Source of the DNA: an uncultured Clostridia bacterium | GTDB lineage: Bacteria > Bacillota > Clostridia > Christensenellales > UBA1242 | DNA length: 64,000 nt | Reading direction: 5' to 3' | NCBI GenBank assembly: GCA_948434855.1 | Contig: CAOJFR010000002.1 | Coordinates: 21,195-85,194, forward strand | Shown: in pieces, positions 1 to 64,000 of the stretch | Layout: every line of letters begins with the position of its first letter | Numbering within the stretch: position 1 is the stretch's first letter | Translations under genes and position numbers: made by a program | The notes under the pieces: generated by a model | The model's database searches: none | Told to the model about the DNA's origin: nothing | The model's input: only the letters and a program-made list of their open reading frames with translations

Positions 1-29
1 GATACATACAATGAATTATAGGAGAAATT

Positions 30-2456
30 ATGTTAACAAAAGCACAACAAAATTTGGCAGAAGAAGAACTAAAAGCATACCTACTCAGCTACTATGGTGT
101 TAGTATAAGTGAAGCAACAAACAAGCAATTATATCTAGCACTTGCCAAAGTAACAAATGCGATATTATTTGCGAAACGTGGAAAAATAATGAACGAAAAA
201 AATCGTGAAAAAAAAGTTGTTCATTATATGTCCATAGAGTTTTTGCTTGGTAGAAGTTTAAGAAATAATCTTTGGAATTTAGGTCTAGAAGAAACATTTA
301 AAGAACTTTTAAATAAGTCAGGCAAAAACATAAGCGAAGTTTATGATGAAGAGCAAGATGCAGGGCTTGGAAACGGCGGTCTAGGAAGGCTTGCAGCGTG
401 TTATCTAGATTCTCTTGCAACCCTTGGATATTCTGCTGTTGGTCATACAATTAAGTATGAATATGGTCTCTTTAAGCAAAAAATCAAAGACGGAAAGCAA
501 GTTGAAGAGTCTGACAGGTGGCTAGACACTGGTGATGTATGGTTAAATAAAAGAGAAGATCAAACAGTAGAGGTCAGCATTGGTGGAAAATTAATTCAGC
601 ATTATGATGAGTCAAAGGGACTATACTATGAAGCTGTAGAAGAAACCAAGGTTCGTGCAATTCCATATGATATGCTCATTAGTGGTTACAATTCAAACAC
701 TTCGTCTGTTTTAAGACTTTGGGAAGCAAAGGCAGAAGAAGATATGGATTTAAGGCTCTTTAACATGGGCGAGCATGAAAGTGCGCTCAAAAATGACGCT
801 TTGGTCAATAGAATAAATAAAATCTTATATCCAGCAGACAATAATGAAAATGGAAAAGTGCTAAGGCTTATTCAAGAATACTTTTTGGTGTCTGCGTCAA
901 TGCAAAACATATTAAACAACTATTTTGCACAGCACGATAGTTTAAGTAGTTTTCCAGAGCTTTTGTCCGTTCACATCAACGACACTCATTGTGCATTCTG
1001 CATTGCAGAGTTAATGAGGCTGTTAATAGACAAATATAATTTTGGTTGGGAAGCAAGTTGGAATGCAATCAAAAAAACAATAAGTTACACAAATCACACA
1101 ATTTTAAGTGAAGCCCTAGAAGTTAAAAACATGATAAGAATTGAAAAATATATGCCAAGAATAGCTTTAATTCTTCGTGAATTAGACAGAAGGTTCAGAA
1201 TAGAACTTGGTGAATTTTTCAAAAATGATTCAAAAAAAATAGAAGAGCTTGCAATTGTTAGTGGAAACAATGTATACATGGCAAATTTGTCAATTTATGC
1301 AAGTCACAACATTAATGGTGTTGCCGAAATTCATAGTCAAATCTTGCAAACAAGACTGTTCAAAGATTATGCCATTTTATATCCAATGCGTTTTAAAAAT
1401 GTCACAAATGGCGTAACACATCGCAGATGGCTTTCTCAATCAAACCCACTACTTAGTGATTACATAAAATCACTTATTGGTGATGGTTTTTATGAAGATG
1501 CCACAAAACTAGAAAAGCTTAAAGAGTTTGAAAATGATGAAAGCGTGCTAAACAAAATTGCAGAAATCAAGTTCCAAAACAAGCAAAGGCTAGCAGACTA
1601 TGTTTTAAAAACACAGGGCATAGAAATTGATCCAAATGCAAGGTTTGACATTCAGGTCAAAAGAATACATGAATACAAAAGGCAACTATTAAATGTATTA
1701 AAAATAATATATTTAATGTGTCAAATTCGTGAAAATCCAACAGAAGAAGTAACTCCTCAAGTGTTCATTTTTGCAGGCAAAGCAGCATCAAGCTACAAAG
1801 TTGCAAAAAGAATAATAGAGCTAATCAATCATTTAGCAAAAGAAATAGATGAAGACCCACAACTCAGTGGCAAAATTAAGGTAGTGTTCTTAGAAAACTA
1901 CAGTGTAACAATGTCAGAACTTTTAATGCCGGCAACAGAAGTGTCAGAACAAATTTCACTTGCAGGCAGAGAGGCTTCAGGAACCGGCAACATGAAAGCC
2001 GTGCTAAACGGAGGTCTCATGCTTTGCACAATAGATGGTGCCAACATAGAAATCTGTGATCATTGTGGGCATGAAAATATGTTTGAGTTTGGCTTAACTG
2101 CTGAAGAAGCAGAAAAAATAAAAAGCCGTGGCTATAATGCAATGGAATACTACATTGGCAATGAAAACATCAGAAAGGTCATAGACAAGCTTGGCTCAGG
2201 CATTGGCGGAGAAAGGTTTGATGATGTGGTAGACTATTTGCTTGGACACTCTACAAACAGAGATGTATATCTTTGCCTTGCAGACTTTGATGCATATATT
2301 GAGGCTCACTTTAAGATGGATAAGGTCTATAAAGATAAGAGCGAGTGGAACAAAAGGTCACTTCACTCAATTGCGTCAATGGGATATTTTGCTTCAGATA
2401 GAAGCGTTCAAGAATATGTAGAAAAAATTTGGCATCTTGCTAAAAACGAAGAATAA
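30..2456 (+). CDS. glgP: Glycogen/maltodextrin phosphorylase (GT35)
   Basis: 808-aa ORF after RBS AGGAGA; PLP-lysine motif EASGTGNMK and N-terminal GLGNGGLGRLAAC signature. Confidence 0.95.
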   Translation: MLTKAQQNLAEEELKAYLLSYYGVSISEATNKQLYLALAKVTNAILFAKRGKIMNEKNREKKVVHYMSIEFLLGRSLRNNLWNLGLEETFKELLNKSGKNISEVYDEEQDAGLGNGGLGRLAACYLDSLATLGYSAVGHTIKYEYGLFKQKIKDGKQVEESDRWLDTGDVWLNKREDQTVEVSIGGKLIQHYDESKGLYYEAVEETKVRAIPYDMLISGYNSNTSSVLRLWEAKAEEDMDLRLFNMGEHESALKNDALVNRINKILYPADNNENGKVLRLIQEYFLVSASMQNILNNYFAQHDSLSSFPELLSVHINDTHCAFCIAELMRLLIDKYNFGWEASWNAIKKTISYTNHTILSEALEVKNMIRIEKYMPRIALILRELDRRFRIELGEFFKNDSKKIEELAIVSGNNVYMANLSIYASHNINGVAEIHSQILQTRLFKDYAILYPMRFKNVTNGVTHRRWLSQSNPLLSDYIKSLIGDGFYEDATKLEKLKEFENDESVLNKIAEIKFQNKQRLADYVLKTQGIEIDPNARFDIQVKRIHEYKRQLLNVLKIIYLMCQIRENPTEEVTPQVFIFAGKAASSYKVAKRIIELINHLAKEIDEDPQLSGKIKVVFLENYSVTMSELLMPATEVSEQISLAGREASGTGNMKAVLNGGLMLCTIDGANIEICDHCGHENMFEFGLTAEEAEKIKSRGYNAMEYYIGNENIRKVIDKLGSGIGGERFDDVVDYLLGHSTNRDVYLCLADFDAYIEAHFKMDKVYKDKSEWNKRSLHSIASMGYFASDRSVQEYVEKIWHLAKNEE

Positions 2457-2474
2457 TAGGCAAAGGGGGACTGT

Positions 2475-4250
2475 ATGGAAAGTTTAGCCTACTTTGACCC
2501 TTTGCTTTTTAAATGTCCAAAGGGTGCAATAACAAAAGGCACAGAAGTTCAGTTCAAAATAGAAGTAAACTTAGATTGTGTTTGCAATGAAGCATATTTA
2601 ATGCTTAGGGAAGATTCCAGCTCAGACTATAGCTACATTCCAATGGTCAGGGAAGAAAATTTCTTTTATGTCACGGTTCCGTTTAAGACGCATGGTCACT
2701 TTTGGTATAATTTTAAATTAAATTATAATGATTTTTCAAAATATTTAAGCAAAACATACAACACTTTTTCCGAGGTATCAGATCAAAAAGGTGAAGACTT
2801 TTTGCAGCTCGTAACAGAAAAAGAGTATGAGTGCACAAATTCGCTTCAGGGCGGAATAATCTATCAAATCATGGTTGATAGGTTCTGCAAGGTTGGAGAG
2901 GTTCAAACAAGAGAACCATTAATTTTAAGAGACGATTGGGGCGGTGCAATAAAAAAGAATACAGAAAACCCACTAATAATCAACCTAGAAGTATTTGGCG
3001 GAAACTTTGCTGGAGTAGAAAGCAAACTCAGCTTTTTAAAAGAGCTTGGTGTTACCACAATATATTTCAATCCAATCAGCATGGCAAATAGCAATCACAA
3101 ATATGACACAGCAGACTACAATCACGTAGACCCAATGTATGGTTCAGACCAAGACTTTGCAAATTTGGTTAAAAAGGCAAAAGAAAAAGGGATAAAAATT
3201 GTTTTAGATGGAGTATACAATCACACAGGCAGTGACAGTGTATATTTCAATAAAAATAAAAGGTTCCCAACTCTTGGTGCATACAACAGCAAAGAGTCAC
3301 GATACTATGATTGGTATGATTTTGATAATTATCCAAACAGCTATGGCAGTTGGTGGGGAATAGATACTCTTCCACATATTAAGCATAATAGCCAAGAGTT
3401 CCAAGATTTTATTGCTGGTGAAGGTGGCGTCATTGAAAAATATATGAAAATGGGCGTTGCGGGCTTCAGGCTAGATGTTGTTGATGAAATAACCGACGAG
3501 TTCACAAAAAAAATCTCAGAGCGAGTAAGGTCTTTTGGCAAAGACGCTCCAGTCATTGGCGAGGTTTGGGAAGACGCTTCAACAAAAACAAGCTATTCTG
3601 CCAGAAGAAAATATTTCACAGAAAACGAACTAAATTCAGTAATGAATTATCCGGTTAAAGAGTCAATAATAAATTATTTAAGAAGTAAAGAGCCCTATGA
3701 CTTGCATTCAACATTAAGGATGCTATTAAATAGTTATCCAAAAGTGGTGTTAGACAATCTCATGAATTTTTTAACAACTCATGATACGGGCAGAATTTTC
3801 TCAGAAATAAAGTCAATCACAAATGGAGATGCAGAGCTAGCATTAACCTATTTAAAAATTGCAACAATAATAATGTTCACACTCCCAGGGGTTCCTTCAA
3901 TATTTTATGGTGATGAATATGGAATGGAAAATAACGACGGCAGCTCAAGGGGCTGTTATGATTGGAAAAATTATAACAACGACATTTTTAAGTGGTATAA
4001 AAAGCTCACAAAAATAAGAAAACTTCCAGTGTTCAAAGATGGCGAACTTAACATTCTGTTTGCAAAAAACGGAAAATTTATTTTTGAAAGATATTCAAAA
4101 ACAGAGCACATAATAGTTCTAACAAACCTAAAAGAGTCAGAACTAGACATAAACTTAAACTCATCTTTTCTTTCTTTGTTAACCGATAAAAAGGTAGAAA
4201 GCTTTAAACTAAGGCAAAATGAAATAGAAATTTTATATGAAAAAAGGTAA
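2475..4250 (+). CDS. GH13 alpha-amylase-family glycosidase (neopullulanase/cyclomaltodextrinase-like)
   Basis: 591-aa ORF 19 nt after glgP; GH13 conserved regions GFRLDVVDE, GEVWED, FLTTHD. Confidence 0.85.
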   Translation: MESLAYFDPLLFKCPKGAITKGTEVQFKIEVNLDCVCNEAYLMLREDSSSDYSYIPMVREENFFYVTVPFKTHGHFWYNFKLNYNDFSKYLSKTYNTFSEVSDQKGEDFLQLVTEKEYECTNSLQGGIIYQIMVDRFCKVGEVQTREPLILRDDWGGAIKKNTENPLIINLEVFGGNFAGVESKLSFLKELGVTTIYFNPISMANSNHKYDTADYNHVDPMYGSDQDFANLVKKAKEKGIKIVLDGVYNHTGSDSVYFNKNKRFPTLGAYNSKESRYYDWYDFDNYPNSYGSWWGIDTLPHIKHNSQEFQDFIAGEGGVIEKYMKMGVAGFRLDVVDEITDEFTKKISERVRSFGKDAPVIGEVWEDASTKTSYSARRKYFTENELNSVMNYPVKESIINYLRSKEPYDLHSTLRMLLNSYPKVVLDNLMNFLTTHDTGRIFSEIKSITNGDAELALTYLKIATIIMFTLPGVPSIFYGDEYGMENNDGSSRGCYDWKNYNNDIFKWYKKLTKIRKLPVFKDGELNILFAKNGKFIFERYSKTEHIIVLTNLKESELDINLNSSFLSLLTDKKVESFKLRQNEIEILYEKR

Positions 4251-4277
4251 ACATAAAATTGTTTACCTTGTTTTTTT
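4244..4277. terminator. Bidirectional rho-independent terminator between convergent genes
   Basis: AAGGTAAAC / GTTTACCTT stem, 8-nt loop, A-run upstream and T7 run downstream. Confidence 0.8.
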
Positions 4278-4305
4278 ATACTCAAAATAATAAAAATAAT
4301 ACATT

Positions 4306-4818
4306 TTAACTATATTTTATAAATATTGTTTTAGCTTTGTTAATTAAAAACTTTTTATATTTTTTTGGATCTCTTCTAATGTTGCTACTGCTAATATTAA
4401 TTTTAGAGCGGTCAAAACCAACAAAACAAATTTCAGGAAAAGTCTGTTTGCTAATTTCCAAAAAATTTTCATCCACAAACCAAGTGCAAAAGTGGTGCCC
4501 AGTTGTGGCAAAAAGACATTTTTTCCAATTATCTAAGTTTTCAGGATAAGCTTCAAGCATACCTTGTTTTAGTGTTTTAACCTTAATGTTTTTGTTTTGC
4601 TTAAAAATTTCGCTAAGCCATTTCGCTCTTGTTTTTGGAGAAATAAAGCAAATCCCCGCATCCTTGCAAAGTTTGTGAGAGCGGTTTTCACTGTCAGCAA
4701 CCACAACAAAAAGCCTGTCACAATTCTTTGCACAATCAAAAATTTTATCAATGTGTCCCAAATGTGGCGGCAAAAACTTTCCAATAAACAACCCATAAAC
4801 TTTATTTCTTTGTCTCAT
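4306..4818 (-). CDS. Cytidylyltransferase-fold nucleotidyltransferase (NMN adenylyltransferase-like)
   Basis: 170-aa ORF; N-terminal GKFLPPHLGH (HxGH nucleotidyltransferase motif) and C-terminal ISSSNIR (ISSTxxR-like). Confidence 0.6.
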   Translation of the reverse strand: MRQRNKVYGLFIGKFLPPHLGHIDKIFDCAKNCDRLFVVVADSENRSHKLCKDAGICFISPKTRAKWLSEIFKQNKNIKVKTLKQGMLEAYPENLDNWKKCLFATTGHHFCTWFVDENFLEISKQTFPEICFVGFDRSKINISSSNIRRDPKKYKKFLINKAKTIFIKYS

Positions 4819-4983
4819 GCTTTTTTCCTAGTGCTAAAATCCAATTATAAAAAACTTCAATCAGCTGTCAATTTTATCAAAATTTTCATAATAACTTGCC
4901 TTAAAAAAACTTGCAATTTTTAAGTATAAAAAAATAATATAATATTTAAAAAAAATTGTAAATAAAAAGCAATAACATTTAAT

Positions 4984-5880
4984 TTATTCCCAAAGATTTT
5001 TAGGATAAATTTCTTTATTAATAAGTTTCAAAATTTCAGCTTTCACAAAGTCAAGGTCTTCAAAATAAGTTAGCCCCAGCCATTTAGATGGTGAAAAAAT
5101 AGTTCTAACAAAGCATTCATTGTTTTTTACTGCCTCAGAAACAACGCTTGGCAAAAAAAACTCACTATTCATAGGGTCAATATTTAGGTCATTTAAAAAT
5201 TTAAAAAATGCCGCATCAACAAATTCAAAAATTTTAGGCGTAAAGCCAAATAGGTTCATAGAAACTTTTGTTTCAGGTTCAATAAAACAATTTTCAAAAC
5301 TCAGCAAGTTTGTGGAAAAGAGTTTATTGTCTTTTCTTTCAATTTTGCATTCTTCAATGTCAGTCAAAAACCCATTATTAGTTTTGCAAACACCTCTTTT
5401 CACATCGCCACTAGGCGAAAGTGTGCTAATAACATCAAAAAGAATCATTCCAAATTGGTTTTCATCTTTGTTTTGCTTCAAAAAGTTTGCAATAAGCATA
5501 AAAGATTCTCTGCCATAAAAGTCGTCTGCATTAATCACAACAAAAGATTCGTGAATAATATTTTTGAGCAAATAAACAACGTGTCCCGTTCCAAGGGGTT
5601 TACTTCTGCTTGCAAATCTTAAATATTTTTTATTTATCTCCTCATTTTCCTGAAAAACATAAGTCACTTTAATTTTCTTGGCAATTCTGTTTCCAATAGA
5701 TTCTTTAAAAAGACTCAGATTTTGTTTGCGAATAACAAAAATAACTTCGCTAAAACCAGACAAAATAGCATCATAAACAGAATAGTCTATCAAAAAATTT
5801 CCTTGCTCATCAATGGGCTGAAGTTGTTTAAGCCCTCCAAATCTGCTGCCCATCCCAGCAGCCATAACAACTAAAACCAT
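4984..5880 (-). CDS. Sugar-phosphate nucleotidyltransferase family protein
   Basis: 298-aa ORF; N-terminal MAAGMGSRFGGLKQL glycine-rich NTP-transferase loop. Confidence 0.65.
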   Translation of the reverse strand: MVLVVMAAGMGSRFGGLKQLQPIDEQGNFLIDYSVYDAILSGFSEVIFVIRKQNLSLFKESIGNRIAKKIKVTYVFQENEEINKKYLRFASRSKPLGTGHVVYLLKNIIHESFVVINADDFYGRESFMLIANFLKQNKDENQFGMILFDVISTLSPSGDVKRGVCKTNNGFLTDIEECKIERKDNKLFSTNLLSFENCFIEPETKVSMNLFGFTPKIFEFVDAAFFKFLNDLNIDPMNSEFFLPSVVSEAVKNNECFVRTIFSPSKWLGLTYFEDLDFVKAEILKLINKEIYPKNLWE

Positions 5881-5993
5881 ATTTTCTCCTAATTCATACT
5901 ATGAGCTATGTGTTTTAGTCGTGCGAAACATTTTTAAACTTTTATTTTGAATTATTTAAGGTTTGTGATAAAATAATAAAACAAGGAGAAATT

Positions 5994-6539
5994 ATGAAGT
6001 TTTTAGTAGCAAGTGACATTCATGGCTCAGCAGAGGGAGCAAGGGCAATAGCAGAAAAATTTGTCAAAACAGGCGCAGATAAAATTATAATTTTAGGTGA
6101 TATATTATATCATGGACCAAGAAACGCCCTTCCAGAGACATATAATCCAATAGAAGTTGCACAAGTTTTGAATGAAATATCAAAAAATATTATTGCCATA
6201 AAAGGAAATTGTGATGCCGAAGTAGACCAAATGGTCTTAAATTTTTCTCTAAGCGATAGTGCCATAATAATGCTAAATAATAGAGAAGTTTTGCTCACAC
6301 ATGGTCAGCACATAAATCCAGAAAAACCTGCAAAAATAGCAGATGGAGCAGTGGTTTTATATGGTCATTTCCATAAAATAAGCAAAAATATAATAAATAA
6401 TGTGGTTTATATCAATGTTGGAAGCATAGCAATCCCAAAGGGAGAAACCGTAAAATGTTATTCGCTTTTAGATGAAAATGGCATAAATTTTTATGATTTA
6501 AATGACAACTTAATAAAAAGTTTTGACTTTAGTCTTTAG
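5994..6539 (+). CDS. yfcE: YfcE-type metallophosphoesterase
   Basis: 181-aa ORF; SDIHG, GDILYHGPRN, KGNCD, GHFH metallophosphoesterase motifs; RBS AAGGAGA. Confidence 0.8.
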   Translation: MKFLVASDIHGSAEGARAIAEKFVKTGADKIIILGDILYHGPRNALPETYNPIEVAQVLNEISKNIIAIKGNCDAEVDQMVLNFSLSDSAIIMLNNREVLLTHGQHINPEKPAKIADGAVVLYGHFHKISKNIINNVVYINVGSIAIPKGETVKCYSLLDENGINFYDLNDNLIKSFDFSL

Positions 6540-6569
6540 GGATATAAAAAATAATTTTGTTAAAAACAC

Positions 6570-6599
6570 TTGAAATTTTTATAAGTGTTGTGATAATAT
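6570..6599 (+). promoter_or_regulatory. Sigma-A type promoter with extended -10
   Basis: TTGAAA at 6570-6575, then TGTGATAATAT (TGn + GATAAT/TAATAT) 16-18 nt downstream; directly precedes the riboswitch-like element. Confidence 0.6.
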
Positions 6600-6603
6600 A
6601 ATT

Positions 6604-6695
6604 GTAACCATAAAGAGCACATGAGGGACAGCCCCGTAGATTGTGCAGCAACCTGCTTAGTTTGTGCAAGGTGCTAAAGGCTGAACTATGGTAAC
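6604..6695 (+). promoter_or_regulatory. SAM-I (S-box)-like riboswitch aptamer lacking the P4 stem
   Basis: Closing helix ACCATA/TATGGT. Ordered core signatures are AAAGAGC, GCACA/TGTGC (P2a), GAGGGAC-AGCCCC, GTAGA (k-turn-like), AGCAACC and AAGGTGCTAAAGG. Confidence 0.6.
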
Positions 6696-6707
6696 ACACT
6701 CCCTTTA

Positions 6708-6734
6708 GCCCATCTGAAAAGATGGGCGTTTTTC
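6708..6734 (+). terminator. Riboswitch expression-platform terminator
   Basis: GCCCATC-TGAAAA-GATGGGC then GTTTTT. CCTTTAGC (6702-6709) can instead pair with GCTAAAGG (6673-6680) of the aptamer. Confidence 0.75.
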
Positions 6735-6747
6735 TTGCAAAAATTTC

Positions 6748-6775
6748 TTTACAAAGCTTAAAACGAATATATAAT
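6748..6775 (+). promoter_or_regulatory. Possible second promoter between riboswitch terminator and polymerase gene
   Basis: TTTACA, 16-nt spacer, TATAAT. Confidence 0.4.
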
Positions 6776-6811
6776 AAAAATAAGGCTTATAATGATTAAA
6801 AAAGGTTAGCT

Positions 6812-8140
6812 TTGGGTGAAAAGGTGAAAAGAGAAATAAATCAAAATGAAAAAGAAAACTTAAACTCTCCAGAAGAAGAAAAGAGGGTTTATTTTGTTAT
6901 AGACATGAAGTCTTTCTTTGCTTCAGTAGAGTGCAGTGAAAGGGGAATAGATCCATATAAGTCATGCTTGGTTGTTGCAGACCCAGCAAGGGGAACCGGC
7001 GGAATCTGCCTTGCAGTTTCACCAAAAATGAAGTCACTCGGCGTTCCAAACAGATGCAGGCTCTATGAAATTCCAAAGGAAATAGATTATATCATTGCAA
7101 AACCCCAAATGAAAAAATATATAGATTATGCTGCAGAAATTTATGGAATATATTTAAAATACATAGACAAAAAAGATATTCATGTATATTCAATAGATGA
7201 GTGTTTTATTGATGCAACAGACTATTTAAAATTATACAAGTTAAAAGCAAAAGAGTTTGCGATAAAGCTTATGAATGAAATTTATAGCAAACTACAAATT
7301 CCGTCATCTGCGGGCATTGGTTCCAATTTATATTTAGCAAAAATTGCGTTAGATATCACAGCAAAAAAATCGCCAGATCGCATAGGCTGGTTAACAGAAG
7401 CAAAATACAAAGAAACACTTTGGAACCATACTCCAATAACAGATTTTTGGCAAATTTCAGATGGCACAGCAAAAAGGCTAAGCAAGCTTGGCATTCACAA
7501 TATGGCAGACCTTGCTCATACTGACGAAAATTCAATTTACGAAGCCTTTGGTATAAATGCGGAGCTATTAATTGACCATGCTTGGGGAAGAGAGAGTTGC
7601 TTAATTTCAGATATAAAGTCATATAAGCAAAAATCAAAATCAATAGGAAATTCACAAATTCTCCCATGCAATTATGATTATAAAAGTGCAAAGCTTGTGC
7701 TGAGTGAAATGATACAAAATGGGTGCTACGAGCTTGCAAAATATCATTATGTCACCAGCGCAGTATACATCACTATTGGCTATGGCGACAGAGAGACCAA
7801 ATCATCAAAAGGCACTGCAAGGCTAGGCTCCACAACAAACCTCTATAGGTTAATTGCAAACTCCGCAGAAGACTTGTTTGAAAGAATAGCAAATAAGGGA
7901 AAAATGATAAGAAGAATAAGTTACGAGTTTCTAAATTTGCAAAATGAAGAAAAAGAGCAGTATGATTTTTTTACAGACCTTGCAGAGATAAAGAAAGAAA
8001 AAAAGTTAGTTAAAAGTGTAATAGACATTCAAAAAAAGTTTGGAAAAAATGCGGTGTTAAAGGGCATAGATTTGCAAAAAGATGCAACGCAAAAAGAAAG
8101 AAACAAATTAATAGGGGGTCATAATAGTGGAGAGAACTAA
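6812..8140 (+). CDS. Y-family (DinB/UmuC/ImpB-type) translesion DNA polymerase
   Basis: 442-aa ORF; N-terminal FVIDMKSFFASVE and SIDECFID catalytic-acid motifs. Start is ambiguous (TTG 6812 or GTG 6824; no in-frame ATG nearby). Confidence 0.85.
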   Translation: MGEKVKREINQNEKENLNSPEEEKRVYFVIDMKSFFASVECSERGIDPYKSCLVVADPARGTGGICLAVSPKMKSLGVPNRCRLYEIPKEIDYIIAKPQMKKYIDYAAEIYGIYLKYIDKKDIHVYSIDECFIDATDYLKLYKLKAKEFAIKLMNEIYSKLQIPSSAGIGSNLYLAKIALDITAKKSPDRIGWLTEAKYKETLWNHTPITDFWQISDGTAKRLSKLGIHNMADLAHTDENSIYEAFGINAELLIDHAWGRESCLISDIKSYKQKSKSIGNSQILPCNYDYKSAKLVLSEMIQNGCYELAKYHYVTSAVYITIGYGDRETKSSKGTARLGSTTNLYRLIANSAEDLFERIANKGKMIRRISYEFLNLQNEEKEQYDFFTDLAEIKKEKKLVKSVIDIQKKFGKNAVLKGIDLQKDATQKERNKLIGGHNSGEN

Positions 8141-8141
8141 A

Positions 8142-8453
8142 ATGCCCAGAGGCGACAGAGCAAAACAATTCATGCCCTTTGATGCACTAAAGGGTTTAAA
8201 GCAAGCCTTAAGAGAAAAAGAGATAGAACATGAAAGTGGCAATTTTCCAGAGCTTTCAGATGATGAAATAAAGCAAATTTCAGAAACATTGTTAAGGCTT
8301 TGCAGTGAAGATGAAGTTAAACTTTCATATTACGAAAATGGATATGTTTTAAACTTGCAGGGAAAGGCAAGTTTAAAAAAGAATGATAGACTAATAATTG
8401 TAAATGGCAAGCAAATAAAGCTAGACATGATAGTATTTATAGAAAAAGTTTAA
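8142..8453 (+). CDS. YolD-like protein (UmuD-analogous partner of Firmicute Y-family polymerases)
   Basis: ATG 2 nt after the polymerase stop, with RBS GGAGAG; N-terminal PRGDRAKQFMPFDAL resembles the YolD family; conserved pairing with a Y-family polymerase. Confidence 0.6.
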   Translation: MPRGDRAKQFMPFDALKGLKQALREKEIEHESGNFPELSDDEIKQISETLLRLCSEDEVKLSYYENGYVLNLQGKASLKKNDRLIIVNGKQIKLDMIVFIEKV

Positions 8454-8521
8454 AACAAGACAAATCATCGCAAAAACACCAAAGTTTCAAAAGTCTCATA
8501 ATATAGCACAAAAGGAGAATT

Positions 8522-9853
8522 ATGGGAGTATTTTTTGGAACAGATGGCTTAAGGGGCAAATTTAACGATGATTTGTCTTTTTCTATTATTTATAATTGTG
8601 GAAACGCTCTTGGCAGCGAAATTTTTGGTGCAAAAATTTTGGTTGGCAGAGACACAAGGTGTTCAGGCAGCTTGGTTTCTCTGGCGTTTGCGTGCGGAGC
8701 AATGAATGCTGGAAGCAACATTTGCGATATTGGCGTGTGCCCAACAGCAGGCATTGCCTATCTCACAAAAAAGCACCACTTTGACTTTGGTGTAGTGATA
8801 AGTGCCTCACACAATCCAGCAGAGTTTAATGGAATCAAAATTTTTGATAAATTCGGAAAAAAGATAGGTGATAAGATTGAAGAGCGATTAGAAAAAAAGT
8901 TTATGAAACAAACAACAGTTTCGTTTGATGAAGTCGGTCATTATGATTTTTACCCAAAACTTGTTCAGGATTACGAAAAGTTCTTATCAGATTTATTTGA
9001 TTTTTCGTTAAATGGAAAAAAGGTTGTTTTAGATTGCTCCAATGGTGCAAGCTACAAAATTGCCAAAAAGGTCTTTAAAGAAAAGGGCGCAAAATTATAT
9101 ATGATAGGTGCAAATCCAAGCGGACTAAACATCAATCGTGGGTGTGGTGCACTTCACACTGAAAAACTTCAAGAAATGGTAAAAAAGCAGGGCGCAGATT
9201 TTGGCTTTGCATTTGATGGCGACAGTGACAGACTGATTGCTGTTGATGAATGTGGAAAAATAATCACAGGCGACGAGCTAGTTTATGTTTTTGCCATGCA
9301 TTATAAATCTCATGGAAAATTGCTTTCACCAACGGTTGTTGGAACAAGGCACACAAACATGGGTGTTGAAAAGGCCCTAAAGGCTCAGGGAATAGAGCTA
9401 ATCAGAACCGATATTGGCGACAAATATGTCAATAGCATGCTGGTTGAAAAAGATTTGCTAATCGGTGGTGAGCAATCTGGTCATGTAATTGTAAGGGATT
9501 TGCTTTCAACTGGCGACGGAATTTTAAATGCACTGCTTCTTTCTTCAATCATAACAGAAAAAAATGTAAAGCTTTCCGAGCTAACAAACATAAGGCTCAG
9601 TGTTCAAACAAACATAAACATAGAAGTAAAAGATAAGCTCAGGGTAATAAATAGTGAAAAACTATCATTGCTCACGGCAGAGTGTGAAAAAAAACTAAGT
9701 GACGGCAGAGTCATGATTAGGGTATCAGGAACCGAGCCATACATAAGAATAATGGTTGAATCACTAAATCAAGAGGTTTCAAAAAAGGTTGCAAATGAAA
9801 TTGCCGAGTGTGTAAGGCAAATAGACAAAGAAGAAAATCAATGTGCGGAATAG
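8522..9853 (+). CDS. glmM: Phosphoglucosamine mutase
   Basis: 443-aa ORF; phosphoserine loop SASHNPAEFNGIK; FDGDSDR metal-binding loop. Confidence 0.93.
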   Translation: MGVFFGTDGLRGKFNDDLSFSIIYNCGNALGSEIFGAKILVGRDTRCSGSLVSLAFACGAMNAGSNICDIGVCPTAGIAYLTKKHHFDFGVVISASHNPAEFNGIKIFDKFGKKIGDKIEERLEKKFMKQTTVSFDEVGHYDFYPKLVQDYEKFLSDLFDFSLNGKKVVLDCSNGASYKIAKKVFKEKGAKLYMIGANPSGLNINRGCGALHTEKLQEMVKKQGADFGFAFDGDSDRLIAVDECGKIITGDELVYVFAMHYKSHGKLLSPTVVGTRHTNMGVEKALKAQGIELIRTDIGDKYVNSMLVEKDLLIGGEQSGHVIVRDLLSTGDGILNALLLSSIITEKNVKLSELTNIRLSVQTNINIEVKDKLRVINSEKLSLLTAECEKKLSDGRVMIRVSGTEPYIRIMVESLNQEVSKKVANEIAECVRQIDKEENQCAE

Positions 9854-11616
9854 TTGGTTATATAGGAAACAAACAAAAGGCAAATTATTTAATAGACAAA
9901 CTCTCATTGTTAGAATATAGGGGTTATGATTCAGCTGGTTTTGCAAACTTAAATAATGGAAAAATAACCTATAAAAAGAAGACAGGCAGAATAATAAATT
10001 TAAGACAAGAAATAAGCAGCAACTTATCAGTAAGCTGTGCAATAGCACACACAAGGTGGGCAACTCATGGCAAGGTAACAGAAACCAACTCACATCCACA
10101 TCTATCTGCAAAAAATAGTTGGGCAATAGTTCATAATGGAATAATAGAAAACTATGAAGAGTTAAGGTTAAAGCTTAAAGAAAAGCCAGTCAGTGACACA
10201 GACACCGCTGTCATAGCAGAGATGGTTGAAGAGCAAAATGTTCAAACAATAAAAGATTTCATTCAAAGCTTTAGTGGTGTTGTTGGCAGTTTTGCTATTG
10301 CAGCGGTTTGCAGCAAACTTGAAAAAACCATGTTTCTTGCAAGGCGAAAAAGTCCACTGTTTGTGGCAAAAAATAGTGTTGGAGATTTTTTAGTCGCTTC
10401 AGATCCAATTTGTTTTAAAGATTTTTCCACAGACTATTATTTGTTTGAAGATGACGAGTTCGGAATAATCTCAGATGGAAAAATAAATTTTTATAATATT
10501 GATGGTGAAGAAATAAAGAAAACAAAGTTAAATTTAAGTGGCTTGTTTGAAAGTTACGGAAAAAACGGACATTCGTCGTTCATGATGAAAGAGATTTTTG
10601 ACGAGGCAGAAGCACTAAAAAACCAAGTGGCATACTACAAAAATCAAAATCTGTTTGAAGCTTTAGGAAGCGAGTTTTTAAGTTCGTTTAAAAGAATAAA
10701 ACTCATAGGTTGTGGAACAGCCTATCACGCAAGTGAAATTGGAGCAAGATACTTTCAAAAATTGCTTAAAATTCCAGCATCAGCAGACTATGCCAGTGAG
10801 TTTATTTATAACACTCCGCTGCTTGACGATAGCGAAACGCTCTTTATTTTTGTCAGTCAAAGTGGTGAAACTGCCGACACGCTCGGTGCACTAAAGCTTG
10901 CAAAGGGCATAAATGCAAAGTGTGTGTGCTTAACCAATGTTCTATATTCTTCGCTTGCAAGGCTTTCAGATATAGTGCTTCCAGTCTGTGCAGGCGTAGA
11001 GGTTGCTGTGGCGTCAACCAAGGCATACACGTGTCAGCTTTCAGCTCTATATATGCTTGCTTCGCATCTAAAAAATATAAAAGAAAACTCTAGCATAAAT
11101 TTCTATGATGACATTTTAAAAGTCTCAGAAAAAGTGCTTAAACTTAACTTTCAAAAATTAAACAATATTGCAGCTGATTTAAAAGATTGCAAAGAGTGCA
11201 TTTTTATTGGAAAGGATATAGACTATATAACGGCCAAAGAGGCATCATTAAAACTAAAAGAAACAACCTATATAAATTCTTCTTCATACCCATCCGGAGA
11301 GCTTAAGCATGGCTATCTTGCACTGGTTGAAGAGGGGACAAAAGTTTTTGCCATTGCCTGTGAAAAAGACTTAAACATAAAAACAATTAATTCGGTCAAA
11401 GAGGCGGAAGCAAGGGGTGCCAAAATAACAATTCTCACAAATGATAGTGGGCAAAAAAATGAAGATAATGTAATTTTCTTTGAAGAGCAAAATGAGCTGT
11501 TGCTTCCAATTTTGTCAATAGCTCCAATTCAATATCTTTCATGCAAAACAAGCGAGCAAAAAGGCATAAATCCAGATCGTCCTCGCAACCTTGCAAAAAG
11601 CGTAACAGTTGAATAA
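9841..11616 (+). CDS. glmS: Glutamine--fructose-6-phosphate aminotransferase
   Basis: Begins MCGIVGY (catalytic Cys2) at ATG 9841, overlapping the glmM stop by 13 nt; SIS domains; C-terminal KSVTVE. Confidence 0.95.
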   Translation: MCGIVGYIGNKQKANYLIDKLSLLEYRGYDSAGFANLNNGKITYKKKTGRIINLRQEISSNLSVSCAIAHTRWATHGKVTETNSHPHLSAKNSWAIVHNGIIENYEELRLKLKEKPVSDTDTAVIAEMVEEQNVQTIKDFIQSFSGVVGSFAIAAVCSKLEKTMFLARRKSPLFVAKNSVGDFLVASDPICFKDFSTDYYLFEDDEFGIISDGKINFYNIDGEEIKKTKLNLSGLFESYGKNGHSSFMMKEIFDEAEALKNQVAYYKNQNLFEALGSEFLSSFKRIKLIGCGTAYHASEIGARYFQKLLKIPASADYASEFIYNTPLLDDSETLFIFVSQSGETADTLGALKLAKGINAKCVCLTNVLYSSLARLSDIVLPVCAGVEVAVASTKAYTCQLSALYMLASHLKNIKENSSINFYDDILKVSEKVLKLNFQKLNNIAADLKDCKECIFIGKDIDYITAKEASLKLKETTYINSSSYPSGELKHGYLALVEEGTKVFAIACEKDLNIKTINSVKEAEARGAKITILTNDSGQKNEDNVIFFEEQNELLLPILSIAPIQYLSCKTSEQKGINPDRPRNLAKSVTVE

Positions 11617-11704
11617 ATAAAGCAAAAATTTCATTATATAATCTTAAATAATTATTTTGAAAAGGAACATATTTTTGATATAATTGTTTTAGGAGAAAAA
11701 TATT

Positions 11705-12238
11705 ATGATAGTTAATGATGATGAAATTTTATTTGCAAAAGTAAAAGAAAATGCACAAATCCCAAGCAAAAAAGAAGAAGATGCCGGCTATGATTTTTAT
11801 GCGTGTTTTGAAGAAGATTTCTTTGTAATAGAAGCTCTTTCAACAAAGGCGGTTCCAACCGGAATTGCAACAGCTTTTTCAAAAAAATATTATGCACAGG
11901 TTGAAGAGCGTGGCAGCACAGGCAAAGTCGGAATGAAAAAATCCTCTGGAGTAATAGACTCAGGCTATAGAGGAGAGTGGTTCATAATGACCTACAACGC
12001 CAACAACAAGCCTTTAATCATTTCAAAAATCCCAGCAGAAGAGCTTGCAGAAACATTTGAATTTAATGGCAAAACCTACAATAAAAATGAGGTCGTGATA
12101 TATCCATATTCAAAAGCAATTTGCCAAGTGGTTATGCATGTGCTTCCAGAACTAAAATCAAAAGAAGTTTCATATGACGAAATTTTAAAGTATGAATCAG
12201 AAAGAGGTTCGTCATGTCTAGGAGCGTCAGGCAAATAA
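11705..12238 (+). CDS. dut: dUTP diphosphatase
   Basis: 177-aa ORF; DAGYDF and GVIDSGYRGE dUTPase motifs. Confidence 0.85.
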   Translation: MIVNDDEILFAKVKENAQIPSKKEEDAGYDFYACFEEDFFVIEALSTKAVPTGIATAFSKKYYAQVEERGSTGKVGMKKSSGVIDSGYRGEWFIMTYNANNKPLIISKIPAEELAETFEFNGKTYNKNEVVIYPYSKAICQVVMHVLPELKSKEVSYDEILKYESERGSSCLGASGK

Positions 12239-12242
12239 ACAT

Positions 12243-12274
12243 ACAAGATAGCGTTGCTATCTTGTTTTTTGTTT
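12243..12274 (+). terminator. Rho-independent terminator after dut
   Basis: ACAAGATAGC-GTT-GCTATCTTGT followed by a T-run. Confidence 0.85.
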
Positions 12275-12346
12275 AGAAAATTTATTTGACTAAGCTTGCA
12301 AAATTTAATATATTATATTTACAAATAAATTTGGTTAGGAAATAAT

Positions 12347-13048
12347 ATGGGAAAGATATTCATAGAAAAAAAAGAGATAAAATATAAGGTTCAAGAAACG
12401 GTTGAAGACACTTCTTTTGAGATAATCAACGGAAGCTATGAAGAGGTCACAAAGCTCAGCAGAAAATATAAGTCAGACATATATTCATACATAGACTTCA
12501 ATGTTCTTTTTGCCATGGAAAATCTTTTTGATGAATATTACACAAAAATCATACTTTTTAATGATGAGCAAAAAGTTGGATACAATTTGTTAAGTCTTCC
12601 AAGCAATCTAGACATATCTGTCAAAAGGGTTGCACCAAAAAACTTTTTGGTTCTTGGCATAAACAAAGACCAAGGGCAAAAAGGTCAAGCAAGTTTTTGC
12701 ACCTTAAAGTCAGATGGTACAGTCAATGAAGTCACAATAAACTTTAACTACATAAATCAATACAAGGTGATTGAAAAAAGATATTTCCTGCTTAATTTCA
12801 TAGAGGTTTTTGAAGATGGAAATGCAGAAGCTGGCGAGTCGTTAAAAAAGAGATATGTAAACAATATTGCGGTATATAGAAATGACGGCTCAATCTTAAC
12901 AGTTTTAGTTGAAGAAAATCTAAAGTCAAAAAGAGAGCTTGTCTGCGATATTAAGGACGATATTTTGTTAATCTATTATAAGGATGACGGCTCAGTTGTT
13001 CGCAAAATTCCAGTATCAGAAATAGTTTTAACCCATGAAACAAAATAA
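12347..13048 (+). CDS. Hypothetical protein (233 aa)
   Basis: Long ORF with ATG and weak RBS; no motif recognised. Confidence 0.6.
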   Translation: MGKIFIEKKEIKYKVQETVEDTSFEIINGSYEEVTKLSRKYKSDIYSYIDFNVLFAMENLFDEYYTKIILFNDEQKVGYNLLSLPSNLDISVKRVAPKNFLVLGINKDQGQKGQASFCTLKSDGTVNEVTINFNYINQYKVIEKRYFLLNFIEVFEDGNAEAGESLKKRYVNNIAVYRNDGSILTVLVEENLKSKRELVCDIKDDILLIYYKDDGSVVRKIPVSEIVLTHETK

Positions 13049-13172
13049 TAAAAAAATAAAAATAAATTAAAAAAATAATAATAAATGAAACTATTATTTA
13101 TTTGATTTATTTTTTTTATTATATTAAAATATTATTATTAAATTTAGTAAATGTAAATTAAAGGAAAATCCC

Positions 13173-14399
13173 ATGGAAATTGAAGAAACAGAAGAAGTCT
13201 TAGCTTCAGAAACTGCTGAAAAAGTCAGTGAAGAGCAAGCGGTCACAGAGCAAGCAGAAAGCTTAAATGAAGAAGCTTTAATTAATAATGAAGAAGTTTC
13301 TTTGTCTGAAGAAATTAAAGTTTCACAAAATTTAGAAGAAGAAAATAGTGAAAATAATTCAGAGGCTGAAGAAAGTGCAGAAGATGAAGAAATAGAGTTC
13401 ACAAGAATAGTTGGTCTAGATGTTGCAAATTCCACATTAAAAATTTGGACAGACGAGCTTAACTTAAAATATGTAAACACGATTCGTGAAATAAATGATG
13501 CGGGACTGGTATATTCTTTCCGCACAGATTATCAGATGTATGTTTATGGCAAACAAGTTTATGAAGTTGGCTTAGTGTCAGCCACAGGTTCTGGTGGCAG
13601 AGGCACCGCAAGATATGGTTCAGAGCAATATAAAACAGAAGCGTTAATAGGCATTGCATCATGCTTAAAAGAAATAGAAAATCTTTCAGAAAACGAGGTT
13701 CTCAGGGTTGTGACAGGCGTGCCAAGCAACCTTGCAAGAAATCAAAAGATTATCGGAGCAATCAAACAAATGCTTCTTGGCAATCATGAAATAAAGTCAG
13801 TAACATGGGATAGCGTCAAGCCAATAAAATTTAAGATTGCAGAAGTCATTGTTGTGCCACAACCGCTCGGCACCATGTATGATTATGTATATGATAAAGA
13901 GGCAGATGCTTTAAATGAAAAACTATTAGATCAAAGGGCAATAGTAATAGACATTGGCTGGGGAACAACAGACATTGCGATTCTAGAAACTGCCAGAGTG
14001 CGATCAACTTTCAGTTTCGACATTGGCACATCAGATTATATTTCAGATTTGCAAGAAGAAGTCAACATGGTCATGCCAGAAGCGAGCATATTTTCACTTT
14101 CAGCGCATGAGTTAGATTTGTGTTTGCTAGATTCCCCAGTTGTAGAAACTCCGTTTGGAGAGTTTGATTTGTCGTCTTATTCAGAAAAGCACAAAAAAAA
14201 TCAAGCCAAAAGAGTTTATCAAGAGGTCATGGGTCTGGGGTTAGAGTTCAATAAATTCTATAAAATCATATTAACAGGTGGCGGAGCGCTATTATATGAA
14301 GAGTATCTCCGTGAATTATTTAATGATCCAAGGCTCATAATTCAAGAGAACGCAGTCATGGCAAATTGCCGAGGTTTTTGGCTGCTTGGCAATTATTAA
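13173..14399 (+). CDS. ParM/StbA-family actin-like ATPase with ~75-aa acidic N-terminal extension
   Basis: Actin-fold motifs GLDVANSTLK (phosphate 1), VVPQPLG, VIDIGWGTTDI (phosphate 2), ILTGGGA (adenosine); residues 1-75 are E/S-rich low complexity. Confidence 0.8.
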   Translation: MEIEETEEVLASETAEKVSEEQAVTEQAESLNEEALINNEEVSLSEEIKVSQNLEEENSENNSEAEESAEDEEIEFTRIVGLDVANSTLKIWTDELNLKYVNTIREINDAGLVYSFRTDYQMYVYGKQVYEVGLVSATGSGGRGTARYGSEQYKTEALIGIASCLKEIENLSENEVLRVVTGVPSNLARNQKIIGAIKQMLLGNHEIKSVTWDSVKPIKFKIAEVIVVPQPLGTMYDYVYDKEADALNEKLLDQRAIVIDIGWGTTDIAILETARVRSTFSFDIGTSDYISDLQEEVNMVMPEASIFSLSAHELDLCLLDSPVVETPFGEFDLSSYSEKHKKNQAKRVYQEVMGLGLEFNKFYKIILTGGGALLYEEYLRELFNDPRLIIQENAVMANCRGFWLLGNY

Positions 14400-14414
14400 T
14401 AAAAGGAGAAATAT

Positions 14415-15095
14415 ATGACAATAAATGAACTAGAGCAAGCAATAAGAAACCTAATTGCGTCGCAGCCAGAAATTTCATCTGGTTCAAATTCTGGTGTAAT
14501 AAATAGTGCGTTGTCGTTAATTTATTCATATAGAGAGCTTGCATATAAAGTTCAAAATCATCCAGAAAAAGATGCCTTAAAGGTCAACATGACAAATCAG
14601 TGTGTGGGGCTAGAGTCTGCACTGGTCATTTCTGTTTGTCAAGTAATGCAAGAAAGGGGCATAAATTTAATGCTATATGCTCCAACAAGTCAGTTTGGCA
14701 TAAACAGTTATGGTGGCACAGCTTTTGGTTCAGAAACAAAAAATTGGGCACAGCAAAATGTGTCTTTCGTTCAAAACAACACTTCTGCACAAAGCTCTGA
14801 TTTCTTAGACTTGTCAGAACAAAAGGCAAAAGAAGATTATGAAGATTTGTCAAAAGTCTTTTCCGATGAAGAACCAGAAGAAGAGTCAGAAATCCTTTCT
14901 GAGCCAGAAGAAAATGTAGAAGAAAATAACAGTGGCAGTTTAGAGCCAGAAATAGATAAAAACTCAAAAGAGCCTGAATTGCAAAGCGAAAATGCAGAGC
15001 CAGCAGTGCAAAATCAGGAAGAAAAAAACGAGCCTAATTCTCCAGTAGGCAAGGCATCCGGAAGAGATTATCTTCTAGAATTATTAAGAAAATAA
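14415..15095 (+). CDS. Hypothetical protein with acidic disordered C-terminal half and short terminal helix
   Basis: 226-aa ORF 15 nt after the ParM-like gene, RBS AAGGAGA; C-terminal E/P/S-rich tract ending GRDYLLELLRK. Confidence 0.7.
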   Translation: MTINELEQAIRNLIASQPEISSGSNSGVINSALSLIYSYRELAYKVQNHPEKDALKVNMTNQCVGLESALVISVCQVMQERGINLMLYAPTSQFGINSYGGTAFGSETKNWAQQNVSFVQNNTSAQSSDFLDLSEQKAKEDYEDLSKVFSDEEPEEESEILSEPEENVEENNSGSLEPEIDKNSKEPELQSENAEPAVQNQEEKNEPNSPVGKASGRDYLLELLRK

Positions 15096-15097
15096 AA

Positions 15098-15125
15098 CGC
15101 CATCAAACAAGATGGTGTTTTTTTA
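15098..15125 (+). terminator. Rho-independent terminator
   Basis: CGCCATC-AAACAA-GATGGTG followed by T7. Confidence 0.8.
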
Positions 15126-15187
15126 TTTTCAAAAAACATAAATAATTTTATTTGTCTAGCAAAATACTAGTTTTAGGAGAAAGATAA

Positions 15188-16645
15188 GTGGCAGGACAAA
15201 AAAAGAAAAATTTAAGACAAGAAATAGCAGGACAAATAAACAAAGATTGTCAAATAGCAGAAACCACCTTAAAGGTCGGAAGAAAAACAATCTCAATTTT
15301 TTATATAGAAAGTTTAATAGACAAAGCTCTCTTTGCAGAGGGCATTTTAGCGCCGCTTGAAAAACTTGCAAGACAAACCAAATCCACGCAGGGACTAAAG
15401 CAAAAAATCATGCAAGAAATAGTTTCAATTTCTTCTGTCACAGAAAGTGAAGAGCCTCAAAAAATAATAGACAACATTTTGTCAGGCTTTGCAGAAATCG
15501 TTTTAGACGATGCGGCAATAGATTGTCCAATATTTGGAGTAGAAAAAAGGGGCGTAGAAGAGCCTCCAAACTCAAAAGTAATCAAAGGTCCAAGAGAGGG
15601 TTTTGTAGAAGACATATACACAAACACGGGCCTAATAAGAAAAAGAATAAAGTCATTACAGTTAAGGGTTGTTGATGAGTTTGTTGGAGAGAGAACAAAA
15701 ACGAGAATATCACTTATTTATCTAGAAGATGTTGTTAGACCAGACGTCGTCAAAAATGTTCGTGAAAAGATAAAAAAGATAGACATAGACGCAATCATAG
15801 ACTCTTACTATATAGAGTCATTCTTAGAAGAAAATAAGCTAAAGTTTTTCAGACGAGTAGGAAACACAGAAAAGCCAGACATATTTTGTGCAAAGGTCTT
15901 AGAGGGAAGGGTCGGCATATTAGTTGATGGTTCACCAGTTGCATTAACGGTTCCATTTGTTTTGTTTGAAGATTTGCAGAGTGCTGAAGATTATTACACA
16001 ATTCCAACCATGGCAACCTTCACCAGAATCATGAGAATTTTCGGCTTAATTTTTGCAATATTAATCCCAGCAGTTTACGTAGCGCTTCAAAGCTACAATT
16101 ATAGAATTTTGCCCATAAACTTCCTAATAACGCTGCTCAGCAGCATAGAGGGCTTGTCCATCCCGCCACTAGTAGAAATTTTAATAGTCTTGTTTTTGTT
16201 TGAGGTCATAACAGAGGCAAGTGTCAGAATGCCAAACTCGCTTGGCATGGCACTGTCAATCATTGGAGCGCTAGCGCTTGGAAACACAGCCGTTGATGCT
16301 GGCATAATCTCACCACCAAGCATAGTAATCGTGGCAATTTCAAGTGTCGCCATATACATCATTCCCGACCAAATTGCAGAAACAAGAATATTAAGAATAC
16401 TCTTCACAGTAATCGGCGGAATAATCGGACTATATGGAGTAGTCGTATCCTTCATAATTCTCACAACCTTCCTTTGCTCAATAGATAGTTATGGTGTTCC
16501 ATACATGTCGCCAATCGCACCAAGCATAAGAAAAGACAAAAAAGATGGATTCATCAAACAGCCAATAGAGGCAATGAAAGTCAGACCAACATTTTTTGCG
16601 GGCAAAGATAAGGTAAGACAAGGGGGCAGAAAGCATGACATCTAA
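15188..16645 (+). CDS. Spore germination protein, GerA (A-subunit) family
   Basis: 485-aa ORF (GTG start, RBS GGAGA); GerA-family core with C-terminal multi-TM region; first gene of an overlapping A-B-C operon. Confidence 0.85.
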   Translation: MAGQKKKNLRQEIAGQINKDCQIAETTLKVGRKTISIFYIESLIDKALFAEGILAPLEKLARQTKSTQGLKQKIMQEIVSISSVTESEEPQKIIDNILSGFAEIVLDDAAIDCPIFGVEKRGVEEPPNSKVIKGPREGFVEDIYTNTGLIRKRIKSLQLRVVDEFVGERTKTRISLIYLEDVVRPDVVKNVREKIKKIDIDAIIDSYYIESFLEENKLKFFRRVGNTEKPDIFCAKVLEGRVGILVDGSPVALTVPFVLFEDLQSAEDYYTIPTMATFTRIMRIFGLIFAILIPAVYVALQSYNYRILPINFLITLLSSIEGLSIPPLVEILIVLFLFEVITEASVRMPNSLGMALSIIGALALGNTAVDAGIISPPSIVIVAISSVAIYIIPDQIAETRILRILFTVIGGIIGLYGVVVSFIILTTFLCSIDSYGVPYMSPIAPSIRKDKKDGFIKQPIEAMKVRPTFFAGKDKVRQGGRKHDI

Positions 16646-17747
16646 ACAATTTTATATAACGCTTTGCATATTCATTGTCTCGCTAAAGGTTCAAAGACTG
16701 CCTTGTCTCATGTGCTTAATTCTAGATAATAACACCTATGTGCTTTTCCTGCTATATTTCTTAATAGATTTTTTGTGCATATTGCTTGCACTATTTATTT
16801 TAAAGGTTTTAAGAAAAAGAAACTTCCTGCTTTCGCAAAAAAACAAAACCATGGCAGTAATAGTAAAAATAGCACTGCTGTTTGTCGCGCTATACTTCAT
16901 GCTTCAGGGCACACTTTTCTATGAGGCAATACAAGATTTGTTTTCTCATATTTTGTTTAACAATTTGCCATGGACGCTGTTTAGTTTGCTTCTCATTGCG
17001 TGTGTGTTCTATCTCGCACAAAGCGGAATCAAAAACATTGCCAGAAACTTTGAGCTATACTTTTTAATCATAGTAATTTCATATGTCATGCTCGCAATGT
17101 TTGGTGGTCTTCATTCAGACTTTTCAACCATTTTGCCATTCCAGTCAATAGAAATCAAAACCACAGCCAAGCATTTTTTAGACTACAACATTTGGTTTGG
17201 AGACTTTTTCATAGTTTTGTTTTTGGGTGCAAACTCCAAAAATGTAAAATTAAAGTGGACTCTTTTAACATATATAGTTTCAGCGGCATACGTGCTTTTA
17301 ATGGTAATAGAATATAATGGAATATATCAATACTATGCGTGCATGCAGTCAAGTCTAATAAGCATGATATCAGAGCAATCAATGCTTGGCATAGACATTG
17401 GAAGACTAGATTGGTTCTTCATTTTGGCAACAGAAATAGGCTCAATTCTCAGTTGTGGAATCTGTCTTCACTTTGCCAAAAACTGTCTGTCGCTCACATT
17501 TCCAAAAATCAAGTCAAACTACATGCTTATTTTGCTTGTCACCGCGCTATATCTGGTAGATGTGCTATATTTAGTAGACATAAATTCTAAGGTTGAGCTT
17601 TTCTATAATTTTGCAGGAATTTTCGCACTGTCAGTAAAGGTGTTGTCGTTAATTTCAATGACCATAGCCAGCCTATATGTAAATCACAAAATCAAAACTT
17701 CCAAGTTGCCAAAAGAAGAGGTCAAGGAGGTTATGCAAAATGAATAA
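16635..17747 (+). CDS. Spore germination permease, GerAB (B-subunit, APC-like) family
   Basis: 370-aa polytopic membrane ORF overlapping gerA-type gene by 11 nt. Confidence 0.75.
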   Translation: MTSKQFYITLCIFIVSLKVQRLPCLMCLILDNNTYVLFLLYFLIDFLCILLALFILKVLRKRNFLLSQKNKTMAVIVKIALLFVALYFMLQGTLFYEAIQDLFSHILFNNLPWTLFSLLLIACVFYLAQSGIKNIARNFELYFLIIVISYVMLAMFGGLHSDFSTILPFQSIEIKTTAKHFLDYNIWFGDFFIVLFLGANSKNVKLKWTLLTYIVSAAYVLLMVIEYNGIYQYYACMQSSLISMISEQSMLGIDIGRLDWFFILATEIGSILSCGICLHFAKNCLSLTFPKIKSNYMLILLVTALYLVDVLYLVDINSKVELFYNFAGIFALSVKVLSLISMTIASLYVNHKIKTSKLPKEEVKEVMQNE

Positions 17748-19062
17748 GTTTCAGTTGTTTTTAAAAAAGCATATAGCTTTGTTTATTGTAATAGTAATCC
17801 TGCTAGTGTTCCCAGTCAGTCTGTCAAGTCAAGCCAAGCTAAGCATGAGAATAATTGTAACAGGCCTTGCAATAGATAAAAATGAAAATGAATACGAAGT
17901 CACTGCTCAGGTAGTAAAGTCCACTCCAGGAACAGAGTCCCCAGGCACAAGTGCCAGCATAGACTTTATTTCAGAAAAGGGAGAAACCGTCTCACGAGCA
18001 CTTTCAAAACTAATGTATAGAACAGGAAAGGTGTCAGCGTTTTCCCACACAAGTTTTGTGGTCATGAGTGAAGATCTCGCCAAAGAGGATGCAACATCTT
18101 GCCTAGACATTTTCATCAGAGACAAAATCATTCGCAACTCAGCAATGGTACTCTTTTCAGAAGGCAGGGCCAGCGAAGAAATTCAAAAGACAAAAAACGT
18201 AGAGCTTTCCGTTGGGTTAGGTTTGCAAAAAGTATTCTTGTTCAAGCAGGAAGAGAGTGATGGCTTAATGACAACAGTCCTAGAGTTTTTAAATAGAACA
18301 AAAATGCATGGTAAAACTGCATTTGCAAGTGTCCTTAGCCTTAGCAGCAATGAAGAGGGAATGTCAGGTTCGTCAGGCGAAGGCGAACAAAACTCGTCAG
18401 AAAGCTCTGGTGGAGAAAACGCCAGTGGCGGGTCAGAGGGTGCCAGTGGTGGCTCCACTGGTGGCTCCGGAAGCAGTGCAGGTGGCGGGTCAGGTTCCGC
18501 CGGCGGAAGCTCTGGCAGTTCCTCTGTATATTTTCAGGGTAATGCTCCAGTAATGGTTTTTGTAGATGGAAAACTCGCTGGAAAAATCACTGATGAAGAA
18601 GAGATTTTAGGGTTCATGCTTTCAAATAAAAAAACAAAAAGGGCAACCATTGCGGTAGAAAACATAAAATTTCCGGGGCTAGAGGATGCAAAGGTGTCAA
18701 TAAATATTAAAGGAAAAACAGAGAGCATTTGTGTTCGTTTTGAAAATGAAATCCCGTGCGTAGATGTAAAGATAAAAATAAAAGACTCTGAGATAATAGA
18801 AATTGTTAGCAAAGCAAAGCATTCAGACACCTTTAATGAAAAATATGATGCCATAGAGCAAGCAATGATAAAACAAGTCACAGCTGCCATTTCAAAAGCC
18901 TTTGAAAAATCAAAAACGCTTAAGGCAGATATGTTTAGTGCCTATGAGCACGCTTACAAATATCATTATAACACTCTAAAAAGGTACTATGATTCGCCAG
19001 AAGAGTTTATCTCACAGCTAAAGCTAAATATTAGTGTAGAGGTTCAAAAACTAGACTTTTAA
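17740..19062 (+). CDS. Ger(x)C-family germination protein with internal Gly/Ser-rich insertion
   Basis: 440-aa ORF overlapping the B subunit by 8 nt; position and length fit the C subunit; N-terminal TM/signal segment but no lipobox Cys. Confidence 0.7.
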   Translation: MNKFQLFLKKHIALFIVIVILLVFPVSLSSQAKLSMRIIVTGLAIDKNENEYEVTAQVVKSTPGTESPGTSASIDFISEKGETVSRALSKLMYRTGKVSAFSHTSFVVMSEDLAKEDATSCLDIFIRDKIIRNSAMVLFSEGRASEEIQKTKNVELSVGLGLQKVFLFKQEESDGLMTTVLEFLNRTKMHGKTAFASVLSLSSNEEGMSGSSGEGEQNSSESSGGENASGGSEGASGGSTGGSGSSAGGGSGSAGGSSGSSSVYFQGNAPVMVFVDGKLAGKITDEEEILGFMLSNKKTKRATIAVENIKFPGLEDAKVSINIKGKTESICVRFENEIPCVDVKIKIKDSEIIEIVSKAKHSDTFNEKYDAIEQAMIKQVTAAISKAFEKSKTLKADMFSAYEHAYKYHYNTLKRYYDSPEEFISQLKLNISVEVQKLDF

Positions 19063-19078
19063 TTAAAAAAGGCAAAAT

Positions 19079-19108
19079 AAAAATCCACCAAATGGTGGAT
19101 TTTTGTTT
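19079..19108. terminator. Bidirectional terminator between ger operon and ATPase gene
   Basis: AAATCCACC-AAAT-GGTGGATTT flanked by A-run and T-run. Confidence 0.8.
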
Positions 19109-21813
19109 TATAATCTAACCTTGTCCATAATCTTATATAAAACGCTAATAACTGTTGGAGCAGCAAGTGCAAGAACAATAACAAACAAAATATTTTCAAG
19201 ACTAAGCTTAAAGAAAGCAACTTCAACTCCAAAGAAGGTTGGCCAAGCAAACATACAAGTAAGGCTAAGAGCAAGCATTGCAACAAAAATTGCAACGGTG
19301 AAAGCGTTAAATGGTTTGCATAATCTATAAAGCATTGCAAGTCCAGTAAACACAAGTGTCATTGTGGCCATAGAAGATATAATATTCATGTTATATGAAA
19401 TAGAGCCGTTCACCAAGAAGTTAAACAAATAAATAAGTCCAATGTTCAAAACAAGCGTAATTGCACCAGGCAGTGCGTTTTTAATAAGGTTATAAATAAA
19501 CTTACCTTCAATCGGTTTATCGTTAGGCAAAAATGCTAAGCAGAATGAAGGAATACCAATAACAAACCATTCAAACAAAAGTGTGTTTGCGGTTGTAAAA
19601 GGGTAAGGCTGTTGAAGAATAAGCACCAGCACAGAAAAGACTAATGTGAAGAGGGTTTTCATAAAGAATAGCGAAGAAGACTTCTGAACGTTATTAATAA
19701 CTTTTCTTCCCTCAACAACGGTGTCAGGCATACTAGAGAAGTCGCTGTTAAGAAGAACCATGTGGCTCACACTGCGAACAGCCTCGTTTCCGCTAGCCAT
19801 CGCAATAGAGCAGTCAGCTTCCTTAAGTGCCAAAATATCGTTAACGCCGTCACCCGTCATTGCAACGGTGTTGCCATCGCTTTTAATTGTTTTAACAAGA
19901 AGCGCTTTTTGCTCAGGCGTAACTCTTCCAAAAACGGTATATTTGTTTGCTGCGGCAATAACTTGTTTGTCGCTAAGTCCGTCAAGGCTAATAAATGCAT
20001 CAGTGCCTTCAACGCCAACACGCTTAGCAATTTCAGAAACTGTCAAAGGGTTGTCGCCAGAAATAATCTTAACTTTAACGCCATTGTTTTTAAACCAAGC
20101 AATAGTGTTTGCTGCATTTTCTCTAATGTGGTCTTCCAAAATAATAATAGCAATAGCATCTCTTTGTTCAGGAAGCGAGTCTTTAACAATAGGTTTAGCA
20201 GAGTGAGCTAAAAGCAAAATTCTATAGCCGTCCTTAGAATATTGTTCAACCATTTTCTTAAGTTTTTCATCTTTCATCTTAGGCAAAACAAATTCAGGTG
20301 CACCCATAATATAAGTGCCAGCATTTTCAAAAGTCACAGCTGAAAGTTTTCTGCTAGAGCTAAAAGGAAGGGTTGTCACAGGATTAAGTTCTTTGTTAAA
20401 GCCAAAATAGTTAATAAGTGCTTGGCTGGTTTGGTTGTTGTCACCAAGAGCAGATAGCATAGAGCCCATAATTCTTTTAATTGTGTGGTCTGTGCTAGTA
20501 AGCTGAACACAGTTATAAACTTTCATTGTGCCGTCAGTGATAGTTCCAGTTTTGTCCAAACACAAAACATTAACACGAGCCAGCATTTCAACGCAATAAA
20601 GGTCCTGAACAAGCGCCTTTTTGTTTGCAAGTTTAATAACAGAAACGGTAAGAGAAATAGAACATAAAAGGAACATTCCCGCAGGTATCATTCCAATAAC
20701 CGAGCCCGCTGTAGAAGTTATGCTTTTTGCAATAACATCCTCGCCAGCAAAAGCGTTAAAGTTGTTAAGCATCATCAAAATGGTAATAGGAACAATCAAA
20801 ATACCAATAACCTTAACAATAAGTTTCAGTGAAGAAAAGAGTTCAGATTTTGGCTTGCGATATTTTTTTGCTGTGGCAGAAAGTTGTTGAATATAGTTGT
20901 TTGCACCAACCTTCTCAACTCTTGCGTGGCATTTTCCAGAAACAACATAGCTTCCCGCCAAAACGGTGTCACCAACTTTCTTTTTAATAGGAAGGCTTTC
21001 ACCAGTAAGCATACTTTCGTTAACTTCAATGTTGCCTTCAACAACAACGCAGTCAGCAACAATTTGCTTTCCTGTTGCAAGAACAACAATGTCATCCAAA
21101 ACAACTTCTTCCTGAGCAATGGTCTCTTCGTCGCCATTTCTAACAACCTTAACCACAGGGGCGGTCAAAAGTGAAAGTTTTTCAATAGTTTTTTTAGCCC
21201 TAATTTCCTGAACAATACCAATAATAATGTTAATCAAAATAATGGCCATAAACAAAATGTTGCTCCAACTTTGTTTATAAAGCACATTAACTGTCACAAG
21301 GGCTGCAAAAACAATAAAGCAAAGAATGTTAAAAAAGGTAAACACGTTTTCTCTAATAATGCTCCAAACGGTCTTAACGTTGGTGTTAGGCACAGCGTTG
21401 GTTTGCCCCTTAATAATTCTTTCTTGAACTTGTTCATTAGAAAGACCCATTTGATAGTCCGATTTAACTCTCTTGACTCTCTTTTGAGAAACAGGTTCTT
21501 TTTGCTTAACAACATTTTTCTTAATAAGCTTAAACAAGTCTCTAAGTTTTGGTTCATCATCAGAGTTAGCTTCACGTTGTTTTTTCTTAGCAGCTTTCTT
21601 GGCTTTTTTCTTAGCAATCTTTTTAGCCTTAAGAGCCTTAGCGGCAGCCTTTTCATCTTTCTTGTTTTTTGCGGCAGAAGAAACAGGTGGTTGCACTTCA
21701 ACCACTTTAGGTTCCAAATCATCTGTTTTTGCTTTAATTGACTTTTTAGAAGAAACCGCAATAGTGGTTTTTTCATCAGGCAATGTTTCGCTAATAACCT
21801 TCTTTTTTGCCAT
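19108..21813 (-). CDS. Cation-transporting P-type ATPase with Lys/Ala-rich N-terminal extension
   Basis: 901-aa ORF; DKTGTIT phosphorylation site, TGES actuator motif, MTGDGVNDILALK hinge motif. Confidence 0.9.
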   Translation of the reverse strand: MAKKKVISETLPDEKTTIAVSSKKSIKAKTDDLEPKVVEVQPPVSSAAKNKKDEKAAAKALKAKKIAKKKAKKAAKKKQREANSDDEPKLRDLFKLIKKNVVKQKEPVSQKRVKRVKSDYQMGLSNEQVQERIIKGQTNAVPNTNVKTVWSIIRENVFTFFNILCFIVFAALVTVNVLYKQSWSNILFMAIILINIIIGIVQEIRAKKTIEKLSLLTAPVVKVVRNGDEETIAQEEVVLDDIVVLATGKQIVADCVVVEGNIEVNESMLTGESLPIKKKVGDTVLAGSYVVSGKCHARVEKVGANNYIQQLSATAKKYRKPKSELFSSLKLIVKVIGILIVPITILMMLNNFNAFAGEDVIAKSITSTAGSVIGMIPAGMFLLCSISLTVSVIKLANKKALVQDLYCVEMLARVNVLCLDKTGTITDGTMKVYNCVQLTSTDHTIKRIMGSMLSALGDNNQTSQALINYFGFNKELNPVTTLPFSSSRKLSAVTFENAGTYIMGAPEFVLPKMKDEKLKKMVEQYSKDGYRILLLAHSAKPIVKDSLPEQRDAIAIIILEDHIRENAANTIAWFKNNGVKVKIISGDNPLTVSEIAKRVGVEGTDAFISLDGLSDKQVIAAANKYTVFGRVTPEQKALLVKTIKSDGNTVAMTGDGVNDILALKEADCSIAMASGNEAVRSVSHMVLLNSDFSSMPDTVVEGRKVINNVQKSSSLFFMKTLFTLVFSVLVLILQQPYPFTTANTLLFEWFVIGIPSFCLAFLPNDKPIEGKFIYNLIKNALPGAITLVLNIGLIYLFNFLVNGSISYNMNIISSMATMTLVFTGLAMLYRLCKPFNAFTVAIFVAMLALSLTCMFAWPTFFGVEVAFFKLSLENILFVIVLALAAPTVISVLYKIMDKVRL

Positions 21814-21986
21814 TATAACCTCATGATAATGAAATATATATAATATATAATTATAATATAAAAAATATAAATGTCAATTATGCAGAGAATATAAAAAATT
21901 ATTTTTAAAAATTCATATAAAATAGCAGAAAATTATCAAAAAAATAAGAAAAAATATAGTTTAGGGCATGATTTTCCAAAAACTGC

Positions 21987-22015
21987 TTGCAAAATAACAA
22001 TAGGTGTGATAATAT
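21987..22015 (+). promoter_or_regulatory. rpsF operon promoter
   Basis: TTGCAA, 17-nt spacer, TGATAATAT (extended -10). Confidence 0.55.
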
Positions 22016-22031
22016 TTACATACAATTCCTT

Positions 22032-22052
22032 GTTTTAGAAAAAATCTAAAAC
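22032..22052 (+). promoter_or_regulatory. Hairpin in rpsF 5' leader (possible S6:S18 autoregulatory leader)
   Basis: GTTTTAGA-AAAAA-TCTAAAAC, 8-bp perfect stem between promoter and RBS. Confidence 0.3.
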
Positions 22053-22079
22053 CGAATGAGTCCAAAAGGAGGAAGATCT

Positions 22080-22361
22080 ATGAAAAAGTATGAGATTCTA
22101 TACATTGTTGAAGGCAGCCTAAGCGATGAAGATAAAGAAAAAACAATCGCAGCAGTAACTTCGCTTGTAGAGGCAAACGGCGGAAAAGCTGAAGAGCCAG
22201 AAAAGTGGGGAATGAGAAAATATGCATACCCAATCAACTATAAGCAAGAAGGCTATTATGTTCTCATGAATTTTGAAGCAGAAGATTCTGTTCCAAAAAT
22301 TATGAATGACAAGCTTATCATCAGCAAAAACATTGTAAGACACATGATTGTCGCAAAATAG
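22080..22361 (+). CDS. rpsF: 30S ribosomal protein S6
   Basis: MKKYEILYIV start at ATG 22080, preceded by AAAGGAGG; the ORF-track start at 22056 lacks an RBS. Confidence 0.93.
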   Translation: MKKYEILYIVEGSLSDEDKEKTIAAVTSLVEANGGKAEEPEKWGMRKYAYPINYKQEGYYVLMNFEAEDSVPKIMNDKLIISKNIVRHMIVAK

Positions 22362-22376
22362 TAATAGGAGAAAATT

Positions 22377-22814
22377 ATGAATAAAGTAATTTTGGTTGGA
22401 AATTTAACCAGAGATCCAGAGCTTGTAACAACAAACAACGGCATATCACTTTGCAGATTCAGTCTAGCAGTTCAAAGAAAATTCACTTCAAGTGATGGCG
22501 AGAGAGAAGCAGATTTTATCAATATAGTTGTATGGCGTGGTCAAGCAGACAACTGCTACAAATACCTCAAAAAAGGCAGCAAGGCAGGTGTTGTTGGAAC
22601 ACTTCAAACAAGAAGTTATGACGGCAATGATGGAACAAAAAAATACGCAACAGAAGTTGTTGCAGAAGAAGTAGAATTCTTATCATCAAAAAGCTCAAGT
22701 TCAGAAGAATACTCTGCAAGCCCAGAGGCTCCTGCAGCAGGTTCAAAATCAACTGGCAAAACAGATATTGTTAGCAAGTTTGAGCCAATAGATGATGACA
22801 ACTTACCATTTTAA
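22377..22814 (+). CDS. ssb: Single-stranded DNA-binding protein
   Basis: [17 protein letters not shown]-fold start; C-terminal acidic tip DDDNLPF. Confidence 0.95.
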
Positions 22815-22825
22815 AGGAGAATAGT

Positions 22826-23098
22826 ATGGATAGAAAAATGAAAAAAGACAATTCTTCTTATGATGAAAAAAACCCAAATAAATATAGAAAAGAAACCAAA
22901 AAAGTATGTGCATTTTGTGCTGAAAAGAGTGAAGTAATTGATTACAAAAACTCAGCAAAGCTCAGAAAATATATGACAGAAAAGGGCAAAATCATTCCAA
23001 GAAGAACAACTGGCGTTTGTGCAAAGCATCAAAGAGAGCTCACAAATGCAATCAAAAGAGCAAGAGTTATGGCTCTTCTTCCTTACAGAACACTGTAA
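22826..23098 (+). CDS. rpsR: 30S ribosomal protein S18
   Basis: CAFC...IDYKN...[18 protein letters not shown]...KHQREL signature; rpsF-ssb-rpsR synteny. Confidence 0.93.
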
Positions 23099-23105
23099 AA
23101 ATTAT

Positions 23106-23141
23106 ATCACCAAATGCGTTTGCAAATGGTGATTTTTTTTG
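23106..23141 (+). terminator. Rho-independent terminator after rpsR
   Basis: ATCACCA...TGGTGAT stem followed by T8. Confidence 0.8.
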
Positions 23142-23210
23142 CAAAATTCGCTATTGACAACTAGGTGCTCTGGTTATATAATAATATCATAAAAAAACAG
23201 GGAGAGTGTT

Positions 23211-23735
23211 ATGGAAAAACAGATATTAAAGGAAGAATCAATAGAACAGCAAATTCAAAATAAAGAAAAGAGGCTAAAAGAAGTAAATGATAGGCTCAAT
23301 TTAATTGAACATCACAGAGATGCACTTTTGGTTGCAAGGTCATATAGAAGGGATGCTGGTGAAGAGGTAGAGAGTGGCGAGCCAGATTTTGCCAATAACG
23401 AATATAATTCACTTGTTCATGAAGAGTCAGTGCTTTTAGCAGACATAAATAGTCTCAAAAAACTTTTAACAGTTAAAGGTGTGAAGGAAGAGATAGAAAA
23501 AACCCTCATACTTTTTGAATCCTATCAACAAAGCTATCAAGACCTATGCAATGAAGATGATAGCAATTTAGATTATTTTGGAAAAGCAGACTATGAGGGT
23601 CGTGAAGAGTTGTTAAACAAAATGAAAGAAATAGCAGAAAAAATTAGAGAATTAAAAGAAAAATTAACTTCTCTCTCAGTTCAAGAACAAAATTTAACAC
23701 AGCCGCAAATTCAAGAAGCTCAAAAACAGGGCTAG
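23211..23735 (+). CDS. Hypothetical coiled-coil protein (174 aa)
   Basis: ATG with RBS GGGAGAG; E/K/Q-rich heptad-like sequence; no motif recognised. Confidence 0.65.
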   Translation: MEKQILKEESIEQQIQNKEKRLKEVNDRLNLIEHHRDALLVARSYRRDAGEEVESGEPDFANNEYNSLVHEESVLLADINSLKKLLTVKGVKEEIEKTLILFESYQQSYQDLCNEDDSNLDYFGKADYEGREELLNKMKEIAEKIRELKEKLTSLSVQEQNLTQPQIQEAQKQG

Positions 23736-23748
23736 GGAGAGGACTAAG

Positions 23749-24018
23749 GTGAAAAAATATTCAGGTCAATTCACAGCAGCAGAGTTTTTGCAAGAGCAAA
23801 TCAATTCAACCAAAGATGACATTGCAAAGGCCGAAGCCTATATAGAAGTTTTAAAAATGGCAAGACAACAAATATTAGACAGTGGCAATGTGGTAGATAT
23901 GGAAAGGTTTTCCACAGAATATGTAACATATTTAAATGGAAAAAGCCTTTTAGAGACACATTTAAAAGATTTAGAGGATCAAAAAAGAGAGCTAGAACTT
24001 CTTCCTCAACCAAGCTAA
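23749..24018 (+). CDS. Hypothetical small helical protein (89 aa)
   Basis: GTG start after RBS GGGAGAGG; followed directly by a terminator. Confidence 0.55.
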   Translation: MKKYSGQFTAAEFLQEQINSTKDDIAKAEAYIEVLKMARQQILDSGNVVDMERFSTEYVTYLNGKSLLETHLKDLEDQKRELELLPQPS

Positions 24019-24047
24019 AAACAAGCAAAAATGCTTGTTTTTATTTT
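24019..24047 (+). terminator. Rho-independent terminator
   Basis: AAACAAGCA-AAAA-TGCTTGTTT then TTATTTT. Confidence 0.75.
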
Positions 24048-24079
24048 ATAAATTAAGTTTTAATTTTATGGGTGTGACC

Positions 24080-24107
24080 TTGACAACACCCTAATTTTAT
24101 TTATACT
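24080..24107 (+). promoter_or_regulatory. dnaB promoter
   Basis: TTGACA, 16-nt spacer, TATACT; the -35 sits in the loop of a GGGTGT/ACACCC inverted repeat. Confidence 0.5.
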
Positions 24108-24132
24108 AAAAGTATAAATTGGAGATAATTAA

Positions 24133-25740
24133 ATGGCAGAAAGAACAAAAGAGACTGATTCAAAAAAGAAATCGTCAAGAAAAACCAGTATAGATGGCAA
24201 AATACTGCCAAACAACTATGAAGCCGAGCAAGCGGTGCTTGGCTGTGCACTCATTGATTCAGATGCTGCCCTTGCGGTTATAGGAAAGCTTGAAGAGGCA
24301 GACTTTTATAATGCCACACATAGATACATTTTTTCTGCAATCAGAAGTTTGCAAAGCAAGGCCAAGCCAATAGATTTCATCACGGTATCAGGCGAGCTTG
24401 AAAATTTAGGCAAAATCAATGATGTTGGTGGAATGGGTTATGTGTCAAGCTTAACAAGCATAGTTCCATCATCAGCCAGCTACAATCATTACATAGATCT
24501 CGTAAAAAAAGTTTCCATACTAAGGCAGCTCATTGCAATCAGTGGTGATATTATAGATGAAGCCTATAAAAGTGGTTCAGATGAATCGCTTATTGGCATT
24601 GCTGAAAAAAAGATATATGAAATTGCAGAAAAGGGACAACAAGGCAGTCTAGAAAAAATAGATTTGTCAGTTCAAAAGGTTATAGATAACTTTGAATTAA
24701 TCCATAAAGAAGGCGGAACAATCCATGGCATAAAAACAGGGTTCCATCAAATAGATAAGGCAACCAATGGCTTGCAAAAATCCGACCTTATAATCTTAGC
24801 CGCAAGACCAGGTGTAGGAAAAACATCGCTTGCAATGAACATTGTTTCCAATGCAGCACTAAATTCAAAGGCAAAATGTGCAGTATTTTCGCTAGAAATG
24901 GGAAGAGAGCAACTTGCAAGAAGAATGCTCTGCTCAGTTGCAAATGTTTCAATGGCAAAGGGAATGCGTGGCGATCTTCATGAAGAAGATTGGGTAAAAT
25001 TGCATAAAGCAAAAAAGCAGTTGTCAGAAGCAGATATATTTATTGATGACAATGCTCTAAACACTCCTTCGCAGGTGCTTTCAAAGTGTAGAAAGCTCAA
25101 AAGAGAGCGTGGGCTAGACCTTGTTGTAATTGACTATCTTGGACTCATGAAGTCCGATGAAAAAACTGACAATCGTCAAAATGAGGTTGCAAACATTTCA
25201 AGACAGCTCAAAATTCTTGCAAAAGAGATTAATGTTCCAGTAATCACGCTTTGCCAATTAAATCGTTCAGTAGAGCAAAGAGATGACGGCAAGCCAGGAA
25301 GGCCAGTGCTTTCAGACCTCAGAGATTCTGGTTCAATAGAGCAAGATGCAGATATGGTATGGTTCATTCATAGAGACATGACTAAAAATGAGCTAGATAA
25401 AGATCCAAATCAAAACTATACTGCAGAAATCATTATTGCAAAATTCAGAAACGGACAACCGGGCAGTGTATTCCTTGGCTGGGATGGTTCAAGAACCAGT
25501 TTTGTCAATCTTGAAAAAGATGCAAACGAGCAAAGTTTGGTTAATATATACGAGCAAAATCAGGAGAGCAAAAGAGAAGCCCGCAAGGCAAGGTCAGCAG
25601 AAGATATTGCTTCAGCCTTAAATAATATAGTTAACGAGATTGATGCCGATGGCTTAGGAATGGTGCCTCCTCCAGAAGAAGAAAATCCAGTTCCAGATTT
25701 CAGCAACATAAGCGTTCCAGAAGACGATGAATTGTTTTAA
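24133..25740 (+). CDS. dnaB: Replicative DNA helicase (DnaB family) with ~75-aa acidic C-terminal extension
   Basis: 535-aa ORF; LPNNYEAEQAVLG N-terminus, Walker A ARPGVGKTS, DYLGLM, SGSIEQDAD motifs. Confidence 0.93.
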   Translation: MAERTKETDSKKKSSRKTSIDGKILPNNYEAEQAVLGCALIDSDAALAVIGKLEEADFYNATHRYIFSAIRSLQSKAKPIDFITVSGELENLGKINDVGGMGYVSSLTSIVPSSASYNHYIDLVKKVSILRQLIAISGDIIDEAYKSGSDESLIGIAEKKIYEIAEKGQQGSLEKIDLSVQKVIDNFELIHKEGGTIHGIKTGFHQIDKATNGLQKSDLIILAARPGVGKTSLAMNIVSNAALNSKAKCAVFSLEMGREQLARRMLCSVANVSMAKGMRGDLHEEDWVKLHKAKKQLSEADIFIDDNALNTPSQVLSKCRKLKRERGLDLVVIDYLGLMKSDEKTDNRQNEVANISRQLKILAKEINVPVITLCQLNRSVEQRDDGKPGRPVLSDLRDSGSIEQDADMVWFIHRDMTKNELDKDPNQNYTAEIIIAKFRNGQPGSVFLGWDGSRTSFVNLEKDANEQSLVNIYEQNQESKREARKARSAEDIASALNNIVNEIDADGLGMVPPPEEENPVPDFSNISVPEDDELF

Positions 25741-25742
25741 AG

Positions 25743-25771
25743 ATAAAGGAGAATGTTTCTCCTTTATTTTG
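25743..25771 (+). terminator. Rho-independent terminator after dnaB
   Basis: TAAAGGAGA-ATGTT-TCTCCTTTA then TTTT. Confidence 0.75.
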
Positions 25772-25835
25772 CATCAAAAAAATTCAAATGTTGACAAGAA
25801 AAAATAAAATTGATATACTAAACGAGAGGTAGATT

Positions 25836-27443
25836 ATGTCAAAAAGATTTGCAACAATATTTTTCATAACTGTCGCAACCATAATGATATTAGCAGTGGT
25901 ATTTTTTATGGTGCTATTTTTAGCCCCAGGTGTAACAGTTTTTGGAATAAGATATATAGGTCAAGATCTTCATAAATATGAGTCAGGAAAAATAGAGCTA
26001 AACAAAGAATATGGCGGAGATTTCTCAGCTCTCACCCTAAACACTCATGAAGTTCCTGTCAATGTATATTTCACAGAGAGCATGTCATATTATGTTGAAT
26101 ATTATTGCAACTTCAACGGAATCACAAATTCAAAAATATCTGATCCATCAATGAAGATAGAAAGAAAGGGAACAGAAATAATCATCACCACTTCAGAATA
26201 TCATAAAGTAATATACGAAACATCATCTTCAGAAAGATATATAAATTTATATATACCGCTAGTTTCAGTTTCAGGTGCCGGCGTAGACTATACAACAGCG
26301 CTAGAAATCAATTCAAACAAATCACCAATCACATTCACCAAAGATGACAGAACAGATGAAAGAACACCAACCTTTAACACAATAAGTTTAACAACAAATG
26401 GAAAGGTAAATTATAACACACCAATCATGACCAACAATTTCAGATTAAGCACATCTTCATCAATAAAAGTAAATGAAAATTGGTCAAATTTTATCTATTC
26501 AACCAACTATAGTTTAAAGAGCACAAGCGGAAAAATTGAGCTAAATTGTCCAGTTTCAGGAAATCTAGATTTAGAGACAAAAAATGGTTCAATAAGCTTA
26601 GTTTCATGCAAAAACCTATATGCAAAAAGCTCACACGGAAGCATAAAGTCAGCAGGCGAAAATCCAGTAAAAATTTCAGGTATTGTAGATATAGAAACCA
26701 AGTCAGGCAGTGTCACACTAGGTGATATTAATGGAATTGGCGAAAATAAAATCAAAACCAGTTCAGGCAAGGTTGTGCTTGGAAAGATTAAAGATGGAAC
26801 AATCATAACTCAAAGAGGCAGTGTAACCATTAAGTCAGTTTCAAATGCAACAATAGACACAAATGTAGGAAATGTAATAGTTGAAGAGTCGCTAGGATCT
26901 ATTGTAGCAAAAACCAAAAGAGGAAACATAACTCTTGGCGGTGAAAACTTAACAATGAACAACGCAACAGTGTTTTCAAGGCTAGGCAAAGTAAATTTAA
27001 AATCAGCCGATGGAACAACAAGTGTTGAAACAATTTCGTCTAATGTAAATATAAAAAATAGAACAAGTGAAAATTTCACAATAAAGTGTGGCGGAAAGTT
27101 AAATGCAGAGGGCTTAACAGGAAAGGTAAATATTTTTGCAGAAAAAGATTCCACAGTAAGTTTCAGTAGAATTTCAGATGTTTCGGTTCTAGATTTTGGT
27201 GCAAGTGCCAAAGAGGTCAGTGTATATGCTTTGGGAAACACCAAAGATGACATTGGCTACAGAGTATATGGCTCAAGCGTAATAATAAAAGAGTATAGAA
27301 ATAATGCCTACATAACCTATGACGGCACAAATGGAAGCGGAAGAGATAAATATGAATATAACGTTAACTGGAGCACATATTTAAAACTCACAAGCAAAGA
27401 TAACAAGGCAAAAGTAAATTTATTTTTCAAGGCGCCAAATTAA
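25836..27443 (+). CDS. Membrane-anchored beta-strand-repeat protein (DUF4097-like putative adhesin fold)
   Basis: 535-aa ORF; N-terminal TM helix; repeated G(S/N/K)(I/V)x(L/V/I) units (GSISL, GSVTL, GKVVL, GSVTI, GNVIV, GNITL, GKVNL). Confidence 0.6.
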   Translation: MSKRFATIFFITVATIMILAVVFFMVLFLAPGVTVFGIRYIGQDLHKYESGKIELNKEYGGDFSALTLNTHEVPVNVYFTESMSYYVEYYCNFNGITNSKISDPSMKIERKGTEIIITTSEYHKVIYETSSSERYINLYIPLVSVSGAGVDYTTALEINSNKSPITFTKDDRTDERTPTFNTISLTTNGKVNYNTPIMTNNFRLSTSSSIKVNENWSNFIYSTNYSLKSTSGKIELNCPVSGNLDLETKNGSISLVSCKNLYAKSSHGSIKSAGENPVKISGIVDIETKSGSVTLGDINGIGENKIKTSSGKVVLGKIKDGTIITQRGSVTIKSVSNATIDTNVGNVIVEESLGSIVAKTKRGNITLGGENLTMNNATVFSRLGKVNLKSADGTTSVETISSNVNIKNRTSENFTIKCGGKLNAEGLTGKVNIFAEKDSTVSFSRISDVSVLDFGASAKEVSVYALGNTKDDIGYRVYGSSVIIKEYRNNAYITYDGTNGSGRDKYEYNVNWSTYLKLTSKDNKAKVNLFFKAPN

Positions 27444-27472
27444 TTAAAAAAAATATGAAAAAAATAAAAGAA

Positions 27473-27500
27473 AAACTAGAGAAAAATCTCTAGTTTTTTT
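27473..27500 (+). terminator. Rho-independent terminator
   Basis: CTAGAGA-AAAA-TCTCTAG followed by T7. Confidence 0.85.
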
Positions 27501-27647
27501 CTAGGGGGTATTTACAAACCATCAAAAGTGTGCTAAAATTGAAGCACGATAGTTTAATAGGCAAAAAAAGTATATTAAATTATTGGACATTTATTTTCGT
27601 TGGTGGTAAAATCGCATTAGGATAGTTTAAATTTTTGTGAGGTTACA

Positions 27648-28001
27648 ATGAAAAGATTCGTTTATCCAATGGTTTTATTCACAGATGAAAATGATTTATA
27701 TACTGCTTTGTATCCAGACCTAAACTTGCTTGCGTCTGGCTCTTCAATAGAAGATGTATATGCAAGGGCAAATGACTACTTGGATTTTTATATTGTGTCA
27801 GCAATAAAGTTTGGCAGCAAGCTTGCAGCAATGTCAACCTATGCCGACATTCAGGCACTAAATCCAAAAAAGATTGTTTTGCTCGGCTCAGCACAGGTTG
27901 AAGAAACAGAAATCGTATTAACAGAGCAGGAAGAAACTGAAAAAAACTTCTTAAAAGAGTTTCTATTTACTGATGGAAATGAAGTGGAGGGAAATAGTTA
28001 A
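27648..28001 (+). CDS. HicB-N-terminal-like (UPF0150-type) small protein
   Basis: 117-aa ORF; the pattern YPMVLFTDENDLYTALYPDLNLLASGSSIEDVYARANDYL resembles the HicB antitoxin N-domain; no HicA partner seen. Confidence 0.45.
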   Translation: MKRFVYPMVLFTDENDLYTALYPDLNLLASGSSIEDVYARANDYLDFYIVSAIKFGSKLAAMSTYADIQALNPKKIVLLGSAQVEETEIVLTEQEETEKNFLKEFLFTDGNEVEGNS

Positions 28002-28594
28002 TGGAAAACGAAACAACAACTTCAAAATTGCTTAATGATATTGCGAGAAAAGAACAATTTTATGGAACAGTTCCAAAAGAGCTAGAAGTATCAGTAACAG
28101 CAACCTGTCTTGGTGCGCCAATTCAATATAGAAAAGACCCAATCACGGGCTTAACTTTGGCTTGTATGCTTGTGCCAACAGAAGGTTCAGCAATTCAGCC
28201 AGCACTAGTCACCTATGGAAAAGAAGAGCGCATCGGCAAGGGTGCATATCAAGCGCTATATCATCAGCTTGGATGTGAAGAGCTCATGAATCCAAAGAGC
28301 AATAAAGAGGCGTCAGAATATTTAATAAATAATTTTGATAAAAGATTCAACCTTGGCAGCGGAAACAGTTATGTATCAACAGTGCTTGGGCCAAAGTTTG
28401 ATTTAATTTCAAAATATGCAAAAGAGAGTTATCCAGAATATCACTCTCAATTCAGCGAGTTCAAAACAAGTTACATGGAAATGTTTGGAGCATACTATAC
28501 AAGCGGAAAAAATAAAGAAGAAGCTGAAAAAAAAACGGACAACATAGCATTGTCAGCGATGGAAGCACAGACTCAAACCAGAGTTAATGTATAA
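28001..28594 (+). CDS. Hypothetical protein (197 aa)
   Basis: ATG overlaps the upstream TAA (TAATG), implying translational coupling; no motif recognised. Confidence 0.65.
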   Translation: MENETTTSKLLNDIARKEQFYGTVPKELEVSVTATCLGAPIQYRKDPITGLTLACMLVPTEGSAIQPALVTYGKEERIGKGAYQALYHQLGCEELMNPKSNKEASEYLINNFDKRFNLGSGNSYVSTVLGPKFDLISKYAKESYPEYHSQFSEFKTSYMEMFGAYYTSGKNKEEAEKKTDNIALSAMEAQTQTRVNV

Positions 28595-28607
28595 TTAGGA
28601 GAGGTTC

Positions 28608-29144
28608 GTGGCAAGAATAGACTTACATAAACTGGCTTTAACCGTTGGTTTTGAAGTGGTTTGTGTTGATGAACAGTACACAAACTATGAATATATGGTC
28701 AGAATAAAAGACATAGAGAGTATGTCATATATTTTAAAAATCAAAAATGAGCCAAAGTTTAATGAAGTTGAAGATATCATCGGCTCAACAATTATAATGC
28801 TCCCAAAAAAGCTAAGAAAAAAAATCAAAAAAATGATGCGAAAAATTGATGAAAATAACATAGAAAATGTCATAGACCTTTTGTGTTATACAGTTTCAGA
28901 ATATAACAGCAAAACCAAATATAGCAAGCTCAAAGAATATGGCGAGCTTGTTGGCATAAATATTGAAGATTATGGATATTTCTTCACCTATAAGCTTCCA
29001 AAAAAGAAGTATGCAAAAATATTATCTTTAATTGAAAGCAAACTAACGGTTGAAGAAGCTCCAATAGTCGGAAAAATTCGCAAAATAGAATATAAAATTG
29101 GTTACATAAAACAACATAATGCATTAGAAAGTCAGTCAATTTAG
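28608..29144 (+). CDS. Hypothetical protein (178 aa)
   Basis: GTG start after RBS AGGAGAGG; K-rich central segment; no motif recognised. Confidence 0.6.
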   Translation: MARIDLHKLALTVGFEVVCVDEQYTNYEYMVRIKDIESMSYILKIKNEPKFNEVEDIIGSTIIMLPKKLRKKIKKMMRKIDENNIENVIDLLCYTVSEYNSKTKYSKLKEYGELVGINIEDYGYFFTYKLPKKKYAKILSLIESKLTVEEAPIVGKIRKIEYKIGYIKQHNALESQSI

Positions 29145-29160
29145 ACTGGCTTTTTGTTTT
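29132..29160 (+). terminator. Rho-independent terminator
   Basis: TCAGTC-AATTTA-GACTGG then CTTTTTGTTTT. Confidence 0.65.
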
Positions 29161-29206
29161 GACAACACAAAAATAATAAACTATAATTTTGTTATAGGAG
29201 AAACAA

Positions 29207-29824
29207 ATGAAAGGCGTAAAAGACTACTACAATAAAACCGCTGGCGAGTGGAATAATGAAGAGTTAAAGGAAAAGAAAGAGAGTGAAATCCTAAAAAAGT
29301 TTTATGAATGTTTCAGTTTGGCAGGAACCAAATCCCCAAGAATACTAGACATGGGTTCAGGTGCAGGCTATGATTCTCAAATTTTGTGTTCATATGGTGC
29401 AAGAGTAATGGGCATAGATGTCAGTGAAAAACTTGTTGAAATTGCCAAAAGCCATGTCAAAAACGCAAAGTTTGTTGTGGGAAGCATAACTGAAGAACTA
29501 AAGAGCCTAGGCTCTTTTGATGGAGTCGTGTGCCTTGCAACCATAACCTTTGTAGAGATTCAAAATTTAAGGCAAACTTTCATAAACATTGGTCAGGTTC
29601 TAAAGAAGGGTGGATTGTTGCTAGTCTCTTCGCATGAAGGTGCTGGAAAAGACATAAAGCAAAGCTATGTTCAAATAGATGGCGAAGAATATGACAAAAA
29701 TTTCAACAACTATTCCGCTGAAGAGCTTTGTGGCTGTGCATTTCCAGAGTTTAAGCTCATAGACACGTGGAAATTTGCAGACTTTGAAGAGGGTTGGAGA
29801 TACTATGTGTTCATAAAAAAATAG
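29207..29824 (+). CDS. Class I SAM-dependent methyltransferase
   Basis: 205-aa ORF; motif I ILDMGSGAGYD; RBS AGGAGA. Confidence 0.8.
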   Translation: MKGVKDYYNKTAGEWNNEELKEKKESEILKKFYECFSLAGTKSPRILDMGSGAGYDSQILCSYGARVMGIDVSEKLVEIAKSHVKNAKFVVGSITEELKSLGSFDGVVCLATITFVEIQNLRQTFINIGQVLKKGGLLLVSSHEGAGKDIKQSYVQIDGEEYDKNFNNYSAEELCGCAFPEFKLIDTWKFADFEEGWRYYVFIKK

Positions 29825-29959
29825 GTGAATAAAACCATAAAAATAATTAAAATCATAAATTAAAAGTGCTCAAATCGGGCACTTTTAATTTTGCCTAAAA
29901 CCTTGACAAAACAGAATAAAAGAATATAATAATGTAAGAAAATAATTTTGGAGAAAAAT

Positions 29960-30445
29960 ATGAAAGAATTACTAGAAACAATAGAAATAATTTACAACTC
30001 AATCAATTTAATTGAAGAGGGCAAACTAAAAGAAATGTATGCCTCACAAGAAGCAGATTTTGCAGATGAAATTCAGTTTTTAAAAGATAGCATATCTTTA
30101 GCAGAGGCAATAGAAATTGCAAAACAAACTGGCGAAATTCCTGCAGAATTTTCAGAAAAGGCAGAATATGTTTTTGAAACAATAAAGGAATTAATCGGTG
30201 CAAAGCTTGCAAACACTGTAAGCAAACCATCACATGAAGACTATGTAAAATTGTTGTCTGAAAATAGTGGTTTTCAAACAGAGCCGCAGCAAACAACCGC
30301 TCGCGAAGCAACTGAAATTAAAAAAGAGCCAACCAAAGAATTGCCATCATTTTTAAGAATAAAGAAAAATGAAAGAAACAGGTTTGGCAAAAGCTATAGT
30401 GGCTCCCAAAAAGCCTATATTTCAGCTCCTCAAAAGCAGTGCTAA
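29960..30445 (+). CDS. Hypothetical protein (161 aa)
   Basis: ATG 29960 preceded by TGGAGA; the TTG at 29948 in the ORF track overlaps that RBS. Confidence 0.55.
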   Translation: MKELLETIEIIYNSINLIEEGKLKEMYASQEADFADEIQFLKDSISLAEAIEIAKQTGEIPAEFSEKAEYVFETIKELIGAKLANTVSKPSHEDYVKLLSENSGFQTEPQQTTAREATEIKKEPTKELPSFLRIKKNERNRFGKSYSGSQKAYISAPQKQC

Positions 30446-30485
30446 AAAATAATAAAAAAATATTAAAAAAATATAAGAAAAGTTA

Positions 30486-30514
30486 TTGACTTAAAACAAA
30501 ATATAAGATAGAAT
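30486..30514 (+). promoter_or_regulatory. str-operon (rpsL) promoter
   Basis: TTGACT, 17-nt spacer, TAGAAT; ~135-nt leader before rpsL. Confidence 0.6.
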
Positions 30515-30650
30515 GATAGGGCATAAAATTTATGTTTGACATTCTGTCTTTTTTTATTTTGACGGTGTAAAGTAAGAAAATCACAAATGTTCAAGAATTT
30601 CCTCGTCGGGTTTAGAGAAAATTCACCAAATTTACACAGGAGGTAATACT

Positions 30651-31028
30651 ATGCCAACCATTAACCAACTTATCCGTCATGGTAAAGGTAGAGAACAACA
30701 GTCTAGCAAGGCAAAATGCCCAGCACTTGAAAGCTGTCCACAAAAGCGTGGAGTATGCTTAAACGTAACAACCACATCTCCAAAAAAGCCAAACTCAGCG
30801 CTCAGAAAAATCGCAAGGGTTCGTCTTTCAAACAGAATGGAAGGAACTGTTTATATTCCAGGTGAAGGACATAACCTTCAAGAGCACTCAGTCGTTCTTA
30901 TTCGTGGTGGCCGTGTAAAAGACTTGCCAGGTGTGCGTTATCACATCATTCGTGGAGTCTTAGACACAGCAGGTGTTCAAAATCGTAAACAGGCTAGAAG
31001 TAAATACGGTGCTAAAAAATCTAAATAA
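30651..31028 (+). CDS. rpsL: 30S ribosomal protein S12
   Basis: MPTINQLIR...[10 protein letters not shown] signature. Confidence 0.97.
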
Positions 31029-31066
31029 TTAAAGATTAAATTTAAAAAATAAGATAGGAGGAAATT

Positions 31067-31537
31067 ATGTCAAGAAGAAATAGAGCAATCGTTCGTGAAG
31101 TTGCGCTAGATCCAGTATATGGTTCAAAAGTAGTAACCAAAGTAATCAACCAAGTAATGCTTGATGGAAAAAGGTCAATAGCTCAAAAAGTAGTATACGA
31201 TGCAATGAAAACTGCAGGCGCAAAACTAAATGCAGAGCCAATTGATGTATTCAATAAAGCACTTGAAAACATAAAACCAGTTCTTGAAGTAAAGGCACGC
31301 CGTGTTGGTGGATCAACCTACCAAGTTCCAATGGAAATCAGACCAGAAAGAAGACAAACCTTAGCAATCAGATGGCTTGTTTTATATGCAAGACAAAGAA
31401 GTGAAAGAACAATGGCAAACAAACTTGCAGGCGAACTAGTAGATGCATATAACAATGCAGGAAGTGCATTCAAGAAGAAAGAAGATGTTCACAGAATGGC
31501 AGAAGCCAACAAAGCATTTGCATCATATCGTTGGTAA
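31067..31537 (+). CDS. rpsG: 30S ribosomal protein S7
   Basis: MSRRNRA...; 156 aa; position in str operon. Confidence 0.97.
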
Positions 31538-31689
31538 AAAGCTGTCAGCAAAAAAAATGCTGAACAAAATCTAAAAATAAACAAAAAATCGCATTAAAAT
31601 GTTTGTTAATTTTAAAAAATAATATTATACTTAAAAATGTAATTGTTAATAATAAAACAATTTGAAACTAAATAGGAGAAACTTAATTT

Positions 31690-33765
31690 ATGCCTAGAGA
31701 ATATGCACTAAACAAAGTTCGTAATATTGGAATCATGGCACACATAGATGCCGGAAAAACCACAACATCAGAGCGAATTTTGTTTTATACGGGAAAGACC
31801 CACAAAATAGGTGAAGTTCATGATGGCGGTGCAACCATGGACTGGATGGTTCAAGAGCAAGAGAGAGGAATCACAATCACTTCTGCTGCAACAACCTGTA
31901 TCTGGAAAGAACATATGATTAACCTCATAGACACCCCAGGACACGTTGACTTTACAATGGAAGTAGAGCGTTCACTCCGTGTATTGGACGGTGCAGTTGA
32001 AGTTTTCACAGCAAAAGAGGGTGTGCAAGCCCAATCAATCAAAGTTTGGAATCAGGCAAACAAATATGGAGTTCCAAGAATCGCTTATGTAAATAAGATG
32101 GATACCTTGGGTGCAGACTTCTTTTATGCCGTAGACCAAATGAAAGAAATGCTTGGTGCAAACGCAGTTCCAGTAGAACTTCCAATCGGCAAGGAAGACA
32201 CATTTGAAGGTGTTATAGACCTTGTAGAAATGAAAGCCATTTACTTCAGAGACGATGAAGGAAAAGTGATGGATGTTATAGAGATTCCAGCAGAGTATAA
32301 AGCTCAAGCTGATGAATACAGAGCAGCCCTCATTGAAGCAGTAGCAGAAACAGATGATAGTTTGCTTGAAAAATTCTTCGGTGGAGAAGAACTCTCAGTT
32401 GAAGAAATCAGAAAAGCAATCAGAAAGTCAACTTGCGAACTCAAGATGCTCCCAGTACTTTGCGGATCATCATACAAAAACAAAGGCATTCAAGAGCTTC
32501 TTGATGCAGTTGTATATTATCTTCCAAGCCCAGTTGATATCCCACCAATGGCAGGAACCGACATGAAGGGCAACCCAATAGAGTGTGTAACAGAAGATAA
32601 GGCTCCACTAGCAGGTCTTGCATTCAAAATTGCAACCGACCAATTTGGAAGACTCACATTCTTCAGAATCTATTCAGGCTGCTTAAAATCTGGTTCATAT
32701 GTGCTAAATACAACCACTGGTGAAAAAGAAAGAATCAGCCGTTTGGTAAGAATGCACTCAAATTCAAGAACAGAAATTGCAGAAGCTTATGCTGGAGACA
32801 TCGTTGCCATCATTGGTTTAAAAGATACATCAACTGGTGACACACTTTGTGATGAGTCAAGACCAGTAAAACTTGAAAATATGGATTATCCAGACCCAGT
32901 TATCAGCATGGCTATAGAGCCAAAAACAAAGGGTGACCAAGAAAAAATGACAAATGCGCTTTTAAAACTTGCTGGCGAAGACCCAAGCTTTAGATTCAGC
33001 ACAAATCGTGAAACAGGTCAAACAATCATTGCTGGTATGGGCGAACTTCACTTAAACATTGAAGTTGACAGATTAAAAAGAGAATATGGCGTTGAATGCA
33101 ACGTTGGTGCTCCACAAGTTGCTTACAAAGAAACAATCAGAGGCTCAATTGAAGCCACTGGAAAATACATCAGACAATCTGGTGGTAAGGGACAATATGG
33201 TCACTGCGTTGTTAAGTTTGAAGGACTTGAGCCAGGTGAAGGCTACAAGTTTGTAGACGCCACAGTTGGTGGATCTATTCCAAAAGAATATATTCCAGCA
33301 GTTGATAAAGGTATTCGTGAAGCTTGTCAAAGCGGTGTGCTTGCAGGCTACCCAACAGTAGACTTTAAGGCAACAGTTCTTGACGGAAGTTATCACGAAG
33401 TAGACTCTTCAGAGTCAGCGTTCATGATTGCCGGATCAATGGCATTCAAAGAAGCGTTCAAAAAAGGTAATTCAGTAATACTTGAGCCTATCATGAAGGT
33501 AGAAATTCAAGTTCCAGATAAATATTTAGGAGACGTTCTTGGTGACCTTTCAAGAAGAAGAGGAAATGTTATCGGAACAACTCTAAAAAATGGCAACCAA
33601 ACCATTGAAGGTGAAGTTCCACTATCAGAAATGTCTGGATATGTTACTGATTTAAGATCACTCACACAAGGTCGTGGTGATTCAAGCATGGAACCATGCA
33701 AATATGCAGAAGTTCCAAGAAACATCGCTGAAAAAATAATCGGCGAACGTTCTAAAAAAGATTAA
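31690..33765 (+). CDS. fusA: Elongation factor G
   Basis: 691 aa; [24 protein letters not shown]-domain motifs. Confidence 0.97.
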
Positions 33766-33798
33766 TAAAAAAATAAAATAAAAAAACGGAGAAATCAA

Positions 33799-35007
33799 AT
33801 GGCAAAAGCTAAATTTGAATCTAAAAAACCACACGTTAACATTGGTACAATCGGCCACGTTGACCACGGTAAAACAACTTTAACAGCTGCAATCACAATG
33901 GTCCAAACACAAAAATTCGGTGGAGAATCAAAAGATTACAGCCAAATTGACTCAGCTCCAGAAGAAAGAGCTAGAGGAATCACAATCAACACTGCACACG
34001 TTGAATATGAAACAGAAAACAGACACTACGCACACGTAGACTGCCCAGGACACGCTGACTATGTTAAAAACATGATCACCGGTGCTGCTCAGATGGACGG
34101 TGCAATCCTTGTTTGTGCTGCAACAGACGGTGTTATGCCTCAAACAAGAGAGCATATCCTTCTTGCACGTCAAGTAGGTGTTCCAAAAATCGTTGTATTC
34201 ATGAATAAACTTGATCAACTTGGTGGCGACACAGAACTTGCTGACCTTGTTGAAATGGAAATCAGAGAACTTCTTTCAAAATACGAATATGATGGAGACA
34301 ACACTCCAATCGTTCGTGGTTCAGCATTCCTTGCACTTGAAGCTGCAAAAGCTGGAAAATATGATTCAGATGATTGCAAATGCATCTCAGAACTTATGGA
34401 TGCAGTTGATGCTTGGATCCCAACTCCAGATAGAGCAACAGACCAACCATTCCTTATGCCAATTGAAGACGTATTCACAATCACTGGTCGTGGAACCGTT
34501 GTTACTGGTAGAGTTGAAAGAGGTGTGTTAAAATCAGGTGAAACTGTTGAAATCGTTGGTCTTGAAGACAAGCCAAAATCATCAGTAGTTACTGGTATTG
34601 AAATGTTCAGAAAAACTCTTGATGAAGCTATCGCTGGTTACAACGTTGGTGTTCTTCTTAGAGGTATTGACAGAACAGACGTTCAAAGAGGACAAATCCT
34701 TTCTAAACCAGGAACAATCCACCCACACACAGAGTTTGAAGCTCAAGTATACGTTTTAACAAAAGAAGAAGGTGGCCGTCATACAGCATTCTTCAACAAC
34801 TATCGTCCACAATTCTATTTCAGAACAACTGACGTTACTGGTTCAATCGCTCTTCCAGAGGGAACAGAAATGGTAATGCCTGGTGACCACACAAAGATGA
34901 CAGTTCAACTTATCTCTCCAGTAGCTATCGAAGAAGGTCTTCGTTTCGCTATCCGTGAAGGTGGCAGAACAGTAGGTTCTGGTGTAGTTTCAAAAATTAT
35001 CAAATAG
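33799..35007 (+). CDS. tuf: Elongation factor Tu
   Basis: 402 aa; [22 protein letters not shown] motifs. Confidence 0.97.
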
Positions 35008-35136
35008 TTTTTAGAGCAAAAATTACGCAACCTAATGCGAAATAATAAAAAATTCTAAACAGTCATTATCGCAAGATAACTCCTGCTTAGAATTTTTTTT
35101 ATTTCTTTTATCTTATGCAATTTTTGCTCTAAAAAC
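35007..35136. repeat. 18-bp perfect inverted repeat enclosing the first tuf terminator
   Basis: GTTTTTAGAGCAAAAATT at 35007-35024; exact reverse complement at 35119-35136. Confidence 0.9.
35052..35100 (+). terminator. tuf terminator 1 carrying a 24-nt conserved core hairpin
   Basis: Outer stem ATTCTAA..TTAGAAT, then T8; core ACAGTCATTATCGCAAGATAACTC (35059-35082) with TTATC-GCAA-GATAA hairpin. Confidence 0.8.
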
Positions 35137-35166
35137 ATAATAAGTATTATGCAGAGTTTCAAAAAA

Positions 35167-35212
35167 GCCAAGACAGTCATTATCGCAAGATAACTCGTGT
35201 CTTGGTTTTTTC
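35167..35212 (+). terminator. Second terminator carrying the same 24-nt core
   Basis: Outer stem CCAAGACA/TGTCTTGG, then T6; identical core at 35173-35196. Confidence 0.8.
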
Positions 35213-35337
35213 TTGTGCCTCGTTTCTTGTTCAAATTTAGGCTCAAAAATGATTTAACTTTTTTTCTTAACTCAAATGTTTCTGTCATGTTTTCAATCAC
35301 ATTTTTGCTAAAAATGAAAACGAGTTTTATAGCAACT

Positions 35338-35447
35338 TGTCATAAAAATGTTATAAAGATGTTATAAACTTGTTATAAAAATGTTATAAACTTGTTATAA
35401 AGTTGTTATAAACTTGTTATATTTTTGTTATAAAAGTGTTATATAAA
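35338..35447 (+). repeat. Ten tandem 11-bp repeats, core TGTTATAA
   Basis: Core starts at 35338 (TGTCATAA variant), 35349, 35360, 35371, 35382, 35393, 35404, 35415, 35426 and 35437, an exact 11-bp period. Confidence 0.95.
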
Positions 35448-35561
35448 AGCTCATTTTTGGCGAAGTTAAAAGAATATATTTGATAAAAATTTATTAAAAT
35501 TCATAACACTGAAGTATTTAAAAAATGAATTATGTTATGCTTGTTTTGGAGGAAATATTTT

Positions 35562-35783
35562 ATGACTTTAATTAACATAATTTCATATAACTTATTAATG
35601 TTATTAGCTATTAGAAATATAACAACTTTAGAATTAAGCAAGAAGACTAACATTAAAGAACAAATAATACTAAACTTAATAAACTGCAAGTATAAAAATA
35701 TTAGTTCATCATTAATCATAAAATTTGCCGATGCTTTAAATGTTAGTATAGATGCATTTATTGTTGGATATAAAGATAATTGA
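35562..35783 (+). CDS. XRE-family helix-turn-helix protein (73 aa)
   Basis: ATG 35562 after RBS GGAGG; IRNITTLELSKKTNIKEQIILNL...FADALNVSIDAF fits the Cro/C1-type HTH pattern; very AT-rich. Confidence 0.6.
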   Translation: MTLINIISYNLLMLLAIRNITTLELSKKTNIKEQIILNLINCKYKNISSSLIIKFADALNVSIDAFIVGYKDN

Positions 35784-35833
35784 AACTTATCTTATTTTTG
35801 CTAATAAAAAAATAAAAATAAAGAAAAGATATG

Positions 35834-36058
35834 CTAGTTTGGCGTATCTTTTTTATTTTCAATCTTAATATTAAACTCTTTTAAAAGTTCAAAATATTCA
35901 CCCCAGCGGTGCTGTCTGATTGGCATGGCAATGTTGCAGTCAAAATGCAAAACAAGGGCAGGGCAAATTTTGTTGTGATTTGCCACAATTTCAGCACTTA
36001 TGCAGTGCCCCGTTTTGATTAAGTTTTGTGCTTTTGCATGATAATTAAAATAGCTCAT
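35834..36058 (-). CDS. Hypothetical small protein (74 aa)
   Basis: ORF with ATG but no clear RBS; Cys/His-containing; no motif recognised. Confidence 0.4.
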   Translation of the reverse strand: MSYFNYHAKAQNLIKTGHCISAEIVANHNKICPALVLHFDCNIAMPIRQHRWGEYFELLKEFNIKIENKKDTPN

Positions 36059-36134
36059 GTTAATATTATGGATTGGTCACAAAATATCAATTCAAAAATA
36101 ATAGTTATAAAATAAAAATATTTTTAAAAAACTA

Positions 36135-36164
36135 TTGACTTATGTTTGCCAAAAATGTTATATT
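36135..36164 (+). promoter_or_regulatory. rpoB promoter
   Basis: TTGACT, 18-nt spacer, TGTTATATT (extended -10); ~200-nt leader containing hairpin CTGCAAA...TTTGCAG. Confidence 0.55.
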
Positions 36165-36370
36165 AATATAGTCTACCATAATTATTGTTAGGAGTATGAG
36201 CACTCGCAAAATAGTTATGGTTTTATAAGTCAAGAAATGTAGATACTCTGCAAACTTTCGTCCTTTATTTGCAGTGTATAGAATCGACTATTTTTTTGGC
36301 TTTTTGCTACCATTTTTGCAGAAAAACACAATAAAAGTGACTCTTTAATAATTTTCTTTTGGAGGACTAC

Positions 36371-39300
36371 ATGAGTAGTAACTTAAACATCAAAACAGAA
36401 AAGTTCGGGCTAACGGAGAGACACAAATTCGGCAAAATCAATGAAGTTATGGAAATCCCATACCTTGTTGAAGTTCAAAAAAATAGTTATCAAAGCTTCA
36501 TAACAAAAGGTATTCGCGACGTGCTTCGTGATTTTTCTCCAATCACCGACACCGACAATCTCAATCGTTCAGATGCAAGAGAAGACAACACAGACTCACG
36601 TGTTGAGCTTTATTTTCTGGACCACAAACTAGATGGAAACCCAAAATACACAGAGGCAGAGTGCAAATCAAGAGATGCAACATATGCTCAGGCGCTCAAG
36701 GTTAAAGTTCGTTTGGTTTATAAAGAAACCGGCGAAGTTGTTGAGCAAGAAGTGTATATGGGAGACATTCCAATCATGACTGACAACGGCTCATTCATTA
36801 TTAATGGTGCAGAGCGTGCAATTGTTAGCCAACTTGTTAAAAGCCCTAGCGTTTATTGCAATCAAGGCGTAAACAAAGCAGGCAATTTTGTTACTGAAAC
36901 AGACATCATTCCAGCACGTGGTGCATGGATTGAATGGGAAGAAGATAACAATAATGTTCTTTGGGTTCACGTTGACCGTTCAAGAAAATTGGTGGGAACA
37001 ATCTTTTTAAGAGCCCTTGGTCTTTCAACAAACGAAGAGCTTCTTGAAATGTTTGATAATGACCCAACAATTGTTAAAACCATTGAAAAAGACCCAACAA
37101 CAAGCCAAGAAGAGGCGTTAATTGAAATTTCAAAACGTCTTCGTCCTGGTGAAGTATTTAACCTTAAGGCTATTAAGAAAGACTTAGAAAAGAGATTTTA
37201 TTCAACAAGAAGATATGACATCACTGGTGTTGGACGTCATAAATTTAACCAAAAACTTAGCATTGCCAACAGAATCGAGGGCAAAACTCTTGCAGAGGAC
37301 ATTGTTATTGGTGACAAAGTTTATGCAGCTGCTGGCGAAGTTTTGGATGCTGAAAGAGCAAGATTTGTTCAAAACTCAGGCGTAAACAAGGTTGCTGTTG
37401 AAGGCAAGCTTGGCAAATTTTATGTGCTTGGAAACAACCGTGTTGACCTTGCTGCATATTGTGGCTTAAACGCTGTTCAGGCAGAAATTGATGAAGATGT
37501 GCATCTTCCAACTTTGCTTGTGCTTTTAAATGGTTGCAAAAACAAAGAAGAAAAACAAAAAGTTATTAATGAAAACAGAGACGAGCTTTTGGGTCGTCAT
37601 ATTATGCTTGACGACATTTTGTCTGCAGTTAACTATCACCTTTGCATTAAACAAGGTCTTGGTGAGCTTGATGATGTTGACCACCTTGGCAACCGTAGAA
37701 TTAAAACAGTTGGCGAACTTTTGCAAGCACAATTCTTTATTGGAATGGCAAGACTTGAAAGAGTTATTTCAGAAAGAATGCAGGTTCAAAATGTTGAAGA
37801 AATCAGCCCAAGCACACTTATTAATGTGCGTCCAGTAAGTGCTGCAATCCGTGAATTTTTTGGCTCAAGCCAAATGTCACAGTTTATGGAACAAACAAAC
37901 CCAATAGCATCGCTTACACATAAAAGAAAGGTTTCATCAATTGGACCTGGCGCGCTCACAAGAGAAAGAGCCGGCTTTGATGTTCGTGACGTGCACTACA
38001 CTCACTATGGTCGTCTATGTCCAAACGAAACTCCAGAAGGTCAAAACATTGGTCTTATCAACTCACTTGCAACTTATGCAAAAATTGATAAATATGGCTT
38101 TGTTGAAGCACCTTACAGAAGAATTGATAAAGAAACAGGAAAAGTAACAAACGAAGTTGTTTATATGACAGCTGATGTTGAGGAAAAATATGTTATTGCT
38201 CAGGCTAACGAAGAGTTAACTGAAGATGGCAAGCTTAAATCAGAAAGGGTAACTTGCCGTAAGAAAGGCGAAATTGTTGAGCTTCCAAGAGAGCAAATTG
38301 ACTTTATTGACGTTTCTCCAAAAGAACTTGTTTCTATTGCAACCACACTTGTTCCATTTATTGAAAATGACGATACAACTCGTGCGATGATGGCGTCTAA
38401 CATGCAGCGTCAGGCTGTTCCACTACTTAAAACTGAGGCTCCAATTGTTGGCACTGGCACAGAGCACAGAATTGCTGTTGACAGTGGCGTTATGGTTATT
38501 GCAAAATCAAACGGAACCGTTAAATATGTTAGTGGTGAAAAAATTGTTGTTGAAACAGCAAATGGCGATGAAGAATATAACCTTATTCCATTTGTTCGTT
38601 CAAACAGCGGAACTTGTATGCGTCAAAGACCAATCGTTAACCATGGTCAAAAAGTTAAGGCTGGCGATGTGCTTGCAGATGGTCCATCAACCAAAAATGG
38701 TGAACTTTCTATTGGTAAGAACATTCTTGTTGCATTCATGCCATGGGAAGGATATAACTTTGATGACGCTATTCTTATTTCAGATGAACTTGTTGAAGAT
38801 GATGTTTTGACATCTATTCACATTGAAGAATATGAGCAAGATGCTCGTGACACAAAACTTGGACCAGAAGAAATTACTAGAGATATTCCAAATGTTGGTG
38901 AAGATGCACTTTCAAACCTTGATGAAAATGGTATTGTAAGAATTGGTGCTGAGGTTACCACAGGCGATATTTTGGTTGGTAAGGTTACACCAAAAGGTGA
39001 AACAGAGCTTACCCCAGAAGAAAGACTTCTTAGAGCTATTTTTGGTGAAAAAGCTAGAGAAGTTCGTGACACATCTCTTAGAGTTGGTCATGGTGAAGGC
39101 GGTATTGTTGTTGACGTTAAGGTGTTTACTCGTGAAAACAAAGACGAACTCTCTACTGGCGTAAGCAAACTCGTTAGAGTTTATATTGCTCAAAAGAGAA
39201 AGATGAGTGTTGGTGACAAAATGTCTGGTAGACACGGAAACAAGGGTGTTGTTTCAAGAATCCTTCCAAAGGCAGACATGCCATTCTTGCCAGACGGAAC

Positions 39301-40093
39301 ACCTGTTCAAATTTTGTTAAACCCACTTGGCGTTCCTTCTCGTATGAACATTGGTCAGCTTCTTGAAGTTCACCTTGGCTTTATTGCTAAGGCACTTGGT
39401 TGGAAGATTGCAACCCCAGTTTTTGACGGTGCTAAAGAATCAGACATTCAAGAATTATTTAAACAAAACAACTTCCCAGAAGATGGAAAAATTCAGCTTT
39501 ATGATGGAAGAACTGGTGAACCATTTGAAAACAGAACAACTGTTGGTATCATGTATATGCTTAAGCTTCACCACCTTGTTGTGGATAAGATGCACGCTCG
39601 TTCAACTGGTCCATACTCACTTGTAACTCAACAACCTCTTGGCGGAAAAGCTCAGCTTGGTGGTCAGAGATTTGGTGAAATGGAAGTTTGGGCACTTGAA
39701 GCTTATGGTGCAAGTAACATCTTGCAAGAAATGCTTACAGTTAAGTCAGATGACGTTGTTGGCCGTTTAAAGACTTATGAAGCCATTGTTAAAGGCGACA
39801 ATATTACAGAGCTTGGCATTCCAGAGTCATTCAAGGTATTAATTAAAGAGCTTCAGGGCTTAGCACTTGATATTAAGGTGCTTACTGAAGACAAGCAAGA
39901 AATCGGTCTTAAAGAGCTTATGGAAGATGATAGAGATATGCCTGAGCCACTTAGAAATAAGAACGATAGAAATGAAGAAGAAATTGAAGTTAACTTAAAT
40001 CAAGAAGAAGATTTGACACCGGGCGAACTCGTTGATGATAGAAATTATGACGATGACGCAGGCAACTTATTTGACTTTGATGACGATTTATAA
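36371..40093 (+). CDS. rpoB: DNA-directed RNA polymerase subunit beta
   Basis: ATG 36371 after TGGAGGA (the ORF-track TTG at 36359 overlaps that RBS); canonical RpoB sequence; acidic C-terminal tail ending FDFDDDL. Confidence 0.97.
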
Positions 40094-40113
40094 AATAATT
40101 TAAGGGGAAAAAC

Positions 40114-43100
40114 ATGTTTGAATTAAATAATTTTGACTCAATGCAAATCGGTATTGCAAGTCCTGAAAAGATTCGTGAATGGTCTTATGGCGAAGTTACA
40201 AAGCCAGAAACCATTAACTATAGAACACAAAAGCCAGAAAGAGATGGTCTTTATTGTGAAAGAATCTTTGGACCAACCAAAGACTGGGAATGTCATTGTG
40301 GAAAATATAAAAGAATTCGTTATAAAGGCGTAATCTGTGATAAGTGTGGTGTTGAAGTAACACGTGCAAAAGTTAGAAGAGAGAGAATGGGTCACATTGA
40401 CCTTGTAACTCCAGTTTCGCACATTTGGTATTTTAAGGGTGTTCCTTCAAGAATTGGAACAGTTTTAAACATTTCAATTAAAAAACTTGAGCAAGTTTTA
40501 TATTTCACTTCATTTATTGTTACAGATCCTGGCACAACCGAATTTGAATATAAACAAATTTTAAACGATAGAGAATATCGTGAAGCCGTTGAAAAATATG
40601 GCTCTAAGGCTTTTAAGGCTGGAATGGGCGCAGAGGTAATTAAACAACTTTTGTCAGAAGTTGACCTTGCTGCAGAATCTAAACAGCTTAAAGAAGAGCT
40701 TAGAAAAGCAAAAGGACAAAAGAAACTCAATATTGCTAAACGTCTTGGCATTATTGATTCATTTATCAGAACTGGTGCAAAACCAGAATGGATGATTTTG
40801 GATGCAATTCCAGTAGTTCCACCAGAACTTCGTCCAATGGTTCCACTTGATGGTGGCAGATTTGCAACCAGTGACGTTAATGACCTTTATAGAAGAGTTA
40901 TTAACAGAAACAACCGTTTAAAGAAACTTATTGAGCTTGGTGCTCCAGAAATTATCTGCAGAAACGAAAAACGTATGCTTCAAGAAGCTGTTGACGCACT
41001 CATTGACAACGGCAGAAGAGGTAAGCCAATTAGTGGTGCTGGCAACAGAGAGCTTAAATCTCTTTCAGCACTTCTTCGTGGAAAGCAGGGTCGTTTCCGT
41101 CAAAACCTTCTTGGAAAGCGTGTTGACTATTCTGGACGTTCAGTTATCGTCGTTGGACCAAGCTTAAAATTCTATCAATGTGGTCTTCCAAAAGAAATGG
41201 CTCTTGAACTATTTAAGCCATTTATTATGAAAAGACTCGTTGACCTTAATCAATCACATAATATTAAGAGTGCAAAACACATTGTTGAGCGTGCAAGACC
41301 AGTTGTTTGGGATGTTCTTGAAGATGTTATTAAGGATCACCCAGTGCTTCTTAACCGTGCGCCAACACTTCACAGACTTTCAATTCAAGCCTTTGAGCCT
41401 GTTCTTGTTGAAGGCGGAGCAATGAAACTTCATCCACTCACCTGTACTGCGTTTAACGCTGACTTTGACGGTGACCAAATGGCTATTCACGTTCCACTTT
41501 CACTTGATGCTCAAACTGAAGCTAGATATTTGATGATTTCGTCAAATAACATCTTAAAGCTTAGTGATGGCGAGCCAATTTCTGTGCCATATCAAGATAT
41601 GCTTTATGGTATTTATTATTTGACAGTAGAGCTTCCAAATGAAAAGGGTGAGGGCAAATCTTTTGCTGATGTTGATGAGGCTATTATGGCTTATCAAACT
41701 GGCAACTGCAGCTTGCATTCAAAAGTTTCTGTTCGTGTTCAAAAAGAAATTGACGGCAAAGTTTATTCTGCAAGAATAAACACTACCGTTGGTAGAATGA
41801 TTTTTAATAAGGCAATCCCTGAAGGAATTGGTATCATTAAGAGAGAATCTCCTGAAGATATGCTTAAAAATGAAATTGAATTTGCAGTAAGCAAAAAGAT
41901 GATGAAAAAAATAATCAAGGCTTGCTATGTTAATCTTGGTTCAACAAAAACTGCAATCATGCTTGACCAAATTAAAGAACTTGGTTATAAATATTCAACA
42001 CTTGCATCTCTTACAGCAAACCTATTTGATATTCGTGTTGCAAAAGACAGAGAACAAATTATTGCAGACGCAGATGCTTCTTCTGTGGTTGTTGACAAAC
42101 AGTTTAAACGTGGTCTTATCACAAAAGATGAGAAGTCTGTTAAACTTTTAGACCTTTGGAGCAATGCTCGTATGCAAATTACTGATGAAACTATGGAAGC
42201 TTATGAGTGCAACAACCCTCTTAAGCTTATGGTTGATTCTGGTGCCCGTGGTTCTAAGGACAATATGTGTGACCTTTCTGGTATTCGTGGTCTTATGATG
42301 AGCACTTCAGGAAAGGTTATTGAAGTTCCTATTCGTTCAAGCTTTAGAGATGGCTTAAGCGTTATTGAATATTTCATTGCAACCCGTGGTGGTCGTAAGG
42401 GTATGGTCGATAAAGCGCTTAAAACTGCAGACGCAGGTTATTTGACACGTCGTCTTGTGGATGTTGCTCAAGAAGTTGTTGTTGATGACGAAGACTGTTT
42501 TGCTACCCTTGGTGAAAAAGTTAAGGGTATGGACATTTCTGCTATTTATGATGAAGACAGCATGGTTGAGTCTATTAGTTCTCGTATTGTTGGAAGATAT
42601 ACAGTTAATGATGTATGTGATCCAAAAACTGGTGAAGTTATTGTTCCTGCAGACACAATGATTTCAGTTGAACAAGCTGAAGCTGTTGAAAAGGCAGGCG
42701 TTGAAAAGGTTACAATCAGAACAGTATTCACTTGTAAATCAAAAGTCGGTGTTTGTGCAAAATGTTATGGCAGAGACATGTCTTGCAGATCTAGAGTTAA
42801 GGTTGGTGAGGCTGTTGGTGTTATTGCAGCACAATCTATTGGTGAGCTTGGAACACAGCTTACCATGAACGTGTTCCACGGCGGTGGAACTGCAACTCAA
42901 GACGATATTACAGCGGGTCTTCCTAGAGTTGAAGAAATTTTTGAAGCTAAAAAGCCAAAGGGCGTTGCTGTAATTTCTGAAATTTCAGGAAAGGTTTCAA
43001 AAATTGATGAACCAAAACAACAAGTTACTGTGCTTTCAGATGATGGCAGTGAAGTTGTTTATGGTGTGCCATATGGTGCAAGATTTAAGGTTGCTGTAGG

Positions 43101-43665
43101 TTCAAGACTTGAGCCTGGTGCAAGAATAACAGAAGGTCCAATCAATCCACACGACATCTTAAAAACTCGTGGTGTTAAAGATACTCAAGACTATATGATT
43201 GTTGAAGTTTTGAAGGTTTACCACAAGTCTGGTGTTGACGTTAATGACAAACACCTTGAAATTATTATTCGTCAAATGCTTAAGAAGGTTAGAATTGAAG
43301 ATTCTGGCGACACAAATATGCTTCCTGGCGATTATGTTGACATCTTTAGATTTGAAGAAGAAAACGAAAGAGTTCTTTCAGAGGGCAAAGAGCCAGCAAA
43401 CGCAAAACGTGTGCTTCTTTCAATTACAAAATCTGCACTCGCAACAGACAGCTTCTTATCTGCTGCTTCATTCCAAGAAACCGTGCGTGTTCTTACAGAT
43501 GCTGCAATTAAGGGCAGTGTTGATAATCTTGTTGGACTTAAAGACAACATTATTATTGGTAAGAGAATTCCTGCCGGTACTGGTCTTAAGAGATATAGAG
43601 ATATCACTCCAACAGAGGTTAATGCTTATGATGAAGACCTAGAGTCAGATGAAGTTGATGCTTAA
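40114..43665 (+). CDS. rpoC: DNA-directed RNA polymerase subunit beta'
   Basis: 1183 aa; catalytic [10 protein letters not shown]; zinc-binding CHCGKY...CDKCG. Confidence 0.97.
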
Positions 43666-43667
43666 TA

Positions 43668-43692
43668 AAAACAGGGCAAAGCCCTGTTTTTA
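43668..43692 (+). terminator. Rho-independent terminator after rpoC
   Basis: AACAGGGC-AAA-GCCCTGTT then TTTT. Confidence 0.85.
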
Positions 43693-43738
43693 TTATTTAT
43701 AATTAAACAAAATATATTTTAAATCACACAAAATTATC

Positions 43739-43767
43739 TTGACACTAATCAATTATAAGTATAAAAT
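43739..43767 (+). promoter_or_regulatory. Promoter of the ADH-ALDH-YhhN-Pr6Pr operon
   Basis: TTGACA, 17-nt spacer, TAAAAT. Confidence 0.6.
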
Positions 43768-43768
43768 A

Positions 43769-43792
43769 AAGTTGTTGACAAATCAACAACTT
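43769..43792. promoter_or_regulatory. 24-bp perfect palindrome immediately downstream of the -10 (operator or leader hairpin)
   Basis: AAGTTGTTGA-CAAA-TCAACAACTT, 10-bp perfect arms. Confidence 0.6.
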
Positions 43793-43815
43793 ATTTAAAG
43801 TTAATAGGAGTTATT

Positions 43816-45018
43816 ATGAACGTTTTTAAAAAAACTTATTGTCGTATATTTCAAGGTGTGTTTAAGGCAATGCTTCCGTTTTTGCCATATAGGCAGCCTA
43901 TGTTATTAAACTCTTATGACGAAATTGTTAGCGTTTTAAAGCAAAATAATGTGAATAATATTTTGATTGTAACCGATAAGGGGATAAACAGTTTGGGTTT
44001 AACCAAGGCTTTAGAAAGCGCACTGAAAAATAATGAAATTAGTGTTAGTGTGTATGACAACACTGTTGCTAACCCTACAACGGCAAATGTTGAAGAAGCA
44101 ATGCAGATTTTTTTGGATAATAAAATTCAGGGAATTATTGCCTTTGGTGGCGGCTCTGCAATGGATTGTGCAAAGGCAGTTGGTGCCAGAGTGGCTCGCC
44201 CAAAGAAACCTTTAAGCAAAATGAAAGGCGTTTTAAAAGTTAGGAAGAAACTTCCTCTTTTAATTGCAATTCCAACAACTGCGGGAACTGGAAGTGAAAC
44301 AACACTTGCAGCAGTTATAACTGATAGTGAAACCAGACACAAATATGCAATTAATGATTTTCCACTAATTCCGGCTTATGCTGCCTTAATGCCAGAACTT
44401 ACTGTTGGCTTGCCAAAGCACATAACTTCAACCACCGGCATGGATGCATTAACTCATGCGGTTGAGGCATTTATTGGCAGAAGCACAACCAAGGCAACAA
44501 GAATGGCGGCACTTGATGCAACCAAACTGATTTTTGAAAATATTACGCTTGCCTATGATGATGGCAAAAACATAACTGCAAGGGCAAATATGCTTCATGC
44601 CGCTTATCTTGCAGGCGTGGCATTTACTAAATCTTATGTTGGATATGTTCATGCCATTGCACACTCACTTGGTGGGAAATATAACATTCCACATGGTCTT
44701 GCAAACGCAATTATTTTGCCTTATGTTCTTAGAGCTTATGGAAAAAAGATTTATAAAAAGCTTTGGAAGCTTGGTGTTTATGCTAAACTTTTTGACCGTG
44801 AAACTTCAAAAGAAGTTGGTGCAAAAATTTTTATAGAAAAAGTTGAAGAGCTAAACAGATATATGAATATTGGAACAAGCATTTCTGAAATTAAAGAAGA
44901 AGATATTGATAGTCTTGCAAAAACTGCAGAGCATGAAGCAAATCCGTTATATCCTGTTCCAGTTATTTGGAACGCAAAACAACTGAAGAAGATTTATTAT
45001 GAGGTAAAAAATGGATAG
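43816..45018 (+). CDS. Iron-containing (group III) alcohol dehydrogenase
   Basis: 400 aa; GGGSAMDCAKA and HxxxH metal-site region (HAIAHSLGGKYNIPHG). Confidence 0.88.
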   Translation: MNVFKKTYCRIFQGVFKAMLPFLPYRQPMLLNSYDEIVSVLKQNNVNNILIVTDKGINSLGLTKALESALKNNEISVSVYDNTVANPTTANVEEAMQIFLDNKIQGIIAFGGGSAMDCAKAVGARVARPKKPLSKMKGVLKVRKKLPLLIAIPTTAGTGSETTLAAVITDSETRHKYAINDFPLIPAYAALMPELTVGLPKHITSTTGMDALTHAVEAFIGRSTTKATRMAALDATKLIFENITLAYDDGKNITARANMLHAAYLAGVAFTKSYVGYVHAIAHSLGGKYNIPHGLANAIILPYVLRAYGKKIYKKLWKLGVYAKLFDRETSKEVGAKIFIEKVEELNRYMNIGTSISEIKEEDIDSLAKTAEHEANPLYPVPVIWNAKQLKKIYYEVKNG

Positions 45019-46387
45019 TGAGGCTATTATTGAAAAATTTAATTTGCAAAAGAAAAGCCAGACAAATAGTCCGCTTAAAGATGTGAACTATAGAATTAAA
45101 CTTCTTAAAAGGCTTTATAAGAACATTAAACTTATGCAAAAAGAAATTTTTGAAGCATTAAAAATGGACTTAAATAAAAGCGAAGTTGAAAGCTATATGT
45201 GTGAAGTTGGTTTGGTTCTTAATGAAATAAGTTTTATGCTTAAGCACATAAGAAATTATTCTAAGCCAAAAAAAGTGGCAACTCCGCTTGCTCAGTTTAG
45301 GGCGGAAAGCTATAAACTTGCTTGCCCTTATGGAACCGTGTTGATTATTAGCCCTTGGAATTATCCTTTTATGCTTTCCGTGGAACCACTTGTTGACGCA
45401 CTTTCTGCTGGCAACAGCATAGTTTTGAAACCTAGTGAATTTTCACCAAATGTGAGCAATGTTCTTGAAAAACTGATTAGCCAAACTTTTTTGCCATCTG
45501 AAGCAAGTGTTGTTTTGGGCGGAAAAGAAGAATGCTCTTTGCTTTTAGACCAAGATTTTGATTACATTTTTTATACGGGAAGCACAAGAGTTGGTGAAAT
45601 TGTTATGAAAAAGGCGGCAGAACATTTTACTCCCGTAACGCTGGAAATGGGAGGCAAAAGCCCTTGCATTGTGGATGAAACTGCAAATATTTCTCTTGCG
45701 GCAAAGCGAATTGTGTTTGGCAAGTTTTTGAATGCAGGGCAAACCTGTGTTGCTCCAGACTATATACTTTGCAGCAGCAAAATTAGGGATAAGTTAATAA
45801 AAGAACTATGCAGGCAAATTGTTTTGCAATATTCAACTGATCCATTAAGGAACCCTAGCTATCCTAGAATGGTGAATGAAAAGCAGTTTGATTCTATGCT
45901 TGGTTTTGTGACAAAAGATAACTTGATTTTTGGTGGAAAGGCTAACAAAAATTCGCTTAAGATTGAGCCAACTATATTAAACTCTGATTTTGAATCTCCT
46001 GAGATGAAAGAAGAAATTTTTGGACCAATTTTGCCAATAATTTCTTTTGAAAACATTGATGAAGCAATTTTTAGAGTTAACAGTTTGACAAAGCCACTTG
46101 CACTTTACATTTTTTCTTCTTCAGTTTCTGTTCAGGAAAAAGTGATTAACTCTTGCGATTTTGGTGGTGGGTGCATTAATGACACTATTATTCATATTGC
46201 ATCATCTAGGCTTGGCTTTGGAGGGCTTAAACAAAGCGGTATTGGTGGATATCATGGGAAAGTTGGGTTTGATACCTTTACTCACTATAAAAGCATTGTG
46301 GACAAAAAAACTTGGCTTGACCTTCCAATGCGATATCAGCCATATTCAAAACTTAAATATAAACTTATAAAAATGTTTCTAAAATAG
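45011..46387 (+). CDS. Aldehyde dehydrogenase, class-3 (fatty/aromatic aldehyde) type
   Basis: 458 aa; overlaps ADH by 8 nt; catalytic LEMGGKSP and GQTCVAPDY; no long N-terminal segment, typical of ALDH3-like enzymes. Confidence 0.88.
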   Translation: MDSEAIIEKFNLQKKSQTNSPLKDVNYRIKLLKRLYKNIKLMQKEIFEALKMDLNKSEVESYMCEVGLVLNEISFMLKHIRNYSKPKKVATPLAQFRAESYKLACPYGTVLIISPWNYPFMLSVEPLVDALSAGNSIVLKPSEFSPNVSNVLEKLISQTFLPSEASVVLGGKEECSLLLDQDFDYIFYTGSTRVGEIVMKKAAEHFTPVTLEMGGKSPCIVDETANISLAAKRIVFGKFLNAGQTCVAPDYILCSSKIRDKLIKELCRQIVLQYSTDPLRNPSYPRMVNEKQFDSMLGFVTKDNLIFGGKANKNSLKIEPTILNSDFESPEMKEEIFGPILPIISFENIDEAIFRVNSLTKPLALYIFSSSVSVQEKVINSCDFGGGCINDTIIHIASSRLGFGGLKQSGIGGYHGKVGFDTFTHYKSIVDKKTWLDLPMRYQPYSKLKYKLIKMFLK

Positions 46388-46395
46388 GAGGGAAT

Positions 46396-47118
46396 ATGAA
46401 GAAAAATATTTTTATTGCCAATGTGGTTTTAATTGCCTTAATTTTAGTTGGCGATATATTTTATATTTTAAATGGTGGCTTGCTTTTAAAGGGCTTAACA
46501 AGTGCTGGCTTTGTGCTTATGGGTCTGTTGAACTTAGCTTACATTTATCTTACTAAGGCTAAGGACTTAAAGTTTTCGGCAATAATGTTTGCAGGATTGT
46601 TTTTTGCAATGCTTGGCGACATTATTTTGGAGATTGAATTTATTGTTGGCGCAGCACTCTTTGCTGTGGGTCACATTTTGTTCTTTTTTGCATATTGTAA
46701 CCTTTATGATTTTGGTTTAAAAGATTTGATTTTTGGAGCAATAATTTTTGTTCCAGCCGTGCTATTTATAACCCTTGCACCTATTTTTAATTTTGGTGAA
46801 ACCTTAATGGAAATTGTGTGTGTGGTTTATGCAATTATAATTTCTGTTATGGTTGGAAAATCTATTGCAAATTTGATTAAGGAAAGAAATTTAAAAAATG
46901 TTTTAATATTAATCGGAAGCATCTTGTTTTTCTTTTCAGACTTAATGCTTTTGCTAAACATTTTTGCTAGTCTTGGAAAAATTACTGGAATACTTTGTCT
47001 TGCAACATATTATCCTGCAGAATGTTTGCTGGCACTTTCAATTTTTTCACAGAGAAAAAATAACCTTAATGAAATTAATAACAATGAAGAAAAAGTGGAG
47101 GTGAAAGTTAATGATTAA
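46396..47118 (+). CDS. YhhN/TMEM86-family membrane protein (lysoplasmalogenase-like)
   Basis: 240-aa polytopic membrane ORF; helix pattern and MLGDIILE-type motif resemble the YhhN family; not verified by search. Confidence 0.55.
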   Translation: MKKNIFIANVVLIALILVGDIFYILNGGLLLKGLTSAGFVLMGLLNLAYIYLTKAKDLKFSAIMFAGLFFAMLGDIILEIEFIVGAALFAVGHILFFFAYCNLYDFGLKDLIFGAIIFVPAVLFITLAPIFNFGETLMEIVCVVYAIIISVMVGKSIANLIKERNLKNVLILIGSILFFFSDLMLLLNIFASLGKITGILCLATYYPAECLLALSIFSQRKNNLNEINNNEEKVEVKVND

Positions 47119-47815
47119 AAACACTACAATAAAATTAGTTTATCAAACTGTTTATGTGTGTCTTGCAATTTTTGGACTCATTGGCAGTTTTGGCTATTTT
47201 GAAAAAAGCTTTAGTGCAGATTTTTATGTTTATTATACAAACCTGAGCAACTATATTTGCATGGGCGTTATGGTGGCTTGCCTTGTGCAAACTTTTAGGC
47301 TTAGTCAAAAAAAAGAAGAAGCATATTGCACCGTTGCACCAACATTTAAGTTTTTGTGCGTGATTCTTATTTTGGTAACATTTTTGGTATATAACATTTT
47401 GCTTGCCGGAGATAAATCTGCAAGTGAATATTTTTCATCACCATCTAACTTGCTTATGCACCTAATTTTGCCACTAATGTTTATTGCAGACTGGATAATG
47501 TTTTATGAGCACGGAAAAACAAAGTGGTATCATCCTTTGCTTTGCACAGTTATGCCTCTTGTTTATGTTGTGCTTGTTTTGATTAGAGCGGCAATTGTTA
47601 ACGGAAAAACAAGCCTTGTGGTTTATCCTTATTTCTTTTTGAATGTTGACAAACTTGGCTGGGGCGGATTTTTTGCATGGGTCAGCATTCTTGTGGTTGT
47701 ATTTGTGATTATTGGATATTTATTTTATTTCTTTGATAACTTTAAGTTTTTTAAAGCTAAATTTTTGGAATATAAACTTAATAAAAAATCTAAAAAACAA
47801 AACAATGAAAAATAA
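47111..47815 (+). CDS. Pr6Pr (FAR-17a/AIG1-like) family membrane protein
   Basis: 234-aa, ~6-TM ORF overlapping yhhN-like by 8 nt; the YYTNLSN motif after TM1 resembles the Pr6Pr family; not verified by search. Confidence 0.5.
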   Translation: MIKNTTIKLVYQTVYVCLAIFGLIGSFGYFEKSFSADFYVYYTNLSNYICMGVMVACLVQTFRLSQKKEEAYCTVAPTFKFLCVILILVTFLVYNILLAGDKSASEYFSSPSNLLMHLILPLMFIADWIMFYEHGKTKWYHPLLCTVMPLVYVVLVLIRAAIVNGKTSLVVYPYFFLNVDKLGWGGFFAWVSILVVVFVIIGYLFYFFDNFKFFKAKFLEYKLNKKSKKQNNEK

Positions 47816-47818
47816 CTA

Positions 47819-47846
47819 AAAAACCATCAAACCTGATGGTTTTTTA
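47819..47846 (+). terminator. Rho-independent terminator
   Basis: AAACCATCA-AACC-TGATGGTTT then TTTT. Confidence 0.85.
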
Positions 47847-47967
47847 TATGCAAAAATATAATAAGCCCCAAATAAAATTTGCTTTAATAATTGTTTTTGT
47901 TATAATAAACATGAGAAAAATTTATAAAAAATTTTAGCTGACATTTATTTAGAGGGGATTCTTTTTT

Positions 47968-50900
47968 ATGAGAAAAAAAGTTGCAATTAAAAGAAGTTCA
48001 AATAATTCTGAAATGACTAAAAAAAAGAAAATATTTTTAGTTTCTGTTGCAGTGGTTTTGCTTATTGCGGTAACACTTTCAGTGGTGCTTCCAATAGCAC
48101 TAAAAAAACCAAAAGATGTACCATTTAAAATTCCGGCACTTGCTCTTCCAATTGAAGAGCAATATGCGCTGCACAAATTTAAGTTAAACGAGCTGGACAA
48201 CACGGTAACAACCATTCGTGCAGACACAATGAATGTTACAAAAAGGGGCGTGAAAAGAGAGCTTGGCACAAAGGTTTTTGATGATAGCTATAAATTAACC
48301 TATGGCACAGATAGCATTTCAATTGACTTTATGGGTCATTATCCAAGCCCTAGTCATGGCTTTAGTGGAAACTCTGCTGACTATTTAGAAGAAGCAAAAA
48401 AAATGTTTTCATCAGATTCAGATGCTATTGCACTTCAAAAATATAGTTTTTTCTATAAATATATGCTTATGTCACAAGGCTATAATGAAGTGTTTGATTT
48501 GCAAAAATTATCACAAAGCTTGGTTGATGGTTCAAAAGAAGAGTATGCAAAAAATCTTTATAAACACCCAGCAGCAGATGCTCAATATGGCGAAGTTTTG
48601 GGAGAAAATAATGCCGTTGTTAAAGAGATAACTCTAGACACAATATATCGTTCGCTTCATGCAACAGGACTATATATGCCAGCTGGCGAAGTTGTTACTG
48701 TTAAGGTGGAAGGTTTAAAAGAGGGCGAACATATCTCTATGGTCATTGGCAGACAAAACTCTTTGGCTTGGAGGGGTGAAGCTGCTTCTCAGGGGACAAA
48801 CACAACAGGCAAAGATAACTTTTTCTTTAATGCCGACATTATTACCGCTAAGGGCGGATTTAGCGATGCAAATAAATTTAGTTATTCAGAAACAGGTGAT
48901 GTTATTGGACACAAATTTATTCAAAGTCAGTGGGGCAGACAAAATGGCAGAATGCCATGGCTAACAGCAGAGTTCACATTTAATCAAAATGGAACTTATT
49001 ATATTGGCACACCTTATGGTGGAATAATGCACATTGGCATGGGCAACACTTATTCAAAAGTAAAAACAACCATAAGTGGTGCAGTTGAAACACCTCACTA
49101 TATTTTGGGCGTAACAACTCCAGATTATTTTGAAACATATCTTAAGGATGCACCTGGCGTTGTTGGTGTTATGGATACAGAAAATGGTCAGCTTATTGGA
49201 TTAACAGGCGAAGCAGGAACAGAACTTTATATGCGTCAAATAAAAAAAGAAGATGTTCAAAAGCTTGCAATGCTTTGGCATTCATTCTTTGCAGTAAACG
49301 AGTCGTTTACTGGCGGAACATATAACAGAGGCAACATTGTTATGTTTGACTGGCACGTTCCGGCTGGTGCAGCGGTTGCACTTGGTGGATATACCTATGC
49401 TTGTCCAACTAGCTGGTTTAATAATGCAATGAACTATAGAGGATTGCTAACAGCTGGTCAGTGGGGAATTTTGCATGAAGTTGGTCACAGCCATGGTGCA
49501 GCATATGGTTCAATTTGGGGCTTTGGTACCGCAAGAGAAGGCGAAGTTAGAAACAACGCTCTTACACTTTTAAGTTACATTTTGTTCTGCGATGTTGGAA
49601 CAACAATCAGAATGGGTGGTGGAGCAGAACATGGTGGTTATGCAAATCCATATTCAACACTTTCTGAAACGCTAAAATTTCCAAGTCAAGTTCACAATGA
49701 CTTTGATGATGGCACCTATGGCTATTTTCAGTGTTTGGGGATGTATTCAAACATAATGCACTCATTTGGTGCAGAAAAATATTATGAGCTTTTATACACC
49801 TATAAAAATAATCCAAACTTTGTTACAGTAAACACTGCGGGACTCAATGAAACTGATAGAAATCGCAAACTTGCTCTTGCAAAACGTGCAGACTTTGCCT
49901 ATAGATGCTCAACCGTTTTTGGCATGGATTTTAGAAAATATTTTAACACTTTCTATGCCGCAAATATTGACAATAGCATGTTCACAAAAGAGCAACTTAG
50001 TGAAATGAACAAGCTTCCAAAATATGAGCCAATTTCATGTTTTTATGCTGGTGGAATAGACGGCGTTAAAACTTCTGGCGATTATGTTGTTGCATATGGC
50101 GATGATATTGTTTTTGACTTATTGGAAAAAACAATAAGTTCACTTGACAAAGATGGTAAAAAGGGTTTTGAGATTTTATCAGGGGCAAAGGCAACTCATG
50201 GAAAAATTAAAGAACTAGAAAATGGCAAAATTGTCTATTCATTTAATCCGAAATATTTTGGAAATTGTGATGAAATCAAGTTTAAAGTTAAATTAAGTGA
50301 TGGTGTTGTTCATGAGTTTACAATTTATTTAAGAATAAATTATAACAGCACAAAACTTTCAACTTATTCTGAAATAGAGCCAATTTCAGGAAATTATTGG
50401 GATGCTGTTGATGAAATTATTAATACAAAAACACCAACAATTTCTTCAAATCCATATTCTTATATACCAACCTATAAAACAGCAAAAGGCTGGGAAATTA
50501 AGGTTTCAGAGTTTTATTGGAAAGCTCCACGCACAGGCGAAGTAAATTTCAGTTTCAAACTTGACGATGGTTTACGATTCTATTTTGGAGAAAATTTTAA
50601 CTCTTTAGAAGATCAAGGTTATTATAGCAGTTATTCAAGCAGTTGGGTTAAACATAGTAAAGCCTTTAAGGTTGAGGCAGGAAAATATTATGCTATAAAG
50701 CTTGTTAATGTTAATAAGGGTGGAAATGGATCTGCAGCAATTGGCTATAACTATTCAGGCGAAAACACTCAAAACATTGCAATTGCAGATGTCTTTAATC
50801 CAAATTATCCTCATGGAGAATATCACGAAGATTATAATCCTAAGAAAACAAACATAGAAACTTTTGTTTTTGAGCCATCATATTTGGTATCAAAAAAAGA

Positions 50901-52530
50901 CGGAATTTCTGTTTCAACCACAGGCACCGACAAGGGTAGGTGGCAAGTTTTAAAGGCATCAAAAGTTAGTGATACGGAAAATAATAAAGATTATATTAAT
51001 GGCAATAGAATAACAACCATAACAAGGACAGAGGTTGTAAGAGATGAAAACGGAAACCCAGTTATGCGACCTGACGGAACTTTTGAAACTCAAAACTTTA
51101 CGCTTGAAGTTGACCAATGGTCATATCTTGTTGATGGCGACTTATCAAACTATTTGCATACTGTTTATGGAAAATATCCTGCAGAGAGTTTTGCAAGTGA
51201 AGCCGATCCATTTGAGTTTATTATTGACACAGGCAGAGAACAGTCATTTAACTACTTTAAGGTTATAACCAGAACTGGTGCACTTGGAGTTTCAAAAATA
51301 ACAAAATATGAGCTTCAAATTTCAAGTGATGGAAACACTTATACCACCATTTCAAAGGGTGATGAACTTGCTTATAAAAACAATATTGCAACCTTGAAAT
51401 TTGACACAGTAACAGGAAGATATTTCAGACTTCTTGTTAAAGATACCACAGGAAATGCTGGAAAATTTGTTGTTATTGCAGAGCTTGATGCGGGCATAGA
51501 GTCAAAAACACAAAGACTTATTCCATCAACCAGCTCACTTCTATTCACAACAAAACACTGGAAAAATTCTTCAGATATTTCAAGTGAACAAAGCGGGTTT
51601 ATGATTGCTGAAAGAAAGCGTCAAAAAATGGTTGTTAGATTTAATGGTGAAAACCTTGCACTTTATGCAGCCGTTGGCAAAGATTTTGGAATGGCTGACA
51701 TAAAGCTTGACGGAAAATATTATACAACAATAGACTTTAGCAGCGACATTGCAGAGTCAAGAAAATTAATGCTTAACTTAGAAAATTTAGAAGATGAAAC
51801 ACACACATTAGAAATTATAACAAAATCTTCAGGGAGGGTAATGATATATATGCTCGGAATCAATTACACATCAGAGCTTGTTAATGCTCCAAACATTTAT
51901 TTAGAGCGAGGACTTACAATTTCACTTATTGTGTTTGTATTATTATTTGCAGCGCTTCTTGCGTTTGTGCTTTGCTTGTTGTTTATTCCAAAGTTCAGAA
52001 AGCTTATGGGAGGCAACAGAGCAATTGCGGCACTTGATGTTCACATGGAAAAACGCAGTGAAAAAATAAAGGCAAAGCGTGCTGAAAAGAAAAGACAAAA
52101 AGAAGAACAGGCTACTATTGAAAAATATAAGTCAGCTGATGTTGGTGTTAAACAAAAACCAATATCAACTTCTCAATCAAAAGTTGCAATAAAAAAACAA
52201 GTGCCAAACAAACCTGAAGTTAAGACAAAACCAGAAGCAGTTAAAAAGTCAGCAGAGAAGCCAGCAGAAAAATCTCAAGTAAAACCTGTTAATAAACCAG
52301 CAGAAAAACCAAAAAATAATTCTGCAGAAAATTCTAAGGCAAAACCAGTAGCGAGCAAAGCACTTCCAAAAGAGCCAGCAAAACAGACAAAAAATAACAG
52401 TGTAAATGCAGCAAAGCCAGAGGCAAAAAAGACAACAACCACTGCAAAACCTGCTAGCAAGCCAGCTCAAACAAAGACAAGTGCTGCTTCAAAAAGTGCA
52501 AAAACAGCAGCAAAAAATACTAAAAAATAG
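47968..52530 (+). CDS. Giant surface protein: M60-like zinc metallopeptidase with PA14-like and F5/8-type-C-like domains, TM helices at both ends and a Lys/Pro/Ala-rich tail
   Basis: 1520 aa; HEVGH (49474-49488) plus downstream Glu (REGEVRNN); N-terminal TM; discoidin-like YELQISSDGNTYTTI region; C-terminal TM, then a 179-aa basic tail. Confidence 0.8.
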   Translation: MRKKVAIKRSSNNSEMTKKKKIFLVSVAVVLLIAVTLSVVLPIALKKPKDVPFKIPALALPIEEQYALHKFKLNELDNTVTTIRADTMNVTKRGVKRELGTKVFDDSYKLTYGTDSISIDFMGHYPSPSHGFSGNSADYLEEAKKMFSSDSDAIALQKYSFFYKYMLMSQGYNEVFDLQKLSQSLVDGSKEEYAKNLYKHPAADAQYGEVLGENNAVVKEITLDTIYRSLHATGLYMPAGEVVTVKVEGLKEGEHISMVIGRQNSLAWRGEAASQGTNTTGKDNFFFNADIITAKGGFSDANKFSYSETGDVIGHKFIQSQWGRQNGRMPWLTAEFTFNQNGTYYIGTPYGGIMHIGMGNTYSKVKTTISGAVETPHYILGVTTPDYFETYLKDAPGVVGVMDTENGQLIGLTGEAGTELYMRQIKKEDVQKLAMLWHSFFAVNESFTGGTYNRGNIVMFDWHVPAGAAVALGGYTYACPTSWFNNAMNYRGLLTAGQWGILHEVGHSHGAAYGSIWGFGTAREGEVRNNALTLLSYILFCDVGTTIRMGGGAEHGGYANPYSTLSETLKFPSQVHNDFDDGTYGYFQCLGMYSNIMHSFGAEKYYELLYTYKNNPNFVTVNTAGLNETDRNRKLALAKRADFAYRCSTVFGMDFRKYFNTFYAANIDNSMFTKEQLSEMNKLPKYEPISCFYAGGIDGVKTSGDYVVAYGDDIVFDLLEKTISSLDKDGKKGFEILSGAKATHGKIKELENGKIVYSFNPKYFGNCDEIKFKVKLSDGVVHEFTIYLRINYNSTKLSTYSEIEPISGNYWDAVDEIINTKTPTISSNPYSYIPTYKTAKGWEIKVSEFYWKAPRTGEVNFSFKLDDGLRFYFGENFNSLEDQGYYSSYSSSWVKHSKAFKVEAGKYYAIKLVNVNKGGNGSAAIGYNYSGENTQNIAIADVFNPNYPHGEYHEDYNPKKTNIETFVFEPSYLVSKKDGISVSTTGTDKGRWQVLKASKVSDTENNKDYINGNRITTITRTEVVRDENGNPVMRPDGTFETQNFTLEVDQWSYLVDGDLSNYLHTVYGKYPAESFASEADPFEFIIDTGREQSFNYFKVITRTGALGVSKITKYELQISSDGNTYTTISKGDELAYKNNIATLKFDTVTGRYFRLLVKDTTGNAGKFVVIAELDAGIESKTQRLIPSTSSLLFTTKHWKNSSDISSEQSGFMIAERKRQKMVVRFNGENLALYAAVGKDFGMADIKLDGKYYTTIDFSSDIAESRKLMLNLENLEDETHTLEIITKSSGRVMIYMLGINYTSELVNAPNIYLERGLTISLIVFVLLFAALLAFVLCLLFIPKFRKLMGGNRAIAALDVHMEKRSEKIKAKRAEKKRQKEEQATIEKYKSADVGVKQKPISTSQSKVAIKKQVPNKPEVKTKPEAVKKSAEKPAEKSQVKPVNKPAEKPKNNSAENSKAKPVASKALPKEPAKQTKNNSVNAAKPEAKKTTTTAKPASKPAQTKTSAASKSAKTAAKNTKK

Positions 52531-52584
52531 TAAAAATACTTAATTTTTAAATAAATTTTTGCATTTTAACATATTTTTCATAAT

Positions 52585-52616
52585 AAAAAGACTGTGATTA
52601 TTTCACAGTCTTTTTT
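52585..52616. terminator. Bidirectional terminator
   Basis: GACTGTGA-TTATT-TCACAGTC flanked by A5 and T6. Confidence 0.85.
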
Positions 52617-52617
52617 A

Positions 52618-53004
52618 TTAAAATTGGTTTTCAATAATTTCAACATCAATTCCATTTGGGTCTTTTATAAAAAAATAAGGTTTACCAAGTCTACCTGACT
52701 TTATTATAATTTCTCCATCAAAAATATTATTGTCCTCTATAAATTTTTTGGCCTTATTAATATCACTTACTCCAAGACCAAAATGTTTGTTCCCAACAGT
52801 TTTTAAATTATTTGCTGAATCTGGTAAGGGGTTTTGCTCGTGGTTATAGAACAATTCAAGTATCATATCTTGAAGTTTTAAAAGCGTAATTTTAACATTG
52901 TCATCCTCATAACTTTTAAATTCTGTAAAACCAAATTTTTTATAAAAATTTATTGATTCTTCCATATTTTCAACAACAATATTTACATGATTAATTTTAA
53001 ACAT
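52618..53004 (-). CDS. VOC (glyoxalase/bleomycin-resistance) family protein
   Basis: 128 aa; the pattern INHVNIVVENMEESINFYKKFGF is typical of the VOC fold. Confidence 0.75.
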   Translation of the reverse strand: MFKINHVNIVVENMEESINFYKKFGFTEFKSYEDDNVKITLLKLQDMILELFYNHEQNPLPDSANNLKTVGNKHFGLGVSDINKAKKFIEDNNIFDGEIIIKSGRLGKPYFFIKDPNGIDVEIIENQF

Positions 53005-53016
53005 ATTATTTCCTTT

Positions 53017-53508
53017 TTATTTACTCAGCTCATTTTTTAAAAGCTCACAAGTATTTTTAATTTTATTTATATTTTCAGGGGTTTTCATATTTTCTTTTGC
53101 ATAGTCTTGAATAGGTTTAATGTTTTTTAAAACTTTACCAAATTTTTCAATCATCCATTTTGCTCTTGGCATAAGCCAAACATGAAAATGATAACCAGCT
53201 TTTTCTTCCAAAACCACATTATATTCTTCACTAATGCCAAATTTTTGAAGTGCAGTTAAACATTTATTAATAAGCTCAATTAAGTTTTTTTGTTCTTCAC
53301 TATTTAGCTCAGTCAATTTTTCAACATGCCTGTTAGATGCAATAACAACAAACCCATCAATAGGCAGTTCAGCATCTTGCAAAACAGAAAAGTATTCGCC
53401 TTTAAAAATATCTGAACCCATAAAATTAAATTTTCCCTCATTAATTGCACAAGCCATGCAACCATCAAATGATTGCTCTTTTCCAGTAAGGTCAATAATT
53501 TTATTCAT
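53017..53508 (-). CDS. HIT-family protein
   Basis: 163 aa; histidine-triad-like GYHFHVWLMPR; N-terminal DGCMACAI. Confidence 0.65.
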   Translation of the reverse strand: MNKIIDLTGKEQSFDGCMACAINEGKFNFMGSDIFKGEYFSVLQDAELPIDGFVVIASNRHVEKLTELNSEEQKNLIELINKCLTALQKFGISEEYNVVLEEKAGYHFHVWLMPRAKWMIEKFGKVLKNIKPIQDYAKENMKTPENINKIKNTCELLKNELSK

Positions 53509-53522
53509 ATTTACTCCTAATT

Positions 53523-53981
53523 TTATTTTGGTGGAAAGATTTTACTTTTAGTGTAAAGAAGTTTAAGCTCTTTAATTTGGCTATAAACTTTTTCGGTTTC
53601 AGCTTTAACAAATTCAACATCAATGCCAGATTCCTTTAATTGGTTAAGAATAATTTCTGCGGCTTTCACATAGTCATTTTTAAATTCTGTATTAATCTTT
53701 TTCCAGTTTATATTTTTAAAATAATTTGCTACCTCTCCGTTATATTCAATTTTGCCTTCAAGCATCATTGTTGCGATAATTGGATATCCAAGTGTTTGCA
53801 TAAAATAAGACATATTGTCATTTGAAATGTAACTGTCTTCAGTTTTTGTTATAGTATATTTTTTTGCATGATCCGATGACTCGGCATAAAAAATGTTGTC
53901 ACCAGCTGAAATTCTATTATCAGCAATTGCACTGTAAGCTTCATAAATTTTTTCTATAATAGGAATTTTATAATAGTTCAT
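53523..53981 (-). CDS. Hypothetical protein (152 aa)
   Basis: Start taken at MNYYKIP (ATG 53981), preceded by AAAGAGG; no motif recognised. Confidence 0.6.
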   Translation of the reverse strand: MNYYKIPIIEKIYEAYSAIADNRISAGDNIFYAESSDHAKKYTITKTEDSYISNDNMSYFMQTLGYPIIATMMLEGKIEYNGEVANYFKNINWKKINTEFKNDYVKAAEIILNQLKESGIDVEFVKAETEKVYSQIKELKLLYTKSKIFPPK

Positions 53982-53982
53982 A

Positions 53983-54513
53983 TTAACCTCTTTTTGTGAA
54001 TGGAACAAAAAAACCAGACATATTCACACCTTCATTTTCAAGTAGCATAACTTTTTTGTCAATTCCGCCAGCATATCCAGTTAAGTTTCCATTTGCTCCA
54101 ACAACTCTGTGGCAGGGAATAATTATTGATATAGGGTTGTGTCCAACTGCTCCGCCAACTGCCTGTGCAGAAACTTTTTTTCCAGTCTTACACTCAATTT
54201 GTTTTGCAATTTCGCCATAGGTGATTGTTTTTCCAAATGGAATGTTTTGCATAACTTTGCAAACACTTTCACGAAAAGCCGAGATATTTTTAAGTAACAA
54301 TTTCGGTGTCCAGTCTGGACACTTACCAGAAAAATAAATATTTAGCCAGTTTTTGGTTTCTTTAAGTATTGGCAAGTCCTTAAAAATAAAATCAGATTTA
54401 TCAAACTTACAAAAATGTTTTTGACCTTCAATCCAAAGTCCAATAAGAGATTCGCCATCGCTAGCCATGCCAATTTGCCCAACAGGCGAGTTGTAGTTAC
54501 TCACATATATCAT
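53983..54513 (-). CDS. ogt: Methylated-DNA--protein-cysteine methyltransferase
   Basis: Active site IIIPCHRVVG; start taken at MIYVSNYNSPVGQ, typical of this family (the ORF extends to 54549). Confidence 0.88.
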   Translation of the reverse strand: MIYVSNYNSPVGQIGMASDGESLIGLWIEGQKHFCKFDKSDFIFKDLPILKETKNWLNIYFSGKCPDWTPKLLLKNISAFRESVCKVMQNIPFGKTITYGEIAKQIECKTGKKVSAQAVGGAVGHNPISIIIPCHRVVGANGNLTGYAGGIDKKVMLLENEGVNMSGFFVPFTKRG

Positions 54514-54618
54514 AAAAAAAGTATAACACATTAAAAGCGAGTTTTGCAACTTTCTCCAATTAATTTCCTATTGCGCTACACTTGTTTAAATTTTTTGATA
54601 TCTTAAAATTATTTTAAG

Positions 54619-55116
54619 TTAAACTAACTCTTCAAAAGCATAAAAAATTTTATGTTTATCAATATAAGAGGTGTTTTCAAGCTTTTTAAATCCATGCTTA
54701 ATGAATAGGTTAATTGATGGAATATTGTTCTTAAAAATTATTACGCGTAGAATTTCAAAATTATTTTTCTTGGCAAAATCATAAACAAATTCTAAAGCTT
54801 TTTTGTCATAACCATGTCTTTGGAACTCTGGGGCAATTGCCAATCTGCTAATATACAAAAAATTTTTATTTTTAGACCAATTGATAACTTGATAATCAGG
54901 ATCATCAAGAGTTGTAAGAACAAAGCATCCAACTAGTCTATTATCATCTTTAATAAAAAACATTTCGCCGTTTTTTATGTCACTTTTTAACTCACAAAGA
55001 GGGTAAGAACCATTCTAAAAAATTCTAACAATATTATTATTTGGGTCGTTTAAAACTTTTTTATATAACTTTTTAACATTAGGATAATCCTTAGCATTTG
55101 CTTTTGTAATCTCCAT
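54619..55116 (-). pseudogene. GNAT N-acetyltransferase interrupted by one in-frame TAG
   Basis: The frame is continuous from ATG 55116 (MEITKANAKDYPNV...) to stop 54619, except for TAG at 55017-55015 (IVRIF*NGSYPL); the distal part has a GNAT core (RLAIAPEFQRHGYDKKALEF). Confidence 0.75.
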
Positions 55117-55348
55117 AAAAAACCTCAAATTTTAATAAGAACATTATATAACAAAATTAAAATGATGTATACAAAAATTTAAAAGTTCATAATTAAAAGC
55201 CAACTGAAATTATGAATGGCACGATTGAACTTAACTAAATATTAGAAATACATAACTGCTAAAAAGATAAATGAGAACTATTTAGTAAATTTTATAAAAT
55301 ATCATTTTATAAAGTTTTAAAAGTTAATATGTCTTTGTATGGTTTTAT

Positions 55349-55560
55349 AATGGTGGCGGTTCGAAATGCAAATTCGAACCTGTCCATAAAAATTTGAACC
55401 CCAACATTATCCATCAGCATTCTCAACAATATGGATCGAATACTCAATTCGAACAAGGGCGTAGGGAACCACAATTCGAACCTTCAAAGAAATTTTCCAA
55501 CCACATAGAATTTATAGACTACATTCCAACCCACGAGGTAATAACATACCGCCACCTATT
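55349..55560. other. Structured non-coding block (~210 nt) closed by a 9+3-bp helix; strand unknown
   Basis: GGTGGCGGT (55352-55360) pairs with ACCGCCACC (55548-55556), plus 3 more pairs past a 1-nt bulge; 8-bp hairpin GGTTCGAA-ATGCAAA-TTCGAACC; AATTCGAAC occurs three times (55371, 55446, 55473). Confidence 0.45.
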
Positions 55561-55612
55561 CGCTTATGGTTTTTATGTGGAGTAAAAATTTTAAAATATT
55601 ACTAATATTAAG

Positions 55613-55641
55613 TTGACAAGTATATTAAACATGATTATTAT
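55613..55641 (+). promoter_or_regulatory. Near-consensus sigma-A promoter of a short non-coding transcript
   Basis: TTGACA, 17-nt spacer, TATTAT. Confidence 0.65.
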
Positions 55642-55647
55642 TAAAGT

Positions 55648-55781
55648 ATGAAGTTAGCACTCAACTGATTTGTTTGCTAAAATAAACAATAAAGAGGTCA
55701 ATATATCGGGATAATTAAGTTTATATAGATTTGTATAAATAAAAAGAACAACACCGAGGTCGCCTCGGTGTTGTTTGTTTT
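55648..55781 (+). ncRNA. Candidate small RNA (~130 nt) delimited by promoter and a 13-bp terminator
   Basis: Terminator AACAACACCGAGG-TCG-CCTCGGTGTTGTT then TGTTTT (55747-55781); the only ORF is a 6-codon one (MKLALN). Confidence 0.5.
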
Positions 55782-55835
55782 AACCTAAAAATGAATTCTT
55801 TAGGCCTGAGAAACTTTGAGAATTCAAATGGGAGG

Positions 55836-55895
55836 TTGATAATGAAATGATCATTATATGCTAATATGTTAACACATTTGTCATTTCATTGTCAA
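55836..55895. repeat. 15-bp inverted repeat (14/15 match) spaced by 30 nt, upstream of the 305-aa gene
   Basis: TTGATAATGAAATGA (55836-55850) versus TCATTTCATTGTCAA (55881-55895); the single mismatch would be a G-U pair in plus-strand RNA. Confidence 0.8.
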
Positions 55896-56090
55896 CAATA
55901 TTTCTACAATTTTTATTAGCATAATTTGCAACTCTAATATAAATTGTTAAATATTTGAGGCAATGATTTTTTGTTTTTAGGTTTACTTCAAATTTTATTA
56001 AAGGAGAAGTAATATGAAAAAAGAGAATACAGAATAACAGAATAAAAACTACAAAAAGCTACAATTAAAATAAAAGTTAAGGAGACAAAA

Positions 56091-57008
56091 ATGGAAAAAG
56101 TAAAAGATTTACTAAATGTGCTAAAAAAATATGGAAACTATTCTTTATATTCAGCAAAGACAAATGTAAAGAACAAAAAAATTTATAAATACGATCAAGA
56201 GGTTAATAAAAAATTAGTTCTTGATAGGAAACTAGAAGTATTGGAACAGTTAAGCGAGTGTCCTATTTATGAATATGATGTTTATAGTATAGATAAAGAT
56301 ATTATTCAACAAATTAGCGTTGATAAAATAAATTGGTTTGACATTCAGAAATCAATTAACGAGTTAGACCCACAAAACTTAAATGAAATAAATCCTACTA
56401 TTATAAATAGATTAACTGATATGGACATATTGTTATTGGATTTAGAAGATGGCAGACAGGCATATATCATTAACAAACACATAACTATTGGTTCCGCTTT
56501 TAGAAATAAAACAATGTTTTCTAAAAAAACGTTACTTGCGGAAGACAATATTTATGCATTTAACGATTATCCAGATGTAGTAATTTTGGATAACAATTGC
56601 TATATCTTTAACGAAAATAAGTTTAATTCGATGTTTAATTTTAGAGAAAAAATAGATAAAAAGGTAGAAGGGTCAAAAGAGATAATAACGTCATGGCAAT
56701 TTATACAAGATGGCGAGATGTTTTATCAATATTGTTTAAAAAATTACAATACAAAAAGAGCAATAATAAAAGTCCTTGACAAAGATGGCGTTGATCTATT
56801 GACAACTTCTTCGCCTTCAACAATAAAGAAAAAATTGTTAAGCCATGATGAATTGGTTGATAAGTTAACTTTTGATCCGAATACAAGCAAACTATTAGTT
56901 AATGATGAAATTTGTGATTTAATATTAAAGATATTAACTAATAAGATAGGTCAGGACTTATTTACGGATAAGTTATTTGGTATGGGAGATGGCGATGAAG
57001 TTAATTAA
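56091..57008 (+). CDS. Hypothetical soluble protein (305 aa); candidate sensor/partner of a membrane defence pair (KwaB/DUF4868-like?)
   Basis: ATG after RBS AAGGAGA; no TM segments; its end overlaps the next gene by 14 nt. The family assignment is only a size, context and pattern impression. Confidence 0.8.
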   Translation: MEKVKDLLNVLKKYGNYSLYSAKTNVKNKKIYKYDQEVNKKLVLDRKLEVLEQLSECPIYEYDVYSIDKDIIQQISVDKINWFDIQKSINELDPQNLNEINPTIINRLTDMDILLLDLEDGRQAYIINKHITIGSAFRNKTMFSKKTLLAEDNIYAFNDYPDVVILDNNCYIFNENKFNSMFNFREKIDKKVEGSKEIITSWQFIQDGEMFYQYCLKNYNTKRAIIKVLDKDGVDLLTTSSPSTIKKKLLSHDELVDKLTFDPNTSKLLVNDEICDLILKILTNKIGQDLFTDKLFGMGDGDEVN

Positions 57009-57582
57009 GAAAATATTGTTATACTTAACAGCATTCAATCCTATGGTATTTTTGCTATTGTTATCGTCAATAATTCAAATTCAATTTTCTGACGAATTAT
57101 CTTGGAATAAGCAGAATATAATAGTGATTTCATCTTTTTTAATTTTTCTAATTATAACATTTATAATAGCAGTGATTTTCGTAAAAAAACCTTTAAGAAA
57201 CGATTCTTGCAAAGTGGTGTTAATAGAAGTTAAAAATCTAACAGATAGTTATTTCTTAGGTTATTTTGCTTTATTTGTCATGTTAGACTTGTCTTTTGAT
57301 TTAATGAGCTTGGAGAGTCTAATAATTCCGGCCATCTTGATTATAATAATTGGTGTAGTGTATATATCAAATGATTTATACTATATAAACCCTTTATTTA
57401 ATCTTTTTGGTTATAAATTTTTTGATATTAAATATCAAAAAAACAATGTAAATAAACAATATTCGGGAAGAATTTTTAGCAAAAATAACTTAGAAAAATA
57501 TATAGATGAAGAAATAGAAATGGATTATAGCATATATAATTTTAGCAAGCAAAGGAATGAGCTAAATAAAATTAAAAAATAA
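56995..57582 (+). CDS. Four-TM membrane protein (195 aa); candidate effector/anchor (KwaA-like?)
   Basis: ATG 56995 after GGGAGA. Four hydrophobic helices (LLYLTAFNPMVFLLLLSSII, IIVISSFLIFLIITFIIAVIFV, YFLGYFALFVMLDLSF, LIIPAILIIIIGVVYI), then a ~70-aa soluble tail. Confidence 0.8.
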   Translation: MKLIKKILLYLTAFNPMVFLLLLSSIIQIQFSDELSWNKQNIIVISSFLIFLIITFIIAVIFVKKPLRNDSCKVVLIEVKNLTDSYFLGYFALFVMLDLSFDLMSLESLIIPAILIIIIGVVYISNDLYYINPLFNLFGYKFFDIKYQKNNVNKQYSGRIFSKNNLEKYIDEEIEMDYSIYNFSKQRNELNKIKK

Positions 57583-57592
57583 AAACAAACAG

Positions 57593-57620
57593 AAATTGCC
57601 GTTATAGGCAATTTTTATTT
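57593..57620 (+). terminator. Rho-independent terminator
   Basis: AAATTGCC-GTTATA-GGCAATTT then TTATTT. Confidence 0.75.
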
Positions 57621-57673
57621 GTAAATTGTTGACTTTATTGCCGATATTGGCTATTCTTTTAATAGAATAAAGA

Positions 57674-58573
57674 ATGAGGTTTACGTTAATGAGATTTTTG
57701 ACAGCTAGCGAAATTGCTAAAAAGTGGAATATAAGTGAAAGGTCTGTTCGTAATTATTGTCGGCAAGGAAGGGTAAAAGGCGCTGAACTTAAAGGCAAAA
57801 CATGGATAATTCCTGAGGATGCTGAAAAACCAGAAAGGGTGGAACGTAAAGAGTTTAGTGATAATCCGCTTCTTAATAAATTGAAAGAAGAAAAAGATAT
57901 GGGGCTCAAAGGTGGAATATTTGAAAAAACAATTGTTGCTTTAACATATAACTCCAATCATATAGAAGGAAGCAAATTAACAGAAGACCAAACAAGAATG
58001 ATATATCAAGTACAAGAAATTTATACTGGTGATCAAACAATTTCAGCAAATGATATACTAGAAACGATAAATCATTTTAAATGTGTAGATTTTATAATAG
58101 ATACGGCACTATGTAATTTGAGTGAAAGTTATATAAAGCGTTTACATTTTGAGCTTAAATATGGAACTTTTCATAGTCTTGCAATCAATGTTGGATTATA
58201 TAAAAATTTTCCAAATGAAGTTGGCGGAAATGAAACCTGTCCACCTGAAAAAGTTTCCGAAGAAATCAAAAAACTTTTAGATAACTATAATGCAAAACAG
58301 ACTAAAACTATTAATGACATAATTGAATTTCATAAAGAATTTGAAACAATCCATCCATTTCAAGATGGCAACGGAAGAGTAGGGCGGTTAATTATGTTTA
58401 AAGAATGTCTTGCCAACAATATAGTTCCATTCATAATAGAGGACGAATTTAAGCTCTACTACTATCGTGGCCTCAAAGAATGGAACACTGAGCGTGGCTA
58501 TCTAACTGATACTTGCCTCGCTGCCCAGGACAAATATAAAAAATGGCTAGAGTATTTTAAGATTAATTATTGA
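57674..58573 (+). CDS. Fic-family protein with N-terminal HTH and internal inhibitory-helix motif
   Basis: Fic motif HPFQDGNGRVGR (about 58352-58387); SNHIEG matches the (S/T)xxxE(G/N) inhibitory motif; N-terminal LTASEIAKKWNISERSVRNYCRQG HTH. Start is 57674 or 57689. Confidence 0.88.
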   Translation: MRFTLMRFLTASEIAKKWNISERSVRNYCRQGRVKGAELKGKTWIIPEDAEKPERVERKEFSDNPLLNKLKEEKDMGLKGGIFEKTIVALTYNSNHIEGSKLTEDQTRMIYQVQEIYTGDQTISANDILETINHFKCVDFIIDTALCNLSESYIKRLHFELKYGTFHSLAINVGLYKNFPNEVGGNETCPPEKVSEEIKKLLDNYNAKQTKTINDIIEFHKEFETIHPFQDGNGRVGRLIMFKECLANNIVPFIIEDEFKLYYYRGLKEWNTERGYLTDTCLAAQDKYKKWLEYFKINY

Positions 58574-58684
58574 TAAATGCAATAAAATCTAATATAAGCT
58601 ATAGCAGAAATATGACGATTTAATGGTTTGTCACAAATTGATTAAAATTGTGTTAACATGAACTTATTTAGGGAGAAAAAATAG

Positions 58685-58855
58685 ATGCATAATGAATTAT
58701 ATACAACAGAATATGATGTTGAGAAAATGTTTATAGAGGTTATTACTACAAATTGGTATAAATATAATAATTTATCAAGTTATGAAGAGCTTCTTGAAAA
58801 TTTTAGAAATAAGTTAAATCTTTTAAATAAAGATATCCTCAATGCAAAACCATAA
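58685..58855 (+). pseudogene. Truncated N-terminal fragment of a type I restriction enzyme R subunit (HsdR)-like gene
   Basis: 56 codons with RBS GGGAGA; TEYDVEKMFIEVITTNWYKYNNLSSYEELLENFRNKLNLLN resembles the HsdR N-terminal pattern; stops far short of a helicase core. Confidence 0.45.
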
Positions 58856-59051
58856 AGAAGAATTGAAACAATTTCGTAACGAAAATAAAGAAATGATAAG
58901 AAGATTAGAAACTATAAGAGATAAAGTATATTCGCATTTTGATTTAGATTATTATAAAGATTGCGATAAAATATCAATGCAATTTATTGAGAAATGTATT
59001 TACTTTGTGGCCGAAGTGTTAGGAATTTTAGATAAAATTTTATTTATATAA
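58842..59051 (+). pseudogene. Short C-terminal fragment with an Rx5H (HEPN-like) motif
   Basis: 69-codon ORF starting inside the end of the HsdR fragment in another frame; IRDKVYSHFD fits Rx4-6H; no RBS. Confidence 0.3.
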
Positions 59052-59052
59052 A

Positions 59053-59084
59053 AAAGATAGCTTAAACAAAGAGCTATCTTTTTA
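59053..59084 (+). terminator. Rho-independent terminator-like hairpin
   Basis: AAGATAGCT-TAAACAAAG-AGCTATCTT then TTT. Confidence 0.55.
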
Positions 59085-59145
59085 AAATTATTCCAAATCT
59101 ATTTGGTCTGAAGAAGTAGACACATTGTTCGTATTTGAAATAGGT

Positions 59146-59234
59146 TGGCGGAGAGAGCGGGATTCGAACCCGCGCTACATTGCTGTACTACACCCTTAGC
59201 AGGGGCGCCTCTTCGGCCTCTTGAGTATCTCTCC
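59146..59234 (-). tRNA. tRNA-Ser (anticodon GCU), CCA encoded
   Basis: Acceptor GGAGAGA/TCTCTCC, then G and CCA; anticodon loop CTGCTAA; long variable arm; T-arm GCGGG-TTCGAAT-CCCGC. Confidence 0.95.
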
Positions 59235-59421
59235 AAACTATTCACTTAATTAAAAAATGTTTACTTAAAAAATATTTTAATTATACTTTTTGCAAACAAT
59301 CTTTTATCAAGCGTTTTGATTATAACATAAAGCTGCTAAATTATTCAAGTGTTTTCATTAAAAAATAAATAATTCTTTATGCAAATTTATTACATAAAAG
59401 TGCATCAAAATCAGCAAAAAT

Positions 59422-60003
59422 TTATTCATCAGTTTTTGCATTTTGATCTTCTTTTGATTTTTTAATATTTTCGCTATCACGAATTTCAAGAAGGTTATGT
59501 TTGATTAAAGGAATATTTTTTCTTATAATTATTTTTATAATTTCAAAAATAATGAAAAATATTGTGATGACAAGCGAAAGCACGGCATACAAAATTGCTG
59601 ACACATTTGTTGTTCCTGTGGTAACAAACGCACTAATTGCGGTGATTATTGAAAGCACAAAGTTAATAAGCTGAATTATATATTTCAAAAATTTAACAGC
59701 ACTTTTATAATTTTTAAGATGATATTTCATCTTGTTTTTGCTTGAAAGCCCAACAAAAAGAAGAATTATAAATATAACAGCATATGCAATAAGAAGGTAA
59801 ATTATAACCTTAGAAAGGAAAGTTTTTTCAGTTAGTTTATATGTAACAAAAAGTGTGTAGCAAGAATAAAGGGCAATAGAAAAAATATTCCAAAGCACAA
59901 ACAAAATTTTGGACTTTCTTGATGGTTCCAAAATTGTGTTTACGTGCTCAGGCGTTCTTGCAATATTAGACTCTTTTTGTTGCTTTTTGCCAAAAACTTT
60001 CAT
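59422..60003 (-). CDS. Hypothetical membrane protein (193 aa, ~4 TM)
   Basis: Long ORF with four hydrophobic segments; no clear RBS. Confidence 0.6.
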   Translation of the reverse strand: MKVFGKKQQKESNIARTPEHVNTILEPSRKSKILFVLWNIFSIALYSCYTLFVTYKLTEKTFLSKVIIYLLIAYAVIFIILLFVGLSSKNKMKYHLKNYKSAVKFLKYIIQLINFVLSIITAISAFVTTGTTNVSAILYAVLSLVITIFFIIFEIIKIIIRKNIPLIKHNLLEIRDSENIKKSKEDQNAKTDE

Positions 60004-60229
60004 AACTTAATTATATTATTACCATAAAAATAAAGCAAATAAACTTAAGCTTAAAATAATTTTAATACGGATTTAATTTTTGCAAACAGAAACGAAAATT
60101 TGTTAAATTATATACTTTAAAAAAATTGACTAAAGTTTGGTGCTGTGTTAAATTTAAATTAGCAAAAAGTTTATTAAAATGTTAAATAAAAATATAAGCT
60201 AAATGCAAAAAAAATCTAAGGAGAAAATT

Positions 60230-60769
60230 ATGTCTAAAAAATATGTTTGTCCTGTATGTGGATATGTTTATGAAGGTGAAAACCCACCAGATGTTTGCCC
60301 ACTTTGCGGAGCAGAATTAAAAGAGGTTAAAGAAGATGGCTTAACATGGGCTGCAGAGCACGTTGTTGGTGTTGCAAAAGATGCCCCAGCAGAAATTTGC
60401 GAAGGGCTTAGAATGAACTTTAATGGCGAGTGCAGTGAAGTTGGAATGTATCTTGCGATGAGCAGAGTTGCATTCAGAGAGGGTTATCCTGAAATTGGAC
60501 TTTATTATGAAAAGGCAGCTTATGAAGAAGCAGAACACGCAGCAAAGTTTGCAGAGCTTCTTGGCGAAGTTGTTACAAACTCAACTAAAAAGAACTTAGA
60601 AATGAGAGTTGAAGCAGAAAATGGAGCAACCGCTGGAAAAGTTGAACTTGCAAAAAAAGCAAAAGAACTTAACCTTGATGCAATTCATGACACTGTTCAT
60701 GAAATGGCTCGTGACGAAGCTCGCCACGGCAAAGCGTTTGAAGGCTTGCTTAATAGATATTTTAAATAG
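60230..60769 (+). CDS. rbr: Reverse rubrerythrin (N-terminal rubredoxin-like domain + diiron ferritin-like domain)
   Basis: ATG 60230 after AAGGAGA; CPVCG...CPLCG at the N-terminus; diiron ligand regions EEAEHAAKF and [11 protein letters not shown]. Confidence 0.88.
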
Positions 60770-60787
60770 GTTTAGCTAAAACTAGCC

Positions 60788-60815
60788 ACCACCAATTTGT
60801 TTGGTGGTTTTTTTG
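60788..60815 (+). terminator. Rho-independent terminator
   Basis: ACCACCAA-TTTGT-TTGGTGGT then TTTTTT. Confidence 0.85.
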
Positions 60816-60979
60816 TGTTTTCCATTATTTTTTAAGTAATTAAATACATTATAAAATTGAAAAATATATTAAATTTCCTTGAATTTAATGGGGACTCAGG
60901 CGTATACTATAAGCAAGAATTGTGGCAACATAAGCATAATAAAAACAAATAAAACAAAAACTAATAACGGGAGAATCTT

Positions 60980-62959
60980 ATGGGAAACAAAACTAGAGTG
61001 ATTGGAAAGAGCAAGCAAATAATAATTGCGGTTATAAGCATTCTTGTTATTGCAACAATTGCAGTGATCTCTGCCTTAGTGTTTACATGGGGAAAGGATG
61101 ACTCTGGCGAAAATCAGGGTAATGAATATAGCATTGTTGTAAGCTGTGGAATTGATGGAGTTTCTGATTATTCGCTAACTGTGAAAGAAGGAACAAAGAT
61201 TCGTGAGTTAAAAGGCATGCTCAGAGAACTAGATGGCTATAAAATTGATGGAATCTATAAAGACGATGCCATGACTCAGCCATATTCAGATAATGAGACT
61301 ATAAATAATTCCACAAAAATTTATATTAAGTTTGTGAAGGCGTATCGTATTAACTTTGCCAATGAAGAATTTAAAACTGGCATAAGTGTGAGAGTTGATG
61401 GAGAACCTGTTGACCAAAACACCACTTTTGTTTATGGGGCAAATGTTATCATAAGAGCAACACAAAAAGCGGGTAGAGAAATTGTAGAGTTTAAGGTTAA
61501 AGTTGGAAACGGCGAAGCACAAGACATTCTTTCAGAAGTTTATCGTCATGAAGTTAATGGAGTGATATATTATGAAGTTGAACTCACTGGCGATGGCGAT
61601 ATAATCATTGAATATAGAGAATCCTTAAAGCAATATGTTTTTGAAAATATACCAGCAGGTGTTACAGTTAAACGCGAGGGTGAGTTGCTTTCTAATAGCA
61701 GTGCAATATTTTATGGAGACAAACTCACATTTACATATGTAGAGAGCACAAAAAATGATACTGGAAAAACTAAACAGGAAAATGGCTATCATTACACTGA
61801 AGTGGAAACAATAATATATAGTTTGGTTGTTAATGGAACTAATCTTGCCAGCGGAAAAACCTATGTTGTTAGTGGCGATGTGGGCATGGTGCTTAACATC
61901 AACTCTAGCACTGCGTGGGAAAAAGGCGAAATGGTTCAATATGATTTAGGAACTATTCCAGATGGAGTAACTGTGACCAGACATGGAGAAACTTTAAATA
62001 GTGATTCTGTAATTTACTGGGGAGATGAACTCACATTTGCATACACAGAAACAAGTGTGGTTTTGACTGGTAACACAAAGTTTGAATCAGGCTATAAGTG
62101 GGCAGAAAAAGCAACAACAACCTATAGTTTATCGGTTGGTGGAAAAACCATTGTCAATGGAGGAAAATTTACAGTAAACGGAAATGTTGAATTACTATTA
62201 AGTTCAACAACAAGCACTAATTGGAAAGAGAGTTATGCTTTGGTTAGCTTTGCAGATGCATCTTGGTCAGAGATAAATGAGGTTGCAGAGGCAGACTATG
62301 CATCAGAAGCGTATAAAGTTGGCGACAAAAAAGACATAACCTTAACAGATGGCGAAGTTTTAACATTTGTTATTTTAGGTTTTAATCATGATGATTTAAC
62401 CAGTGGTGGAAAAGCAAAAATAAGCATTGGAATGGAAAATTTAACAGAAACTAAATTTAAAATGAACTCTACTTTAACCAATGTGGGTGGCTGGGAATCT
62501 TGTAAAATTAGAACTATGCTTAGTGACTATTTTGATAAACTTCCAGATGAATTGCAAGAGATGATTAAGGAAGTAAACAAAAATACAAATGAAGGAGGCC
62601 AGTCTAAAAATATAGTAACTACCTCAGACAAGCTTTGGTTATTTAGTCCTGCGGAGATATTTTCACCAACTGCTATAAAGACTGGTTGGAGTTTGTTAAG
62701 AGACCATGCAACATACTATACTCAGGAAGGAACACAATACGAGTTTTATAGGAACTTAGTAGGAGATGAAGAGCCAAATAACAAAATAGAATCATTAATT
62801 AAAAAATTATCTAATGGAAACGGAGAAGCAAGTATGTGGTGGTTGCGTTCCCCTAGTATTAGTACCAAGCTATCTATTATATGTATTGAAGCTAGCGGAA
62901 AACTAAATGGATATAATGCTACTTTTGAAAATGGAATTTGTTTTGGATTTTGTTTGTAG
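60980..62959 (+). CDS. Membrane-anchored surface protein: Listeria-Bacteroides-type repeat, two ~100-aa tandem repeats, DUF6273-like C-terminal domain
   Basis: 659 aa; N-terminal TM; DGYKIDGIYKDDAMTQPY...KIYIKF repeat; duplicated module aa 218-319 / 320-419; C-terminal KLWLFSPAEIF and WWLRSP motifs. Confidence 0.75.
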   Translation: MGNKTRVIGKSKQIIIAVISILVIATIAVISALVFTWGKDDSGENQGNEYSIVVSCGIDGVSDYSLTVKEGTKIRELKGMLRELDGYKIDGIYKDDAMTQPYSDNETINNSTKIYIKFVKAYRINFANEEFKTGISVRVDGEPVDQNTTFVYGANVIIRATQKAGREIVEFKVKVGNGEAQDILSEVYRHEVNGVIYYEVELTGDGDIIIEYRESLKQYVFENIPAGVTVKREGELLSNSSAIFYGDKLTFTYVESTKNDTGKTKQENGYHYTEVETIIYSLVVNGTNLASGKTYVVSGDVGMVLNINSSTAWEKGEMVQYDLGTIPDGVTVTRHGETLNSDSVIYWGDELTFAYTETSVVLTGNTKFESGYKWAEKATTTYSLSVGGKTIVNGGKFTVNGNVELLLSSTTSTNWKESYALVSFADASWSEINEVAEADYASEAYKVGDKKDITLTDGEVLTFVILGFNHDDLTSGGKAKISIGMENLTETKFKMNSTLTNVGGWESCKIRTMLSDYFDKLPDELQEMIKEVNKNTNEGGQSKNIVTTSDKLWLFSPAEIFSPTAIKTGWSLLRDHATYYTQEGTQYEFYRNLVGDEEPNNKIESLIKKLSNGNGEASMWWLRSPSISTKLSIICIEASGKLNGYNATFENGICFGFCL

Positions 62960-62996
62960 ATAACTGGGCATTACTAAAAATTAATCAAATAATAAT

Positions 62997-63027
62997 AAAA
63001 ACCATCCAACTATAGATGGTTTTTTGT
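62997..63027. terminator. Bidirectional terminator
   Basis: AAAACCATC-CAACTATA-GATGGTTTT flanked by A/T runs. Confidence 0.8.
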
Positions 63028-64000
63028 TTACTTTAAATACATTAAAAGTACTGTGATATCAGCAGGGTTTACTCCTGAAATTCTGCTAGCCATGCCAACT
63101 GTCAGTGGTTTAATTTCTGCAAGCTTTTCTCGTGCTTCATTTCTGAGACCAGAAAGCTTTGCATAATCAAGGTCTGCAGGAATTTTCTTTTCTTCGAGCT
63201 TTCTTGCCTTATCAATTTGTTCTTGTTGGCGAGAGAGATAGCCAGAATATTTTGTGTCTATATCAACCTGAGTTAGCACAGCTTTGCTGTAGCCTTTAAC
63301 AAGTTTTAAGGCTTTATTTGCTTTAACAAAATCAAAGGCAGGACGCTTTAAAAGATTTTTTAGGCTTGTGGCTTGAGATGGTATTTTTTCATCTAAAGAT
63401 TCTAAAAATTCGCAAAGATTTGATGAAATTGGCACTGTTTTGTTGATTTCTTCCTTAAGTTTTGCGATTTTTTGCATTTTTTTCTTAAAAACGCTATAGC
63501 GTTCATCATCAACAAGCCCAACGTTTCTGCCAATTTCTGTTAGTCTTTGGTCGGCGTTGTCTTGCCTTAAAATAAGCCTAAACTCCGCACGGCTAGTCAT
63601 CATTCTATAAGGCTCATTGGTGCCTTTTGTGGTAAGGTCATCAACCAAAACACCAATATAAGATTCGTCTCTTTTTAAAATGATTTGCTCTTTGCCTCTT
63701 AAATATAGCGAGGCATTTATGCCTGCCAAAATGCCCTGACCAGCAGCTTCTTCATATCCGCTTGTTCCGTTAATTTGACCAGCACAAAACAGACCTTTAA
63801 CTTTTTTGAACTCAAGCGTTGGGAAAAGATTTAGTGGGTCAATGCAATCATATTCAATTGCATAGGCATACTTTAAAATTTTTGTTTTTTCCATGCCCTC
63901 AATACTTTCAACCATTTGATGTTGAATGTCTATTGGCATGCTTGTTGAAAGACCCTGAATGTAAATTGTGTTGTCATCAACTGTTTCTGGTTCAAGAAAA
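63028..64000 (-). CDS. mnmG: tRNA uridine 5-carboxymethylaminomethyl modification enzyme MnmG (C-terminal part; N-terminus lies beyond the window)
   Basis: The reading frame stays open to the window edge; GLFCAGQINGTSGYEEAAGQG and C-terminal GVNPADITVLLMYL signatures. Confidence 0.92.
   Translation of the reverse strand, partial: FLEPETVDDNTIYIQGLSTSMPIDIQHQMVESIEGMEKTKILKYAYAIEYDCIDPLNLFPTLEFKKVKGLFCAGQINGTSGYEEAAGQGILAGINASLYLRGKEQIILKRDESYIGVLVDDLTTKGTNEPYRMMTSRAEFRLILRQDNADQRLTEIGRNVGLVDDERYSVFKKKMQKIAKLKEEINKTVPISSNLCEFLESLDEKIPSQATSLKNLLKRPAFDFVKANKALKLVKGYSKAVLTQVDIDTKYSGYLSRQQEQIDKARKLEEKKIPADLDYAKLSGLRNEAREKLAEIKPLTVGMASRISGVNPADITVLLMYLK

Follow-up and report, generated by a model that had tools for sequence, protein, structure and literature searches.

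A SAM-I-type riboswitch without P4 in a conserved position ahead of a Y-family DNA polymerase operon

SAM-I riboswitches are textbook regulators of sulfur and methionine metabolism, and metK is one of their classical targets. The related SAM-I/IV and SAM-IV riboswitches have no K-turn and carry a hairpin 3' of P1 as well as a second pseudoknot to the P3 loop. Small RNAs derived from riboswitches may also act in trans, for which SreA and SreB of Listeria are the precedent. A SAM-I element of C. acetobutylicum controls an antisense RNA (PMC2258182). With regard to P4, the Rfam SAM alignment includes natural sequences in which this helix is very short or lacking (PMC12714719, published in 2025), and the same paper, citing Trausch 2014 and Heppell 2011, states that SAM aptamers work without P4 and that affinity drops as P4 shortens. 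The pairing of a Y-family polymerase gene with a yolD gene is familiar from the LexA (SOS)-controlled uvrX-yolD operons. In the literature searched we found no link of SAM riboswitches to Y-family polymerases, translesion synthesis or YolD, and we know of no biochemical rationale that ties SAM to translesion synthesis.

Here we describe a SAM-I-type element ahead of such a gene pair. Coordinates refer to the window, i.e. the whole stretch of 64,000 nucleotides that was analysed, unless another locus (L001 and so on) is named. The unit and its closest neighbours are the following:

5994-6539: YfcE-type phosphodiesterase gene, upstream of the element, with its stop codon 30 nt before the element
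6570-6599, + strand: promoter P1 from a consensus scan, with -35 TTGAAA at 6570-6575, a 16-nt spacer and the TG-extended -10 TGnGATAAT at 6589-6597
6605-6694, + strand: SAM-I-type aptamer without P4 (Rfam cmscan, RF00162)
6670-6711, + strand: predicted anti-terminator, GG.GCUAAAGG at 6670-6680 with CCUUUAGC.CC at 6702-6711
6695-6707: linker of 13 nt, nearly invariant
6708-6733, + strand: intrinsic terminator, stem GCCCAUCU/AGAUGGGC at 6708-6715/6720-6727, loop GAAA, U-run at 6729-6733
6748-6775, + strand: promoter P2, TTTACA-16-TATAAT, past the terminator and ahead of the polymerase gene
6812-8140, + strand: Y-family DNA polymerase gene (Pfam IMS and IMS_C), start codon TTG at 6812 or GTG at 6824
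8127-8453, + strand: YolD-like gene (Pfam YolD), overlapping the end of the polymerase gene

Identity and anatomy of the aptamer

The initial annotation had described the element as a SAM-I-like aptamer without P4 and had called for a search with the SAM-clan models of Rfam. In this search (cmscan), RF00162 (SAM-I) matched 6605-6694 on the + strand with 60.8 bits, well above the gathering score of 44.4, and with an E-value of 1.2e-11 for the 64-kb window. SAM-I was also the best model after clan competition, where it outscored the single overlapping clan member. The match is the sole riboswitch in the 64-kb window according to Rfam; the only other Rfam match above its gathering score is a tRNA-Ser (GCU) at 59146-59234 on the - strand. 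Our own model, R1, scores the aptamer of the window at 92.8 bits. The aptamer is made up of the following parts:

6607-6612/6687-6692: helix P1
6617-6621/6642-6646: helix P2a
6622-6624 (UGA) and 6636-6641 (GUAGAU): K-turn-like loop in P2
6625-6627/6633-6635: helix P2b
6647-6656/6666-6675: helix P3
6629-6632 with 6680-6683, + strand: pseudoknot of the P2b loop (CAGC) with J3/4 (GCUG)

The cmscan alignment shows that the upper-case consensus blocks of the model are all matched, i.e. AGAG in J1/2, GAGGGA, GCAACC, GGUGC-AA and the A-U/U-A pairs at the top of helix P1. These blocks presumably include the nucleotides that contact SAM, going by the solved SAM-I structure 2GIS. Both the K-turn in P2 and the pseudoknot between the P2 loop and J3/4 that belong to SAM-I are present, with the internal loop UGA / GUAGAU aligned to the K-turn consensus gGA / uaUGAA. 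The alignment spans model positions 1-108 and lacks only the P4 hairpin, of which all 17 positions are deleted. Between GGUGCUAA and the 3' strand of helix P1 we counted 9 nt (6678-6686), in good agreement with the gap of about 10 nt that had been noted as leaving no room for P4. P4 is absent from all orthologues as well, and the four-way junction of SAM-I is not found in any of them. The junction would thus be one of three helices in which the K-turn and the pseudoknot are kept, and the ligand is probably SAM.

Covariation supports P1, P2 and P3. Five double-change pairs were found among eight orthologues (see below), of which P2a has three and the pseudoknot and the terminator one each. An alignment of 39 members of the P4-less subclass to which the element belongs (also below) is 90.5% paired and holds ten double-change pairs, with compensatory changes in P2, P2b and P3; the core of helix P1 is conserved in this set, with a single compensatory change at one pair. 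Compensatory pairs number 3-4 in P2a and 3 in distal P3, and overall pairing amounts to 90-96% compared to approximately 35% in slid controls.

The element shares with the SAM-I/S-box leaders (RF00162; e.g. yitJ of B. subtilis and metF of T. tengcongensis) the core blocks, the P1-P2-P3 arrangement, the K-turn and the pseudoknot and, as far as structure prediction can tell, a terminator/anti-terminator platform with OFF logic. In contrast to these leaders, it lacks P4, its predicted anti-terminator is taken from the 3' strand of P3 and J3/4 and not mainly from the 3' strand of helix P1, it does not precede a Met, Cys or SAM gene, and its terminator is followed by a separate promoter ahead of the next gene. 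SAM-I/IV and SAM-IV (Rfam clan CL00012) likewise combine a SAM-I-like binding core with the lack of P4 within the junction. An assignment to either of them was rejected, as the element has both the K-turn-like loop and the pseudoknot of SAM-I, and pairing between the P3 loop and the tail (UGUG/CACA) could amount to only 3-4 bp. Membership in the SAM-I class is evident from the Rfam score, and the joint occurrence of promoter, aptamer, terminator and second promoter is far beyond chance. Judged by its sequence and covariation, the element appears to be a genuine SAM-I-class riboswitch in a P4-less form that is known and widespread but little described.

Conservation of the unit at the head of the polymerase operon

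That the next gene encodes a Y-family polymerase and that no Met, Cys or SAM gene is nearby had both been pointed out before. Our analysis bears this out: IMS and IMS_C domains are encoded at 6812-8140, and genes for Met, Cys or SAM are lacking within approximately 10 kb of the element, which is thus not sited upstream of genes for Met/Cys/SAM metabolism or transport, the position expected of SAM-I. The best NCBIfam matches of the polymerase are DNA polymerase IV models, every one of them below cut-off. The YolD-like gene is followed by glmM and then glmS, and other genes within approximately 10 kb encode a glycogen phosphorylase, an amylase, nucleotidyltransferases, a dUTPase-fold protein and spore germination proteins. 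Rfam gave no glmS ribozyme in the window. The yolD-glmM gap covers 8454-8521 and glmS overlaps the end of glmM (9808-9853). No terminator was found in the yolD-glmM gap, which holds a conserved block, CACCAAA (8477-8483) ... CATAATATA (8497-8505). This block may be a separate promoter or operator, in which case glmM would perhaps be under its own control.

A scan with the polymerase protein, using one genome per species, yielded 25 loci from uncultured Clostridia and Christensenellales-like MAGs. Among these the SAM element was present only in L001, the closest locus, which has 83% identity and the gene order of the window, and it was not found in the other 24, more distant loci (polymerase identity of 66% or less). 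A YolD-like ORF follows the polymerase gene in 16 of these 24 loci and also in L001. The gap in identity was filled with polymerase homologues of 68-75% identity from a large protein collection, together with their contigs. All loci that share the synteny of the window carry the element (L146, L147/L148, L149, L150/L151, L161 and L162). It scores 86-94 bits at these loci with a model built from the subclass, and the orthologues score 60-62 bits with RF00162. At polymerase-YolD loci in other contexts (L152-L154 and L160) the element is absent. A broad linkage between riboswitch and polymerase was rejected, given that polymerase-YolD occurs without the element across the 24 distant loci, L152-L154 and L160. 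At one locus without the SAM element, L004, an M-box (magnesium) riboswitch at 3573-3730 (-) divergently adjoins the polymerase homologue.

The eight lineages that carry the element (polymerase identity 70-83%) share one layout, namely promoter, aptamer, invariant linker, terminator, second promoter and an operon of (NUDIX)/Y-family polymerase/YolD. In L147 the upstream gene is a different one, and the riboswitch unit is unchanged and still heads the polymerase operon. L149 and L161 carry a NUDIX gene between promoter P2 and the polymerase gene, again with the riboswitch unit at the head of the operon. The NUDIX gene of L149 (3445-3983) is called as two ORFs of 66 and 120 aa with WDITA duplicated at the junction, and this split is a frameshift, an assembly error or a pseudogene; L161 has an intact NUDIX gene of 177 aa at the same place. 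The initial annotation had suggested that the element may be an orphan riboswitch-derived RNA or, alternatively, that it may couple SAM status to mutagenic repair. The orphan reading is weakened by the finding that the element lies directly ahead of the polymerase operon in every one of the eight syntenic lineages, including L147, L149 and L161.

The alignments show where selection has acted. In the six-way alignment, the aptamer has a mean pairwise identity of 91%, the terminator one of 88% and the linker of 13 nt one of 98%. In promoter P1, the -35 and the extended -10 are 90-91% identical and the spacer only 49%; in promoter P2, the hexamers are 100% and 94% identical and the spacer 36%. 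Other flanks are 36-57% identical, and the eight-way alignment gives the same pattern. Across the eight lineages, promoter P2 has TTTACA as its -35 (TTTGCA in L161) and TATAAT or TAAAAT 16-18 nt away. The structure of aptamer and terminator is 96% paired in the eight-way alignment compared to 31-40% with slid partners. The pseudoknot pair A6630-U6682 shows a compensatory change in L149 and L150, where it reads U-A, and the terminator pair U6713-A6722 of the window is C-G in six of the seven other lineages, the pair being broken in the aligned L162 row. Purifying selection on the unit is thus seen together with compensatory changes, a conserved architecture and a conserved linkage to the operon. 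By phylogenetic footprinting, the first promoter, the terminator and the second promoter are all where they had been placed initially, with hexamers and stems kept while spacers diverge, and footprint and compensation together mark, as judged from the alignments, a functional RNA with two real promoters and a real terminator.

One explanation that these data bear on directly is that the element is a recently acquired or decaying copy without function, derived for instance from a mobile element. Its confinement to one clade would fit such an origin, as would the abundance of the subclass in conjugative elements and beside variable islands (see below). However, the functional segments are far more conserved than the surrounding intergenic DNA, and five compensatory pairs have accumulated over eight lineages; we therefore disfavour this explanation and consider it highly improbable.

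Compared to the uvrX-yolD operons, the clade of the window has a leader with the SAM riboswitch unit and promoter P2 and without a LexA box. LexA control of the operon was considered and rejected, as no Cheo box (GAAC-N4-GTTC) with one mismatch or less is present near 6730-6812. The search upstream of the operon in the window and of its counterpart in L001 gave no LexA box either, and no conserved palindrome is visible in the promoter P2 regions of the eight orthologues. Among 22 distant loci examined, three have a Cheo-type LexA box or a near-match: the box is perfect in L024 (CGAACATATGTTCG, at approximately 4009-4022) and near-matches occur in L017 and L018. An upstream ORF in L022 and L023 resembles, by eye, a UmuD/LexA-type S24 peptidase; the clade of the window has no such ORF.

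Terminator, alternative pairing and proposed switching

The predicted start of promoter P1, at approximately 6604-6606, lies 1-3 nt ahead of helix P1, and the terminator scan gave a stem of 8 bp, 5 of them G-C. Promoter P2 matches the consensus at 11 of 12 positions and is the best site in the 2.7 kb scanned. From 6733 up to the polymerase and YolD genes the scan gave no terminator-like site. We also considered a leader peptide encoded past the terminator and ahead of the gene and rejected it, the only candidate being an ORF of 5 codons (ATG at 6793) that is not conserved in L001.

On the + strand between 6539 and 6708 the scan likewise gave no terminator-like site, and the element begins 30 nt past the stop codon of the phosphodiesterase gene (5994-6539). 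The unit might consequently serve as a conditional terminator or insulator that ends the phosphodiesterase transcripts and shields promoter P2 from upstream read-through. We regard this as quite improbable: all eight lineages have kept a promoter dedicated to the unit (promoter P1), the element has not changed in L147 where the upstream gene differs, and a plain terminator needs no conserved SAM aptamer with compensatory changes.

The alternative pairing of GCUAAAGG with CCUUUAGC that the initial annotation had pointed out is present and longer than first noted, as it extends to 10 bp with one bulge. Its 5' side consists of the 3' strand of P3, J3/4 and the 3' side of the pseudoknot, and its 3' side of the linker and the first 4 nt of the terminator. 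When the transcript is truncated before the 3' strand of the terminator, as in the nascent RNA, this anti-terminator is the predicted MFE structure in five of six lineages and beats the ligand-free aptamer by 1.7-4.3 kcal/mol. For the full transcript, aptamer plus terminator is predicted to be favoured, with a margin of approximately 5-7 kcal/mol in the same five lineages and of 11 kcal/mol in L150. The anti-terminator takes away only 2-4 of the 8 terminator pairs, and forcing it on the complete transcript still leaves a hairpin of 6 bp. In L150 it is weakened by an A-to-U change and a linker insertion, neither of them compensated. The helix is invariant in the orthologue alignment, which holds no covariation for or against it. 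Since the anti-terminator uses the 3' strand of P3, J3/4 and the pseudoknot strand, an aptamer locked by SAM would exclude it. The OFF-switch logic proposed at the outset is thus supported by structure prediction only.

Based on these features we propose the following mechanism. Promoter P1 would transcribe the riboswitch. With SAM bound, helix P1, P3 and the pseudoknot would hold AGGUGCUAAAGG and leave the linker free, upon which the terminator at 6708-6727 would form and give an RNA of approximately 130 nt ending at about 6733. Without SAM, the linker CCUUUAGCCC would pair with GG.GCUAAAGG and capture the base of the terminator, and transcription would then pass over promoter P2, which would not depend on SAM, and enter the Y-family polymerase/YolD operon. 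When SAM is low, promoter P1 transcripts would in this manner be added to the basal level provided by promoter P2. We give somewhat better than an even chance to this reading, in which a SAM-dependent OFF terminator gates read-through from promoter P1 into the polymerase operon and has been selected for doing so. It is favoured because the unit has kept its place at the operon head despite replacement of the upstream gene (L147) and insertion of NUDIX (L149 and L161), because no terminator intervenes, and because the element is absent where polymerase-YolD sits elsewhere. Several points speak against it. A conserved promoter P2 is atypical for a cis-acting leader and implies that the operon does not need read-through; the anti-terminator is modest (2-4 of 8 pairs) and invariant, and it is weakened in L150; we know of no connection between SAM and translesion synthesis; and the eight lineages are close syntenic relatives, so that the adjacency could partly reflect inheritance.

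The main rival is a reading in which the product is an independent, SAM-responsive small RNA of approximately 130 nt that works in trans, either through base pairing or by buffering SAM. Alternatively, the SAM-dependent balance between short and long RNA may be what acts, with the polymerase operon driven by promoter P2 only and the adjacency being mere synteny. The predicted promoter and strong terminator that would delimit such a discrete short RNA are conserved in all eight lineages, and another conserved promoter follows directly. Moreover, aptamer plus terminator is the global MFE structure, which means that termination may be the default, and the linker is 98% conserved, more than the anti-terminator alone needs. 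Precedents exist in SreA/SreB of Listeria and in the antisense-controlling SAM-I element of C. acetobutylicum (PMC2258182), and the locus resembles both in that the product of a SAM-I element could act beyond a simple downstream ORF. In contrast to these systems, read-through in the window enters an operon on the same strand, and we identified no trans target or antisense partner. The unit also tracks the polymerase operon and not the upstream gene, as seen in L147, keeps the head of the operon where NUDIX is present, and is missing wherever polymerase-YolD has another context. On balance we find an independent small RNA rather unlikely and retain gated read-through as the preferred reading.

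The P4-less subclass elsewhere and the possible role of the locus

An exact-pattern scan of metagenome contigs with GCAACC-N10-30-GGUGCUAAAGGCUGAA gave at least 120 stretches, many of them on contigs whose names say human gut. Among the matches listed, 117 of 122 are P4-less SAM-I aptamers, representing 69 distinct sequences, and sampled members score 47-51 bits with RF00162, above the Rfam cut-off. The listed members (L026-L145; e.g. L032 10132-10228 and L030 4320-4416) have the nearly fixed sequence ACCAUAAAGAGUGCG..AGGGACAGCCCC..UGACCGCACAGCAACC..GGUGCUAAAGGCUGAAYGAUGGG. A viral collection had only 3 contigs with the subclass pattern. The loss of P4 is therefore not special to our locus, given that the subclass occurs on at least 120 metagenome contigs and that P4-less forms are described in PMC12714719. 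The variants of that paper resemble the subclass in that P4 is deleted and the remaining SAM-I core kept; the paper highlights a group from Actinomycetota, whereas the subclass found here belongs to low-GC gut Clostridia and their mobile elements and has a nearly fixed J3/4-pseudoknot segment, GGUGCUAAAGGCUGAA. What is new here is the unusual, conserved context ahead of a polymerase operon; P4 loss was already known.

Among the listed copies with a callable downstream ORF (at least 112), 66 precede a protein of approximately 112 aa, 19 one of approximately 90 aa, 6 metK and 21 other genes. The presence of metK downstream of some members supports SAM as the ligand of the subclass. The ~112-aa protein is unannotated, and the ~90-aa protein resembles it by eye. 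The family of the ~112-aa protein comprises 102 clusters, one of which has a D12 N6-adenine methyltransferase domain. The ~112-aa protein has no Pfam match and no fold match in the PDB (model pLDDT 82), and searches gave one marginal PHROG match of unknown function (E 0.007) and weak matches to uncharacterised phage proteins.

In L155 (7839-8339), L156 and L157, the riboswitch and the ~112-aa gene lie within a conjugative element of Firmicutes, together with genes for a relaxase, MobC, ArdC-N, a topoisomerase, CD1107-like, NlpC/P60, VirB4-like TraG, PrgI and TrbL proteins. Two direct units of riboswitch and small gene flank a type I restriction-modification island (hsdM, hsdS, hsdR) in L119 (4434-4925 and 12654-13151), and two units in L083 (1318-1821 and 5257-5760) bracket an island in which we named, by eye, a GNAT-like acetyltransferase and an ATPase-like ORF of 502 aa. 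A box CUUU(A/G)UG follows the terminator, 47-62 nt past the aptamer, in 40 of 62 distinct leaders listed (L026-L145), compared to a background of 3%. It often reads CUCUUUAUGG, the complement of the 5' end of the aptamer (CCAUAAAGAG), and can also pair with the RBS or the start codon, which suggests that the box may provide a second, long-range layer of control. The clade of the window has at the same offset (window 6747-6754) CUUUACAA, the -35 of promoter P2.

The locus has thus led to a large and compact (approximately 88 nt) subclass of P4-less SAM-I riboswitches on gut mobile elements, mostly ahead of an uncharacterised protein family, which may be useful as a minimal natural SAM sensor. 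It also illustrates that automatic annotations as 'SAM riboswitch' hide regulons that are not metabolic. For the organisms themselves, we tentatively suggest, as a possible though doubtful reading, that a damage-tolerance module (NUDIX, Y-family polymerase and YolD) receives additional expression under the control of methyl-donor status, and not of LexA, in this clade of gut Clostridia that form spores; by contrast, relatives of the carrier organisms include a few such operons with LexA boxes. If this is true, scarcity of SAM would lead to read-through from the riboswitch promoter and to more error-prone polymerase; a metabolite sensor would in that case drive stress-induced mutagenesis or help the cell to tolerate damage that arises when DNA methylation fails. 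The occurrence of the subclass on conjugative elements and near type I restriction-modification genes would then fit a wider link between SAM sensing and DNA modification or DNA damage. A SAM-I riboswitch maintained by selection ahead of a translesion polymerase operon would tie methyl-donor supply to mutagenic DNA repair.

Follow-up and report, generated by a model that had tools for sequence, protein, structure and literature searches.

A species-specific array of 11-bp direct repeats between tuf and rpoB of a Clostridia bacterium, a candidate docking array for a response regulator

In an uncultured Clostridia bacterium, the spacer between the tuf terminators and rpoB holds ten head-to-tail 11-bp repeats which are specific to one species, fixed within that species, internally variable, and tied to neither of the two helix-turn-helix (HTH) genes found next to them in different strains. 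The array is a real and statistically unambiguous repeat, and the most likely reading of its sequence is that of a constrained protein-docking array which borders on a strain-variable XRE cassette, is built of half-sites of the response-regulator type and would be occupied on one face of the DNA. A protein docking there may be a response regulator of the OmpR/PhoB type, an identification which is our tentative first choice and which agrees with both the layout and the sequence of the units. In either respect the array joins kinds of sequence that are already known, the direct repeats of PHO boxes and WalR sites and the variable number tandem repeats (VNTRs) of promoter regions, and does not call for a new category.

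The array and its locus

The window, i.e., the whole 64-kb stretch of DNA that was analysed, carries in this region the genes rpsL-rpsG-fusA-tuf, two terminator hairpins, the array, the gene for the small protein HTH-A, a terminator, the convergent orf74, the rpoB promoter and rpoB-rpoC. The tuf gene, coding for EF-Tu, occupies positions 33799-35007, the start of rpoB is at 36359/36371, and its presumed promoter, TTGACT-18-TATATT with an upstream TG, lies at 36135-36164. The features needed for the following discussion are, from left to right:

35053..35092, + strand: first tuf terminator hairpin, inner stem with a GCAA tetraloop, inside a larger conserved hairpin (35007-35136, about 130 nt)
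35168..35205, + strand: second copy of the terminator hairpin, outer stem with compensatory changes; left border of the array region
35301..35315, no strand: perfect palindrome of 15 bp, ATTTTTGCTAAAAAT, separated by 22 bp from the left end of the array
35326..35334, - strand: degenerate unit TGCTATAAA in inverted orientation, directly adjoining unit 1 of the array and matching with one mismatch on the - strand
35338..35447, + strand: the array, ten head-to-tail 11-bp units, each with a 7-bp core TGTYATA and a variable, A/T-biased 4-bp spacer
35415..35423, + strand: TGTTATATT of unit 8, the only unit with T at -7 of an extended -10 element and the same 9-mer as in the presumed rpoB promoter
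35448..35499, + strand: array-proximal segment, homologous in both cassette haplotypes at 74% identity
35500..35517, + strand: promoter/operator block of the XRE cassette, TTCATAACACTGAAGTAT, conserved 5′ of HTH-A and HTH-B alike and in front of HTH-B homologues from other species
35562..35783, + strand: HTH-A, a 73-aa HTH protein of the XRE/Cro-C1 type (Pfam HTH_26, E 1.3e-8)
35822..35854, + strand: hairpin terminator between HTH-A and orf74, right boundary of the strain-variable cassette
35834..36058, - strand: orf74, a conserved small protein with 58 homologues

Ten exactly phased units at 35338-35447 had been reported in a preliminary description of this DNA, and the direct reading of the sequence, Tandem Repeats Finder and the nine 11-bp spacings all confirm them. 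The units start at 35338, 35349 and so on to 35437, gapless and in one register, with a repeat search returning a spacing of exactly 11 between successive repeats nine times, and they read from left to right TGTCATAAAAA TGTTATAAAGA TGTTATAAACT TGTTATAAAAA TGTTATAAACT TGTTATAAAGT TGTTATAAACT TGTTATATTTT TGTTATAAAAG TGTTATATAAA. Tandem Repeats Finder described the array as the best-scoring tandem repeat of the window, with period 11, 9.7 copies, no indels, unit-to-unit matches of 81-85% and a score of 123, which became 144 when the array was read as a 33-bp repeat. Eight unit types were found among the ten units, and exact TGTTATAAA occurs seven times inside the array and once elsewhere in the 64 kb. 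At the left end, the inverted unit forms an 8/10 palindrome together with unit 1, and the 15-bp palindrome further to the left has an identical second copy at 57472-57486. The array is non-coding, with stop codons in every frame; a transcript of the array would fold no better than shuffled controls (z -0.19), and no Rfam family was matched.

The interval from 35 to 36 kb has a GC content of 25%, compared to about 35% for the window. Other short binding sites, namely the DnaA box, the Spo0A box, parS, the LexA box and the dif arm, were compared by eye with the repeat, fitted at best in 5/9 or 5/7 positions, and were therefore rejected; we agree with the earlier statement that the motif is no DnaA box. 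The host carries a GerA/GerB/GerC operon and an S-box riboswitch, indicating a spore-forming Firmicute.

To the right of the array, TTGATA (35480) and TATATT (35475) within the array-proximal segment form a possible rightward promoter. The HTH-A gene, with a GC content of about 22%, is the XRE-type gene that had been noticed at 35562, and the Pfam match leaves that assignment standing. Judged by its sequence, HTH-A is essentially an orphan. A set of 5.8 billion proteins returned HTH-A itself and nothing outside the species, no homologue was found in phage genomes or in IMG/VR, and a search of plasmids gave a single distant match, a small HTH protein with 35.6% identity in the phage-like early region of an L. 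brevis plasmid, with no array beside it.

Variation among strains and constraint on the core

Strains of the same species were collected as metagenome samples found via exact-protein look-ups of the locus, with identities of 99.9-100% for the RpoB protein, 99.6-99.7% for tuf DNA, and 100% over 3 kb for rpoB DNA in sample L228. The array was present in all 17 independent samples with contigs reaching the site, but it was absent from the related species examined, so that conservation among relatives, raised as a question in the preliminary description, holds within the species and not beyond it. Two related species with EF-Tu more than 90% identical have other genes after tuf and no array, and in a sister species, where an orf74 that is 77% identical adjoins rpoB, no HTH gene was seen in the available 83 bp.

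Within the species, the alleles comprise 10 or 13 units where they could be counted in full, and otherwise at least 10 or at least 7. The 10-unit allele was shared by the window and samples L206 and L212, the 13-unit allele of L207 holds several TGTCATA cores, and reordered units were found in L208, L228 and L232-240. The three right-terminal units are constant except for two spacer changes. Such head-to-tail copies with copy-number polymorphism among strains make the array a VNTR. Short-read assemblies of the species frequently break within it.

Two cassette haplotypes occur to the right of the array, the HTH-A type of the window and an HTH-B type found in L228 and at least nine further samples. 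The HTH-B cassette consists of a 76-aa gene on the opposite strand and a 79-aa HTH_26 protein, HTH-B, which has no BLASTP similarity to HTH-A, and strains that carry this cassette together with an identical RpoB protein still carry the array. Homology between the two haplotypes runs through the array and continues for about 52 bp beyond it at 74%, is lost except for the 18-bp block TTCATAACACTGAAGTAT, and returns at the orf74 terminator. Along the locus, identity between strains changes from 99.6% in tuf to 94-100% in the left flank, 74% in the right-proximal segment and then none, before reaching 100% in rpoB. In L207, more than 4.8 kb of phage-like DNA (YqaJ, RecT, RusA and others) are inserted at about 36130, with the remaining locus intact. 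With its cassette exchange and prophage insertion, the locus is a hot spot of recombination and insertion directly upstream of rpoBC. Homologues of HTH-B with 53-59% identity were found in two other organisms in similar small XRE cassettes, one of them just downstream of tuf, and no array is present near them. The sequence ATTCA-N7-GAAGTAT is invariant in all four HTH upstream regions compared.

Within the repeat itself, variation is distributed very unevenly. Across 40 units of 11 types from four alleles, positions 1-3 and 5-7 of the core are invariant and position 4 is T or C, spacer positions 8-9 are only A or T, and positions 10-11 are nearly free (0.2-0.65 bit). No fewer than eight substitution events are required to account for the unit types, and only one of them falls within the seven core positions (binomial P = 0.0046). 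When the two haplotypes are compared, the terminal three units show 2 differences in 33 positions, both of them within spacers, and the adjoining DNA shows 14 in 53 (Fisher P = 0.022). It is therefore probable, although concerted evolution could contribute to the homogeneity of the core, that the 7-bp core is under selection.

Similar repeats occur elsewhere. A scan of viral and genome collections for the pattern (TGTTATA-N4)x3 gave more than 200 unrelated loci among the matches listed, including perfect minisatellites in giant-virus-like contigs and a TTGTTATACAG array adjoining a LytTR two-component operon in Prevotellaceae. No relatives of tuf, HTH, orf74 or rpoB of the window were present among these listed loci, which are analogies and not homologues of the array. 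In metagenomes, a four-unit TGTTATAAA pattern was found at 26 loci, almost all of them perfect repeats in giant-virus or eukaryote-like contigs, and a conserved 30-mer of the rpoB leader had no match. The TGTTATAAA arrays of metagenomes and viruses, almost all perfect and with one to three unit types, look like recent expansions in unrelated contigs; with eight types in ten units, the array studied here is not a fresh expansion.

Possible functions of the array

The layout of seven conserved and four variable positions, the strictly direct orientation and the 11-bp period lead to the anatomy of winged-helix half-sites of the OmpR/PhoB family. PHO boxes consist of 11-nt direct units with 7 conserved and 4 variable positions, they are bound by cooperative extension from core units, with up to 6-8 tandem units reported, and shortening of a unit to 10 nt causes a strong loss of binding (PMC2275107). 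The array has the same tandem organization of 11-nt units, with the first seven positions conserved and the rest A/T-rich, as these cooperatively bound operators. Its TGTCATAAA units match the core of the E. coli PHO box, CTGTCATA(A/T)A(T/A), through the TGTCATA variant, and most units read TGTTATA. Unlike PHO boxes, the array has 10-13 units instead of up to 6-8 and no Pho-regulon gene nearby, with neither pst nor pho genes near the array. Read on the opposite strand, the TGTTATA units agree in 5/6 positions with TT(A/T/C)ACA, the corresponding motif of B. subtilis.

A likeness is also found with the sites of WalR/VicR, whose consensus TGTWAH-N5-TGTWAH, refined in S. mutans to TGTWAHA-N4-TGTWAHA, resembles the PhoB box CTGTCATA and includes TGTTAT-N5-TGTTAT (wapA) among the footprinted high-affinity sites (PMC4168254). 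WalRK has been reported in all Firmicutes, and the exact consensus is present at only 29 intergenic sites of the C. difficile genome. In the array, direct TGTWAH hexamers are spaced 5 nt apart, all adjacent pairs of units 2-10 are exact consensus, and A is at the seventh position (TGTWAHA-N4) in 40/40 units. The window holds eight overlapping exact matches, all inside the array, where 1.27 were expected, yet the information in the motif is low, as about 9% of random 11-mers of the same composition give TGTWAH in every unit and about 3% give TGTWAHA. In addition, the match was found after comparing several regulator consensuses post hoc, and may be a by-product of the overlap with the extended -10 pattern. 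WalR/VicR sites usually comprise one and occasionally two dimer sites in cell-wall promoters; the array, by comparison, is a run of 10-13 contiguous half-sites between tuf and small XRE genes in one species, and natural WalR or PhoP sites with as many half-sites in tandem are not known to us. The array does not belong to the promoter of a cell-envelope or peptidoglycan-hydrolase gene, and none of the flanking genes (tuf, small XRE genes, orf74, rpoB) has to do with the cell wall or with phosphate. A gene for a response regulator is absent from the 64 kb of the window.

What we infer from these likenesses is that a protein binds here, that it belongs to the OmpR/PhoB family, and that binding has an effect on the locus. 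In such a scenario, the array would be a species-specific, strain-variable minisatellite kept as a multi-site platform, on which one copy of the protein would bind per helical turn, head-to-tail, on one face of the DNA. Some 10-13 regulator monomers could then polymerize cooperatively over 110-143 bp, and their coat would mask the sole usable extended -10 element (35415) together with the entry to the downstream XRE cassette. Situated between the tuf terminators and the cassette, the array could in this way act as an on/off gate or a roadblock, and it would inevitably also be a high-capacity sink for the proposed regulator.

An alternative which is less probable than the docking array, and still deserves serious consideration, is that of a neutral or contingency VNTR, in which an 11-bp promoter-like seed was amplified by slippage or unequal crossing-over and persists without a specific binder. 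The seed would be TTGYTATAAAA, akin to local ATTTTTGCTnnAAAA motifs; kindred motifs are concentrated in this spacer, and a single mismatch separates them from one of the array units. Number and order of units do vary among strains, the interior is reshuffled as a neutral VNTR predicts, and the absence from related species, the assembly breaks within the array and the jump in divergence between strains at the array all agree with such an origin, as does the independent rise of 11-bp TGTTATA repeats in many unrelated genomes. Perhaps the VNTR marks, or even promotes, the recombination boundary of the hypervariable cassette. On the other hand, the strongly uneven variation along the unit and the terminal units that outconserve adjoining DNA across old haplotypes are difficult to reconcile with neutrality, as are the diverged units whose core is intact in 40 of 40 and the fixation in every sample reaching the site. 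Promoter-associated VNTRs, or contingency repeats, are known from the 7-bp repeats upstream of the H. influenzae hmw genes. Like them, the array is an intergenic tandem repeat 5′ of a gene with a strain-dependent copy number, but its 11-bp steps keep the helical phase and its diverged units have a constrained core.

In another scenario, stacked extended -10-like elements would bind sigma-A RNA polymerase, as a promoter island, as a set of multiple starts, or as the trap that had been suggested earlier, and would act on the HTH gene and/or rpoBC. Each unit, read as TG-n-TATAAA, was correctly described as one mismatch away from TGnTATAAT, but the mismatch falls at -7T, the most important position of the -10 element. 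TG (-15/-14) and A (-11) are present in all units and T (-12) in 9/10, as in extended -10 promoters; unlike in those, -7 is A in 9/10 units, and there is no usable -35, since the -35 positions match in 3/6 only and do so by repeat construction. When TG at -15/-14, -12T, -11A and -7T are all considered, unit 8 alone qualifies, and no other unit is credible as an extended -10 element. Its 9-mer TGTTATATT is the extended -10 of the presumed rpoB promoter, and TGTTATAAT is found upstream of the gene at 47968 and of the tRNA at 59149-59234, so that both appear to be used by real promoters of this genome. All alleles seen have kept a TGTTATATT(C/T)T unit, always as the third one counted from the right. 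However, with -7T in a single unit, and with the variable position of the core (T/C; TGTCATA) falling on -12, selection is not on -10 function, and a promoter scan listed none in the array. A trap next to rpoBC finds no support either, with rpoB having a promoter of its own about 690 bp away from the array, behind a terminator and a gene on the opposite strand, and with L207 tolerating the insertion of more than 4.8 kb between the array and rpoB. Overall, a role in RNA polymerase binding is improbable.

Binding by the neighboring HTH protein, which had also been put forward, is likewise doubtful. In this scenario, the array would be an operator or iteron array for the small XRE protein, comparable to the Cox- or Apl-type coating of phased direct repeats, and small HTH proteins acting on helically phased direct repeats do exist (P2 Cox, 186 Apl). 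The gene begins 115 bp from the array, whose units do point toward it as was described, and related motifs are present as one inverted TGTTATGAA at 35500-35508, in the conserved promoter block, and one TATAACAA inside the HTH-A gene. Nevertheless, inverted repeats are the normal binding targets of XRE domains, and array and HTH gene do not co-vary or co-occur across strains and species. The same array stands beside the HTH-B cassette, in which the 76-aa gene separates it from an HTH gene unrelated to HTH-A, and the HTH-B homologues of the two other organisms lack the array and share ATTCA-N7-GAAGTAT. Since the array persists beside unrelated XRE proteins, while relatives of HTH-B keep another motif without it, the neighboring HTH is an unlikely binder, and the ATTCA-N7-GAAGTAT block at 35500-35517 is the likelier HTH operator.

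A relic of an integrated plasmid or phage, with the array as former centromere or replication iterons, is an explanation to which we give little weight. The model for the former, a type II centromere, is parC of plasmid R1, which contains two sets of five direct 11-bp iterons and is strongly curved (PMC2241845). In form the array resembles it closely, with ten direct repeats of 11 bp, about one helical turn, in DNA predicted to be curved; parC is bound by ParR, with one dimer per repeat (PMC2241845). Yet parC is split 5+5 around the par promoter, upstream of parM-parR, the latter encoding an RHH protein, and the array has contiguous units, no adjacent partition genes and an XRE HTH neighbor, and is not the promoter of a parM-parR operon. 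Iterons of phage origins are the other model, as two arrays of 11-bp TGTTATA(A/G)C units in phage contigs, which are probable origin iterons, directly follow a primase-helicase gene. The region studied here is AT-rich (25% GC), strain-variable and next to a phage integration point, and the sole distant relative of HTH-A resides in a phage-like early region. An AT-rich stretch does follow the array, but as an origin signature it is unspecific. Against a relic origin, the adjacent genes include neither rep nor a primase, ParM/ParA/TubZ or RHH gene, the cumulative GC skew runs monotonically, the phage databases searched gave no relatives of HTH-A, and the array is fixed while the adjacent cassette is exchanged. 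An actin-like gene (13173-14399) lies 22 kb away and is preceded by low-complexity A/T only, without TGTTATA.

Phased curvature, mentioned earlier as another possibility, stood in part. According to this explanation, phased A/T tracts would act structurally and without a specific partner, either as curved DNA that activates from upstream, or as a supercoil apex, or to insulate two very highly transcribed operons from each other. The curvature predicted for the array is approximately 38.5 degrees per 30 bp, compared to a mean of 19.8 for the window, so that the array ranks among the top 0.7% of 110-bp windows, and spacer positions 8-9 are A or T only. However, several other sites of the window are more curved, an A/T tract of four or more is present in only 4/10 units, and the invariant TGT at positions 1-3 is left unexplained, so curvature is improbable as the function of the array.

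Finally, the array could be a high-capacity chromosomal decoy, a sponge that soaks up WalR or another essential regulator of the OmpR family, with the copy number of a strain (10-13 half-sites) tuning the free regulator, an idea by analogy which we consider the least probable of all. Located between the two most heavily transcribed operons, such a sponge would be a titration locus for a bacterial transcription factor, a VNTR-built analogue of datA for DnaA.

Implications

If nothing but a VNTR, the array is still a marker for strain typing, and it accounts for the breaks of short-read assemblies between tuf and rpoB. If it is indeed a docking array, it would be the longest described natural run of half-sites of the response-regulator type, with 10-13 of them compared to 2-8 for PhoP and PhoB. 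In that case, the copy-number differences among strains of this species would represent a natural dosage series for cooperative filament-like binding, roadblocking and titration.

Hairpins at the 3′ end of tuf and palindromic motifs of the spacer

The region following tuf holds two structured elements:
35007-35136, a hairpin of approximately 130 nt in the tuf 3′ region, enclosing a terminator whose inner stem is capped by a GCAA tetraloop
35161-35249, a segment with a second copy of the inner terminator module

The outer stem of the second module was found to carry compensatory changes relative to the first copy. The hairpin structure has a fold z-score of −9.9 and is kept in related species, where double changes occur at seven pairs, and Rfam holds no family for it. 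In addition, a perfect 15-bp palindrome, ATTTTTGCTAAAAAT, is present in the window in two identical copies (35301-35315 and 57472-57486). Related ATTTTTGCTnnAAAA motifs, seven of which are clustered in the tuf-rpoB spacer, reach 23 matches in the window against 9.8 expected, and one unit of the 11-bp array in this spacer is itself a motif of this type with one mismatch.

11-bp repeats in other genomes and further loci of the window

Arrays with 11-bp periodicity were also observed at unrelated loci. Prevotellaceae MAGs contain an 11-bp TTGTTATACAG/A repeat in 10-13 copies (L164 6219-6325; L123 2474-2612), located in L164 directly downstream of an operon comprising a histidine kinase, a LytTR regulator and a 72-aa gene. 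In phage contigs (L070 3482-3664; also L024, L049, L066 and L081), paired arrays of TGTTATA(A/G)C units, separated by about 120 bp, lie immediately past a primase-helicase gene, and are probably origin iterons.

Elsewhere in the window (13038-14399), a chromosomal actin-like gene (ALP_N / MreB-like_C) has low-complexity A/T tandem repeats on its upstream side, and the next gene, of 226 aa, is without a Pfam match. An AT-rich islet (55000-59000, 27% GC), adjoining a tRNA at 59149-59234, probably constitutes a small island of the defence or mobile type, with the following genes:
56091-57008, KwaB-like (Kiwa defence) gene
57674-58573, Fic/HTH_17 gene

Strain variation between tuf and rpoB

The spacer includes a strain-variable cassette with two haplotypes (window 35448-35822 and L228 81-905), the former holding the gene of the 73-aa HTH_26 protein HTH-A alone, and the latter a 76-aa gene together with that of a different HTH_26 protein, HTH-B. 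Junction DNA is only 74% identical between the haplotypes, whereas the flanking housekeeping genes are ~100% identical. The neighbouring small gene orf74 (35834-36058, reverse strand) encodes a member of a protein family (60-90 aa; 58 homologues, 49-99% identity) found in varied genomic contexts; neither Pfam nor NCBIfam has a model for it, and one member bears the annotation 'thermostable hemolysin delta-VPH'.

Further downstream, the rpoB 5′ leader (36165-36358) had no match in Rfam; it shares identical stretches as long as 39 nt with the sister species (L217), which suggests a conserved regulatory leader. In the strain represented by contig L207, a prophage-like element with genes for a small RHH-like protein, DUF6273, YqaJ exonuclease, DUF1351, RecT and RusA sits between orf74 and the rpoB promoter (window ~36130; L207 8376 onward), which makes the position immediately ahead of rpoBC a point of integration.

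Follow-up and report, generated by a model that had tools for sequence, protein, structure and literature searches.

In serine integrases, the 9-bp motif read by the zinc ribbon domain (ZD motif) is placed at positions 16-24 in attP and at positions 11-19 in attB, according to the part of the literature available to us (PMC3783163). In the available excerpt of the 2014 Islander paper, serine recombinases were not known to target tRNA genes (PMC4383910), and our own literature search, which covered titles and abstract openings, returned no serine recombinase described as targeting a tRNA gene. Attachment sites inside genes have been described elsewhere. The ‘suicidal’ tyrosine integrases of the SSV type have attP within the integrase open reading frame (ORF) and target a tRNA gene; upon integration the N- and C-terminal pieces of the gene are left at opposite ends of the element and the att site is translated, a system that the accessible sections of the source describe as confined, up to then, to the archaea, and that relies on tyrosine recombinases (PMC7253208). 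In the mycobacteriophages BPs and Brujita, attP is placed within a coding sequence, whose product has one C-terminus in the free form and another in the integrated form, and the target of this integration-dependent immunity is a tRNA gene, as far as the consulted portion of the source goes (PMC3694055).

Here we analysed a block at positions 55349..55560 of a 64,000-nt stretch of DNA from an uncultured Clostridia bacterium, hereafter the window. G000 denotes the window's own genome, and other G, L and P numbers denote genomes, loci and predicted proteins of relatives. The block is probably the P'-side relic of an attachment site, from a large serine recombinase (LSR) island with tRNA-Ser genes as attB, together with the detached tail of the LSR gene. 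Homology, junctions, spacing and a coding signature were all directly observed, as was one complete island, in a relative. The block itself is an unremarkable locus; what is unusual is the recombinase family from which it derives.

Repeats and coding content of the block

The first-pass annotation had presented the block as non-coding, closed by a long-range helix and packed with repeats, and every repeat and helix that it listed is present. GGTGGCGGT (55352-55360) and ACCGCCACC (55548-55556) are 100% complementary over the 9 bp of the long-range helix, and GGTTCGAA (55358-55365) forms with TTCGAACC (55373-55380) an 8-bp inverted repeat with a 7-nt loop that overlaps this helix. There are three copies of AATTCGAAC (55371, 55446 and 55473), one of GGATCGAAT (55433), a direct repeat of TTCCAACC (55495 and 55524) and an ATCCAT/ATGGAT pair. 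This repeat pattern exceeds chance: for the three copies of AATTCGAAC in the window 0.46 were expected, and at least three were reached in 2 of 100 shuffles. TTCGAA is depleted in the window (5 observed, 14.9 expected), with four copies inside the block and the fifth in the T-loop of the tRNA-Ser; genome-wide there are 23 sites for 261 expected, 11 of them within tRNA genes. The resemblance of the 9-mers to T-loops and their link to tRNA-Ser hold, as does the position of the block at an island edge. The G+C content of the block is 34-36.5%, compared with 20-26% in its flanks and 32.6% in the genome; this is the level of coding DNA in G000, and the label ‘non-coding’ is therefore wrong.

Indeed, the open frame that crosses the block (55328..55585, plus strand), set aside in the first-pass annotation, is real coding sequence. 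It is the detached C-terminal tail of an LSR ORF, homologous to residues ~520-646 of the 646-aa protein P0154, which carries Resolvase, Recombinase and Zn_ribbon domains and terminates in this tail, as do P0176 and P0183. The frame comprises 85 sense codons (55328-55582) and a stop codon (55583-55585); the earlier remark that it is start-less stands, in that it contains no ATG and its sole start-like codon, TTG at 55394, is not preceded by a ribosome-binding site. The annotation had named the remnant of a coding gene as the outcome that would speak against its own reading of the block and, since the frame is real coding sequence, this is in part what was found.

The last 31 codons (55490..55582, plus strand; KFSNHIEFIDYIPTHEVITYRHLFAYGFYVE) form a conserved module with 18 invariant columns that is under purifying selection. 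Between the window and the seven copies obtained by DNA search, differences at codon positions 1, 2 and 3 numbered 18, 9 and 83, and 77 codon changes were synonymous versus 22 nonsynonymous; for 25 copies chosen by a peptide pattern, the counts were 3181 and 679. The 3' arm of the long-range helix lies inside this module, as Tyr-Arg-His-Leu codons. In the region of the repeat units, nonsynonymous changes outnumber synonymous ones (e.g. 25 vs 5). Across the tails, TTCGAA occurs 59 times in 8,028 nt (2.1 expected) and occupies two codon phases, 42 times as TTC GAA and 17 times as xxT TCG AAx; TTC is used in 42 of 57 Phe-Glu pairs, compared with 16% genome-wide, and TCG for 9 of 16 Ser codons, compared with 4.3%. 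By this measure the hexamer is constrained at the DNA level. The tail had no match in Pfam, PHROGs, NCBIfam or PDB sequences (best PDB E 0.94), and no fold is predicted with confidence for the tail alone (mean pLDDT 50). An alternative genetic code, considered because the GNAT gene next to the block contains an in-frame TAG, was rejected, as table 11 fits the genome.

Attachment sites and joined forms in relatives

Joined forms, in which the tail is contiguous with the 3' end of the LSR gene, were found in relatives and not in the window. Of 35 genome loci, three (L048, L050 and L059) have the LSR contiguous with the tail, and in L102 the two make up a single 679-aa ORF. All three domains (catalytic, recombinase and zinc-ribbon) are situated upstream of the crossover core, at which Gly-Gly is invariant in 10/10 aligned LSRs, and the tail is in frame with the recombinase in seven of the eight cases that have a recombinase end. 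In L046 and L052 an LSR N-terminus is joined directly to the tail; inversion of a cargo segment by the recombinase was considered as the source of these fusions and not adopted. Each tail contains several units, with about six at most, in P0121 and P0136. Most genomic copies of the C-terminal module are unattached to a recombinase, and 135 predicted proteins of 46-147 aa carry it. No tail was found in any of the ten genomes with LSR-tRNA-Ser junctions, and nine P arms run into a different, short-ended P' arm; the tail is thus optional for the recombinase family. Thirteen of 27 P arms have no upstream recombinase ORF, and in L098 a P arm is followed by CTGGTGG and then by the same tail, out of frame, so that many copies are decayed. 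Among IMG/VR viral contigs, none of 104 pattern matches was confirmed; a phage collection gave one weak 35-nt match and a plasmid collection none.

The core, TGGCGG, falls within the LSR reading frame and is the antisense of the tRNA 3' end (CCA, the discriminator base and the last two acceptor bases). It is shared by LSR-tRNA junctions, tail junctions and both ends of the island in G426. In G007 and G026 the LSR frame passes directly from TGGCGG into an entire antisense tRNA-Ser(UGA). Of 400 family genomes, 54 contained the P-arm pattern (60 matches, versus 1 with the reversed control). Twenty-seven true P arms were fetched, and 14 of them adjoin an entire antisense tRNA-Ser (8 UGA, 4 GCU, 1 GGA, 1 CGA). 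At the aligned place the window has GGTGG, not GGCGG (55352..55356, plus strand); codon by codon it lines up with the GGCGG/TGGCGG core of the relatives, and homology begins here.

Next to the core lies the P' half-site, unit A (55357..55380, plus strand), with TTCGAA at 55360-55365 and ATTCGAACC, a 9-bp T-loop-like motif, at 55372-55380, i.e. +16 to +24 from the core. What had been described as an 8-bp hairpin is this half-site. In 12 tail junctions, window included, TTCGAAC stands at +17 after the core, and in 16 antisense-tRNA junctions TTYGAAC stands at +12, placing ATTCGAACC in the tail 5 nt farther from the core than the T-loop in the tRNA. This 5-bp shift between attP-type and attB-type half-sites matches the rule for the ZD motif given in the available part of the published description (PMC3783163), and we infer that the LSR binds the TTCGAA/ATTCGAACC motifs. 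The earlier suggestion of an array of protein-bound TTCGAA sites holds in a modified form, the units being putative attP-type (P') half-sites for a serine recombinase whose attB is tRNA-Ser.

Two further units follow on the plus strand. Unit B (55433..55454; GGATCGAAT...AATTCGAAC) is a degenerate direct copy of the P' half-site, with 73% identity to 55358-55379, and in some relatives the junction falls at this unit. Unit C (55457..55482; GGG CGTAGGGAACCACAATTCGAACC) is a second P'-type half-site, which serves as the junction in G426, G428, L059 and G007. On the other side of the core, the left flank (55330..55351, plus strand) is without homology to relatives; its TTTGTATGG resembles TTCGTATGA of the attL flanks of G426 and G428, and it may, to go by this slight likeness, be a former tRNA-trailer (B) arm. 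When this flank and that of the window's tRNA-Ser were compared with all fetched loci, nothing informative was found by homology. A promoter-like TTAATA-16-TATAAT is located just upstream, at 55324-55351.

The most complete picture comes from G426, which contains an intact 17.7-kb island with its attL core at 720 and its attR core at 18414, 17,694 nt between them. The tail is at one end of the island, and the LSR followed by an antisense tRNA-Ser(UGA) is at the other; when the ends were joined in silico, a 625-aa in-frame ORF ending in the tail motif resulted. Tail and LSR lie on the same strand, 15-21 kb apart, in G016, G426, G428 and G429. The gene order of L102 is circularly permuted relative to the integrated islands; this contig has no terminal overlap from which circularity could be demonstrated. 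In G007 the tail is on contig C26 and the LSR with tRNA-Ser on C27, and no assembly overlap connects the two. From its left end, the G426 island is matched in collinear order by the island of the window: tail, cargo slot, HTH-Fic.

These arrangements would fit the following mechanism. The crossover core lies inside the recombinase's own frame, translated as the invariant Gly-Gly, and the joined attP form is a single ORF running from recombinase through core to tail, the latter made up of TTCGAA-rich units, a variable linker and the conserved 31-residue end. Integration would part the recombinase from its tail: the recombinase would remain beside the tRNA (attR), reading on into the antisense tRNA, and the start-less tail would be left at the opposite end (attL), with exchangeable defence cargo behind it. 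As DNA-level recognition sites, the TTCGAA units would be bound by the recombinase, with ATTCGAACC imitating the tRNA T-loop 5 bp farther out, as the zinc-ribbon-domain motif does in attP relative to attB. In the window, only the tail end survives.

The island in the window and competing explanations

The cargo slot of the window holds a Kiwa-type defence pair (56091..57582, plus strand), with a KwaB-like gene (56091-57008; a weak match, Pfam 3.8e-09) and KwaA (56977-57582; 2.7e-19). Across genomes, the slot beside the tail is a cargo hotspot occupied by Kiwa, DUF1848, DUF6119, RnlAB and methylase systems. On the same strand follow an HTH-Fic gene of the candidate defence family PDC-S04 (57568..58573, ORF 57674-58573; 9.5e-100), whose region is collinear with the gene after the G426 cargo slot at 77% DNA identity over 1017 nt, and a 56-codon N-terminal fragment of a type I restriction enzyme (58685..58855; profile positions 3-51 of 976, E 1.6e-05), which appears to mark the truncation of the island. 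The tRNA-Ser(GCU) is on the minus strand (59146..59234), and the antisense of its 3' end, TGGCGG AGAGAGCGGGATTCGAACCC, is a B'-type half-site. In its flank there was neither a P arm nor homology to recombinase 3' ends, so that no partner attR was found in the window. In G000 (95.5% complete), PF00239 and PF07508 had no matches and a search with P0154 matched the tail region only, leaving no cognate recombinase in the assembly. This makes the block an orphan relic, situated next to Kiwa and Fic defence genes, and, given the absent recombinase, the missing P arm at tRNA-Ser(GCU) and the truncated island, it is most likely inert. The comparison with empty-site genomes that the first-pass annotation had proposed was attempted via the Ogt neighbour and yielded no empty-site genome. 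The genus is too divergent: Ogt was recovered from 4 of 20 genomes, with an identity of 55% or less.

The first-pass annotation had favoured neither an RNA nor a DNA element, and both kinds of explanation can be weighed against the data. If the block were a structured non-coding RNA, encoded on one strand or the other and closed by the long-range helix, this would account for the coexistence of a perfect 9-bp helix and an 8-bp hairpin in a block with more G+C than its flanks, and the minus strand does fold to -61.1 kcal/mol. Its z-score of -2.05 (-1.77 for the plus strand) is, however, only weakly better than shuffles, 7 to 10 of 200 of which fold equally well, and Rfam, run at two thresholds, gave no match at the block, and none up to E=1 on either strand of 54000-57000. 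The closing helix, complete here with 9/9 pairs, is not conserved, with at most five Watson-Crick pairs in 10 other copies; in G018, each arm of the hairpin has TTCAAA in place of TTCGAA, so that the pairing is broken and not compensated. Variation in the 3' third is concentrated at codon third positions, as in protein-coding sequence, and copies differ by mid-block insertions of 116-260 nt. Thus, a novel structured RNA is unsupported and exceedingly improbable. A tmRNA- or tRNA-like reading of the minus strand was also rejected: ARAGORN found none at the block, and the tmRNA of the genome is on C10. The proposal of a stack of decayed tRNA 3'-end copies from successive integrations agrees with the T-loop-like motif, with the multiple units per tail (as in P0121 and P0136) and with the likeness of unit A to antisense tRNA-Ser(UGA) near the core and of unit C to tRNA-Ser(GCU). 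Taken literally it is very unlikely, as the units have the spacing of attP (+17) and not of a tRNA (+12), have not retained acceptor/T-stem complementarity and accompany the recombinase ORF in the joined form; moreover, neither ARAGORN, for which the tRNA-Ser at 59146 was the sole tRNA, nor Rfam detected a cloverleaf or other tRNA-like element at the block. The proposal was right about an att-related, tRNA-Ser-linked origin and wrong about tRNA ends.

It could also be argued that the tail is an independent small protein gene, starting for example at TTG 55394 (63 aa), with an autonomous C-terminal module, perhaps a recombination directionality or defence-regulating factor, and an incidental recombinase fusion. 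Purifying selection on the module, the 135 module-bearing predicted proteins, the promoter-like site directly upstream and the predominance of detached copies all point this way. We nevertheless find it improbable: neither start codon nor N-terminus is conserved, the predicted N-termini begin arbitrarily within repeat units or in unrelated sequence, the TTG lacks a ribosome-binding site, the frame stays open back to the core though the unit region is unconstrained at the amino-acid level, and 7/8 tails are in frame where a recombinase end is present. We infer that the tail is translated only as a recombinase fusion. Closer to our own explanation, the same parts might be a fossil attP that lost its recombinase and P arm by deletion or island exchange, and not an attL created by integration here. 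P arms without a recombinase are common (13/27, plus L039, L051 and L098), the nearby tRNA-Ser has no attR and the island is truncated at the restriction-enzyme fragment, all of which would suit a fossil. But homology sets in precisely at the core, as it does at the attL junctions of G426, G428, L036 and L062, a point where a random deletion would rarely end, and the left flank weakly resembles the attL flanks of G426 and G428. A fossil attP is therefore unlikely, and the window copy would have arisen by integration, not deletion.

Implications and comparison with known systems

The relic reading explains an RNA-like block as the scar of a mobile defence island with its left border at 55352. 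More broadly, we tentatively propose, at a strength somewhat short of probable, a family of LSRs in gut Clostridia that uses tRNA-Ser as attB, reads it by its T-loop and crosses over within its own ORF; because the crossover site lies inside that ORF, integration would swap the C-terminus of the enzyme, a possible sensor of the integration state. The free form would end in a tail of ~100 residues closing with the conserved 31-residue module, and the integrated form would lose this tail and gain a translated antisense-tRNA extension. If true, such a swap could control enzyme stability or directionality, and would be the bacterial, serine-type equivalent of the ‘suicidal’ integrases of archaea and of integration-dependent immunity. 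Islands that lack the LSR and retain only the tail or the ~40-nt P arm may be mobilised in trans. The relatives would provide serine integrases that target tRNA genes, a class said not to be known to do so in the excerpt available of the 2014 survey (PMC4383910), with an attP inside the integrase ORF, described previously, in the accessible sections of the source, as archaeal and tyrosine-type only (PMC7253208). On the practical side, the sites are short and defined (core plus T-loop motif with a 5-bp shift) and thus directly testable, and tRNA-Ser 3' ends would extend the serine-integrase repertoire by natural, highly conserved landing sites.

With the described LSR systems (A118/LI, Bxb1, phiC31, SPbeta), the family shares the Resolvase, Recombinase and zinc ribbon domains, short simple sites with imperfect inverted half-sites and, as far as the consulted descriptions go, a 9-bp distal motif 5 bp farther out in attP than in attB. 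It differs in that attB is the 3' end of tRNA-Ser, with four anticodons, and in that the core lies within the recombinase ORF, some members having a tail of 85-130 codons past the core. As in Islander-type tRNA islands, the island adjoins a tRNA gene, has a T-loop-like far end and carries defence cargo in between; here, however, the far end is an attP-type half-site with shifted spacing and not a displaced tRNA fragment, and the recombinase is of the serine type and absent from G000. BPs and Brujita likewise have an in-gene attP, form-dependent C-termini and a tRNA-gene target but, according to the available part of their description, the split gene there is the repressor, the integrase is a tyrosine enzyme and a short degradation tag is removed, whereas here the serine recombinase itself is split. 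In common with the SSV-type system, attP lies in the integrase ORF and integration splits the gene (the G426 ends rejoin to the 625-aa ORF, and joined forms exist), the target is a tRNA gene and the att site is translated within the protein. The enzyme is a serine and not a tyrosine recombinase, and the split inactivates the SSV enzyme, whereas here all catalytic and DNA-binding domains stay together and the tail alone is detached.

Repeats, folding and coding signature of the block

The block at 55349-55560, which the first-pass annotation had considered as a structured RNA or a stack of decayed attachment sites, appears from comparative sequence analysis to be a relic P' arm (the attP-type half-site that follows the crossover core) together with the detached C-terminal tail of a large serine recombinase (LSR). 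The attachment-site reading thus survives in the form of a relic P' arm at a putative attL, the tail end of the island, and the RNA reading does not. A repeat search recovered the elements described previously: the 9-bp perfect inverted pair forming the long-range helix (55352-55360 / 55548-55556), the 8-bp hairpin GGTTCGAA / TTCGAACC with its 7-nt loop, three copies of (C/A)AATTCGAAC with a related GGATCGAAT unit, and the direct repeat TTCCAACC. The three copies of AATTCGAAC in the window compare with 0.46 expected. TTCGAA occurs at 5 sites in the 64-kb window (14.9 expected), four of them inside the block, the fifth lying within the tRNA-Ser (59146-59234), in its T-loop. The block is single-copy within the window's own genome (G000), across whose 1.23-Mb assembly TTCGAA is found at 23 sites against 261 expected, 11 of the 23 in tRNA genes; about half of the sites lie in tRNA T-loops. 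Other CG-centred palindromes are also strongly avoided in this genome (ATCGAT, 13 against 120 expected; TACGTA, 17 against 60), suggesting restriction pressure, past or present. The reported GC enrichment is real relative to the flanks (34-36.5% against 20-26% G+C), but the level is ordinary for local coding DNA.

A structured RNA was rejected for the block on the basis of a missing Rfam match, weak folding, a helix limited to the window copy and hairpin-breaking changes. The Rfam search proposed in the first-pass annotation detected no family at up to E=1 when both strands of 54000-57000 were scanned, and at the gathering threshold the window contains nothing but the tRNA-Ser and a SAM riboswitch (RF00162, 6605-6694, plus strand, 60.8 bits). 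Minimum-energy folds were weakly better than those of shuffled sequences (plus strand, z -1.77, 10 of 200 shuffles equally good; minus strand, z -2.05, 7 of 200). Of the 11 copies that retain both homologous segments, the window alone has all 9 pairs of the long helix, the others having at most five Watson-Crick pairs. The 3' arm of this helix consists of the codons Tyr-Arg-His-Leu, varying synonymously (CGC to AGG in the related genome G026). In another relative, G018, the two arms of the short hairpin read TTCAAA in place of TTCGAA and pairing is lost.

By DNA search, the block is present in 6 of 60 related genomes, in some twice, with its halves separated there by insertions of 116-260 nt. 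All these copies carry a plus-strand open frame ending ...FSNHI(E/K)FIDYIPT(H/R)E(V/I)ITYRHLFAYGFYVE and a stop codon, where homology ends. The frame without a start codon noted earlier, which we refer to as the tail (55328-55585, plus strand), has a real coding signature in its 3' third, and the non-coding label is not retained. Over the last 31 codons, seven copies obtained by DNA similarity (excluding a decayed eighth in G029; that of G018 is partly decayed) differ from the window at 18, 9 and 83 first, second and third codon positions, with 77 synonymous and 22 nonsynonymous codon changes. In 300 pairs among 25 distinct copies there were 3181 synonymous against 679 nonsynonymous changes, in a set chosen by peptide pattern, a selection that favours conservation. 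Upstream, in the region of the successive TTCGAA-containing units A, B and C, changes fall at all codon positions and are predominantly nonsynonymous (e.g. 25 against 5 synonymous), the frame remaining open and the hexamers retained despite amino-acid change. TTCGAA occurs 59 times in 8,028 nt of tail sequence, where 2.1 would be expected, and takes either of two codon phases (42 TTC GAA, Phe-Glu; 17 xxT TCG AAx, Ser-Lys/Asn). It persists against codon bias: Phe-Glu pairs have TTC in 42 of 57 cases, compared with 16% genome-wide, and serine is encoded by TCG in 9 of 16, compared with 4.3%. We conclude from the codon-position pattern and the persistent hexamers that constraint acts on the protein in the 3' third and on the DNA in the 5' two-thirds. 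Sequence and profile searches with the tail alone gave no family or PDB match, and its predicted structure showed no confident fold.

The recombinase and its putative tRNA-Ser target

A protein search with the tail matched 135 unnamed proteins of 46-147 aa, whose N-termini are heterogeneous, and 63 longer ones, three of the latter with recombinase domains. P0154 (646 aa) is a complete LSR whose sequence ...KKLPFEFKRQLFGG continues straight into the tail. Species-representative genomes, all of them uncultured gut Clostridia or Christensenellales-type bins, supplied 35 loci. Three of these have the LSR contiguous with the tail (L048, L050, L059) and two an N-terminal recombinase piece joined to it (L046, L052), the remainder having a tail without recombinase. 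In L052 (G026:C16) and L046, the first ~50 or ~150 recombinase codons are fused in frame to the tail and the rest of the enzyme is skipped (...DRALSG then SSNSQFEP in L052), perhaps by internal deletion or by recombination at a pseudo-site. Where the tail meets unrelated upstream sequence, the junction is always Gly-Gly (GGNGG) directly before a TTCGAA unit, and this Gly-Gly is invariant in 10 of 10 aligned recombinases. Viral contigs gave no confirmed tail match.

In G007 and G026, the recombinase frame runs through TGGCGG and then enters an entire tRNA-Ser(UGA) gene in antisense. This core is the antisense of the tRNA CCA, discriminator base and last two acceptor bases, so that the element would regenerate the tRNA. 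A pattern for the P arm, the last 23 nt of the recombinase, was found in 54 of 400 family genomes (60 matches against 1 for the reversed control), and 27 of 30 fetched loci held true P arms. A complete antisense tRNA-Ser adjoins 14 of the 27 (8 UGA, 4 GCU, 1 GGA, 1 CGA) and a partial one two further P arms, while that of L098 runs into a tail almost identical to the window's. Nine (L073, L075, L076, L079, L089, L092-L094, L101) run into a different conserved arm with a consensus near ACAAACCGAYANCCAATCCTAACA, carrying ATCCTAACA at an attP-type distance, in which the ORF ends 6-7 codons past Gly-Gly; it could be either a tail-less attP version or a junction between tandem islands. Since 13 of the 27 P arms have no recombinase ORF upstream (e.g. 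L071, L074, L081, L088, L096), scars or recombinase-less sites are common. At these loci ~40 nt of the recombinase 3' end adjoin tRNA-Ser genes, either as scars or as attR sites (the LSR-tRNA end) of recombinase-less islands, perhaps mobilised in trans. The tail is optional in this family, as it was not found in any of the ten genomes carrying recombinase-tRNA-Ser junctions.

When positions are numbered from the base that follows the core, TTYGAAC begins at +12 in antisense-tRNA junctions (n=16) and TTCGAAC at +17 in tail junctions (n=12, including the window with GGTGG, 55352-55356, as its core, as codon-level alignment requires). In the tail the 9-bp ATTCGAACC spans +16 to +24, and in the tRNA +11 to +19. 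This spacing matches the arrangement described for serine integrases, whose zinc-ribbon-domain motif occupies attP positions 16-24 and lies 5 bp closer to the centre in attB (PMC3783163). The 8-bp 'hairpin' would thus be the P' half-site, with TTCGAA copies mimicking the tRNA T-loop; the T-loop resemblance already noted holds in this sense, but at the attP spacing of +17 rather than the +12 of the tRNA. In their sequence near the core, units A and C resemble different genes, antisense tRNA-Ser(UGA) and tRNA-Ser(GCU) respectively, and the actual junction lies at unit A, B or C, differing between islands.

Islands in relatives and a probable island relic in the window

The tail junction of G426 has its core at 720 of the oriented locus. 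On the same strand, 17,694 nt away, is a recombinase-tRNA-Ser(UGA) junction whose core is at 18414, and joining these ends in silico at the core gives a 625-aa in-frame ORF with the tail motif at its end. The island encodes DUF1848, HTH-Fic, a 1024-aa protein, DUF6339, a C5/Eco57I-type methylase and the recombinase. G016, G428 and G429 also have tail and recombinase on the same strand, 15-21 kb apart, with right-junction partners other than in G426, which suggests tandem or decayed arrays. At L102 (13.9 kb), recombinase and tail form a single 679-aa ORF, preceded by a gene found at the right end of the G426 island and followed by one (94% aa identity) near the left end of that of G429, a gene order that is a circular permutation of the integrated one. 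This contig, a putative circle, has no terminal overlap.

To the right of the window's tail, a promoter-like site close to consensus (TTGACA-17-TATTAT, 55613-55641) precedes a strong bidirectional terminator with a 13-bp stem (55747-55775), and 55594-55780 may give a small transcript; no ORF of at least 40 aa is present in 55586-56090, and the stretch 55594-55727 shares 79% identity with the sequence that follows the tail in G429. A plus-strand Kiwa-like pair follows (56091-57582), in the order KwaB-like then KwaA with a 32-nt overlap, the former match weak (PADLOC E about 3e-4, Pfam 3.8e-09) and the latter clear (2.7e-19). After KwaA comes an HTH-Fic gene (candidate defence family PDC-S04). 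The next ORF, of 56 codons (58685-58855), encodes an N-terminal piece of a type I restriction enzyme; it matches only the first ~50 of 976 profile positions and is a gene stump marking a deletion within the island; a 69-codon ORF, a terminator and the tRNA-Ser(GCU) on the minus strand follow in order. At its left end the G426 island has a collinear arrangement of tail, cargo slot and Fic, with 77% identity between the two Fic genes over 1017 nt. In G005, G007 and G026, too, the cargo slot is followed by this Fic 5' region, the slot genes varying between genomes.

We propose that the block would be the attL end of an island whose recombinase end was lost afterwards. Alternatively, it could be a deletion fossil. 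No serine recombinase was detected in the 95.5% complete G000 assembly (PF00239 and PF07508 without match), where the P0154 match is confined to the tail, and the P arm is absent from the flank of the window's tRNA-Ser. The only other tRNA-Ser in the assembly (UGA, G000:C44:45-132) lies 44 nt from a contig end, which leaves its 3' flank, a potential second attachment site, unassembled. On the minus strand, a GNAT acetyltransferase frame (54619-55116) has an in-frame TAG ~33 codons past its ATG (RIF*NGSYP), which makes it a pseudogene or a split gene; G000 otherwise conforms to table 11.

Relation to known integrases

In the titles and abstract openings covered by our literature search, mostly outside subscription journals, we found no serine recombinase targeting tRNA genes or with attP inside its own ORF, which does not prove absence. 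The Islander paper (2014) states that serine recombinases were not known to target tRNA genes (PMC4383910). SSV-type tyrosine integrases have been described with attP within their own ORF, an arrangement 'so far restricted to archaea' in that account (PMC7253208), and in mycobacteriophages attP is reported inside the repressor gene, where integration removes a C-terminal degradation tag (PMC3694055). The block is itself an ordinary locus; what is unusual is the recombinase family from which it derives, a variant of serine-integrase islands sharing with serine integrases, as they are described in PMC3783163, the logic of both enzyme and site.

Follow-up and report, generated by a model that had tools for sequence, protein, structure and literature searches.

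A divergent Kiwa defence system with kwaB ahead of kwaA in an uncultured low-G+C bacterium

Organization of the locus

The window (the whole stretch of 64,000 nucleotides that was analysed) contains two adjacent genes on one strand, of which the first encodes a soluble protein (gene 1) and the second a membrane protein (gene 2); their positions, together with those of the associated signals and neighbours, are listed in Table 1. The genes overlap by 14 nt, the ATG of gene 2 at 56995 lying inside gene 1, whose TAA stop codon occupies 57006-57008. An earlier reading made from the letters alone (the sequence-only reading) had called both genes, their overlap and the GGGAGA RBS, and these calls stand at the same coordinates. 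The open reading frame of gene 2 opens at a TTG at 56977 and initiation at ATG 56995 yields the 195 aa protein; the latter is the likely start, since relatives have equivalent N-termini (MKLIKK / MKFLKK) and alignments to the PADLOC KwaA models begin at residue 1-2. That the genes overlap by 14 nt and that the RBS of the second lies inside the first suggest translational coupling, by which the two partners would be kept in proportion. The pairing of the two genes is kept in all relatives examined.

A single intrinsic terminator follows the pair, as had been proposed from the sequence. The terminator scan agrees with the folding, none of 200 shuffled sequences folds as well, and the hairpin has a run of Ts behind it; with T-runs present on both strands it could terminate in either direction. 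At the other end, a candidate sigma-70-type promoter sits between the terminator upstream of the pair and gene 1. This promoter call is tentative because such consensus matches are not more common here than in shuffled sequence.

Table 1. Features of the two-gene locus and its neighbourhood (positions in the window)
Feature	Position	Strand	Remarks
Terminator upstream of the pair	55740-55782
Candidate sigma-70-type promoter, TTGAGA-16 nt-GATAAT	55816-55843	+	Consensus scan, 10/12 matches; tentative
RBS AAGGAG of kwaB	56079-56084	+	6 nt ahead of the kwaB ATG; sequence reading
kwaB (gene 1)	56091-57008	+	305 aa, soluble; N-terminal alpha/beta domain, C-terminal DUF4868/KwaB domain
RBS GGGAGA of kwaA	56984-56989	+	Within the 3′ end of kwaB, 5 nt ahead of ATG 56995; sequence reading
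kwaA (gene 2)	56995-57582	+	195 aa, four transmembrane helices, 70-aa C-terminal tail
Intrinsic terminator hairpin common to kwaB and kwaA	57585-57622	.	-16.1 kcal/mol, z = -6.8; terminator scan agrees
HTH-Fic gene, intact	57674-58573		Pfam Fic 3.6e-17; PADLOC PDC-S04 1e-99; SoFic 2e-19
tRNA-Ser(GCT)	59146-59234	-
HsdR-like short fragment	near the pair		REase_I N-terminus 1.6e-5, weak
HEPN-like short fragment	near the pair		HEPN_AbiU2 1.6e-3, weak, under the Pfam cut-off

Neither frame is broken or truncated in comparison with any homologue, the two genes are likewise whole in every relative, and the signature motifs are kept. The pair has a G+C content of 25.4% compared with 34.5% for the window, which fits horizontal acquisition, and it recurs in identical form on at least 13 assembled contigs from different samples. 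Relative to a 47%-identical sister clade, dN/dS is approximately 0.36 for kwaB and 0.26 for kwaA, which shows purifying selection on both genes, although dS is saturated in this comparison. The remainder of the window is clearly part of the chromosome, with fusA, tuf, rpoB, rpoC and dnaB. Two neighbouring 535-aa open reading frames elsewhere in the window (24133-27443) were considered as a duplication, which was rejected as they are unrelated to each other.

Identification of the two genes

Gene 2 encodes KwaA. It matches twelve PADLOC KwaA models, the best at 8.8e-19 and over the full length, and carries a precomputed assignment to Pfam PF28043 KwaA. Comparison with the solved E. coli KwaA (9mrg_A) by phmmer gives 3.2e-7, and a motif YYxNP..LFG[YF]K following TM4 is common to the two proteins. 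The NCBIfam KwaA model NF041622 scores 60.3 bits on gene 2, under the equivalog cut-off of 100. The four hydrophobic segments noted in the sequence-only reading are located at about residues 7-29, 41-63, 85-105 (the weakest) and 107-125, and are followed by a charged tail of 70 aa, also noted there; the placement of positive charges is consistent with an N-in, C-in topology.

Gene 1 encodes KwaB. It scores 37.2 bits against Pfam PF16162 KwaB (cut-off 26.3; E 3.8e-9), in a match that extends from residue 110 to residue 285 and covers profile positions 3-179 of 186, so that the DUF4868-like impression which the centre of the protein had given by eye is borne out. Matches to the PADLOC KwaB models are weak (E 2.6e-4 to 7.4e-4, none of them passing 1e-5), and the solved KwaB chains in the PDB were not reached from gene 1 by single-sequence or profile searches. 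The protein has a 19-residue hydropathy maximum of 0.93 and no hydrophobic segment, in keeping with its earlier description as soluble.

Homologues of gene 1 were collected by an exhaustive profile search of 1.84 billion protein representatives, which was needed for the distant relatives; word-indexed searches gave 3, 11 and 7 proteins. The exhaustive search recovered 77 representatives at E < 1e-3, about 300 aa in length and grading from near to distant, with six of them at E < 1e-30. Among the 56 that were aligned, 55 match Pfam KwaB, and only F178 and F182, both within a KFNSMF motif, are near-invariant. The AlphaFold2 model of gene 1 built on this 56-sequence alignment has a pLDDT of 92.1 and a pTM of 0.87, and was used instead of a model from a three-sequence alignment (pLDDT 60), which was discarded.

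Comparison of the model with the PDB by Foldseek, a check that had been proposed from the sequence, returned significant matches only to solved KwaB. The best six matches are all KwaB (9mrx_D, 9nyu_A and 9mtn, of which 9mrx is a KwaA-KwaB complex and 9nyu and 9mtn are KwaB crystals), with TM 0.71-0.74, E 5e-12 to 4e-9, a probability of 1.00 and 305-330 aligned columns, and the following match has E 0.7. These matches are full length, yet the sequence identity is just 12-13%. The two-domain fold of KwaB, a Rossmann-like alpha/beta domain and a helical DUF4868 domain, is present in the gene 1 model.

The pair is therefore identified as Kiwa by the profile matches to both KwaB and KwaA, by the sequence match of gene 2 to a solved KwaA, and by the fold match of gene 1 to KwaB alone. 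It is a distant but clear member of a known system and not a new one. Kiwa with the soluble gene first had been the leading idea of the sequence-only reading, and the profile, sequence and fold matches agree with it. The second possibility entertained there, an uncharacterised novel membrane-effector pair, was to be given up if the HMM comparison pointed to KwaA and KwaB; with PF16162 above its cut-off and the twelve KwaA models matched, it is ruled out.

Gene order and relatives

The order kwaA-then-kwaB is typical of the first described Kiwa systems, and the window pair does not have it. To our knowledge, detection tools do not use Kiwa gene order as a criterion. The expectation, carried over from the sequence-only reading, that described Kiwa operons run from kwaA to kwaB is not universally valid: the Kiwa system of S. 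thermophilus 90730 has a published kwaB,kwaA order, being listed in Table 3 of PMC11514479 as 'Kiwa (kwaB, kwaA)' with ORFs 0688 and 0689 at 673224-674776 on the forward strand. Gene order is not discussed in the searchable text of the large Kiwa study, which covers 9,797 operons (PMC11785009).

The kwaB-then-kwaA order is found in every relative of the lineage that was placed in context, which amounts to 12 distinct lineages with identities down to 21-24%. These include the window's own strain cluster, a sister clade that is 46-51% identical (P0002, P0003, P0005 and P0011), the increasingly distant P0012 (37%), P0015 (34%), P0016 (24%), P0017 (23%) and P0020 (21%), and the extra loci L026, L027, L028, L042 and L044. 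The junction between the two genes in these relatives is nearly always an overlap or a gap of 14 nt or less. A distant relative in Paenibacillus vini has kwaA first, followed by kwaB. A rough neighbour-joining tree of KwaB has two halves, one with every kwaB-first locus and the other with the Paenibacillus group. The inversion is therefore an old trait of the lineage and not a local rearrangement. The kwaB-first order is thus a lineage trait and gives no ground for exclusion from Kiwa.

The lineage is rare and patchy in its distribution. Alignment scans of the near clade gave four genome loci and three metagenome loci, and the nearest Kiwa relatives come from metagenome-assembled genomes of Clostridia and Bacillota. 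Four single-protein scans gave no viral-contig match, nor was there one in one metagenome scan; likewise, tblastn found no KwaB match on known plasmids and no KwaA match on known phages.

Genomic context

The pair lies between an acetyltransferase gene and tRNA-Ser(GCT), in what the sequence-only reading had described as a defence island with Fic, HsdR and HEPN remnants beside a tRNA gene. The Fic gene (by both Pfam and PADLOC) and the tRNA are well supported, and the HsdR and HEPN remnants amount to weak, short matches (Table 1). The Fic protein has an intact HPFQDGNGRVGR motif, an N-terminal SNHIEG motif of the inhibitory type and an N-terminal HTH_17 domain. The HsdR-like fragment was considered as a possible relic of the type I R-M frame that relatives have, and it shows no specific similarity to the HsdR at locus L039. 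About 1 kb upstream of kwaB is non-coding; a decayed fic gene was sought there by comparing all neighbour proteins with positions 54900-56100 by tblastn, and this candidate was rejected as only self-matches were obtained. The tRNA is the sole known RNA found by Rfam between 55000 and 59500. The island boundaries show no convincing direct repeats or att sites, no integrase was found there, and contigs sharing the flanking acetyltransferase include no empty site.

The homologue survey, which had also been suggested beforehand, shows that the neighbours of the relatives are overwhelmingly defence or mobility genes, with defence genes present at nearly every related locus. The defence genes include SoFic-type Fic (9.5e-44), AbiLi/AbiLii, type I hsdS/hsdM/hsdR, HNH/GmrSD, an EcoRI-type methylase and an SNF2-PLD protein with a BglII-like nuclease; the mobility genes are integrases and tyrosine and serine recombinases. 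In four distinct lineages the pair lies within a type I R-M locus, most clearly in the arrangement hsdM-rhuM-kwaB-kwaA-hsdS-DUF2513-hsdR, and otherwise with hsdS directly after kwaA or with the end of hsdR 25 nt ahead of kwaB. DNA comparison between contexts places the start of homology about 15 nt upstream of kwaB, and the minimal conserved unit is kwaB-kwaA. A larger block, fic-kwaB-kwaA-ypsA, measures 3.2 kb and occurs between two unrelated sets of flanking sequence with 97.8% identity.

Proposed mode of action and alternative explanations

The mode of action of Kiwa has been worked out in E. coli. According to PMC11785009, the E. coli KwaA tetramer is made of four-helix protomers, and KwaB dimers dock onto a beta-barrel built from their intracellular loop and C-terminus. 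KwaA and KwaB assemble into a fence-like membrane supercomplex, and neither gene is dispensable. The supercomplex is found at sites of infection and reacts when the membrane is disturbed. DNA is bound by KwaB via DUF4868 without being cleaved; replication of the phage fails, as does its late transcription.

We consider it highly likely, with a probability of about 0.88, that the pair is a Kiwa system of a divergent kwaB-first lineage that works as it does in E. coli. The window KwaA would then form a tetramer in the cytoplasmic membrane and hold soluble KwaB dimers by its intracellular loop and C-terminal tail, so that the whole complex is bound to the membrane. Where a phage attaches or its DNA enters, a disturbance of the membrane would be sensed via KwaA, upon which the DUF4868 domain of KwaB would bind the incoming DNA without cutting it, and this binding would stall the replication of the phage and its late transcription. 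The assembly of the complex, its trigger at the membrane, the binding of DNA and the replication block are steps that we infer for the window pair from the E. coli work (PMC11785009). The detail of the trigger may differ, as the host appears to be of the low-G+C Bacillota type, and activity in this strain is not guaranteed because the island also carries gene fragments.

Those fragments bear on a different explanation, by which the pair would have lost its function and be decaying inside an island that is itself degraded, retained only because it was acquired recently. The short HsdR-like and HEPN-like pieces, the non-coding kilobase upstream of kwaB and the lack of an integrase or att repeats at the island would all agree with decay. 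However, the frames of kwaB and kwaA are both intact and of full length compared with all homologues, they have good RBSs and a terminator, their signature motifs are kept with dN/dS well under 1, and the same pair is found unchanged across contigs of different samples, so that we regard a relic as very improbable. Less probable still is the notion that the genes encode a housekeeping membrane protein and its soluble partner with no role in phage defence, and that the likeness to Kiwa reflects a shared fold only. The very low sequence identity to characterised KwaB is what speaks for it, but both partners have significant profile matches and direct sequence matches, the genes are rare and unevenly distributed (77 representatives among 1.8 billion proteins), the G+C content is low compared with that of the host, and the flanks are variable and rich in defence and mobile-element genes.

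Two further proposals extend the unit beyond the two genes. In one, the Fic-family neighbour would be a third component of Kiwa in this sub-lineage, for example an effector or regulator that is released or controlled by the KwaA/KwaB sensor. Three Fic-family proteins that are mutually 21-31% identical flank the Kiwa genes of the near clade in three arrangements: the HTH-Fic gene is downstream of the pair in the window, a SoFic-type Fic gene ends 13-14 nt ahead of kwaB in the sister clade, and at locus L016 DNA homology holds from kwaB on, yet the gene swapped in upstream is again Fic-like (it is degenerate, with the catalytic histidine replaced by glutamine). The conservation of the fic-kwaB-kwaA-ypsA block between unrelated flanks points the same way. 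On the other hand, there are close relatives with no adjoining Fic gene (locus L004 has AbiL and L025 a recombinase), Fic is absent from all of the more distant kwaB-first loci (L017, L021, L023, L024, L028 and L039), and in the window the Fic gene is behind the pair's terminator and has a promoter-like site of its own. Moreover, SoFic and PDC-S04 have been entered in catalogues as defence genes, or candidates for them, that stand alone, defence genes cluster anyway, and two genes suffice for Kiwa in E. coli and S. thermophilus. A third component is accordingly unlikely.

The other proposal is that kwaB-first Kiwa, instead of being a self-contained system of two genes, is a sensor cassette poor in promoters, which inserts behind other defence genes and acts jointly with them. 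It derives from the start of homology so close to kwaB, from the three unrelated flanking Fic-family genes and from the four lineages found in type I R-M loci, and the candidate partners would be Fic-family AMPylases for the near clade and type I R-M operons for the wider lineage. If it were true, the Fic gene beside the pair would share in its function. The recurrent Fic neighbours and the placement inside type I R-M loci matter, though, only if they are functional links and not ordinary clustering in defence islands, and we think such a cassette improbable. A two-gene Kiwa system acting as in E. coli is the reading that we retain.

Understood as Kiwa, the pair represents a rare, very divergent branch of a defence system whose structure is already well characterised, and the branch shows gene order to be an unreliable criterion for recognizing Kiwa. 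Censuses that depend on the PADLOC KwaB models may under-count the branch, to judge from the E value of about 3e-4 obtained here. The branch also provides a Kiwa of the Gram-positive type with which to ask if the membrane-disturbance trigger of E. coli holds where there is no outer membrane.

Comparison with known systems

The Fic protein of the window resembles SoFic and PDC-S04, both single-gene Fic defences, in its Fic domain, and has the HTH_17 domain at its N-terminus in addition. For the pair itself there are three points of comparison. The Kiwa system of Paenibacillus vini (P0088; locus L019) is likewise a Bacillota KwaB/KwaA pair and is tightly coupled, with a 1-nt overlap, but it differs in having the canonical kwaA-then-kwaB order and in lying on the opposite side of the KwaB tree. 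The system of S. thermophilus 90730 has kwaB first, as in the window, and is similar in size (about 1.55 kb compared with 1.49 kb for the window pair); its host is Gram-positive and it is situated in a defence island. This streptococcal Kiwa gives a 4-5 log reduction against lactococcal phages (PMC11514479). It was called by PADLOC, whereas the window KwaB reaches only about 3e-4 on the PADLOC KwaB models.

The fullest comparison is with the E. coli Kiwa system (O55:H7 RM12579 / ECOR strains; 9mrg, 9mrx, 9nyu and 9mtn; PMC11785009). The window pair departs from it in its kwaB-kwaA order, in the 12-13% identity of its KwaB, which is beyond the reach of sequence profiles, and in its host, a low-G+C uncultured bacterium and not an enterobacterium. 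Nonetheless, the same two components are present in both, namely a four-helix membrane protein KwaA of about 195 aa whose C-terminal region is intracellular, and KwaB, which is soluble, about 310 aa long and made of two domains, and carries DUF4868. In the window, too, they are adjacent on one strand, and the resemblance extends to the fold of KwaB (TM 0.71-0.74) and to the sequence of KwaA, including the motif that follows TM4.

Genes surrounding the Kiwa pair

Directly 3′ of the hairpin terminator that follows kwaA lies an intact gene for a protein with HTH_17 and Fic domains. The protein matches the PADLOC candidate PDC-S04 (1e-99) and SoFic (2e-19), its active-site motif HPFQDGNGRVGR is intact (residue 227), and there is an inhibitory-type motif, SNHIEG, near the N-terminus (residue 94); the gene is probably a Fic-type defence gene in its own right. 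Two short overlapping ORFs further downstream look like gene fragments. A type I restriction subunit model is matched over only the N-terminal 50 residues of the 56-aa ORF (1.6e-5), this HsdR-like fragment having no specific similarity to the HsdR proteins of Kiwa-bearing type I loci, and the HEPN_AbiU2 match of the 69-aa ORF is sub-threshold (1.6e-3).

Locations of features in the window and in comparison loci
Feature	Locus	Coordinates	Strand
M60-like peptidase gene	window	47968-52530	+
Region 5′ of kwaB	window	55100-56090	
Near-consensus promoter	window	55613-55641	
Bidirectional terminator hairpin	window	55740-55782	
HTH_17 + Fic gene	window	57674-58573	+
Overlapping ORFs, fragment-like	window	58685-58855; 58842-59051	+
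Right-edge variable segment	window	59074-59234	
	L007	8410-9996	
Recombinase 3′ codons	window	59077-59154	
Membrane protein gene	window	59422-60003	-
Fic-family gene, kwaB, kwaA, convergent YpsA/SLOG-like gene	L001	5000-7956	
	L011, L012, L014	6998-9963	
	L016	4265-7185	
kwaB-first Kiwa in type I restriction-modification operons	L039	920-8554	
	L017	248-2847	
	L021	5001-7750	
	L028	2533-7393	

On its right, the island ends at an insertion point that varies between strains, because in one strain (L007), collinear with the window in other respects, a large serine recombinase gene (528 aa) sits at the site of the window's tRNA-Ser, and its final 26 codons are also present in the window. Between tRNA-Ser and the rubrerythrin gene there is a gene for a 193-aa multi-pass membrane protein, with no match in a Pfam search.

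The approximately 1 kb 5′ of kwaB contains no convincing gene and has no Rfam match. It does include a near-consensus promoter (TTGACA-17-TATTAT) and, about 100 nt past it, a very stable bidirectional terminator hairpin (-24.4 kcal/mol, z = -7.0), which together could mark either a short orphan transcript or the remaining end of a gene since lost. Further upstream is the gene for a 1520-aa M60-like peptidase, whose F5/8 type C domains, C-terminal membrane anchor and long Lys/Pro/Ala-rich tail suggest that it is a surface enzyme that degrades mucin and that the host is associated with the gut.

Contexts of related Kiwa pairs

Among sister-clade relatives, the end of a Fic-family gene is separated from kwaB by 13–25 nt, and kwaA is followed by a convergent YpsA/SLOG-like gene. 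The 3.2-kb block formed by these genes lies between unrelated flanks with 97.8% identity; the Fic of L016 is a different, degenerate protein with Gln in place of the catalytic His. Other kwaB-first pairs are recurrently found in type I restriction-modification operons, positioned between hsdM and hsdS or adjoining hsdR, a placement resembling that of other genes already known to be carried as cargo in type I loci.
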